Source of the DNA: the human T2T-CHM13v2.0 reference genome, Homo sapiens
DNA: 64,000 nt
Assembly: GCF_009914755.1 (NCBI RefSeq)
Contig: NC_060929.1
Strand: one strand, 5' to 3'
A program made the position numbers and the translations under genes. Below, one piece after another: positions 1 to 64,000 of the stretch. A model generated the notes under the pieces. The model saw nothing but the letters and a program-made list of their open reading frames with translations, was not told where the DNA came from and did not search any database. Every line of letters begins with the position of its first letter. Position 1 is the first letter of the stretch.

Positions 1-283
1 GAGAGCCAGTCTGAGTCTCAAAACTGAAGAACTTGGAGTCTGATGTTTGAAAGCAAGAAGCATCCAGTATGGGAGAAAGATGTAGGCTGAAGGCTAGGCC
101 AGTCTTGCCTTTTCACATTTTTCTGTTTTATATTCGCTGGCACCTGATTAGATTGTGCCCACCAGATTAAAGGTGGGTCTGCCTTCCCCAGCCCACTGAC
201 TCAAATGTTAATGTCACAAACACACTCAGGATCCATACTTTGTATCCTTCAGTCCAATCAAGTTGACAGTGTTAACCATCACA
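1..283 (-). mobile_element. MLT2A (ERVL) LTR, truncated by window edge, inserted in an L1 3'UTR
   Basis: The reverse complement begins TGTGATGGTTAACACTGTCAACTTGATTGGACTGAAGGATACAAAGTA, the MLT2A LTR start. L1 3'UTR sequence begins immediately after 283. Confidence 0.85.
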
Positions 284-2742
284 TTATTTATCCTGATGTT
301 CTCCCTCCCCCATTCCCCCCACTCCTACAGGCCCCAGAGTATGTTGTTCCCCTCCCTGTGTTCATGTGTTCTCATTGTTCAGCTCCCACTTATAAGTGAG
401 AATATGTGGTGTTTGGTTTTCTGTTCCTGTGTTAGTTTGCTGAGGATAATGGTTTCCAGCTCCTTCTATGTCCCTGCAAAGGACATGATCTCTTTCCTTT
501 TTATGGCTGCATAGTATTCCATGGTGTATATGTACCCACATTTTCTTTATCCATTCCATCATTCATAGGCATTTGGGTTGATTCCATGTCTTTGCCGTTG
601 TGAATAGTGCTGCAGTGAACATACATGTGCATGTATTTTTATAATAGAATAATTTATATTTCTTTGGGTATATACCCAGTAATAGGATTGCTGGGTCAGA
701 TGGTATTTCTAGTTCTAGGTCTTTGAGGAATCACCTCACTGTCTTCCACAATGGTTGACCTAATTTACATTCCCACCAACAGTGTAAAAGTGTTCCTTTT
801 TCTCTACAGCCTCACCAGTATCTGCTGTTTCTCAACTTTTTAATAATCACCATTCTGACTGATGTGAGATGGTATCTCATTGTAGTTTTTATTTGCATAT
901 CTCTAATGATCAGTGATGTTGAGCATTTTTAAATGTTTGTTGGCCATATAAATGTCTTCTTTTGAGAAGTGTCTGTTCATGTCCTTTGCCCACTTTTTAA
1001 TGGGGTTTTTTTCTTGTAAATTTGTTCAAGTTCCTTATAGATTCTGGTTATTAGACCTTTGTCAGATGGATAGATTGCAAAATTTTTCTCCTATTCTGTA
1101 GGTTGTCTGTTCACTCTGATAATAGTTTCTTTTTTTGTGCAGAAGCTTTTTAGTTTAATTAGATCCCAATTGTCAATTTTTGCTTTTGTTGCAATTGCTT
1201 TGACATGCTTATGTCCTGAATGTTATTGGGTTTTCTTCTTGGGTTTGTATAGTTTTGGGCTTTACATTTAAGTCTTTACTCCATCTTGAGTTAATTTTTT
1301 TATAAGGTGTAAAGAAGATGTCCAGTTTCATTTTTCTGCATATGGATAGCCAGTTTTCCCAGCACCATTTGTTAAATAGGGAATCCTTTCCCCATTCCTT
1401 GTTTTTGTTAAGTTTATCAAAGATCAGATGGTTCTAGATGTGTGGTCTTATTTCTGAGGTCTCTATGCAGTTCCATTGGTCTATGTGTCTGTTTTTGTAC
1501 CAGCACCACGCTGTTTTGGTTACTGTAGTCTTGTAGTATAGTTTGAAGTCAGGTAGTGTGATGCCTCCAGCTTTGTTCTTTTTGCTTAGGATTCTTGGTT
1601 GCATATGAATTTTAAAGTAGTTTTTTTCTAATTCTGTGAAGAATGTCAATGGTAGTTTAATGGGAATAGCATTGAATCTATAAATTACTTTGGGCAATAA
1701 GGCCATTTAAGAATATTGATTCTTCCTATTCATGAGCATGGAATATTTTTCCATTTGTTTGTATCCTTTCTTATTTCCTTGAGCAGTGGTTTGTAGTTCT
1801 TCTTGAGGAGGTCCTTCACTTGCCTTGTTAGCTGTATTCCTAGGTATTTTATTCTCTTTGTAGCAGTTGTGAATGGGAGTTCATTCACAATTTGTCTTTC
1901 TGCTTGTCTATTGTTGGTGTATAGGAATGCTTGTGATTGTTGCACATTGATTTTGCATCATGAGACTTAGCTGAAGTTGTTTATTAGCTTAAGAAGCTTT
2001 TGGGCTGAGACAGTGGGGTTTTCTAGATATAGATTATGTCATCTAGAAACAAAGACAATTTGACTTCCTCTCTTCTTATTTGAATAACCTATATTTCTTT
2101 CTCTTGCCTGATTGCCACTGCCAGAACTTCCAATACTATGTTAAATAGGAGTGGTAAGAGAGGGCATCCTTGTCTTGTGCTGGTTTTCAAAGGGAATGCT
2201 TCCAGCTTTTGCACATTGAGTATAATATTGGCTGTGGGTTTGTTATAAATGGCTTTTATTATTTTGAGGCATATTCCATCAATACCTAGCTTATTGAGAG
2301 TTTTTAACATGAAGGGATATAGAATTTTATCGAAGGCCTTTTCTGCATCTATTGAGATAATCATGGTTTTTCTCTTTAGTTCTGTTTATGTGATGAATTA
2401 CATTTATTGGTTTACATATGTTGAACCAGCTTTGCATCCTAAGGAGGAATTTGATTTGATTGTGCTGTATAAGCTTTTTGCTGTGCTGCTGGATTTGGTT
2501 TGCCAGTATTTTATTGAGGATTTTTCCATTGATGTTCATCAGGGATATTGGCCTCAAGTATTTTTTATTGTTGTTGTATTTCTTCCAGGTTTTGGTATCA
2601 GGATGATGCTGGCCTCATAAAATGAGTTAGGGAGAAGTTCCTCCTTTTCAGTTGCTTGGAAGAGTTTCAGAAGAAATGGTACCAACTCCTCTTTGTACCT
2701 CTGATAGAATTCAGCTGTAAATCTGTCGAGTCCTGGGATTTT
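284..2742 (-). mobile_element. L1PA (older, ~L1PA8-13) 3'UTR and 3' part of ORF2, non-inverted portion
   Basis: Minus-strand ORFs match L1 ORF2p RT/C-terminal peptides ([41 protein letters not shown]). There are multiple frameshifts and stops. Confidence 0.93.
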
Positions 2743-4073
2743 TTTGGTAGCAAGCTGGATAAAGAATCAAGACCCATTGGTGTGCTGTATTCAAGAGACC
2801 CATCTCATGTGCAAAGACACACATAGGCTCAAAATAAAGGAATGGAGGAAAATTTACCAAGAAAATGGAAAGCAGAAAAAAGCAGGGGTTGCAATTCCAG
2901 TTTCTGATAAAATAGACTTTAAACCAACAAAGATCAAAAAAAGATAAGGAAGGGCATTACATAATGGTAAAGGGATCAATTCAACATGAAGAGCTAAGTG
3001 TCCTAAATATATATTCATGCAATACAAGAGCAATCAGATTTATAAAACAAGTTCTTAGAGACCTACAATGAGACTTAGTCTCCCACACGATGATAATGGT
3101 AGACTTTAACACCCCACTGTCAATATTAGATAGATCATTGAGATGGAAAATTAACAAATATATTCAGGACTTGAACTCAGCTCTGGATCAAGTGGACCTG
3201 ATATATATCTACAGAACTCTCCACCTGAAAACAAGAGAATGTACATTCTTCTCAGCGCCACATGGCACTTACTCTAAAATTGATCACATAATTGAAAGTA
3301 AAACACTCCTCAGCAAATGCAAAAGAGCTGAATTCATAACAGTCTCTCAGACCACAGCACAAATCATATTAGAACTCAAGATTAAGAAACTCACTCAAAA
3401 CCACACAACTACATGGAAATTGAACAACCTGCTCCTGAATGACTCCTGGGTAAATAATGAAATTAAGGCAGAAATCAAGAAGTTCTTTGAAACCAATGAG
3501 AACAAAGAGACAATGTACCAGAATCTCTGGGACATGGCTAAAGCAGTGTTAAGAGGGAAATTTATAGCACTAAATGCCTACATCAAAAAGCTAGAAAGAT
3601 CTCAAATTGATACCCTAACTTCATGACTAAAAGAACCAGAGAGCCAAAAGCAAACAAACCCCAAAGCTAGTAGAAGACAAGAAATAACTGAGATCAGAGC
3701 AGAACTGAAGGAGATAGAGACATGAAAAGCCCTTCGAAAAGCCAATGAATCTAGGAGCCATTTTTTTTGAAAAAAATTAATAAAATAGATAGACTGCTAG
3801 CTCGACCAATAAAGAAGAAAAGAAAGAAGAATCAAATAGACACAAAAAAAGTGTTAAAGGGGATATCACCACTGACCCCACAGAAATACAAACAACCATC
3901 AGATAATATTATAAACACCTCAATGCAAATAAACTAGAAAATCTAGAAGAAATGGATAAATTCCTGGACACATACACCCTCCCAAGACTGAACCAGGAAG
4001 AAGCTGAATCCCTGAATAGACCAATAACAAGTTCTGAAATTGATGCAGCAATAAATAGCCTACCAACCAAAAA
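2743..4073 (+). mobile_element. 5'-inverted segment of the same L1 (endonuclease/linker region of ORF2)
   Basis: Plus-strand peptides [24 protein letters not shown] and YSKIDH match the APE endonuclease. The segment ends at CTACCAACCAAAAA, adjacent in L1 consensus to where the minus segment starts. Confidence 0.92.
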
Positions 4074-4209
4074 TGAGGATTAGTAATTAGAGAATTAGTT
4101 AGAATATTTAGAAAATTAATAATTCACACATTTAAAAATGATTGATTATGCATACGTTTTTAGAATAATATAGTCATGTTCTTTGCCTCCTTTAAATCTT
4201 CCCCTAAAT

Positions 4210-4830
4210 ATCCCTTTCCTAGTGAGACCTACTTTGACTACCCAATTTGAAATTATAATCTCAACCACCATGTACTTCCTATCTTCCCTTAGTCTGTCTT
4301 CCCTCTTTTAATAGCACTTATCATTTGCAGGCATACCTTATTGCTATGGTTTGAATGTGTTCCCTCCAAGCTTCATGTTGGAAGTTAATCCTCCTTGTGA
4401 TGGTATTAAGAGGTGGGGTCTTTGCGGAAGTGATTAAGTTCATGAGTGGAATACCCTTACATCCACATGAATAGAATACCCTTACAAAAGAGGCTTCAGA
4501 GACAGTTTGCCCTTTTGCCTTCCCATCCCTTCTACTATATAAGAACACCTAGATGGAGTCTTCTATGAGGAACTGAACTTCCCCTGACACTAACCCTGTC
4601 AGTGCCTTAATCTTGGACTTCCCAGCTTCCAGAACTGTGAGAAATAAGTTTCTGTTCTTTATAAATAACCCAGTCTCAGGTATTTTGTCATAGCAGCACA
4701 AACGGGAAAAGACACATATATTATGCTTATTGTTAATTGTCTGTGTACCCCATGCCAACTATAAACTCCTTTAGGAGTTTTGTCTGTTTCATGTGCTTGT
4801 CATGCAGGTGCCTGGTGCATAGTATTTCAG
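4210..4830 (+). mobile_element. L2 3' relic interrupted by a MaLR LTR
   Basis: Degenerate L2 3' motifs (atagcacttatca...; gtgcctggtgcatagta) lie on both sides of the LTR. Confidence 0.5.
4342..4714 (+). mobile_element. MaLR solo LTR (MSTD/MLT1A-like)
   Basis: Starts TGCTATGGTTTGAATGTG and ends CCCAGTCTCAGGTATTTTGTCATAGCAGCACAAAC...GACA. Near 5-bp TSD cttat/catat. Confidence 0.85.
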
Positions 4831-4985
4831 TGCATTAGAAGGATCTTTGTTATAGGGAATTCTAGATTTAGGTCTCTGCTAACAGTCATTTCTATTGTTT
4901 TGTTTTTGTTATTAATTCAAACTAAAAACTCAGAAAGATCTTGAAGGATGACCTGAATGAATAAAAAAAACTCTGTTTGGTATTC

Positions 4986-5050
4986 TTTTTTTTTTTTTTT
5001 TTTTTTTTGAGTCGGAGTCTCACTCTGTCGCCTAGGCTGGAGTGCAGTGG
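4986..5050 (-). mobile_element. Extremely 5'-truncated Alu (42 bp of right arm plus T23 tail)
   Basis: T23 is followed by GAGTCGGAGTCTCACTCTGTCGCCTAGGCTGGAGTGCAGTGG, then non-Alu sequence. Confidence 0.9.
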
Positions 5051-5179
5051 ATAGGAAGAAATACTGTCAAACAAAGAAATGCTATCTCAGTGGTTTTGAG
5101 AAGTGTATTCATCCAAATGCTTGGATCCTGAATTCCTAAATTTCTCCAGGGGTCAGAGAGAAGTATAGAGTAGATATTT

Positions 5180-5510
5180 TAAATAGCCAGCTGGTGTTCT
5201 GAATCTGGCCTACAGTTATATTTCGTTTGGCCTGCATGGTGTTTTTTAAAAGTATGGATTAATGGCAAGTATTTAATAGTTGATAGTTTTCACACAAAAA
5301 TTCAGATTTCCAACCTCTGGAAAATTGAAATATCTGACCATAGTGAACCTTCTTTCCCACGTAGCAACAATTAGCTGAATTGAGTGATGGTGCTCTTTGG
5401 GCAATACTCTAGTTTGCAATAGCTCTCATCTCTCCCTCTTCTCCCTGGTCACTGACATGTAGTGTTAATTACCATTTATCATTGTACATGCACTATGACT
5501 TTTTTCTTGT
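5180..5510 (+). mobile_element. MER102-like hAT-Charlie DNA transposon relic
   Basis: aatctggcctacag...tttggcctgca...aaattcagatttcc...cccacgtagcaacaattagctgaattgag resembles the recalled MER102 consensus. Confidence 0.65.
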
Positions 5511-5559
5511 ATTTGCTCAGCAGTCATGAATTTGCATCTGCTACTGTAGAGGGAAAGCT

Positions 5560-5810
5560 CTCCCTGGAAAGCCTTTTCCTGTAACCCTCTTCTCAGGGCC
5601 AGTGTTAGGCCCTCTCTTCCTAATGCCCCCACAGCATCTAGTCCATACCTCCCTTCAAAACTTATCATTTTAAATAAGTGTTCACTTTGTAATCTTATTT
5701 CCTAGACATGAATATTTTGAGGTAAAGCTCTTGTATTTTGTTGTATCCTCTGGAAACTCAAAGGTGTCTGACATTTAAAAAGTGCTGAATTTATGTTTGT
5801 TTTTAAATGA
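5560..5810 (+). mobile_element. L2 3' end relic
   Basis: Runs from ggaaagccttttcctg to gtgtctgacatttaaaaagtgctgaatttatgtttg, a degenerate L2 tail. Confidence 0.5.
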
Positions 5811-5943
5811 GAGGAATTAAATTTTTTTTAAAACAGATTCTAGGATACAAGACAATTTCCAGGAATAATTATTTCTTTATGATATTCTAATATTTGTCAG
5901 CAAAACTCATTAAAAGGGATACTCTGATGATTGCTGCAGAACA

Positions 5944-6385
5944 AAGCAAGACTAGGGTGAGGCAAGAGAGGTTTCTACAGTGAAATTTAAGGAGACACTC
6001 TTTCTCAGGGTAAGGCAAGTGCCTCCTTAAATTTTGTGCCATAGAGCTACTTAGGAGGCTGAGGCAGGAGGATTGAGGAGGTCAAGATCAGCCTGGGCAA
6101 CATAGTGAGACCCTGTCTTAAAAAAAGAAAAAATTAGCCGTGTGTTGTTGGTTCATACTTGTAGTCCTAGTTACTAGAGAGGCTGAGGTGGGAGGGTTAC
6201 TTGAGCCCAGGAGGTTGAGGCTGCAGTGAACTATGATTATACCACTGCACTCCAGTCTAAGTGACAGAGTGAGACCCTGTCATAAAATAAAATAAAATAA
6301 TAAAATAAAATAAAATAAAATAAAATAAAATAAAAAAAGTTATGCCAGAGAAGCTTCTCTTGCTTCAACATACTCCCAGTCCCAC
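5944..6385 (+). mobile_element. MER96-like palindromic hAT MITE split by an Alu
   Basis: gactagggtgaggcaag...aaatttaaggagacact...agtgcctccttaaattttgtgcc forms an internal inverted repeat. The element resumes after the Alu with cttgcttcaacatactcccagtccc. Confidence 0.7.
6045..6338 (+). mobile_element. AluJ with (TAAAA)n tail
   Basis: Dimeric Alu with J-type gggagggttacttgagcccaggagg. The tail is a TAAAA repeat. Confidence 0.9.
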
Positions 6386-6539
6386 TTCTGAAAGACATAT
6401 ACAAATGGATTTTTAATTTAAAGGTAAAATATTGGTCCTAATTGGAAGGGGTATAGCAGTAGGACTGTAGATTGGTTTTAGGAAACATGACCATGAGAAA
6501 AGATATTTTATTATTATTAAAAAAAAACTTACACTTCTA

Positions 6540-7307
6540 GATGCCTCAAAGATTTTCTTTTTAGGATTGGTCTTAAGCAATTTGATTATGATATGCTTGA
6601 GTGTATTGTCTTTATTTATTTTTATTTTTCGCTTGGAATTTGTTAAGCTTCTTAGATCTGTGAGTTTATAGTTTTCATCAAATTTGAAAAAAAATTAGCC
6701 TTTATTTCTTCAAATATTTTTTTTATCTTCCCCCGTCTCTTCTTGTTTTAGGGACTTATAATTATACATATATCAGGCAACTTGAATTGTTGCACAGCTT
6801 ACTGATAACTTCATTGGTTTTCAGTCTTTTTTCTCTTTGTGTTTTACTTTGGATACTTTGCTATGACTTCAGGCTCACTAATACTTTCTTGTGCAGCATT
6901 TAATATACTTTTAGTCTTATCTAGCATATTTTTCATTTCAGACATGTAGTTTTCGCATATGGAACTTTGATTTGGGTTGTTGGTATGTCTTTTATGTCTA
7001 TGCAAAACAGTCAATTTTTCCTCTTGTTTTCTTATATATGGAATATGGTAATAGTAACTGTTTTAATGTGCTTGTCTCCTAATTCTGTCATCTGTGTCAT
7101 TTCTAAGTTGGTTTCAATGACTGACTTTTCCCCCTCTTTATGGCTTTTACTTTTCTGCTTATCTGCATGCCTACTAATTTTTGATTAGGTGCCAGACATG
7201 GTGATTTTAGTTTGTTGGATGCTGTATATTTTTGTTTTTACTCCTATAAATATTCTTGAGCTTGATTCTGGGACTCAGAGTCTCTTATAAACAGTTTGAT
7301 CCTTTCC
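6540..7307 (-). mobile_element. Old L1M (L1ME-like) 5'/ORF1 fragment
   Basis: agcaatttgattatgatatgcttg and gtttatagttttcatcaaatttg...tttcttcaaatattt are typical of mammalian-wide L1 ORF1 read antisense. Confidence 0.6.
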
Positions 7308-7320
7308 AGGTAACATGGAC

Positions 7321-10520
<3,200 letters not shown>

Positions 10521-11134
10521 GAGGCAGAGAGTAGATTTTCTTCTTTTTTTATTTGTACAGATTCTCTTTCTCCTTATATTTTTCTCAGTTTCCTTAACAA
10601 ATAGACCAACAGCTTTTGATGGGTATACTTTTTTTTAAAAAATGTATTTTTTCCTATTTAGACTTATTCAGAGGATGAAATACCTTTACTTGTGGAGGTT
10701 GGCTGTTAACTACCAACATTTATCTGACTGGGTATATTTTTAGGGTTTGGAAAAATAGATGTTATTATCTTCAGGTTTCAAACTATAAAGGAAAGTCCTA
10801 AATAAATTTCTCATTGTTACTGATTTGGTATTACTCTGCAGAGTTTCCTAGTTCAGGTTCAAAATTACAGCCTGCGTTCATTTTATAATAACACACCACT
10901 TGTTCTACCCTCATATGTAGCACCAGCATGTTTAGTAGTAAAATAGGAGATTGGCAACATCCAGAGAAGAACAAATCATTCCTTTACAGCTTTTCTTAAC
11001 TTATAAAATAAAAATATATATACTAGAAGTACTATAAGTGAAATCTCAAAAATTTTAGGGGCATTCGTCAGATGGTGTTTTCTTTTTTCCTTTCTTTTAT
11101 TATAATTTTTGATCTTTATTTAATTATTAAATAA

Positions 11135-11808
<674 letters not shown>

Positions 11809-11944
11809 ATGTTTTGATAAGGAAACAGTAAAGGATTTAAGCATTGTTTTGAGCATAGTGAAACCACATAATAGGTGCTTTTTTGAAAAGTTGTTTACTA
11901 GTAAGTATCTTGTGAAATTAAATCTAAAGAAATGGATTCACCAG

Positions 11945-12125
11945 TGGTAGAAATAGTGCTGAAAGCATCATTAACAGGCTTGGCTTCTACCTCTCTTTTG
12001 TTGCTACCCAGATGAACTTAAGCAATTTGCTTAAATTCTCTGACCCTCAGTTTCCTTATTTGTAAGCTGTGGTAAACTTTGACCTCCCAGTCTCATAGGC
12101 TGGTCATGCAGAGCACATGATAAAC
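11945..12125 (+). mobile_element. MIR
   Basis: MIR core: aagcaatttgcttaaattctctgaccctcagtttccttatttgtaa. Confidence 0.65.
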
Positions 12126-14738
12126 AAAAATGTAACAAACCATGAAGTATTAGATGTAGTCATGGTATTTCAATAATTAAATATCTCTAGTCATCACTGA
12201 AACTCATTGAGTTCTAATTGTTTTATTAACTTATTTTATCCTGAATAGAATTAGGTTACTGATTTTCTTCCCTAAAATTACAGGCTAGGTTAATTTTAAG
12301 GTAACAGTTCTATTACAGAAACTGTATGGGCGAGGCAGAGCTGTTCTTGCTTGGGATATTACCGAGGAACATATGGGGATAAATTTGAGACTTTGGCCAC
12401 ATTCCTCAGATCCTTGTTATCATCCACTTACAAGGTAGAATGGTCTCTCTACCACATATACTATTGAAAGTAAAGATATATTAGTGGAACAGAGATGTTG
12501 ATTTTCCTTTCTTTGTTGCCTGTGTACATCCTGTGGAGACAGGAGAAATAAGTAAGAAGGGAATGGTAAAATTAGAGTGCTTTCTTGGCAAATGCTTCGT
12601 TCTTGGGCTGCGTTTTGTAACAGGGTGTTCATATTATGCTAATTTTCTATTTTATGATGTGTGCTTTCTAAAGCCCATTTATTCCTAGTACTTTGCAAAG
12701 TTGCAAATAAAGAATATTTACTCTACTAGAAATGTAAATGTAATGTACCCAAAAAATGTAATGTAAAAATATAAATTCACATATTGTAAGAAATTGAGAG
12801 CTTAATGTTAGAGCAAAACTGTAGGATCTCAGAATTTTATGAGGATATGTTTGACTTAGAAAACATTGGGATCATATTTATAGAGCAAGCCTGTGAACGT
12901 TGATTTATAGTAAATATAAAAACTAGATACTGTTATGGACAATATGACTGGTCTATTTTGTATTTAGGGCTTTTCTGGGAAAAATATCTACAAAGACTTT
13001 ACCAAGAAACCTAAATTGTACTGTTGATCTGTTAGTAAAATGCAACTCATTTGATTTTTTTACATGGTAAGGACAAATGTGTCAGCAAAGTTTTTATAAG
13101 CCTATCATGGTACCTTGGAATTCAGGAATAGTAGAATTTCACAAGTCAAGTGAGATAGAGCCATAATGTCAATATTTGTGGACTGATAAATGTGACTTGT
13201 GAAATTTGGCTCTAGTTGCCAGCTGCTTTAGTCTTGCAATTTAAAGTTACATTAGTAATGAAAACTAATGAACACAAAATTTCTATTTTTATAAAAGTTC
13301 CACACAACTGACATAGTTTTTGAGAAAAATAACTTTAAATAGTTTGGCAACTACTGATTAAATATTTGAATCTGGTTTTTTGCACGTAGAGCACATTCTA
13401 TTCATTACATTAACCACACAGTAAATAGATGAATACCACAGTCATTTACTTTGCTTAGTATAACTAAAAAGTTAAGTATTAAATGTGCAATAAATGTGTA
13501 GAAATGAAAGTAATGAGGAACATTATTGGAATGTTGTGCAAAACCCCACAACATTCTTGTATCTTATTATTATGTCTTTCTTGAAATTTAACTGAATAAT
13601 CCTAATGTTATTTCTTATATAATTATATAAAATATTGTTTTCAAATATAATTTTGATTCACTCCTGCATTTCCTCAATTTGTTCAACTAATGCTTTAATT
13701 ACTAAGCCAAAACTTATGTTTAGTTGTTCTTGTTGATCAGAACATTAAAAAAATCATATTGAGAGAAACTTTAATTGGCTGTCAGTGACTTCAGGTCTTT
13801 TTTCTTCAAATATTATTCTAGGTATTATTGCAAATTTCAAAGTAGATAGATAAATAATAACTTTAACCATTATATAAAAATAATGTACTATCTGAGCTTT
13901 AATCAAGTGGTACTTAATTGTTTTTCTTTTGGATTTTTTTTATATTTTTCTGGTGAGCACAGATTAAATGGAATAAGTGTTCCTTTGATAGACATCTAGG
14001 GATGGATGGATTCTTTTAGTCTGCCATTAAAACTGAAAAATTAGGATTTCAGATGACATTTTCAATGATAATTAAATTTCATAGTTTCTGCCTTTGACAT
14101 GTTTATGTATATTTTTTACATATAATTAAAAATGGGAGAGGGTGAGTTATTTGGAGGGAAGATTGGTAGCTATATTTACTGAATGTAAATAAAATAGATG
14201 TAAAATTAAATGATGTAAACACAAATAACATAAATCTAAACTTAAACTGATGATGACAGCATTTTCAAGAGCTCTAAACAATTCTGCATGTAATACTTTA
14301 TTTCTGGGTAGGAATCACACACAGATGATGAAATTTTCTTTAGGTTTATCTTGTAACTGAAAGACCTGTGAGGACCTCAATGCTTAGAGAAAATATGAAA
14401 ATTAGATACATTTCCTTATGTATTTTCACTGGTAACCATTAATGGAAAACAACACAGGGTATGTATCTTTTCTGCCGAAATTGCAAAGAGCCGTGTTATT
14501 GCAGGCTTTTGTTTCAAACATCTATAATACTTTCAAGAAAGGGTGAAGGTATATAAGAAATCATTTTTATTTCCCTTTCAGGATGAGAGCTGGAAAATGG
14601 TTAATCACCAGAATATGTTTTTAAACTTACCCATGAAATGTAAATGGAAATAATTTAGTATGAGAAACTAATCTGGAGTTGAGTTCTTAAGACAAGAAGA
14701 AATATGCTTTAAAAAGAATTGTTGAATGAAGTATCTCA

Positions 14739-15065
<327 letters not shown>

Positions 15066-15136
15066 TTATGCATCAATAAAACATTTATTTTCTGTTTATA
15101 TATTTTTCAAAACTGTTTGACAACTTTAGTCCAAAG

Positions 15137-15549
15137 CAGAGGGGAATTTACCATAAAAGTAATAAAGCTTAAACTTTAGGGCATGTGAGGGGTCCTTTTA
15201 AAAGATTGACATGCTGGAAAAAAGACAAAATTAGCTTTCTTGTCATTCTGGAAGATGATATTTTCTAATAATTGATACTTATAGAAGTGGTCAGAGAGTA
15301 TGCAGCCAAAAGAATATAAGAAAAATGTATTATAGAAATTTGTCTGGCAGACAGAAAATATTATTTGTTTAAATTGTTGTGATGTTTATATTTTTCAGCT
15401 TCTTAAAAATCTATAATTTCTTGTGATTTCTCATTCTAAAAAAAGTGCACTTTTGTACAAAATAATAACTTTGTTACTTTTTTTAAAAGAAAATTTTCTT
15501 AAAACGTCTGGCTTTTCAAGGCCCTCAGCATAGAGGAATCTCTTTGCTG
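15137..15549 (+). mobile_element. MER115/Zaphod-like hAT-Tip100 relic
   Basis: The start CAGAGGGGAATTTACCATAAAAGTAATAAAGCTTAAACTTTAGGGC matches the recalled Zaphod/MER115 left end. Confidence 0.6.
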
Positions 15550-16334
15550 TTAATTGATAGACTTAAGAATAATGTAATTTCTAAAGTCAGATTCCTATAA
15601 AGGATATGTTAGATTTATTTTAAAATACTTTAATTTATGTGGATTTTAGTTGTCCAATGCAGTACTAAATGGGCCATTTTATTTCAATTTATTATTTATA
15701 ATATCACCATGAAACACACGCCTTTTAAAAGACAAACAGAATGAATCATTTCATATTGCAACTTCAAATTTGTAAACCATTTCTCCTAATATGGATAAAT
15801 TGTTTGTGTTTCTAAGGTGAGATTTTTGTTCTGCTGATTAAGAATGATATTTTCTATGCTTTTACCGCAACTTAAGTTTCTTCTCTTTTTTATGCTATTT
15901 TATTCTGTTGTTTGAATTTTAAAGAAATTTTTAGGAATGAGAAAACTTACATTAGGAATGTAAAAGATTTTCACAAAATGCAGAAGAAATAGATTCATTT
16001 TGAGAAGACTGAGTTCTTCATCAAGTCCCACACATAATAATCCTTTTTCTGTTTTGAAACTTATAAGAACAATATTCAGAGAATTAATCTATGACCTTCA
16101 AATGTTTCTCCTCTTGCACTGTTAATCAAAGAATTTCTAACCATAGCATTAGAACCATTACCTATATCTATTCTCATTTTTTAAACAAAGTATTTATTGT
16201 CATTGTAAATAAAACTCCCTGGGTGGTATACAATTCTGAGGGCTATGTTGCTAGGAGAGGGAAATCTCTGTAGTGTTCTTAGAGTCTAGGCACACCACCA
16301 CTTCTCAGTAGACTTTTTGGAGGCGTCTCAGTAT

Positions 16335-16560
16335 ATTCATTACTAGTTGAGGCCTGGAACCAGACTGCCTGGGTTTAAATCCTGGCTGTGCCACTCATTT
16401 GCTAGTGAATATAGGCAGATCACTTAACCTGTTTGTGTTCCTCTTCCTCCTCTGTAAGATGCTGGTGATAATCATAGTCTTAGAGTTGGTTAATATGTAA
16501 ACAAGTGCTTTTTCAGTATGTGGCACATGGTAAATACACAATAAATATAAATTATTGTTA
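16335..16560 (+). mobile_element. MIR
   Basis: ccagactgcctgggtttaaatcctggctgtgccactc...ggcagatcacttaacct...tggcacatggtaaatacacaataaat. Confidence 0.8.
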
Positions 16561-16627
16561 TAATGGTACAAGAATAATAAATAATTTGGGGACCTTTCGT
16601 TCTCAACAAGGAACAGTAGTTGGCCTC

Positions 16628-16986
16628 TGTCTTAGTCCATGTAAGCTGCTATAACAAAATACCTTTGAGTGAGTAATTTATAAACAACAGAGATTTACTG
16701 CTCACAGTTCTGGAGGCTTTAAAGTCTAAGACCAAGGTGCTGGTAGATTTGGTGTCTCGCTCTCTGCCTCATAAATGATGCCTTCTTGCTGTGTCCTCAC
16801 ATGGCAAAAAAGGGCTGAAAAATCTCCCTCCGGCCTCTTTTGTAAGGGCACTAATCCCATTCATGAGGGCACAGTCTTTATGACCTATTCACCTCCCAAA
16901 GGCTTCACCTCTTAATATCACCACAAGGAGATTTGGTTTCAACATATGAATTCTAAGAGGATACAACAAATATTCAGACCATGCTA
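16628..16986 (-). mobile_element. MLT1A/MLT1A0 MaLR solo LTR
   Basis: tgtcttagtcc...gctgctataacaaaatacc...aagggcactaatcccattcatgaggg...attcagacca. Confidence 0.85.
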
Positions 16987-17695
16987 GACTCATTTTCTTT
17001 CCTCCAGGAAGCTTTGGACATTCTCAGAACCTCAATATTCATTCTATAGATTGTTTAACCAGCCATGCAGCCAGACACAAAGGATTTTATCATATTTAGG
17101 GAAATCTTTGAAAAGCATGATTACATTATAAAAATGATTTATTGAAGATGTTAACATAATATTATTATTTCTTCCAAACTTGTGAGAAAGAAAATCATGG
17201 ATAGGATTTGGATTGAGAGCTTGGTGTGACACAAATGATCAACCATTTTAAAACATCTCTGTTCTTTTTTTGGAAGAAGTTCTGGGATAAAATCTTATTT
17301 TCTAATTTTATGTATATTCTAAATGTATTTCTGCTTAGTCATATCAGACATTTTCTTAATTGGGAGAGTTGTTTTTAAACCCTCTTATATAAAGGCAGAT
17401 TATTTTGTAGTAGATGAAGATTCCTTGACTGAGCTGGGGGAAGAAGGGATTTAGGGCCTATCAGATGGGTATGGAGGAGAGGACAGGAGAGGGTGGAGGC
17501 TGAAGAGGTGGAGCAATGATGGGATTTGGCTTAACTGGAGGGGTAAGGAAATAGAAGGGCTTCTGAATTGCTTCCTCATCAAAACTTTAGGGTAGTAAGC
17601 AACCTCTGAATGTCAGGAGAAAGTGAAGGAGATATTCTGAAACTTATTCAAGAAGACTTTTATTTCGTCTGTGGAGGTGCTGCCACATGTGGTAA

Positions 17696-18249
17696 TGTCA
17701 GCGGTAGCAGACATCTAAGTTACACTGAGTTACTGGTGGCATATCAATATAGGTCTGCAGCAACTTCAGTTCTTGCCTTCTCAGAAGAAAGGATTCGACT
17801 GGGGTACATAAGGCAGAAGGAGAGACTGAGGCATGTTTCAGAGCGGGAGTGAACGTTTATTAAAAAGCTTTAGAACAATAAGGAAAGGAAAGAAAAGAAA
17901 AGAAGGAAAGTACAACTGGGAAGAGGACCAAGGGGTTGACTTGAGAAACCAAGTGCACAGCTTGACCTCTTGACATGGGGTTTTATAGGTTGACATACTT
18001 CCGGGGTCTTGCCTTACTTCTCTCCACTCCTGAGGTCTTATTGGGAAGCTGCTGATCAGTTTCAGGTGTTTTGTATCTTTTAGGAGACGGCTTTTCCCTG
18101 GTGCCAGCTGTGACCAATTATTACTTTAGAGAAACAGTTAACAACTGCCTGACCATCACCTGATGTTTGCCCAACACTCCTGGTGTGTGTGTGTGTGTGG
18201 GAGCCCTCTTCTGCCCTGCTCATACCTGACTAGCTACCTACTGTTAACA
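17696..18249 (-). mobile_element. ERV1 solo LTR (MER50/MER83/MER84 group) with 4-bp TSD
   Basis: TG...CA termini are present. The reverse start is TGTTAACAGTAGGTAGCTAGTCAGG. TSD GTAA lies at 17692-17695 and 18250-18253. AATAAA is on the minus strand (tttatt near 17857). Confidence 0.85.
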
Positions 18250-19047
18250 GTAACTGCCTCATGGAGCAAGAATGAAAACAAGCCAGTTTTGTGTGGTAAG
18301 CCTGGCCAGTTTGGATTTCACGTCTAAATGAGTACAAATAGTTTATATCCTAAAATTCTGCATGCCCTGGTCAAATAACCTTTGCATTCAAAACAATTGA
18401 TTGAAACTTTTATAGTACAGTATGGTTGATTCTGAAGATGCAGAAAAGACTGTGCTTTTCAGATCCTGTCCTAAAGAGTAGTTGAATCCTTTGCTTGTGG
18501 AAAATCAACAGAGGCAGAACAGAAACTTCTGTTGGCAATTTTCCTTAATAGTTCAATAAAATGTTTCACCCTGCTATCTTGTGATATATTTGTAGTTCTG
18601 TAAATATACTATGGCACTTGGGGTGAGACAGGAAGGAAGAGGGACATGTCTAATTATAAAAATCAGTGTGAGCTGGCTGGCAGATATGCGCGGAGGAAGA
18701 AAAATACCATGTTACGTGATGACATCTTTCTTATCATACAGTGTGCTTTGCCGCCATTGTAAAGTGCTCTTCTACTGTGTATTTTATTTTTTTCTTAGTG
18801 ACAACCTTCAAATGAAGTGTGCTTTTGTAAGAGTCTTTTCTACAATGTAGAATCCACACCAAGAACATGCGTAGAATGCCCTACCAGGATTTTATCTCTT
18901 TGTGCCTGGCTCGAGTTTGTACTTGGTATGATCTCTTATTTTAGGAACTAGCCTGAGGCATCCAGACCCTTGCTGCTGCCATCCCTAGAGAGACAAAAAT
19001 GAAGGAAATAGAGTTGTACAAGAGAGGAATTTAAAGAGATCTCCCCC

Positions 19048-19290
19048 AACAGTTTTCAAGCTGCTTTTTCTTCTCCCTTCCTGTCTTCCTTCTCTTTTCC
19101 TCCCTGTCTCCTTCCTTCCTTTCATTCCTTCCTTCCTTCTTTTTTAAAGCCCTAAGAACCATTTCTTCTGTTTAAAGTTTGTATGGAGCCCCAAAGGAAG
19201 ATAAAATAAAGACTGCTCTGGTAGAAGCATAGATAAGTACCCAGAACTCTTCCTAGTGTGGTTCTGGGGAGAATAATTTGAAAACACCCA
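19048..19290 (+). mobile_element. MER117-like hAT-Charlie relic with CT-rich expansion
   Basis: cagttttcaagct...gataaaataaagactgctctggtagaagc...taatttgaaaacac. Confidence 0.5.
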
Positions 19291-19629
19291 ATTAATTATA
19301 TTAAAAACAGAGACCTAGACATTTGAATGATTTGTTATAGTTTCTGATTTTGACTTCAGAGACAATGTGAGTATGCTGAATTCTCCTGGTAATGGGGAAA
19401 TTTTTGACATGATTTGCCAAATCTAGCTGTTGAAGTTTTAGATTTCCTCTGTTTCTTACTTGTTTTAATAGTAAGTTTGACTATAGTAGCAAAATCATGT
19501 GGGTCAATTTTGTTTCCCACTTTTCTTTATAATTTTAGATAAGATCATATATGTTTTACACATAGTTCTGTTGTAATAATTGTGGGAAAAGTCTGGTAGA
19601 TGTAAAGCTGCACATTTTAGGAAAGACTA

Positions 19630-19766
19630 GTCTGGGTGCAGTGGCTCACATCTGTAATCCTAGCACTTTGGGAGGTTGAGGTGGGAGGATCACTTGAGGC
19701 CAGGAGTTTGAGACTAGCCTTGGCAACATAGAGAGACCCCTGTCTATACAAAAAAAATTATAAGAA
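19630..19766 (+). mobile_element. FLAM_C / free left Alu monomer
   Basis: A single Alu left arm with A-tail. TSD GAAAGACTA lies at 19621-19629 and 19767-19775. Confidence 0.88.
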
Positions 19767-20062
19767 GAAAGACTAAAAACTTCCTATTCTCTAAGACAAA
19801 TGTTTATTCTGTAATTGCAATGCAAAAATATTATTTGAAAGCTTATAAATGAATTGCTCCCCCCAAATTACAGTTTAGCAAATCTGTAATCTCTTGAAAA
19901 AAAATCTGAAACGTCTTTAAAATTTTTTTAGCATTTCTTACACTGCAACATTTTTCTATTTTTCTTCTATGTCCTAAAGAAGACATCTACCTGAAATTAG
20001 GACATTATGTGTGTAACATTACGTGATTGTGAAATAGCTGCCTGCTCTAGAAGGTCCTTGTT

Positions 20063-20078
20063 CCTCTAGGGGGCAGTG
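20063..20078 (+). promoter_or_regulatory. Candidate CTCF binding site
   Basis: CCTCTAGGGGGCAGTG closely matches the CTCF core consensus (CCWCYAGRKGGCRS) and sits in non-repeat DNA. This is a motif match only. Confidence 0.5.
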
Positions 20079-20721
20079 CTTTACTTTTACATCACCAACC
20101 CGGAGTGAAAATATAAGAGCAGCTTTGTTTCTTAAAAGACTAGAAGTAGTTCATTCTGCTCATTCTCTCTCTTCGTTTTAAAAATGTATTGTACAGCTGA
20201 GACATTTAACAAGACATGCTTTTAACCAGAAAATATCCAAGATAATTAGAACTTCCATAAACATATTTGATTTGGAGTTTTTAGGGAAGATTTCTTTGGC
20301 TTTACCTCTTTATTTTCTAAGAAAGCATAGAATGAGCTTGACTTATGCTCCAAATTTAGTTATTATATAATTGTATTGTCCTTTCTGAAAGATAAACTTT
20401 CTTCCCCCTTAAAAACAATTTTGATTTAAGGTTCCAGATGTGTCACTTGACTTGCTAAAAAACAAAGCAAAGCAAAACAAAAACCAGAAAGCCAACCAAA
20501 ACCCAAAAAGCCAATCAAAACAGGAACCATAACATCCAGTTTGTTCTCTTTGGTTCTACTTTTCTATTTTTCATGCAATTTAAAATTTTAGACTATTTCC
20601 CTTGTGCCACAGACTTCTTTTTTTTTTTTGTGGTAGTTCCAGAAAACAAATGGATTTATTAAGAAAACAAAATCCGCCTCCATTTCTTTCAGCCCATTCT
20701 CATCCCATACTTCTTAAAAGC

Positions 20722-20879
20722 TATATGTGTATATATATATATGTACATGTGTATATATGTATATATATGTACATGTGTATATATGTATATATATGTACAT
20801 GTGTATATATGTATATATATACATACGTACATATGTGTGTATATATATATATAGTGTATATATTAATATATATACACTA
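20722..20879. repeat. (TA/TG/CA) microsatellite with a 26-bp higher-order unit
   Basis: TATATATGTACATGTGTATATATGTA is repeated about 3 times, and the array ends in the near-palindrome TAGTGTATATATTAATATATATACACTA. Confidence 0.9.
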
Positions 20880-20880
20880 A

Positions 20881-21682
20881 TGTGGGCAGCAGAATTCAAA
20901 GATAGTCCCCAAGATTTCTGGACCCAGGTGTACATATACATCTTCACCCAGTTATTCTGCCAAACACTAATGTAGGTACTGCTATGAAGAGATTTTGCAG
21001 ATAAATTAAGATCCCAAATGCAGATGAATTAAGATCCTTAAATTAGGGAGATTATCTGGGTAATCTCACCTAATTATGTGAGCCCTTTAAATCTGTTTCT
21101 AGAGATCAGAGACAGAAGTCAGATAGAGTTGAGATGTGAGAAGGATTCAACTTGAGAGAGGTTCTCTATTGGTGGTTTTGAGACAGAAGGGAGCCATGGG
21201 GCAAGGACCTGCGACTGGCCTCTGGTGGCTGAGAGTGGTCCCCAGTTGACAACCAGCGAGAAAACCAGGAAAACCACCATAAGAAACTGAAGTATGACAA
21301 AACAAAATGAGCTTGGAAGTGGACCCCAAGCTCTCAGTGGTAATGTAGCCCAGACAACACATTCATTTTAGCTTTGTGACACCCAAAGTAGAGGGCTCAG
21401 TTAAGCCATACTGGTGGTAATGAATGTGAAAAAAGCTAAAATGAATGTGTTGTCTGGGCTATATTACCACTGAGAGCTTGGGGTCCACTTCCAAGCTCAT
21501 TTTGTTTTGTCATAATTCAGTTTCTTATGGTAGTTGTCTTGATTTTCTTGGTGGTTGTCAACTGGGGCCCACTGTCAGCCACTAGAGACCAGTCTGAGGT
21601 CCTTGCCCCATGGCTCCCTTCCATCTGGGTGTTATTTTAAGTCTCCAAGTTTTTTGTTATGCAGCTATAGAAAATCAATACA
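20881..21682 (+). mobile_element. MLT1E-like MaLR LTR carrying an internal inverted duplication
   Basis: Starts TGTGGGCAGCAGAATTCAAAGAT, contains aaacactaatgtaggtactgctatgaag, and ends tttgttatgcagctatagaaaatcaataca. Confidence 0.85.
21181..21626. repeat. Inverted repeat: 195-bp arms (21181-21375, 21432-21626) with a 56-bp spacer
   Basis: A manual ungapped reverse-complement alignment gives 16 mismatches in 195 bp. Confidence 0.95.
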
Positions 21683-21789
21683 ATCAAAGTAAGCACATTT
21701 CTTTAACATTATTTTTTAAAGTTGGCTTGAAAAACGGAAGTTGATACCGAAAAAATATGTTCAGCATTTGGGGATTTGCCATACCCTTT

Positions 21790-22294
21790 TATAGTGGTGG
21801 TTTGCTGGCCAATACCCATGTTCCCCTTTTCCTGGCGACATTCCCTAGTGGGTTGACTTCACACCTAGTTCCAGAGGTGAGACTCAGTTAGCTCAAGTCA
21901 TTTGGAGTGTATCATTTAGGGCATGTGACCCAAACTGGTCCAATTAGAATAAACCCCAGGAGGATTTTGGTGGGAATGTTGGGGTAAATACTTTCTTTCC
22001 TCCTTTGAGCTTAGTGATGTGATTATTGAGGTTTATAAGTATTAAAGATTCAAGGGAGAGCCTAGCATTTCTCAGGGGCTACCATGTGAAGCCTAAAAAT
22101 TAAGCAACCCAGAGGAAGAAAAGTTAAGGAGGATTCTGGTTATATTTCAGTCCTGTATTAGGCTGTTTGTGAATATAAATATGCTCCTTGATATGAGCTA
22201 ATAAATCTTTCTCTTCCCTTAAAAATTTGTTTAAGTCTATTTACTTTGAGTTTCTCGATTCTTACAAATGAAAAATAAAATCCAGACTGATAGA
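21790..22294 (+). mobile_element. Old MLT1 (MLT1K-like) LTR
   Basis: gggcatgtgacccaaactggtccaattaga...atatgagctaataaat...tccagactgataga. Confidence 0.65.
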
Positions 22295-23501
22295 CCAGTT
22301 ATCTCTCTGATTTTCATACTTTTCCTCATCTTTCAACATAGAATATGTTCCAGACTAGTAAACTGTAATCATCTGCATTTATTTCCTTTTGTCTTTGTCT
22401 AGTCTTTTAAGTCTAAAGATAAAAATTGGTTAAAAATTATAATAACATATTCTAATATTTATTGTTCTTATATTATCTGACGGAACAATCTAGAAAAATA
22501 GGTATTATGGCTTTCATAATCTTATGACACATATTTGAAGGGTATTAATTTATTATTGGCTTTGTATAAACTTTTTTCTTTTGGAAATTCTGTCAATAAA
22601 GTAGAACCCATTTTGTTTAAAAGTTTTGTTTCAATCTAGTGAAGATATAATATAGTTCTCATTAATTGACATTATAATTGCCTATAATTATATTGACAGA
22701 AACAGAGTCGTGTGTGAAAACAATTAATATTTGTTCTGTATAAAGATGAAAACAGTTGTTTTGTATTGTTAAAATTAGTATTCAGTGCCTGCTTTTAGTA
22801 CCAATCTTGCTAGCAGAAGCGAATAGACTCTATGATGCAAAATGTGATATTGCGAGCATAACACTTTGTCTTTAGTTATTTAAAATACCTTTGAAATATG
22901 TGTATTTTAAATGTATAGGTGTGTATTGAAAACTTAGTTTTGTTTATTTGTTTACTTGCTTTTTAACTTTTAGACCGTTTCCTTTATTTCAGGTATTAAA
23001 TTGTTTAGAATGTAGTTGTGAGAATAGACCTAACTGGTCTTAAGCATGGCCCACCTGGTTTGACTTTTCTGGGGATATCTTAAATATTAGTATCTTAACA
23101 GGTTAGAGTTGACTTGAATACAGTGTAAGCCAAAATTATTTCCATTTCTGTAAACACTTAAAAGTAATTTCTGGCTAAAAAAAAATCTACATGTGATAGT
23201 TCAAGAATTTTTTTTTTTAATTTCCTAAGGAAAGACCATAGAATTTCCAGCATAAGAAATACATATTTTTAATATATGACTTTCTTTCTTTTTTTAAATT
23301 ATACTTTAAGTTCTATGGTACATGTGCACAACGTGCAGGTTTGTTACATATGTGTACATGTGCCATGTTGGTTTGCTACACCCATTAACTCATCATTTAC
23401 ATTAGGTATTTCTCCTAATGCTATCCCTCCCCAATCTCCCCATCCCATGACAGGCCCCGGTGTGTGATGTTCCCTGCCCTATGTCCAAGTGTTCTCATTG
23501 T

Positions 23502-27334
<3,833 letters not shown>

Positions 27335-27397
27335 TATGATGTTAGCTGGTTATTTTGCTCGTTAGTTGATGCAGTTTCTTCCTAGCCTCGATGGTCT

Positions 27398-28415
27398 TTA
27401 CAATTTGGCATGATTTTGCAGTGGCTGGTACTGCTTGTTCCTTTCCATGTTTAGTGCTTCCTTCAGGAGCTCTTTTAGGGCAGGCCTGGTGGTGACAAAA
27501 TCTCTCAGCATTTGCTTGTCTGTAAAAGATTTTATTTCTCCTTCACTTATGAAGCTTAGTTTGGCTGGATATGAAATTCTGGGTTGAAAATTCTTTTCTT
27601 TAAGAATGTTGAATATTGGCCCCCACTCTCTTCTGGCTTGTAGATTTTCTGCTGAGGGATCAGCTGTTAGTCTGATGGGCTTCCCTTTGAGGGTAACCCG
27701 ACCTTTCTCTCTGGCTGCCCTTAACATTTTTTCCTTCATTTCAACTTTGGTGAATCTGACAATTATGTGTCTTGGAGTTGCTCTTCTCGAGGAGTATCTT
27801 TGTGGCATTATCTGTATTTCCTGAACGTGAATGTTGGCCTGCCTTGCTAGATTGGGGAAGTTCTCCTGGATAATATCCTGCAGAGTGTTTTCCAACTTGT
27901 TTCCATTCTCCCTGTCACTTTCAGGTACACCAATCAGACATAGATTTGGTCTTTTCACATAGTCCCATATTTCTTGGAGGCTTTGTTCGTGTCTTTTTAT
28001 TCTTTTTTCTCTAAAATTCCCTTCTCACTTCATTTCATTCATTTCATCTTCCATCACTGATACCCTTTCTTCCAGTTGATCGCTTCGGCTCCTGAGGCTT
28101 CTACATTCTTCACGTAGTTCCCGAGCCTTGGCTTTCAGCTCCATCAGCTCCTTTAAGCACTTCTCTGTATTGGTTATTCTAGTTATACATTCATCTAATT
28201 TTTTTTTCAAAGTTTTTAACTTCTTTGTCTTTGATTTGAATTTCCTCCTGTAGCTTGGAGTATTTTGATTGTCTGAAGCCTTCTTCTCTCTACTCATCAA
28301 AGTCATTCTCCGTCCAGCTTTGTTCTGTTGCTGGTGAGGAACTGCGATCCTTTGGAGGAGGAGAGGCGCTCTGCTTCTTAGAGTTTCCAGTTTTTCTGCT
28401 GTGTTTTTTCTCCAT
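27398..28415 (-). pseudogene. L1 ORF1p (RNA-binding/chaperone), disrupted
   Basis: Peptides ELREECRSLRSR and RPNL.LIGVPE...NFQPRISYPAKLSF...YQPLQNHAKL. The ORF is frameshifted. Confidence 0.93.
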
Positions 28416-29001
28416 CTTTGTGGTTTTATCTACTTTTGGTCTTTGATGATGGTGATGTACAGATAGGTCTTTGGTGTGGATGTCCTTTCTGTTTGTTAGT
28501 TTTCCTTCTGACAGACAGGGCCCTCACCTGCAGGTCTGTTGGAGTTTGCTAGAGGTCCACTCCAGACCCTGTTTGCCTGGGTATCAGCAACAGCAGTGTC
28601 TGCAGAACAGCGGATTGTTGTGAACCGCGAATGCTGCTGTCTGATCGTTCCTCTGGAAGTTTTGTCTCAGAGGAGTACCCGGCCGTGTGAGGTGTCAGTC
28701 TGCCCCTACTGGGGAGTGCCTCCCAGTTAGGCTGCTTGGGGGTCAGGGGTCAGGGACCCACTTAAGGAGGCAGTCTGCCCGTTCTCAGATCTCCAGCTGC
28801 GTGCTGGGAGAACCACTGCTCTCTTCAAAGCTGTCAGACAGGGACATTTAAGTCTGCAGAGGTTACTGCTGTCTTTTTGTTTGTCTGTGCCCTGCCCCCA
28901 GAGGTGGAGCCTACAGAGGCAGGCAGGCCTCCTTGAGCTGTGGTGGGCTCCACCCAGTTTGAGCTTCCCAGCTGCTTTGTTTACCTAAGCAAGCCTGGGC
29001 A

Positions 29002-29225
29002 ATGGCGGGTGCCCCTCCCCTAGCCTCAAACTGCCGCCTTGCAGTTTGATCTCAGATTGCTGTGCTAGCAATCAGTGAGACTCCGTGGGCGTAGGACCCT
29101 CTGGGGCATGTGCAGGATATAATCTCCTGGTGTGCCATTTTTTAAGCCCGTTGGAAAAGTGCAGTAATAGGGTGGGAGTGACCCGATTTTCCAGGTGCTG
29201 TCTATCACCCCTTTCTTCGACTAGG
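29002..29225 (+). pseudogene. L1 ORF0 / antisense-promoter region, disrupted
   Basis: ATGGCGGGTGCCCCTCCC (MAGAPP) is followed by a 2-bp insertion and a stop. The downstream frame gives GVGPS...RVGVTRFSRC. Confidence 0.75.
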
Positions 29226-29778
29226 AAAGGGAACTCCCTGACCCCTTGCACTTCCCGAGTGAGGCAATGCCTCACCCTGCTTCGGCTCGTGCACAGTGCG
29301 CTGCACCCACTGTTCTGCAGCCACTGTCTGGCAATCCCTAGTGAAATGAACCCGGTACCTCAGATGGAAATGCAGAAATCACCTGTCTTCTGTGTCGCTC
29401 ATGCTGGGAGCTGTAGACCGGAGCTGTTCCTATTTGGCCATCTTGGCTCGGGACTCTTTTTTTTTTTTTTAATTCCAAGGACATTTTTTATAGAGGAGGC
29501 TTAAATTTAAAGAAGTATATAGAGTGAATTGGTTTGGATTGGAATGATTGAAGGGGAGCATCTGCAAAACAGCCCTGAGGTGATGGATATGATTGGAAAC
29601 ATTGAAAGAAGGGCAGAGGATCAGGAGAAATGATGCTTAACGTGTGCCATTCAGATCAGGGAAACTGAAAAAAGAGACAAAAACCCCAAACCAAGAGGAA
29701 AACATATTGGATTTTTACTATGCCTGGAGAACAAGGGTTTATTGGCTAAGTTAATGGATCAAATAATGATATGGATGT

Positions 29779-30158
29779 TGTACTGATTTTCTTGGGCTGC
29801 CATAAGAATGTACCACAGACTGGGTAGCTTAAATAATAGAAATGTATTTCCTCACAGTTGTAGAGACTAGAAATCCAAGATGAAGAAATCAGCAGAGTTG
29901 ATTTCTTCTGAGGGCCTCTCTCTTTGTCTTGTAGATGGTATCTTCTCCCTCTTTCTTCACATGACCTTTCCTCTTTGTGTGTCCGTGTTCTAATTTTTTT
30001 TTTTATATGGACACCATTCATGCTGGATTAGGGCCTACCCTAATGACCTCATTTTACCTTGATCATTTCTTTAGCACCGAAATAGTCACGTAATAGCTCC
30101 TAATATAGTCACGTTATCAACATATGAATTCTGGGGAGACACCATTCAGCCCAGAACC
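29779..30158 (-). mobile_element. MLT1B MaLR solo LTR
   Basis: gggctgccataagaatgtaccacagactggg...ggattagggcctaccctaatgacctcatttta...cattcagccca. Confidence 0.85.
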
Positions 30159-31964
30159 GATATGTTCAATTCAAGTTTGCTATGAACCTAGACTAATATC
30201 GTGGCTATGGGAATAGGATGTAATAGAGTAGCCAATACAAAGAAGAATCATTAAGGTTAATCATTTAGAATGCAAGGTAGATACATTTATTTTTTTAAAC
30301 CTTGTGATGAGAAAAAGGAGCTATAGGACAGGACATTGTTTTGAATAGGAAGATGTATTTGAAACTGTTAATTTTAAGGCAGGACTTGACAATATTTTAT
30401 GGGTAAATGATATTGGAGGCCTACAGAAATGGATCTAGGTCAGGCCTAAACCCAGTCTCCTGAGAGATGTTGTCTTGTTTCTTCTAGTCTCACAGTGAAC
30501 ATTCAGGAATGTGCTGGAGTTGCTTTACAACAGCCACTAGCCTGAAAGAGCAAATAAGGACATAGAGAAGAATCACATGAATTTTCTTGTGAGTGCTGAA
30601 GATGGCAAGGCTGAGCCTTTCTCCTTTGGTGGAAACCTTTCTTGTAGTATTTGTTTTCATGGGTACTTGCGGGCATGAGAAGCCTATTCCTTTGTCTAGG
30701 AATATGCTGTATTGATTCTTGTTTTATGTAGCTGTCTCTTTAAGTTTTTGTTTTCTTTACTAGTTAAAAGATTTTGTTTGTTAAGTTTGTGTATTGGCAT
30801 ATTTTAATCAACATCTTACAATTCCATGTGACAAGCATGATAGGCTTGATGATAGGCCAGAATGGGAATTATTCATTCAACAAACACGTACTGAGCATCA
30901 ACATGGTACCTGTTGCAAGAAAGCATCCTCTCTAGTAGGTGAAATTATGAGTGTATGGATTGTCAAGGGAAATAAAAGAAAAAGAACAAAAAAGAAAGGC
31001 CAGCCCTATAGGATGACTTCAGTTGAGGAGGGGTATGAAATGTCTCAGAAAAACGGTTTATACAAACAGAAAAATATCTAGGATTGTGGAGTGCCACCTA
31101 ACAAAAAGAGGAGCATCATGAAATGCTAGACAAAGAACAATTGAGAAGGGAATTGGGCAAGAAGGAGGCCAGTGATATCTTCAAGACAATACCTTCCTTT
31201 GTCGTGAAAATGGTAGGAATTGTGGTAGTTGTGGTTAGTATATTCGGGGATGGAGAGGGTTTGTAATTAGGAAGAACAGGTTCAGTTTTACCCTTCACAA
31301 AATTCATCACCAACTTAATTGCTTCTACAGTGTAACACACTCATTTGTTATCTACAGCTTGCTAAACATTTTGAACTATCCTTAGAATTCAGTAAGCTCA
31401 AATTTTAAATCATATTTAATGATCAAGTTGTGATTAAGCCAAAAGCTGCAGTTGTGCTTTTCCATGATCATCTTAAAATTTAATGCCTAGATAAGCAGGG
31501 AGAATGTAGAAATCCTTATAGTCTCATTCCATGTCTACTTTTTTGGCTTCAATCCTTATTCACATCTGTTTCTAGGACCTTGGAGTTAAACATTTAGTCC
31601 ATGTTTAGTCTCTTGAATAAGTAGCAGTATAAATTTTCTGGTAGAATCAGTTCAGATGGAAAGTAGCAGAGCTAGGTATTACTATCCGGAGAGTAGTGAG
31701 CTGGGTCTGCGAGGTGGGAAAACCTGTGTGCTCCACTTGTCCACCATGAAGACAGTTTTCTCCCATTACCTATAGGGTAATACTTTAGGGCAATGCTACA
31801 GGGCCTGGTAAGAGACACCTTTTCTTTAGTAAGTACAGATTCGCTTTTCCTGGAGATTATTTTTAAAAATTAATGTCTGATTCAATTCTACTGTAATGTG
31901 TTTTCAATCGAATTATTTTCTTTGTTTTAATTTTACTTTTAAATTTTAGTCATTAATTTCATGA

Positions 31965-32170
31965 TTATTTGTGGAATATACCAGGTGTTGTTCTGCATGC
32001 ATGGTGAACAACAAATGAAAATCTCTGCCAGAGTGAAGCTTATATTCTAGCAGGGGAGACAAATAATAATCAATATAATATTATTTTAATATAATTTAGT
32101 TATATTAATATAATTAATATATAGCATAATAAGAAAATGATATAGTCTGCTAGAAGGTAGTAAGTACTAT
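31965..32170 (-). mobile_element. L2a relic
   Basis: ggtgaacaacaaatgaaaatctctgcc...gaagcttatattctagcaggggagaca. Confidence 0.6.
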
Positions 32171-32792
32171 TGCCTTCTTTGGTCACAAATAGGTGTATTT
32201 TATATTTTCCTGATATAAAACTTGTTTTGGAAGACTATGTCAGCTAATTTTATAACCATAAGACTATGTTGCTGATTTTATCAACATAAGCAATTGAAAC
32301 TTTGTGATGTTCTTCAATGTTGACATTTATTCCCTACAAGCAACTGATTTTCAAATTTAGTAACTTTCTTCCAAATAACGTAGCTTGCATTCATTATCTT
32401 GTCTTTTTGAATCACCAGTGTTTTTCCCAACCTACTGGTTAACCTGATCCTGTGTTCCATGTAATCCTTGAACATTCATTTATGCTGGAAGGTTCAGGGC
32501 ACTTTTGAACATTCACCAGAGCACAGTTCACTCTTCACCTAACAAGGGATGGGGTGGATAATGTGCCTTTGTTTTTCCTGTTGTCATGGTACAGCAGAGC
32601 TGTTACTATTTTGCCCCAAGAGAAAATTGTTGCCTATGGCAACAAGCGAAGGAAAATGAAACAAATACAGTTTTACGCAAATCTTATATTTTCTCTCTTC
32701 CTCCAGAGTCTATGTATGCTTGCTATTTTGAAATATTTCTATTAGAGAAAATAAAAAACCTGATTCTCAGTGTCCTGATTGGGAAAACAAAT

Positions 32793-32905
32793 GTACAGAT
32801 CTACAGTCCCTGAAGTCCATAAAGCTGAAATCATTGGGGACAGGTATATTTCAGAATTTAAGGGTTTTCAGTGTTTGTAAAGGTAATACAGTAAGTACAT
32901 ATACC
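32793..32905 (+). mobile_element. MER46C-like Tigger relic
   Basis: ttggggacaggtatatttcagaattt...aaaggtaatacagt...catatacc. Confidence 0.4.
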
Positions 32906-32997
32906 AGATATTTGTTTTGCAGTAGTCTTCATTTAAAATTCCTAACCCCAATTCTTGTGCTTTATTTAAGACTATTATTGCTGGTCTATTAACTTGA

Positions 32998-33300
<303 letters not shown>

Positions 33301-33886
33301 TTGGGGTTTATAATTCTTAAGATGCATATTTTAGCAAACACAATTAGTATTTTATTACTGAACCAAAAGTTTTAATACCTTCTAAACAAATACTGGAAGA
33401 CAACTCAGCATTGATGGAATGTGTGTAAACATCAGTATTTTTATATACACTACATACATGTATATCAGTTTATTTATAAATATCCTAGAAGACTTAGCTA
33501 TTTTAGGTGTAACAAATAGAAGTTGAGTGGATGAAGTAGAAAAAATGAATGATTAATAGTTACCTACTTTATGTATTAAATAATACATATTGTTTTGGTA
33601 GACAATAAAAAATGAGTGTTTTTCCCTCAGATTCAATTACATTTAATAAAAAGTCAGGGTACATTTCTTTTTTTATACTCTTCAGAGTTTGTGCAGTTAA
33701 AAGTAAAAATTTATGTATGTAAACAACTTTTGGGAGCACTAATAATTTTTTACATTAGAAGACAAGAAGGCTATGTTCTCATTTACTTAGTTTTTGGACC
33801 CTTGGCTTGGATGTCATACTAGGTAATTTTAACCACTGGATGCACGGATGCACTGGATGTTTGTGTTTGCCAATGAGTGGTTAGCC

Positions 33887-34207
33887 TTTTTTCTTCTTTC
33901 TTTTTTTTTTTTTTTTTGAGATGGAGTCTAGCTCTGTCCCCTAGGCTGGAGCGCAGTGGCGCAATCTCGGCTCACTGCAAGCTGTGCCTCCCATGTTCAC
34001 GCCATTCTCCTGCCTCAGCCTCCGGAGTAGCTGGGACTATAGGCACCCGCCACCACGCCCGGCTAATTTTTTTTTTTTTTGGTATTTTTAGTAGAGACGG
34101 GGTTTCACTGCGTTAGCCAGGATAGTCTTGATCTCCTGACCTCGTGATCCGCCTGCCTCGGCCTCCCGAAGTGCTGGGATTACAGGCGTGAGCCACCGCG
34201 CCCGGCC
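33887..34207 (-). mobile_element. AluY, full length
   Basis: Y diagnostics are present (actgcaagct, ttcacgccattc, gttagccaggat, gacctcgtgatcc) and many CpGs are retained. Approximate TSD gtggttagcctttt/gtgatttgcctttt. Confidence 0.95.
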
Positions 34208-36054
34208 GTGATTTGCCTTTTAACTGAGATTTGCCTCTGATCTTCAGTGAAGTTCACAGATGTTGCCTTATCAGAAAGTTGGTATTTGGGAAAAGTTTTC
34301 AGAAAATATATCCCCTATATTTAGAATATATATCCCTTATATATAGAGGAAAAAAGTTTTCTATTTTCTTTAAAGCAACGCAACTAAATAATGCGACCTA
34401 TCAAATTGTTTCATCTTAATTCAGGGACACAAGAGGAATGCTGCTCTGGAGGACACTAGCATCTATCAAGTGTTTTCTCGTTCATTGCTAAGTGTACAGT
34501 TCATTGTTCGGTCACCTGTGTCTGTCAGTTTAGCATATGTAAGGCAGTTCTCAGCATCCTTCATTCTTCTCTGAAACTTACATGGAGGCTTCAAACATTG
34601 TCTGGCTCATTATTTCCCAAGAAAGGTTAAGCCCTTTACTGTCAGACCGGAACCCTTCGCTAATTAGAGCCCTTGCTTTGTCACTGAACGTGTCACGTTT
34701 GCAAGCCTTCCTGCTGTGATCAGGGGCACGTTGCTCACTCGCATAAATGTCCAGCGACCCCAGATCTCCAGGGAAGACTGCCTACTATTTTCTGTGTGAC
34801 AAATGTTTAACTTGCTAAAATCCTAACTCCCCTTTAACAGACTTTTATGTAGAATTGGATGAGATAGTCACCAGTTCACAAAGAAGCTTTTGCTTAATAC
34901 TGCCCTGTTTATCGCTTCAGTTTTAGTGAAGTTGAGTCCACGTAAAATAATAAAAGCAATACTTTCAAATGTGGAAAAAATAGTAAATTTTCCCACTCGT
35001 TAAAAAAGGAATGTGTCTGTATATCTGTTACATAGTATTTTTCATTTCATAAAAAAATCTTGCTTCTTTTTGATTAGGTAAAAAATCTGTTCTTTTTTAT
35101 TTAATTTATAAGGATACCCAAGATTGTTTTAAATGATTAAAATGATATCATATAACTACATTACTTCCATTGACTTTCTTCTTTGATTCAGGAAATATAT
35201 AATTTACAGTTTCTTTTTCAGTTGATAGGATTTTACCATTTGCAAGGATAGAAGGATTAAATGCACTGGCATTTAATTAAATTGTGTCCTTGAATTGTCA
35301 AAGACTGCTTTTGGGAGTAAGTCAGGCTTCACCCTTCCTAGTCATAGGAGGGTTCCTGTATCTTTTGTTGGATCATTACCTCCTTCCATTTCCAGCTTTC
35401 CTTGGTTACATCAGAGAGCTGGCCCAAATGATGTGAGTGTCTTCGTGTTTGATTTCATTATGGGTTAGTTAACTTCTTGAAGAAAATTGTCTATTATGTA
35501 TATAGATCACAATTGTATATTTGGCTGGTTGATTCACAGGTTAATTTTAGATATAAGGTTAGTTCACAAGCCTAGTGCACTTTTCTTTTTGAAGGAAAAT
35601 ACATTATAAAACTTAAAAAAGAGTTGTATTAAATGTCAGAGTTATTTAAGGCCAGAGGAAAGAAATTTTCTTTTTTACCAAGAAAGATTTTTAGCATACT
35701 TCCTTCTGAAGAAAAAGGAATTAAAAGGAAAAGAAAAAGCCAGCAAGCTGTAGGAACTTGTTTATAGAAAGTTTTAAAATTATAAAAAGTCATATATTTA
35801 TTGCTTAATTCAAGAACTTAAATTTCTTTGTCTTGATACTTCTCAAAAGAATGCTGTATTAAAAATCCAGTGACTTTTAAAAAATATAAAACCAATGATA
35901 AAATATCAGATCATTAAAGCTGTTTTTATACATTTGTCCCTTTGGAAAAAGGATACATCATCAAGTTTCCTTACTGGGTTTGAGTTTCTATACTTATTTT
36001 TATCTTTTTATTTTACTAATATTCAGACTCAGTTTTACCAACTGTATTTATTTG

Positions 36055-36058
<4 letters not shown>

Positions 36059-36104
<46 letters not shown>
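36059..36104. repeat. (AC)23 microsatellite
   Basis: Perfect dinucleotide run. Confidence 0.97.
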
Positions 36105-36106
<2 letters not shown>

Positions 36107-37491
36107 CATTGGGGAGAAGGACGATAGAGATGAGAGGGGCTTTTTATTGATTTTTTTTCATCCTAATTTTAGAAAGATGTTCATTATAGAAATTTTAGAA
36201 AAAAGAAGAAAGAAATGCCACTAGGAATCCAACACCTTAAGGAAACAATAACTTTTAAGTTTGTTTTTCTTCCTTTATGAGTAGCTAATTTATGTTTGTA
36301 ACTCATTAAATCATAAAAGTTTTAAGGTTTAAAAATTTATTTGTGTGAGATATGCATATATATTTACTTATATGGCCAATCTCCATTCTGTGATTTATAT
36401 TCACTACTATTGTACAGTAGACTGTAATTAGTTTTTACATTTTTAATTGCTTTTGATTTTTTAAAAGTTTATTTTAAGTTAACAAGTAATACATAAACAT
36501 AGTCTTGGAAAAGATTGAGAGGGTACATGGGTTTGTTCCCTTTTTTCCATTTCCCCATGCCAGTCCCCTACTGGATTTAACCATGGTCACTAGTTTTGTG
36601 TTTATCTTTCCCAACATTTTTATTTTCATTAACATAAGTATTAGGTTATTAAGTGGGACTTCTCCTGTTGCTCTGGACTAAGGGACAAAACCAAGGACAT
36701 ATGGTACAGCCAGTACCTCATGTTCTAAAGAGAGCTGTAGTGTGACCAACCCTCCAGGGCTCAAATAGGGTCTGCAGTTCCCAATCACATACTAACCCTC
36801 CTTCTAACTCTAGGCTCCTTCCACTTATATAAGAGAACTCTAGGAGGAGTTGGATAGAGAGAGGAAATAAGGGGAAGAAGGCAAGAGAGACAGACAGAGA
36901 ATAATGGTTTCCAAGTGAATTACTTGGAGAGAATGAGAATTCTTGCAAAAACAGGTTGAAGTTTACATATGTAGCTTACTGGCAGATCAAACTCCATATA
37001 TGTTTGAGCAGGAGAACAATGGGTAGAAATAGGCTGCACGGGTCAGCCTGTATTCCTGCGGATTGGTGTGGAGGGATGTGTGAGCTTCCTGTGGGGCAGT
37101 AGACACTATGACAGGTAGTAAGTTTATACCATTCTGCCAGTGCCTCAGGTCAGGATCTGCCACTGTCAGTGAATTACCCTTTCTCCCCACTGATTCTTTT
37201 GAGGTTTTATATCAAAAATTTAAATATACTAAGACTGGTATACTATATAGCATTTAAAATGTTATCTCATTAAAATATACCAATATATGTTTTAACTGTA
37301 CTGGTTAATATATTTTAAGTGTATTCAGAAGAACTGGCTATTAGTATATTTTAAATTATTTTGAATTTTAGAATAGTTTTGAACTATACTTTCCTGTTGT
37401 TCTCCCAGATGAATGTAGAATCCAAATATCAAATCCTCAGGGTCCATTTGAATTTTAGCCTCTTTATAAGAGTATTTGTCAGTAAGAAATC

Positions 37492-38383
37492 CAGCTCTCC
37501 AAGAAAAAAACAAATAACCCCATTAAAAAGTGGGCAAAGAACATGAACAGACACTTTGTAAAAGAAGACATACATGCGGCCAACAAGCTTGTGAAAAAAA
37601 GCTCAACATCACTGATCATTAGAGAAATGCACATCAAAACCACAATGAGATACCATCTCATGCCAGTCAAAATGGCTATTATTAAAAAGTCACAAAATAA
37701 CAGATGCTGGCGAGGTTGTGGAGAAAAAGGAATGCTTGTACACTATTGGTGGGAGTGTAAATTAGTTCAATCATTGTGGAAGACAGTGTGGCAATTTCTC
37801 AAAGACCTAGGCAGGAACACCATTTGACGCAGCAATCTCATTACTGAGTATATACCCAAAGGAATATAAATCTTTATGTCATAAGGACACATGCATGCCT
37901 ATGTTCACTGGAGCACTATTCACAATAGCAAAGACATGGAATCAACCCAAATGCCCATCAATGGTAGACTGGATAAAAAGAAGTGGTACATATACACCAT
38001 GGGATACTATGCTGCCATAAAAAGGAAAATGATCATGTACTTTGCAGGGACATGAATGCAGCTGGGGGCTAATATCCTTAGCAAACTAACACAGGAACAG
38101 AAAACCAAATGCCACATGTTTTCACTTATAAGTGGGAGCTAAGTGATGAGAACAAAGGAACACATAGAGGGGAACAACAGACACTGGGGCCTGTCTGAGA
38201 GTAGAGGGTGGAAGGAGGGAGAGGATCAGGAAAAATAACTAATGGATACTAGGCTTAATACCTGGGTGATGAAATAATTGGTACAACAACAGTCCCCCAT
38301 GACACATGGTCACCTATGTAACAAACCTGCACATCCTATACATGTACCCCTGAATTTAAAATGAAAGTTACAAAAAAAAAAAA
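37492..38383 (+). mobile_element. L1PA13-16-like 3' fragment (~0.9 kb) with TSD
   Basis: The ORF2 C-terminus ([24 protein letters not shown]...HYWWEC), 3'UTR and poly-A are present. TSD AAGAAATC lies at 37484-37491 and 38384-38391. Confidence 0.92.
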
Positions 38384-38469
38384 AAGAAATCTGACTCATT
38401 ATCATTAATACAGAAATTCTTTGTTCAGGTTTACTTGCTTGTTCAACCCTGTGAATGTAACCAATGTCA

Positions 38470-39215
38470 TGAGTGGATGCCTTGCTCACTATCCCTATGT
38501 TCCAAAACCCCAAGCCAGCTCTTATAGCTTCACATTGATACCCTGGGCCTGGCCAGCATCCCCTTGGCCTTCATGGCAATGCCCTTCTCACCCTGGTTGG
38601 CCAGCACCTCACAGTAGGCCATCTCCCTGTTTGGCAGTTCCTCCTCCCCCTGCTCTGTCTCTGACTACCACTCCTCTTGCTTTCACACTAGCACAGGCAC
38701 TGATCTCACACCAGGTCACCACTCTTGCACAGATGCTCTCATTACTGCACTGGAGCCCAGACCCTCTGTGGGAATGTCCGCCCCACTCAAATGGGCTCTG
38801 CCATGATACCCCGTGCCAGAATGCCCCTCCATGAGGATGATCTTCGTACCTTGCTTGGACTTCAGCATTCTGCTCGAGGTCTTTTCCCACACAGACATCC
38901 TCCACAGCCAGCATGGGCTCTGGCACCCTGGGCTGGGTCACCTCCATGCTGGATGTTCTCTTCACTCTCTTTGGGTCCTGACTCTCCACACAATGCTGCC
39001 ACAATTCATGAACTTCTTCCTCACCCTGCTCTGACTCTGATAGCCTGCCCTGGTTGTACCCCCTGTGTCACACCTACTTGGCTTCCTGCACTACGTTGCC
39101 TCCTCACATGAATGCTCTCCTGACCCCATTCAGGTATTAACTCTCCATGCTGGACAATCCTATTGCCTGGACACCCTTCTTACCCTGCTTAGGTTTTGCA
39201 CCTAGACATCTTCCT
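38470..39215. repeat. Ancient C-rich degenerate tandem array (~58-60-bp unit), possibly MamRep605-like
   Basis: A recurrent unit resembling GGATGCCCTCCTCACCCTGCTTGGGCTCTGACACCC occurs near 38474, 38573, 38731, 38832, 38892, 38949, 39008, 39107 and 39168. Confidence 0.6.
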
Positions 39216-39429
39216 TGTTTTACCCCACATAATAATGATCTGAGTTGTTCAGAAAAGAAGGGATGGGAAGGAAAGGAGAAGTGAAAGAGCTGTGATTGAC
39301 TTTTGTACCTTTTTCCCAAATGAGTTTATTACATGTGATTAAAAGGCAAATAAGATAAGGCCTTTGCCTTCCATAGGTTTACATTCTGGAAGGGGGACAA
39401 ACACATAGAGATATTAGAGTACAGTTGTG

Positions 39430-39841
39430 TCTATTAGTCTGTTCTCCCACTGCTATAAAGAAATACCTGAGACTGGTAATGTATAAAGAAAAGAGGTTTA
39501 ATTGACTCATGGTTCCATAGGCTGTACAGGAAGCATGGCTGGGGAGGCCTCAGGAAACTGGTAATCATGGCAGAAGGTGAAGGGGAAGCAGGTTCATCTT
39601 ACATGGCAGGAGCAGGAGGAAGAGAAGAGGGGCGTGTGTATGGGGTGGGGTGGGAAGGGTGGTGGGAGGTGCCATACAATTTTAAACAACCAAATCTTGT
39701 GAAAACGCTATCATGAGAATAGCACCAAAGGGGGAAATCCGCCCCCATGATCCAGCCACCTCCCACCAGGCCCCACCTCTGCCACTGGGGATTACAATTC
39801 AAAATGAGATTTGGGTGGGGACACAGATCCAAACCATATCA
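39430..39841 (-). mobile_element. MSTA MaLR solo LTR (within an L2 relic)
   Basis: actgctataaagaaatacctgagactgg...aagaggtttaattgactca...gatttgggtggggacacagatccaaaccatatca. Confidence 0.9.
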
Positions 39842-40909
39842 GTGTGCTAACACAGTACTGTTTTGTAGGTGCTGTAGTAACATACTGGAACTATACCTAT
39901 GTCAGTCTGGAGGATTTGGTAAAGGCCTTTGGGAGGTGGTGATGAGCAGCTCAGTCTTTAGAAAATAGGAGAATCTAACTTGGTAAAAAGAGACTATGGT
40001 AGGCTGATGAACTCATAACATTTGCATCAGATTATTTATAAATATAAGCAAGCATAATATTAAAAGTTTTAGTATTACTAGGAAAGTACAAATAGGTTTA
40101 GTTTATTTAAAAAGCCTTTATTAATGAGAAAATCTCATCATAGAAGCAGGTGGACCTTCTTTGTTTTTCTGAAAAACAAGGAAATTGGTTTAAGAATGAG
40201 TTCATGTTGCTTTGAGGGCCTGACACATGCCTGAATGTGACCTACTACAACCACAAAAAACAATTTAAAATGAAGCCCTAACTATTTTATAATGGAATGC
40301 CTAATTTGTGCTGGGAATAAGCACAACAAACCTGACTATAAAGGAAAGGGAAGTTATTCTTTATATTTGGAATGCCTTTAAATTTCTTTTTAATTAAAAA
40401 AAAAATCAGCCAAGAATATTGACAAAGTTTTCCTTGCTGTGGTGCCCTGAAGCTTGCCACCGTGACCCATGCTTAATGGCCAAGAGTCTTTGGAAAACCT
40501 CATTCAATAGACATAAGAATTATATGTGAGTGAGACCTGTGGGTTAGAAATGGGATTAGAGAATCTGTCCCTGGGAGTATTTTTTGGGTGCACAATTAGT
40601 TCTTTTAACTTGGCTTTCCTATGTATATGAAATAGGGTGTGCATATTTGTCCTGAAAAAAAAAACTTATTTATAACATTGTTTATTAAAATCAAAATTAA
40701 ATGAATTATGGAATATTTTTCTAGCCCGAGAAAACATAAATATTTCTGATAGTGATTTTACAAGACTGAGCAGAGTTGGTTTATCGAATGTATTCTGTAT
40801 TTTCATTTATTTACAGAGTACATTAAAATTGGAAGTTCCGTGTGGGGAAAAACAGGCAATTTTGGTGGTCTCAATCTGTTGGAAAGGCCCAGGTGGTGAT
40901 TTTAGCTAA

Positions 40910-41020
40910 CAATGGTGGTTAAGGCCCAGTTCTGCTGTTCATAAACTCCATGACCTTGGGCTAGTTACTTCACATCTCTCCATATCAGTTTCCTCATGTG
41001 TATGATGTGAATAATACTGT
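40910..41020 (+). mobile_element. MIR fragment
   Basis: atgaccttgggctagttacttcacatctct...cagtttcctcatgtgta. Confidence 0.6.
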
Positions 41021-41930
41021 TAAGAAAAATGGTAACCTTTTCTCATAGCATCTTATTTGCAGATTACTAGACTGAATGAACTGTGGATATAATATAGTTT
41101 CTCCACATAAAATCTATGTCCAAGTAACTTTATTTTAAAGGACATTACCCCAGTGCATCCAGTTATTTGCACTGAGTAATTCTGGAATTAATATAATTTT
41201 ACTTACAGGAAACATGAAAAAACGAAACTTCTTCTAAGCTAACATATTAAAAAAGCAAAACACAAAACTTGCTAACTTTAGCTACTTAATACTTAAGATT
41301 CACAGGAGTAGGGATAATATTTTTTATCTCGAATACAATGTTGATTACATAGGGAGAAATAACTGTGTTGGTTGTTAATAGATTTGCCTGTGAATGATGG
41401 TTAAATTATATATTATCTTTAACTGCTCCTATGAAGAATGGCAGTGCTCTGTCTTTGTGTACTGAGATTACTTATATAATCTAAGACATGACATTAAAGG
41501 GACCACTGGTTGTGAGAAACATGATTCTATTAAATCAAGTTGTACTGTTTTCAAATAAGTAGAGAGTCTAATCATTGTATTAGGGTCAAGATCACAACAC
41601 TTTTGGAAAAGAAATTTGCAATTGTAATAAATTAGAGTTCAGTCTTATTATTACTTTGGGAAACATTTTTTTCTTACAAATATAGTTACTTGTCGAGCTA
41701 CTGAAAAATATTTTGTTCAGGCAATTTTTGGGTAAAATATTACAGGTTGTTTAGTATCATATAAGTTTTCATGGCTGCTTTTATGATGTTTCTGCTAAAA
41801 TATTTTATGAAGTAGAAATGCTATTAAACCCTAAAACTAAATGAAAATAAGCATAATTTAGACAAAACAAAACCTCATTTAATCTGATTTTTTTTTTCAA
41901 AGCAAATGCCTAGCTTTAAAAATTAGAGCC

Positions 41931-49928
<7,998 letters not shown>

Positions 49929-50373
49929 AAAAATTTGAGCCTCTTAACTAAGAAAGCCTGCATTAGGATGATTTTTCTCTTTGAAATCATTTATTTTTTT
50001 AAAATCACAAAGTTCCTGACCAAATTATGTACTACCCAAAACCTGGGAAAAAAATAAACTAACTCAATATTTTAAGGAAGCATGCCATCCAAGTCTGCAT
50101 AGAAATATGTTAAACCTGCCAGAATACACAATTGAAAAAAATCTATTCAGATTAAAAAATTCATCTACCCTTTATGTATCTCTATGGGGATACATAACTG
50201 TAAGATATTATTTTTCTGGCTACAAGTAATTTTATATTTGTCATAAGAGGAATTAATTTCATGAAGTTATGAAATAAGTCATAATACATAACACAGATAA
50301 ACACATATAACTCTTATAACAGATAAAAACTCATCATTCATGGCTAAATATCTACAAAAATATTCAATAATTA

Positions 50374-51436
50374 CGAGAGGACATCAAAAAGTTAATGAAA
50401 ATGTGTAGTATGAAAAATTATGTATTATGAAAAACTGTATAGATTTCAAAATTTTTTTGCAACAAAATAAACTGTACTAATTTGTTATAACATTCTGAAC
50501 AGGAGCTAGCTTGAGGCACCAAGGGTAAGACATCTGTTTGAAAAGAGCCCCAATCATGTTTGTTTCAGGAAGAAACATGAAACTCATGATGAAGCTTGGG
50601 TAGAAGAATGGTGGCATAATTGGTGCTTCATGAAAAGGCCATGAGAACAATAACTCAAAGAAATCAGCAGTTTACAAATGAATAAACCATTTTAAGGGAT
50701 GAGATGATGAAACCCACAGCAGTAGACCATCCACATCAATTTGTGAGGAAAAAATTTGTCTTGTTTTTGCTCTAATGGAAGAAGACTGATAATTAAACAA
50801 TAGCAAATTTTAAACAACATCAAGATCCTGGAGCATTTCTTCAAAGAATTCTAAAAGGCGTTGAAACATGACTTTATCAATACGATCCTGAAGACAAAGC
50901 ACAATCAAAACAATGGCTACCAAGAGGTGGAAGTGGTCCAGTCAAAGGAAAAGCAGACCAATCAAGAGCAATTTGGGAATGGTCAAGGCATTTTGCTTGT
51001 TGACTTTCTGGAAGGCTAAAGAAAAATAACATCTGTTTATGAGTGTTTTGAGAAAGACAGCCAAAGCTTTATCTGGGAAAGCTTCACCACAGGATCCTTC
51101 ACCATGACAGTACTCCTGTTCATTCCTCTCATCAGGAGAATTTCAATGGGAAATCATTAGGCATCTACCTTACAGTCCTGATTTGGCTCCTTCTGCCTTT
51201 TTTTTCTAATCTTAAAAAATTGTACCCATTTTTCTTTAGTTAATAATGTAAAGAAAGACTGCATTGACATGTTTAAGTTTTCAGGACTCTCAGTTCTTAA
51301 AGGATAGACTATATTGCTGGTATCATCACTTACAAAAGTGTCTTAAACTTGATGGAACTTATGTTGAGAAGTAAAGTCTGTACTTTTTATTTTTATCTCT
51401 AATTCAACTTTCCACAGACTTTTTGAAGTCCTTTTG
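50374..51436 (+). mobile_element. HSMAR2 mariner DNA transposon, internally deleted, both TIRs present
   Basis: TA|CGAGAGGACATCAAAAAGTT ... ACTTTTTGAAGTCCTTTTG|TA. The transposase remnant catctaccttacagtcctgatttggctccttct encodes HLPYSPDLAPS, the mariner YSPDL motif. Confidence 0.9.
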
Positions 51437-53741
51437 TATCTACTGGATAGAATGTATGAATTTTAATGAGAAAATATATTAATTGTTGTGATTATATTTA
51501 AAGTTTATTTCATGAAAATATAAGTAATATAAGTTAAATATGCCTTTTTTGTTTTCAAAACTAATTACACCATTTTGATTACCAGAAGACAGATAATAAC
51601 CTCATCTAAGACAATAAGCTCACACATGGCTGTCATGTGCTGTAAAGTTTCTTTCCAAAAGATGGTATACTATGTTATACTAATTAGGTTTTGTTTGTTC
51701 ATGTGTGCAGTTTTGGGTATTTATAGGCTTTTCCAGATTAAAATAAACTGTTTATAATTACACCTTTCTTCTCAGGGTGACAAATTTTTATTTTAAAAAT
51801 ATTTTGCAATAGAGAAGTTAAGTTGATAATTTTCTGTTGGGGGAAAAAAGTTAGTGGTTGATTCCTGTGCCATTTTTTGGAAAGTTCTCAAAAGGATTTC
51901 TCTCCCTCAATTTTTAAGGACAAATAAGGGGATTATAAGTAAGGAAATTATTCTGGGTCTAAGGCCTATGGAATTCCCAGCTGATAAATGATTGTCCCTT
52001 TGTTAGGTATATATGGCTACTTTGTGAGATGATTTAAAAAATTATGACAGTTATATTTTCAGGGTATCATTTATTTTGCTGGAAATATTTTTTCCCTATA
52101 TTTTAACTTTTAGGACTCGGGGTTATGTTGAGGTACTAAATTGGAATCATTTTAGCTTCTGAGCTTTTTGTTTGAATTGGCAAGGAGGGAAGACTTTGGG
52201 TGATCTGACTTTCTATGAACTGTGTTAATTTTATGCCAGATGTTGATCTCCTTGACTGTGATCCTGTCTTGGCCTCACAACCTCAATTTCTGATGTAATT
52301 GTGCACCTGACAATTGGGTATTCTTTGTCTATCCTAAATTCAATTACCTTGGCTACAGCTATTCAGCAGGAAGAGCCCAAACCTTCTCCCTGATATCTAG
52401 AAAAAAGTTTCTTTAATTTACCAATTTGACCAAAATGAGTTCTCAAATTGCCTACATAGAATTTTTGAATGTTGACTCTTTTTATTTTCTTTTCACATGA
52501 TAGTTTTCGAAGGTGTTGACTGATTTGTAGGAAATTTCATATGCAACTAGTGAATTGTTTTCAAAGTTTTGTACTGCAGATGCTTCAGAGAAGAAAGTTT
52601 CTAGGTTATGTATGGGTGAAAAACATTGTGTAGTTTTCCTTTTCTCTTAATTTATGGTACTTATTAGTCGTATAGTGAAATAATCTGTTAAAATTTCCAA
52701 TGCGGCATTATAATGGGCGACTAAGCTTTTACTCTGCTATTGTTGACAAGCTTTGAAGCCATTTTCCTATGCCCCAGGAACTTTGGGGGTATTGTAATCT
52801 TGTTCTTTAGGGTAGGCCTGAAACTTCTTCAATGGCCATGTTTCAGTTTGATGATCCACTAAAACTATATTCTTGACAAGTTTTTTTCCCCGTATTACTA
52901 GAGAAAATTGGATAAGGAATGGAGGAGCAGATTCAGTGAATTATAAAGGGCTGGATTAAATAAGTGAGATATATAGCATGCTTTTTTCACTTTGGTGGGT
53001 ATTCCTTGTGTCATTTCTCCAAATAAAAGCGTAGGCAATATCTCATGGTTGGGATCAGTGGCAGGTGGCAGACACTGAAGACCAGCTATGTCATCTGAGA
53101 GTGTGCTGAGACAGCCTTATATGCTTTATGAGTAGGATCTACAGAGATGCCCACATGGGCATGGGCTGAGGAGTGTGAAATTGTGATGAGGGCTGATAAG
53201 CAAGGCTTTCTAAGGCTGGAATGACACTTCCATACTTTGTTGTATGTATATGTACATAGTATATATACATACTATATATAAAGACATTTAGAAATGTTTT
53301 TAGTACCTTTATTCTACACTATGCGTTTATCTTCTGCCTTCCCCTTATAGTGGAATTAATTTCATATGGGGATCCTTTGGATATCTCAGAAAGTTTCTTT
53401 GTAAATCTAGATTCCTGAGCTAATTCAAAAATTATTTCGATTATCCCACAATTAGTACAGTTCAATGTTATTTCATCTTAGAATTTTTCATGCTTAATAC
53501 CTATTCACACCCATGGTTAATACCTATTCACACCCTATTCACACCAGGGTACTAAAAAGCACACTTTGAAAATTGTTATATTACAAGTATCTAAATATTC
53601 CTGGGGCTCATTTTGTGGTTTATTTAAAATACAGGAGATATGTTTTCAAATGAGGATTATTTCTAAAACTTTTATACTTTTTTTTACTTTTGATGCTTAG
53701 ATATTCATGAGTCAATAAGTAGCATATTTAGTTCATAGTTA

Positions 53742-55046
53742 CTGTATTAGTTTCAATAGCATGAAAAAATTACCACAAATTTGGAGGCTACAGACAAAAA
53801 AAACTTTTATTCTATTCACACACCATAAAACTTCTAACTCTAGATATGTGAGAAATTTTCCTCATATATCAGGCAATTCTCCAGGACACCAACAGGTGTC
53901 TTATAATTCAATTAATTCAATTCCAACACCATCTACCTGGAGGTAGGGTCAGATACCACATGTTAAGGGCTCAGTCTCACAAGACTGCCCCCAACTTTAG
54001 ATGCCAATCTCAAGTACTAGGTTGTCACTTATGCTTCTGGACCACTGGCTATAAATCAGCTTCCTCACAATCCCTCCCCAGGTTCAATTAATTTGCTAGA
54101 GTGGCTTTTGGAACTCAGGGAAGCACTTTACTTACATCTACCCATTATATTATAAAAGATATTACAAAAGATACAGAAGAATAGCCAGATGGAATAGACA
54201 AGGTATGTGGAAGGGCAAGGTATAGGGAAGGTTTGTGGAAAGGGAATAGGAACTTCCGTGCCCTCTCTTGGTGCTCCACCCTCCCAGCACCTCTATGTGT
54301 TCAGTAACTGGGAAGCTCTTCACACCCTATCTTTTGGGGTTTTCATGGAGGCTTCATTATATAGGCACAATTAATTACACCTTGGCCATGGGTGATCAAC
54401 TCGACCCTCTCCTCTCCCCAGAGCTCAGGGGGTGGGGCTCAAAGTTCTAATCCTCTAATCACACAGTTAGTTTCTTTACCATCCAGCCCCTATCCTGAGC
54501 TATCCAGGTGCCCACCAAGAGTCTCCTCATTAGAACAAAAGATTATTCTATCACACAGGAAATTCAAAGGGATTTAGGAGTTCTGTGTCAGGCCCCGGGG
54601 GAGGGGGGTGGTGTGCAGAGAAGAAATCTTTCTTATTATATCACATTGGCTTAAAACCCACAAAATTATTATCTTAGAAGTATTGAAGGTCAGAAGTCCT
54701 ACAATCAAGGCATCAGCAGGGCTCCATTGCTTCTAGAAGCTCCGAGGAAGAATCTGTTTCTTGCCTTTTCAGCTTCTAGAGGTCACCTGCATTCCATGGC
54801 TCAGTTAGTTCCTTGCATCATGCCAACTTCTGCTTCTGTCATTATCTCTCCTCTCTCTGACACTGAGCTGTCTGCCTCACTCTTATAAAGACCCCTGTGA
54901 TTATACTGAACGTACTCAACCCAAAATAATTTCACCATCTTAAGTACAACTGCAAAGTCCCTTTTGTCTTGTTCAGTAACATATTCACAGCTTTTGGGGA
55001 TTATGATGTGAACATCCTTGGAGGAGGCATTATTCTGTCTTTCACA
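53742..55046 (-). mobile_element. MLT1D MaLR LTR split by a MER21 LTR
   Basis: The two pieces are 53742-53785 and 54646-55046. The reverse start is TGTGAAAGACAGAATAATGCC. Confidence 0.8.
53786..54645 (-). mobile_element. MER21 (B/C-like) solo LTR
   Basis: catctacctggaggtagggtcagataccaca...aagggctcagtctcacaagactgcccc. The reverse start is TGTGATATAATAAGAAA. Confidence 0.85.
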
Positions 55047-55996
55047 GTCAGATAGTGCCAAAAATTATAAAACTACTCATCTCTGAGCTGAGGTATCTTA
55101 TAGTAAATGAATGTCATCATTAGAAACCAAATAAGTTTTCTTACAGACTTTTTTTTGAGGAGCACTAACTGCTAAAAATTACACAGGGGAATATTATAGA
55201 ATATGCTTACTAGCTATTCTCTCTCTGTCATAACTAACGAATTTGTTTGTTTTTGCTGGTATTATGACATCTTTGTTCTAAATATATCAGTAGGAATCAC
55301 TGAACTATAAGTACATTCCCCCTATGGCCCAAATAATAGTGCTCTATTTTTACAAATAAATATAAGGAAATTGTTACAGACCCTAACAGGAGGAATTTAT
55401 ATTAGATAAAAGTTTTCTTAAGCAGATGGTTATTGAATGAGAGCATCCAAATGAAATTCTGACATCTTCTAAAAAAGAGTTCACAGAATATGAAAATAAA
55501 TGGTAGAAAGGACATTTTTATGATGGTGGCTAGCAATTTCTTTTCAATTTATTTTTAATAAAAAAATACTGTAGTCCTCACACAAAATTTCTCTCTTTAC
55601 AATTTTTCTCTGTGGTGCCAAAGAGTCTAAAACTACTCTGAGGAAGGAAGCATATTACTTCCTTTGCCCTCCTCCCAGTTTTCGGTTTAAATCCTGCTGC
55701 TGCCAAGTTTGAGTGGAAAATCACTCCATTGCCAGTTGGCGACTTGCATGACTCTTGGACAAGAAAGCTATTTAAGCAACTTTGAAATCTACTTAGATTT
55801 TCAGAGCTGTGTGTGTGGTGTAACACCAGTGCTCCTGAAAACACTGGGAGGCACGCCATCCTCCCTGACATACTTTCAAATATGACATAAGTTTCACGTC
55901 ATGGATACCGGTATAACCCAAGAGCCCAGGGGGGAGTCTTAGGCTCCCTCTGGTGAGCTCCTGCCATAAATCTGAGGACTGTTATTATTATTATTA

Positions 55997-56240
55997 TTAT
56001 TAGCACACATTAATTGAGCACTAACTCTGTGCTAAGAATTGTGCTAAGCCTTTAGTGCGTTTTTTGTTTAATCCTCAGAACAGCTCTCTGAGAGGATTAC
56101 TGTTATTATCCCTACTTTATGGATGAGGAAACTATGATGTAAGAAGTTATCACTAGCCCAAGATCACGTGGTTTGTCGGAGTTGTGATTAAAATATTTGT
56201 GTGTTTGACTTTAAAGCCTACAGTGTTAACCTTTATGCTG
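55997..56240 (-). mobile_element. MIR (MIRb-like)
   Basis: attgagcactaactctgtgc...ttattatccctactttatggatgaggaaact...gcccaagatcac. Confidence 0.8.
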
Positions 56241-59129
56241 TGACTTATATACACATTTGTGTCTACGCAGGGAGCCAGATATTGTTCCTAAGAGCTCACA
56301 TTTTAAAAATACATACATTGTTCTGATATAAAGTAATATGTAGGACTATTTCTTTAAAATAAGGGTTTTTTAAAAAAATTCTTCATTTAATATTGTTTTT
56401 CTATTCCCTATCAACTAGAGATTGCCTTTATGTTCTGAAAATAAATATAACTCTAATATTACTTTGAGATTTATGTGGCATCATTGGGGCATAGCATTAG
56501 GGGAAAAAGAGTAACTTTAAATTATTTTGATGAGAAGTAGCGTAACAGGCAGATGTAATGATGTTAAGAGTGAGGAAATTGATCTTATGCTCTGGTTCAA
56601 CCTTGACTCATATTGGGAATTTGGAGAGCTACTCAGCATTTTAATAGTTTTGAACTTTTTTTCTTTACATTAAGATGTGAATAAACATAACATTAATGAT
56701 TAAATGTAGAGGATTTGAATTATCTGTCTAAAGGAGGTTGACCAGCAACTAGATCCTAGGCTCACAATATCCAAGTAACCCATGCCTGCCATTCAAGCAG
56801 AATTTCTCCACAGCCAGGGGAAAGATCATTTTTTCTTACAAGGGGAGGAAGGAAGACCAGGCCTGCCCATATTCCTACAAGTCCTTAGCCCATGCTTCCT
56901 TCATGCCTGACTGAGCCCTCGTGTTGCCTGTGAGCCCAGATTTGGGTTTTGTTTCCACGTTAGCTTTTGACCAGTTCACTGTGTCAATTTGGCTGTGTGC
57001 TTCGGCTATGTTTGTTGTTTGTTACACTCCTCATCCATCCTTGTTTGCCACTCTCATTGTGAATATTGCCTTTGACCCCCTTTCATGAGCTTAATTGCAA
57101 AATCCATTGCAAGTGCCTATCTGGTATTCCAGCTCTGGTTGCAGTGAAAAACTCTTAACCCAAAGCTAAGTGCTTGTCTGAGAGAATCAAGTGCTAGATG
57201 GTCAAAAAGTCATTCTGAATTAGAGGAAAATGTTTTAAAATATTTATTATTCATAAATCTCTATTTAATCATATAATGATACTTATATACATAATTATTT
57301 TTAAGAATTTGAAGGTGCTATACTTATTTCCCCCTTTTGTCTTATTTTCCTTCTTTCCTTCCTTTTTTCTCCCTTCCCTCCCTCCTCTTTTTTTAAATTT
57401 AAGTTTTATTTTAAGTTCAAGGGTATGTGTGCAGGTTTGTTATATAGGTAAGCTTGTGTCATGGGAGTTTGTTGTTCAGATTATTTCATCACCCAGGTAT
57501 TAAGCCCAGTACCCATTAGTTATTTTTCTTGATCCTCCCACCCTCCATCCTCTGATAGGCCTCAGTGTGTGCTGTTCCTCTCTGTGTGTCCATGTGTTCT
57601 CATCATTTTGCTCCTGCTTATAAGTGAGAGCATGTAGCATTTGGTTTTCTGTTCCTGTATAAGTTTGCTAAGGATAATGGCCTCCAGCTGCATCCATGTC
57701 TCTGCAAAGGACATGATCTTGTTCTTTTTTATGGCTGCCTAGTATTCCATGGTGTATATGGACCACATTTTCTTTATCCAGTCTATCATTGATGGGCATT
57801 TAGGTTAATTCCATGTCTTTGCTATTGTGAATAGTGCTGCAATGAACATATATGCATGCATGTGTTGTTATGATATAATGATTTATATTCTTTTGGGTAT
57901 ATACTCAGTAATGGGATTGCTGGGTTGAATTGTAGTTCTGTTTTTAGGTCTTCAAGGAATTCCACACTGTCTTCCACAATGGCTAAACTAACTTACACTC
58001 CCACAAACAGTGTATAAGCATTCCTTTTTCTTCCCAACCTTGCCAGCTTCTGTTATTTTTTTACTTTTTAATAATAGCCATTCTGACTCTGACTGGTGTG
58101 AGCTGGTATTCCATTGTGGTTTTCATTCGCGTTTTTCTAATGCTCAGTGATGTTGAGCGTTTTTATCATATGCTTGTAGGCCACATGTATGTCTTCTTTT
58201 GCAAAGTGTCTATTCGTATCCTTTGCCCACTTTTTAATGGGGTTGTTTGTTTCTTAAAAATCTGTTTAAGTTCTTTATAGATGCTAGATATTAGACCTTT
58301 GTCAGATGCCTAGTTTGCAAAAATTTTCTCCCATTTTATAGGTCATGTGTTCACTCTGTTGATAGTTTCTTTTGTTGTGCAGAAGCTCTTTAGTTTAAAT
58401 AGATCCCATTTGTCAATTTTTGTTTTTGTTTCAATGCTTTTGGGTCTTCGACATGAAATCTTTGTCTATGCCTGTGTTCAGAATGGTATTGTCTAGATTG
58501 TCTTCCAGGGTTTTTATAGTTTTAGGTTTTAAATGGAAATCTTTAATTCATCTTCAATTGATTTTTGTATATGGTGTATGAAGGAGTTAATTTCAGTCTT
58601 CTGCATATGGTTAGCCAGTTATCCCAGCATCATTTATTGAATAGGGAGTCTTTTCCCCATTGCTTGTTTTTGTCAGCTATGTCGAAGGTCAGATAGTTGT
58701 AGGTGTGCAGCCTTATTTCTGGATCCTCTATTCTTTTCCACTGGTCTATGTGTCTGATTTTGTACCAGAACCATGGTATTTTGGTTACTGTAGCCCTGTA
58801 GTATAGTTTGAAGTCAGGTAATGTGATGCCTCCAGGCTTGTTCTTTTTGCTTAGAATTTCTTTGGGTATTCAGGCTCTTTCTTGGTTCCATATGAATTTT
58901 TAAATAGTTTTTTCTAGTTCTGTGAAGAATCTCAATGGTAGTTTAATAGGAATAACATTAACTCTATAAATTGCTTTGGGTAGAATAACCACTTTAACAA
59001 TGTTGATTCTTCCTATCCATGAGAATGGAATTTTTTCCATTTGTTTGTGTCATCTCTGATTTCTTTGAACAGTGTATTGTAGTTCTCATTGTAGAGATCT
59101 TTCACTTCCCTGGTTAGCTGTATTCCTAG

Positions 59130-59131
<2 letters not shown>

Positions 59132-59166
<35 letters not shown>
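59132..59166. repeat. (GT)n microsatellite inside L1 ORF2
   Basis: About 15 GT units replace the usual tattttattct segment. Confidence 0.9.
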
Positions 59167-62100
59167 GCAGTTGTGAATGGGATTGTGTTCTTGATTTGGC
59201 TGTTGGTTTGATTGTTGTTGGTGTATAGGAGTGCTAGTTATTTTTATACATTGATTTTATATCCTATGACTTTGCTGAAGTGGTTTATCAGCTTAAGGAG
59301 CTTTTGGGTCGAGACTAATTTGGTTTTCTATACAGAGAATCATGTTATCTGCAAACAGAGATAGTTGACTTCTTCTCTTCCTATTTGGATGGCCTTTCTC
59401 TTGCCTGATTTTGCTGGCTAGGACTTCCAATACCATGTTGAATAGGAGCTGTGAGAGACAGCATCCTTGTATTGTGCCAGTTTTCAAGAGGAATACTTTC
59501 AGTTTTTGCCCATTCAGTAAAATGTTGGCTGTGGGTTTGTCATAGATGGCTCTTATTATTTTGAGGTATGTTCATTCAATACCTAGTTCATTGAGAGTTT
59601 TTAACATGAAGCAATGCTGAATTTTTTTAAAGCCTTTTCTGCATCTATTGAGATAATCATGTGGTTTTTATCCTTAGGTCTTTTTTGTGATGAGTCACAC
59701 TTATTGATTTGCATATGTTGAATCAATCTTGGATCCCAGGGATATAGCCTACTTGATCAGGGTGGATAAACCTTTTGTTGTGCTGCAGGATTTAAATTGC
59801 CAGTTATATCTTGAGGATTTTTGCATCAGTGTTCATCAAGAATATTGGCTTGAAGTTTTCTAAGAGCTGTGCTCTGCCGGGTTTTGGTATTAGGATGATG
59901 CTGGCCTCATAGAATGAGTTAAGGAGGAGTCCCTTTTCTTTAATCTTTTGGAATGGTTTCAGCAGGAATGGTACCAGCTCTTCTTTGTACATCTGGGAGA
60001 ATTCAGCTGTGAATCTGTGTGGTCTTGAGCTTTTTTGGTTGGTAGATTATTTATTACTGACTCAACTTTAGAGCTGGTTATTGATTTGTTCAGGGATTCA
60101 GTTTCTTACTGGTTCAGTCTTGGGAAGGTGTATGTGTCCAGTAATTTATCAATTTCTTCTTGATTTTCTATTTTATGTGCATAGAGGTATTCATAATATT
60201 CTCTGATGATTATTTGTATTTCTGTGGGGCCAGTGGTAATATCCCCTTTGTCTAATTGTGTTTATTTGAATCTTATCGTGTTTCTTCTTTATTAGTCTAA
60301 CTGGTGGTCTATTTTATTAATATTTTTTTAAAAACCCAACTCCTGGATTCATTGATCTTTTGAATGATTTTTTGTATCTCAATCTCCTTCAGTTCAGCTC
60401 TGACTTTGATTATTTGGTGCCTTCTGCTATCTTTTGAATTTGTTTTCTCTTGGCTTGCTAGTTCTTTTAGTTGTGATACTAGGTTGTTAAATTGAGATAT
60501 TTCTAACACTTTGATGTGGGCATTTAGTGCTATAAATTTCCCTCTTAACACTGCCTTAGCTGTGTCTAGAGATTTTGGTATGTTGTATCTTTGTTCTCAT
60601 TCATTTCAAATAACTTCTTGATTTCTGTCTTAATTTCATTATTTACCCAAAAGTAATCCAGGAGCAGGTTATTAAATTTTAATGTAACTGTATGGTTTTG
60701 AGTCAATTTCTTAGTCTTGATTTCTAATTTGATTGTGTTGTGGTCTGAGAGAGTTGCTGTTATGATTTCAGTTCTTTTGCATTTGCTGAGGAATGTTTTG
60801 CATTTGATTATGTGATCAATTTTAGAGTATGTGCCATGTGGCAGTGAGAAGAATCTATATTCTGTCGCTTTTGGGTGGAGAGTTTTGAGGTGTCTATCAG
60901 GTCCATTTGATTCAGGGCTGAGTTCAGGTCCTGAATATTTTTATTACTTATCTGTCTTAGTGATTTGTGTAATACTCTCAGTGAGGTGTTTAAGTCTCTC
61001 ACTATTATTGTGTGGGAGTCTAAGTGTCTTTGAAGCCAAGAACTTGATTATGAATCTGGGTGCTTCTGTGTTGGGTGCATATATATTTAGGATAGTTAGG
61101 TCTTCTTGTTGAATTTAACCCTTTATCATTATGTAATGCCCTTTTTTGTCTTTTTTGATCCTTATTGGTTTAACATCTGTTTTGTCTGAAACTAGGATTG
61201 CAACCCCTGCTTTTTTCTGTTTTCCATTTTCTGGGTAGATTTTCCTCCAGCCCTATGAGTGTCATTGCATGTGAGATGGGTATCTGGAAGACAGCATACC
61301 AATGAGTCTTGGTTCTTTATCCAGCTTGCCACTCTGTGTCTTTTAATTGGGGCATTTAGCCTATTAACATTCAATGTTAGTACTGTTATGTGTGGATTTG
61401 ATCCTGTTATCATGATGTTAGATGGTTATTTTGTGGACTTGTTTGGTGGTCACTTTATAATGTCACTGCTGTGTGTACTTCAGTGTGTTTTGTAGTGGAT
61501 AGTCTTTCCTTTTCATATTTAGTGCTTCCTTCAGGAGCTCTTATAGGGAAGGTCTGTTGGTAATGAATTCCCTCAGCATTTGCTAGTCTAAAAAGAATAT
61601 TATTTCTCCTTTGCTTATGAAGCTTAGTTTGGCTGGATATAAAATTCTGGGTTGAAATTTCCTTTCTTCAGGAATGTTGAATATTGACCCCAGTCTCTTC
61701 TGGCTTGTAGGATTTCTGCTGAGAAGTCTTGCTGTTAGTTTGATAGACTTCCCTTTGTAGGAAAAAGAAAAATGTTAAATGCAGCTAGAGAGAAAGGTCA
61801 GAGACTTGACTTGCCTTATAAATCTGGCTGCCTTTAACATTTCTTTCTAGCTGCCTTTAATATTTTTTCTTTCATTTCGATCTTGGAGAATCTGGTGATT
61901 ATGTGTCTTGGGGATGATTTTCTTGTGACGTATCATACTAAGATTTTCTCTATTTCCTGAATTTGAATGCTGGACTCTCTAGCTAGGTTGGCGAAGTTCT
62001 CATGGATGATATCATGAAATATGTTTTCTAAGTTGGTTCCATTCTCCCCATCTCTTTCAGGGACACCAGTGAGTCATAGATTTGGTCTCTTTACATAATC

Positions 62101-62461
62101 CTGTATTTCTCAGAGGTTTTATTCATTCCTTTTCATTTTTTTCCTCTGTTTTGTCTGACTGTCTTATTTCAAAAAGCCAGTCTTCAAACTCTGAGATTCT
62201 TTCTTCCATTTGGTCTATTCTTGATCTTTCCCTCCATTTGGTTTATTCTGCTATTAATACTTGTGATTACATTGTGAAATATGTGTGATTACATTATGAA
62301 ATGTGATTGCATTATGGAGTGCAATCACAAGTACAATGTAATCACAAGTATTCATGTAGCATGTTTTTCGTCTCTATCAGGTCAGTTACATTCTTTTCTA
62401 TCCTGGCTATTTTTTCTATGTCAGCTCCTGCATTGTTTTGTCATGATTCTTAGCTTCCTTG

Positions 62462-62673
62462 GATTAGGTTTCAACATATACCTGTAGCTCAATGATCTTT
62501 GTTCCTATACATATTCTGGATTCTATTTTTTTCATTTCAGCCATCTCAGCCTGGTTCAGAACCAGGAGATTAGGTTTCAACATATACCTGTAGCTCAATG
62601 ATCTTTGTGTCTATACCTATTCTGAATTCTATTTTTTTCATTTCAGCCATCTCAGCCTGGTTCAGAACTGGAG
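62462..62673. repeat. 106-bp tandem duplication within L1 ORF1
   Basis: gattaggtttcaacatatacctgtagctcaatgatc...cctggttcagaac starts at both 62462 and 62568. Confidence 0.93.
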
Positions 62674-62968
62674 AGGTGATGTGGTCGTTTGGAAGACAGA
62701 GGGCACTCTGGCTTTTTGATTTGTCAGTCTTGTTGCCCTGGTTCTTTCTCATCTTTGTGGGCTTATATTCCTTTAATCTTTGAGGCTGGTGACCTTTGGG
62801 TGGGTTTTTTTTTCTTTTATTCTATTTGATGACTTTGAGGGCTTGATTGTGGTATAAGGTGGTTTCAGCCAACTAGCTTCATTTCTTGAAGATTTTAGGG
62901 GGCCAACACTCAGGTCTCAAGACTAAATGTGGGAGACTTGCATTGGCTCTGACTTTGTTCTCTGGACA

Positions 62969-63220
62969 ACACTTAGATAGGAGGTATAAGTTATAATGTT
63001 TGATAGCGGAATGGGTGACTCTAGTTAACAACAATGTATTGTATATTTCAAAATAGCTAGATGAGAGGACTTGAAATGTTCCCAACGTATAGAAATGATA
63101 AGTACTTGAGGTGATGGATATCCTAAATACCCTGACTTGATTTTTACACATTCTATACATGTAACAAAATATCACATGTACCCCATAAATATGTGCAAAT
63201 ATTATGTATTAATTTAAGAA
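62969..63220 (+). mobile_element. L1MA4-like 3' end
   Basis: tatttcaaaatagctaga...gaaatgttcccaac...gaggtgatggatatcctaaataccctgacttgat...cacatgtaccccataaatatg. Confidence 0.8.
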
Positions 63221-63224
63221 AAGA

Positions 63225-63453
63225 TTATAAGGCATGCAAAACAGCAGGTAAAAAATACCTAAAAGGAGTTCAATTAAACAAATCCAGAACTGATATAGAT
63301 GTTATAACTACCAGACAAGGACATTAAAACGATGATTATAACTGTATTTTATATGTTCAAAAAGTTACGTAGATGAAAGGTATAGAAAATAACTGAATGG
63401 AAATTCTCAGAGATGAAAGCAACAGTGTCTGAGATGAAAAATACAATGGATAG
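63225..63453 (+). mobile_element. Old L1M ORF1 fragment
   Basis: cagacaaggacattaaaac...tatatgttcaaaaagtta...tgtctgagatgaaaaatacaatggat. Confidence 0.55.
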
Positions 63454-64000
63454 TGTACGAGTCAGGATTCTTCAGAAAAACAACGTCAATAGGATACACA
63501 CACACACACACACACACAAATGTATGTATGTAATATGTGTGTATATATAGGATGCATAGATGTGATGTACATTTATGTGTGTGTGTGTATGTATACCGAT
63601 TCCATAAAATAAATCTCTCCCCCCGTGTGTGTATATACACACATATAGATGAAAGGTATACACAAACACATAGAGGGGAGGGAGATATTTATTTTAAGGA
63701 ATTGGTTCGTGCAATTGTGGAGACTAGCAAGTCTGAAATTTGCAGGGCAGACCAGTAGGCTAGAAATTCTAGCAGGAGTTAGTGTTTCAGTCTTGAGTAC
63801 AAAGTCAGCCTGTAGATAGAATTCCTTTCTCCACGGAGGACCTCAGTCTTTTCTCTTAGTGCTTTCAGTGGATTGGATGAGGCCCACCCATGTTATGGAA
63901 TATAATCTGCTTTACTCAATGTCTGCCAATTTAAATGTTAACACACCTAAAAAGTACCTTCACAGGAGCATTCAAGGTGCTGTCTGACCAAGCAACTGGG
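63454..64000 (-). mobile_element. MLT2D-like ERVL LTR with internal CA/TA microsatellite, truncated by window edge
   Basis: gagatatttattttaaggaattgg...gcaagtctgaaatttgcagggcag...ggattggatgaggcccaccca...aatctgctttactcaa. Confidence 0.85.

What the first reader, a model, noticed from the sequence alone, without database searches (positions are those of the whole stretch)
21181..21626. 195-bp inverted duplication in an MLT1E LTR with a steep loop-proximal identity gradient
Seen: the arms 21181-21375 and 21432-21626 are ungapped reverse complements around a 56-bp spacer. By manual count the inner 99 bp have only 2 mismatches, while the outer 96 bp have 14. One outer difference is a reciprocal CpG-decay pair (agACAg vs agATGg), implying an old duplication. 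The spacer ends with a short extra copy (aatgaatgtg) of arm sequence, which looks like a template-switch scar. The LTR then resumes normally. Inference: after the duplication, the loop-proximal half was homogenised by intra-strand hairpin/cruciform-mediated conversion, or is being held paired by selection on an RNA stem. If transcribed, it would form a ~195-bp dsRNA hairpin, a possible ADAR or Drosha/Dicer substrate and a possible TE-derived small-RNA precursor.
Basis: partly seen in the sequence, partly recalled or inferred. Interest (0 to 1): 0.72.

Follow-up and report, generated by a model that had tools for sequence, protein, structure and literature searches.

The report
Inverted duplication inside an old LTR
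A 195-base piece of an ancient retrovirus-like LTR was copied backwards next to itself tens of millions of years ago, leaving a real but probably functionless hairpin-shaped repeat in a gene desert.

Summary
Arms 21181-21375 and 21432-21626 are ungapped reverse complements with 16 mismatches, 14 in the outer 96 bases and 2 in the inner 99.

The host is a solo LTR, 20881-21682 on the + strand. It belongs to a dispersed family about 71% alike. It is collinear with a copy that print names MLT1E1A (ERVL-MaLR) upstream of NT5C1B. No inner genes are present.

Comparison with 26 other copies shows that the left arm and the 56-base spacer are native LTR. The right arm is a locus-specific inverted copy inserted into it. 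This is the 3-2-1-4 template-switch pattern, but longer than the published maximum of 128.

The "gradient" is really a step: 1, 0, 5, 5, 5 differences per 39 bases from the loop outward. Any-split permutation gives p = 0.012. Both halves evolve equally fast in the family.

The best reading is an old duplication, roughly 25-80 Myr, followed by one later templated re-copying of the loop-proximal 83-100 bases. Chance is not excluded.

There is no evidence of transcription, a small-RNA family or selection. This is ordinary, and primate orthologues would settle it.

The parts
20881..21682 (+). Solo LTR of an ERVL-MaLR element (MLT1E group), including the inverted insert. It is about 607 bases without the insert.
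   Evidence: Starts TGTG and ends ..ACA. The piece 20880-21431 aligns from its first bases in 25 of 26 relatives, and the tail ends at 21682-21700. The flanks 19780-20718 and 21700-22400 have no other full-length match in the genome.
21181..21375 (+). Left arm: native LTR sequence and the source of the copy.
   Evidence: Collinear with relatives together with the sequence on both of its sides.
21376..21431 (+). Spacer or loop: native LTR sequence continuing from the left arm.
   Evidence: The alignments of 20880-21431 reach at least 21392 in 25 of 26 relatives and 21429-21431 in 8 of 26.
21432..21626 (-). Right arm: inverted copy of 21181-21375, inserted into the LTR.
   Evidence: 92% complementary and ungapped. 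No relative has it. Relatives run on from the 21431 side to the 21627 side with a median of 14 extra bases.
21627..21682 (+). 3' tail of the LTR, resuming after the insert.
   Evidence: Aligns just downstream of the first piece in 22 of 26 relatives.
21276..21375 (+). Near-identical inner tract, left side: 100 bases with 2 differences. The best statistical split is 21293-21375, 83 bases with 1 difference.
21432..21531 (-). Near-identical inner tract, right side.
21419..21428 (+). 10-mer in the spacer. It is identical to 21440-21449 and complementary to 21358-21367. Probably native LTR sequence, and possibly a microhomology near the switch point.

Best explanation
This is a solo ERVL-MaLR LTR of the MLT1E group, inserted in the ancestor of placental mammals.

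Step 1. Much later, during replication or break repair, the growing strand left its template near 21431. It copied 195 bases of the nearby LTR backwards, from 21375 to 21181 in complement. It then returned to its template within about 0-20 bases of where it had left. This is one template-switch event of the 3-2-1-4 type. It made a 446-base quasi-palindrome with a 56-base loop of native LTR.

Step 2. Both arms then drifted apart neutrally. Later still, a second templated event re-copied the 83-100 bases next to the loop from one arm to the other and reset them to near identity. That event was either an intra-strand hairpin template switch or a short gene-conversion tract.

The structure has no detectable function.

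Shown: the structure, which arm is native, that it is specific to this locus, and the step in identity. Inferred: the mechanism of both steps, the dates, and neutrality.
For: - Arms and counts.
- Native left arm and spacer, inserted right arm: 25 of 26 relatives are collinear through the left arm. In 22 of 26 the tail follows directly, with a median of 14 extra bases in the relative.
- Specific to this locus: 0 of 26 relatives hold a homologous inverted repeat. Non-self genome hits to the arms are single-copy places at 67-85% identity.
- The arms are 92% alike while other copies are about 71% alike, so one arm derives from the other.
- Step pattern: 1, 0, 5, 5, 5 differences per 39 bases. The step model gains 5.81 log-likelihood units against 2.91 for a linear gradient, and the outer 95 bases are uniform (KS p = 0.43). 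The permutation p is 0.012.
- The halves do not differ in long-term rate: identity to relatives is 0.688 vs 0.685 and 0.699 vs 0.699.
- Both arms carry changes: in arm-neutral alignments the left state is commoner at 8-9 outer sites and the right at 4-5.
- Print: the 3-2-1-4 pattern gives single inverted repeats (PMC7954356, passages). Template switching homogenises inverted-repeat arms (PMC13100816, abstract and passages; PMC8604942, abstract in the listing). It can make and maintain hairpins (PMC8794818, PMC10710096, passages).
Against: - There are only 16 differences. The step rests on p of about 0.01, and the finding was chosen because of this pattern.
- No orthologue or second human assembly could be examined, so neither event is dated by presence or absence, and concerted change in the inner tract is untested.
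- At 195 bases the copy is longer than any of the published gold-standard short-range events (median 12, maximum 128).
- Microhomology at the first switch is only an A/T run of 3-6 bases. At the return point it cannot be read, because the native bases there are not known.
- 7 of the 16 differences are transversions, more than I would expect from plain neutral drift (that expectation is recalled).
Confidence: 0.55

Rival explanations
1. One inverted duplication and nothing more. The clustering of differences in the outer half is chance plus ordinary local variation in mutation, since that half is richer in G+C and had CpGs.
For: There are only 16 differences. The corrected p is 0.012, and the finding was selected for this pattern among many repeats read. 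Outer-half G+C is 0.58/0.53 against 0.40/0.38 for the inner half, and 3 of the 14 outer differences are CpG-type.
Against: Without the CpG-type sites the split is still 11 vs 2, p = 0.012. Across 24-26 relatives the two halves are equally diverged, 0.688 vs 0.685. The pattern is a sharp step, with perfect runs of 52 and 30 bases next to the loop.
Confidence: 0.25
2. A younger duplication made by error-prone repair synthesis. Many of the outer differences would be copying errors present at birth in the new arm, not age.
For: 6 of the 14 outer differences are transversions. Two pairs are adjacent (21184-85, 21211-12), and several lie within 20 bases of one another. With the left arm as query, the left arm holds the family-commoner state at 10-11 of 14 outer sites.
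Against: That asymmetry flips to 5:9 when the right arm is the query. It shrinks to 8-9: 4-5 in arm-neutral alignments, so it is largely alignment bias. On that count the source arm itself changed at 4-5 outer sites. The CA/TG pair needs one change in each arm.
Confidence: 0.1
3. The inner stem is kept paired by selection because the locus is transcribed into a long hairpin RNA that is processed (Dicer, Drosha) or edited (ADAR).
For: Either strand folds into an almost continuous 195-bp stem: -355.6 and -349.5 kcal/mol, z = -38 and -34. MaLR-derived miRNAs are tabulated in print (PMC10136691, table passages). Template-switch hairpins have become miRNAs (PMC10710096, passages).
Against: Any inverted repeat folds like this. 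There is no gene, transcript or functional element in the 64-kb window, and the nearest gene, RIOK2, is 49 kb away. No Rfam family reaches its threshold; the best overlapping hit is a plant family, MIR2600, at 43.6 bits against 98. Wobble-compatible differences show no strand bias, 4 vs 5 of 16. The stem is far longer than the 30-55 bases used in print for miRNA-like hairpins. None of the 66 related places lies within 1 kb of an annotated small-RNA gene.
Confidence: 0.05
4. An assembly artefact, such as a fold-back chimera in the reads.
For: None found. Only one assembly could be read here.
Against: The arms differ at 16 sites, including a CpG decayed separately in each arm. An artefactual fold-back would be a perfect palindrome. 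At 446 bases the structure lies well inside single long reads (inference).
Confidence: 0.01

Closest known systems
Short-range template-switch mutations (four-point model, 3-2-1-4 pattern) in great-ape genomes (PMC7954356)
   Same: A nearby stretch is copied in reverse complement and replication then resumes close to where it left. This gives a single inverted repeat with a loop of native sequence. The rest of the locus stays collinear.
   Different: The copied stretch is 195 bases, against a median of 12 and a maximum of 128 in the published gold-standard set. The ancestral state is inferred here from paralogous LTR copies, not from orthologues.
Homogenisation of imperfect inverted-repeat arms by template switching (quasi-palindrome correction) (PMC13100816, PMC8604942, PMC8794818)
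   Same: It would explain why the part of the stem next to the loop is near-perfect while the rest has drifted. The mechanism needs only a pre-existing imperfect inverted repeat.
   Different: Published cases involve arms of about 10-48 bases and spacers up to 70. Here the tract would be 83-100 bases. The event itself is not observed, only a pattern at p of about 0.01.
Template-switch-born miRNA hairpins (PMC10710096) and MaLR-derived miRNAs (PMC10136691)
   Same: A hairpin created in one step inside or near a transposable element.
   Different: Those hairpins have 30-55-base stems and evidence of expression. This one has a 195-base stem, no annotation, no Rfam match and no nearby transcript.
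Inverted Alu pairs as ADAR substrates (PMC526178, seen in a search listing only)
   Same: Long intramolecular double strands formed by two inverted copies of a repeat.
   Different: Those are two independent insertions inside transcribed genes. This is an internal duplication of one LTR in an untranscribed desert, as far as the annotation shows.
Large sex-chromosome palindromes with arm-to-arm gene conversion (recalled, no call)
   Same: Inverted arms kept alike by intrachromosomal conversion.
   Different: Those are kilobases to megabases long, contain genes, and are uniformly more than 99% alike. Here only the inner ~100 bases are alike.

Membership tests
ERVL-MaLR LTR, MLT1E group | Dispersed, many-copy repeat of old age | tested here: met
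   The first look found 162 candidates, of which 40 were scored. It listed 39 non-self matches at 66-83% identity on many chromosomes. Median identity to 26 relatives is 0.712, K2P 0.365.
ERVL-MaLR LTR, MLT1E group | Likeness over the full length to a copy named in print | tested here: met
   L011 holds an LTR 5.3-5.9 kb upstream of NT5C1B, on the gene's strand. This fits the 'MLT1E1A ~6 kb upstream of NT5C1B' of PMC3836709 (passages). The window's LTR aligns with it over 20881-21431 (72.0% of 485 columns) and over the tail (75.4%). That L011 is the printed copy is my inference from position. It ranks 18th of 26 by score, so the exact subfamily stays open.
ERVL-MaLR LTR, MLT1E group | LTR ends TG...CA | tested here: met
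   It starts TGTG at 20881 and ends ACA at 21682. The ends agree with where the relatives' alignments begin and stop.
ERVL-MaLR LTR, MLT1E group | Short target-site duplication (5 bases; the length is recalled) | tested here: inconclusive
   20876-20880 and 21683-21687 agree at 3 of 5 bases. A microsatellite abuts the 5' end.
ERVL-MaLR LTR, MLT1E group | Best match to the curated MLT1E consensus rather than E1, E1A, E2, E3 or F | not testable with these tools
   No repeat library (Dfam or Repbase) is on hand. The annotation's masked stretches carry no names and do not even cover this LTR.
ERVL-MaLR LTR, MLT1E group | Age of placental mammals | tested here: met
   Half of the median K2P, 0.18, gives about 83 Myr at 2.2e-9 per site per year. 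Print: MLT1 members other than A1 and C2 are widespread in eutherians and absent from opossum (PMC10735291, passages).
Template-switch mutation (3-2-1-4) | Reverse-complement copy of adjacent sequence, with the rest collinear with the state before the event | tested here: met
   Paralogous copies stand in for the ancestor.
Template-switch mutation (3-2-1-4) | Outgroup species lack the copy at the orthologous site | not testable with these tools
Template-switch mutation (3-2-1-4) | Size in the range described for short-range events | tested here: not met
   195 bases against a maximum of 128. This lowers 'typical member', not the mechanism.
Template-switch mutation (3-2-1-4) | Microhomology at the switch points | tested here: inconclusive
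   The A run 21429-21434 overlaps the complement of the T run that ends the left arm. The 10-mer lies 4-13 bases from the junction. The return point is unreadable.
Arm homogenisation / gene conversion in an inverted repeat | A discrete tract of raised arm identity | tested here: met
   The inner 83 bases hold 1 difference and the outer 112 hold 15. The permutation p is 0.012.
Arm homogenisation / gene conversion in an inverted repeat | Lineage-specific changes shared by both arms in orthologues | not testable with these tools
   No orthologues are available.
miRNA / hairpin-RNA precursor | Stable hairpin | tested here: met
   This holds for any inverted repeat.
miRNA / hairpin-RNA precursor | Membership of a curated RNA family | tested here: not met
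   Nothing in 19000-24000 reaches a gathering score.
miRNA / hairpin-RNA precursor | Transcription and processing | not testable with these tools
   No read data are available. The annotation shows no transcript or element in the window.

The most novel reading that the evidence does not exclude
The locus is a long hairpin that keeps renewing itself. Each time the DNA next to the loop folds back during replication, the inner stem is re-copied, so an old LTR-borne palindrome stays foldable for tens of millions of years. Such self-maintained hairpins would form a standing pool from which hairpin RNAs or small-RNA genes can arise when a promoter comes near. The inner tract plus loop measures 56 + 2 x 83-100 bases. 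That would then mark the length of single-stranded DNA exposed at a fork.
Probability: 0.06. Interest if true: 0.55.

Novelty: new member of a known kind. Interest (0 to 1): 0.25.

Why it matters
As it stands this is a tidy natural example of two known processes in one place: a template switch that creates an inverted repeat, and a possible later re-copying of the loop-proximal stem. It is unusual only for its length, 195 bases against a published maximum of 128 for short-range events.

It matters mainly as a test case. Because the host LTR gives an internal clock and many paralogous outgroups, primate orthologues could date both steps. They could also show directly whether arm homogenisation acts on long quasi-palindromes in the human lineage.

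There is no sign that the locus does anything for the cell. No viral gene is involved, since this is a solo LTR.

Tried and rejected
1. Repeat-family feature. I asked whether the palindrome belongs to the family consensus, as in a MITE-like element. Rejected: 0 of 26 relatives hold a homologous inverted repeat, and genome hits to the arms are single places that match in both orientations.

2. Two independent LTR insertions head to head. Rejected: the arms are 92% alike while family members are about 71% alike, and the right arm sits inside one collinear LTR.

3. Outward growth of a short inverted repeat. Rejected: that would make the outer part the younger one, the opposite of what is seen.

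4. Polarising the 16 differences with relatives, to see which arm changed. This led nowhere firm. The result is 10-11:3-4 with the left arm as query, 5:9 with the right arm, and 8-9:4-5 plus one tie in arm-neutral MAFFT alignments. I report it as inconclusive and as a warning about query bias.

5. The 'scar' reading of the spacer 10-mer. Doubtful: relatives carry a similar motif at that place. However, only 8 of 26 alignments reach it. I cannot exclude that a small templated event perfected it.

6. Rfam scan at permissive E-values. It gave only sub-threshold generic hairpin and microsatellite hits.

7. Target-site duplication: 3 of 5 bases, uninformative.

8. Flank searches for inner MaLR sequence. 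Nothing was found. The search skips common words and may miss very old sequence, so 'solo' is well supported rather than proven.

9. Literature. The searches were about mechanisms and the family, not this locus. I make no claim that the locus is absent from print.

10. Subfamily naming. It could not go beyond 'MLT1E group' without a repeat library. Consensus lengths of the subfamilies are only recalled, and I did not use them.

Full report
**What is there.** The window holds an ungapped inverted repeat with arms 21181-21375 and 21432-21626. It is 195 nt long, 92% complementary, and has 56 nt between the arms. Pairing ends abruptly at both the outer and the inner ends. The CA/TG double difference at 21184-85 is present. 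The 10-mer noted at the end of the spacer occurs at 21419-21428 and 21440-21449, with its complement at 21358-21367. There are no other copies in the 64 kb. This is the only inverted repeat of its kind in the window.

**What it sits in.**
- Searching the window's own genome with the arms, and with 20880-21431, gives many dispersed matches at 66-85% identity. Each other place matches as a single copy.
- I aligned three pieces separately to 26 distinct related copies, without joining them: 20880-21431, 21627-21700 and the arms.
- In 25 of 26 the first piece aligns from the LTR's first bases through the whole left arm to at least 21392. In 8 of 26 it reaches 21429-21431.
- In 22 of 26 the tail 21627-~21685 aligns directly downstream. 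The relative has a median of 14 more bases between the two pieces than the window has. The four exceptions are L008, L025 and L028, where the best tail match fell elsewhere, and L018, which is truncated.
- So the LTR runs from 20881 (TGTG) to 21682 (ACA). The left arm and the spacer are native LTR. The right arm is an inverted copy of the left arm inserted 56 bases downstream of its source, with at most some 0-20 native bases unaccounted for at the junction.
- None of the 26 relatives has a homologous inverted repeat.
- The flanks 19780-20718 and 21700-22400 are unique in the genome by this search. This makes it a solo LTR with no inner genes to consider.

**Family and age.**
- One relative, L011, lies 5.3-5.9 kb upstream of NT5C1B on the gene's strand.
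- PMC3836709 (passages read) describes an MLT1E1A MaLR element about 6 kb upstream of NT5C1B. It is syntenic across placental mammals and therefore at least 98 Myr old. That L011 is this element is my inference from position.
- The window's LTR is collinear with L011 over its whole length: 72.0% identity over 485 columns, and 75.4% for the tail. Other relatives score higher, so I name the family ERVL-MaLR, MLT1E group, and leave the subfamily open. No repeat library is on hand.
- PMC5753468 (table passage) lists MLT1E, E1, E1A and E2 as MaLR LTRs. PMC10735291 (passages) says MLT1 members other than A1 and C2 are widespread in eutherians and absent from opossum.
- Median identity to the 26 relatives is 0.712 and the median K2P is 0.365. 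Half of that gives about 83 Myr at 2.2e-9.

**Age of the duplication.** The table gives the arm-to-arm K2P and the age calibrated on the LTR itself. The calibration takes 0.18 substitutions per site in at least 98 Myr. That arithmetic is mine.

| Part of the arms | K2P | Calibrated age |
|---|---|---|
| All 195 bases | 0.087 | about 23 Myr |
| Outer half | 0.164 | about 44 Myr |
| Inner half | 0.021 | about 5.5 Myr |

- With fixed rates of 2.2e-9 to 1.0e-9 the outer half gives 37-82 Myr and the inner half 5-10 Myr.
- Poisson limits on the counts are wide: 7.7-23.5 for the 14 outer differences and 0.24-7.2 for the 2 inner ones.
- The duplication is therefore much younger than the LTR and probably arose in primates.

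**The 'gradient'.**
- The unevenness is significant.
- It is a step, not a slope. Counts per 39 bases from the loop outward are 1, 0, 5, 5, 5. A step model gains 5.81 log-likelihood units against 2.91 for a linear trend. Within the outer 95 bases the differences are uniform, KS p = 0.43. The two longest perfect runs, 52 and 30 bases, are the two nearest the loop.
- Control for CpG decay: removing the 3 CpG-type differences leaves 11 vs 2, p = 0.012.
- Control for local rate: across the relatives the left arm is equally diverged in its two halves, 0.688 vs 0.685 and 0.699 vs 0.699. The outer half is therefore not intrinsically faster.
- Against my reading: there are only 16 events. The finding was picked for this pattern. 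G+C does differ between the halves, 0.58/0.53 vs 0.40/0.38.

**Which arm changed.** I tried to polarise the differences by the state commoner among relatives, keeping only summed counts. The answer depends on the query. It is 10-11: 3-4 in favour of the left arm when the left arm is aligned, and 5: 9 when the right arm is aligned. Arm-neutral MAFFT alignments give 8-9: 4-5 with one tie in the outer half, and 0: 2 in the inner half. I conclude only that both arms carry changes. This argues against the idea that all outer differences are copying errors made at the birth of the right arm.

**Mechanism.**
- The layout is source, 56 bases of native sequence, reverse-complement copy, then resumption close to the point of departure. 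This is the 3-2-1-4 pattern of the four-point template-switch model, which PMC7954356 says generates single inverted repeats (passages).
- The copied stretch of 195 bases exceeds that paper's gold-standard maximum of 128, where the median is 12.
- At the first switch the only microhomology is an A/T run: 21429-34 against the T run that ends the left arm.
Most of it is probably native. It may have helped the strands misalign, and I cannot exclude that a small templated event perfected it.
- For the step, the simplest account is one later templated event that re-copied the 83-100 bases next to the loop from one arm to the other. Template switching between imperfect arms is known to homogenise them (PMC13100816, abstract and passages; PMC8604942, abstract in the listing). 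It has also been proposed to maintain hairpins (PMC8794818, passages).
- It is my inference, untested, that only the loop and the inner parts of the arms are exposed together as single strands at a fork.

**Function.**
- As RNA either strand folds into an almost unbroken stem: -355.6 and -349.5 kcal/mol, z = -38 and -34. As DNA the value is -213.9 kcal/mol. This follows from the repeat itself.
- Nothing speaks for use. There is no gene, transcript or listed functional element in the window. The nearest genes are RIOK2 at 49 kb and a lncRNA at 123 kb, and the nearest listed element is a silencer at 39 kb.
- No Rfam family reaches threshold in 19000-24000. The overlapping hit is a plant family at 43.6 bits against 98.
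- Differences that would still pair as G.U are 4 of 16 on the + transcript and 5 of 16 on the - transcript, so no strand is favoured.
- None of the 66 related places lies within 1 kb of an annotated small-RNA gene.
- MaLR-derived miRNAs and template-switch-born miRNAs exist in print, so the kind is known. Those stems are 30-55 bases long.

**Artefact.** The 16 differences, among them a CpG decayed separately in each arm, exclude a fold-back assembly error.

**Verdict.**
- It is a new, unusually long member of a known kind, template-switch inverted repeats. It lies in a gene desert and is of modest interest.
- The decisive evidence is descriptive and was out of reach here: the orthologous loci of other primates, other human assemblies, a genome-wide null for such steps, and public RNA data.
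- Supplementary tables of the template-switch papers, which might list this locus, were closed.

Noticed in passing
window 20722-20874: A TA-rich microsatellite with a 26-base unit (5.5 copies, 84% matches) abuts the 5' end of the LTR. It gives sub-threshold Rfam hits to mir-297, mir-466 and similar families, at best 54.5 bits against 90. It is self-complementary.
   Followed up: partly
L022:993-1096 (chr8:132.54 Mb): One of the 26 related LTR copies has its own 47-nt inverted repeat, 81% complementary with a 10-nt spacer, in the 3' part of the LTR. It lies where that copy has about 72 extra bases relative to the window. A second, independent small inverted duplication in the same family suggests such events are not rare.
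   Followed up: partly
L011 (chr2:18,626,942-18,627,572, minus strand): A relative of the window's LTR lies 5.3-5.9 kb upstream of NT5C1B. By position it is very probably the DUX4-bound MLT1E1A promoter described in PMC3836709.
   Followed up: partly
window 20881-21682: The LTR is a dispersed repeat, yet it is absent from the annotation's table of masked repeats. That table lists only the microsatellite, 20719-20881, in this stretch.
   Followed up: no
window 19631-19747: A fragment resembling signal-recognition-particle RNA or Alu. The Rfam Metazoa_SRP hit scores 41.5 bits against 70, and the stretch 19627-19772 is masked.
   Followed up: no
window 4987-5050 and 6242-6305: A 64-nt inverted repeat, 81% complementary, with arms 1191 bases apart. 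Both arms lie in masked repeats, so these are probably two copies of one interspersed repeat.
   Followed up: no
window 23129-29481: About 6.3 kb of almost continuous masked repeat. Its nature was not examined.
   Followed up: no
L008:10-300 and 924-1072: Inverted pairs in the flanks of one related copy, 44-75 nt long and 72-89% complementary. They look like two oppositely oriented Alu-type repeats (the name is recalled) and are unrelated to the LTR.
   Followed up: no
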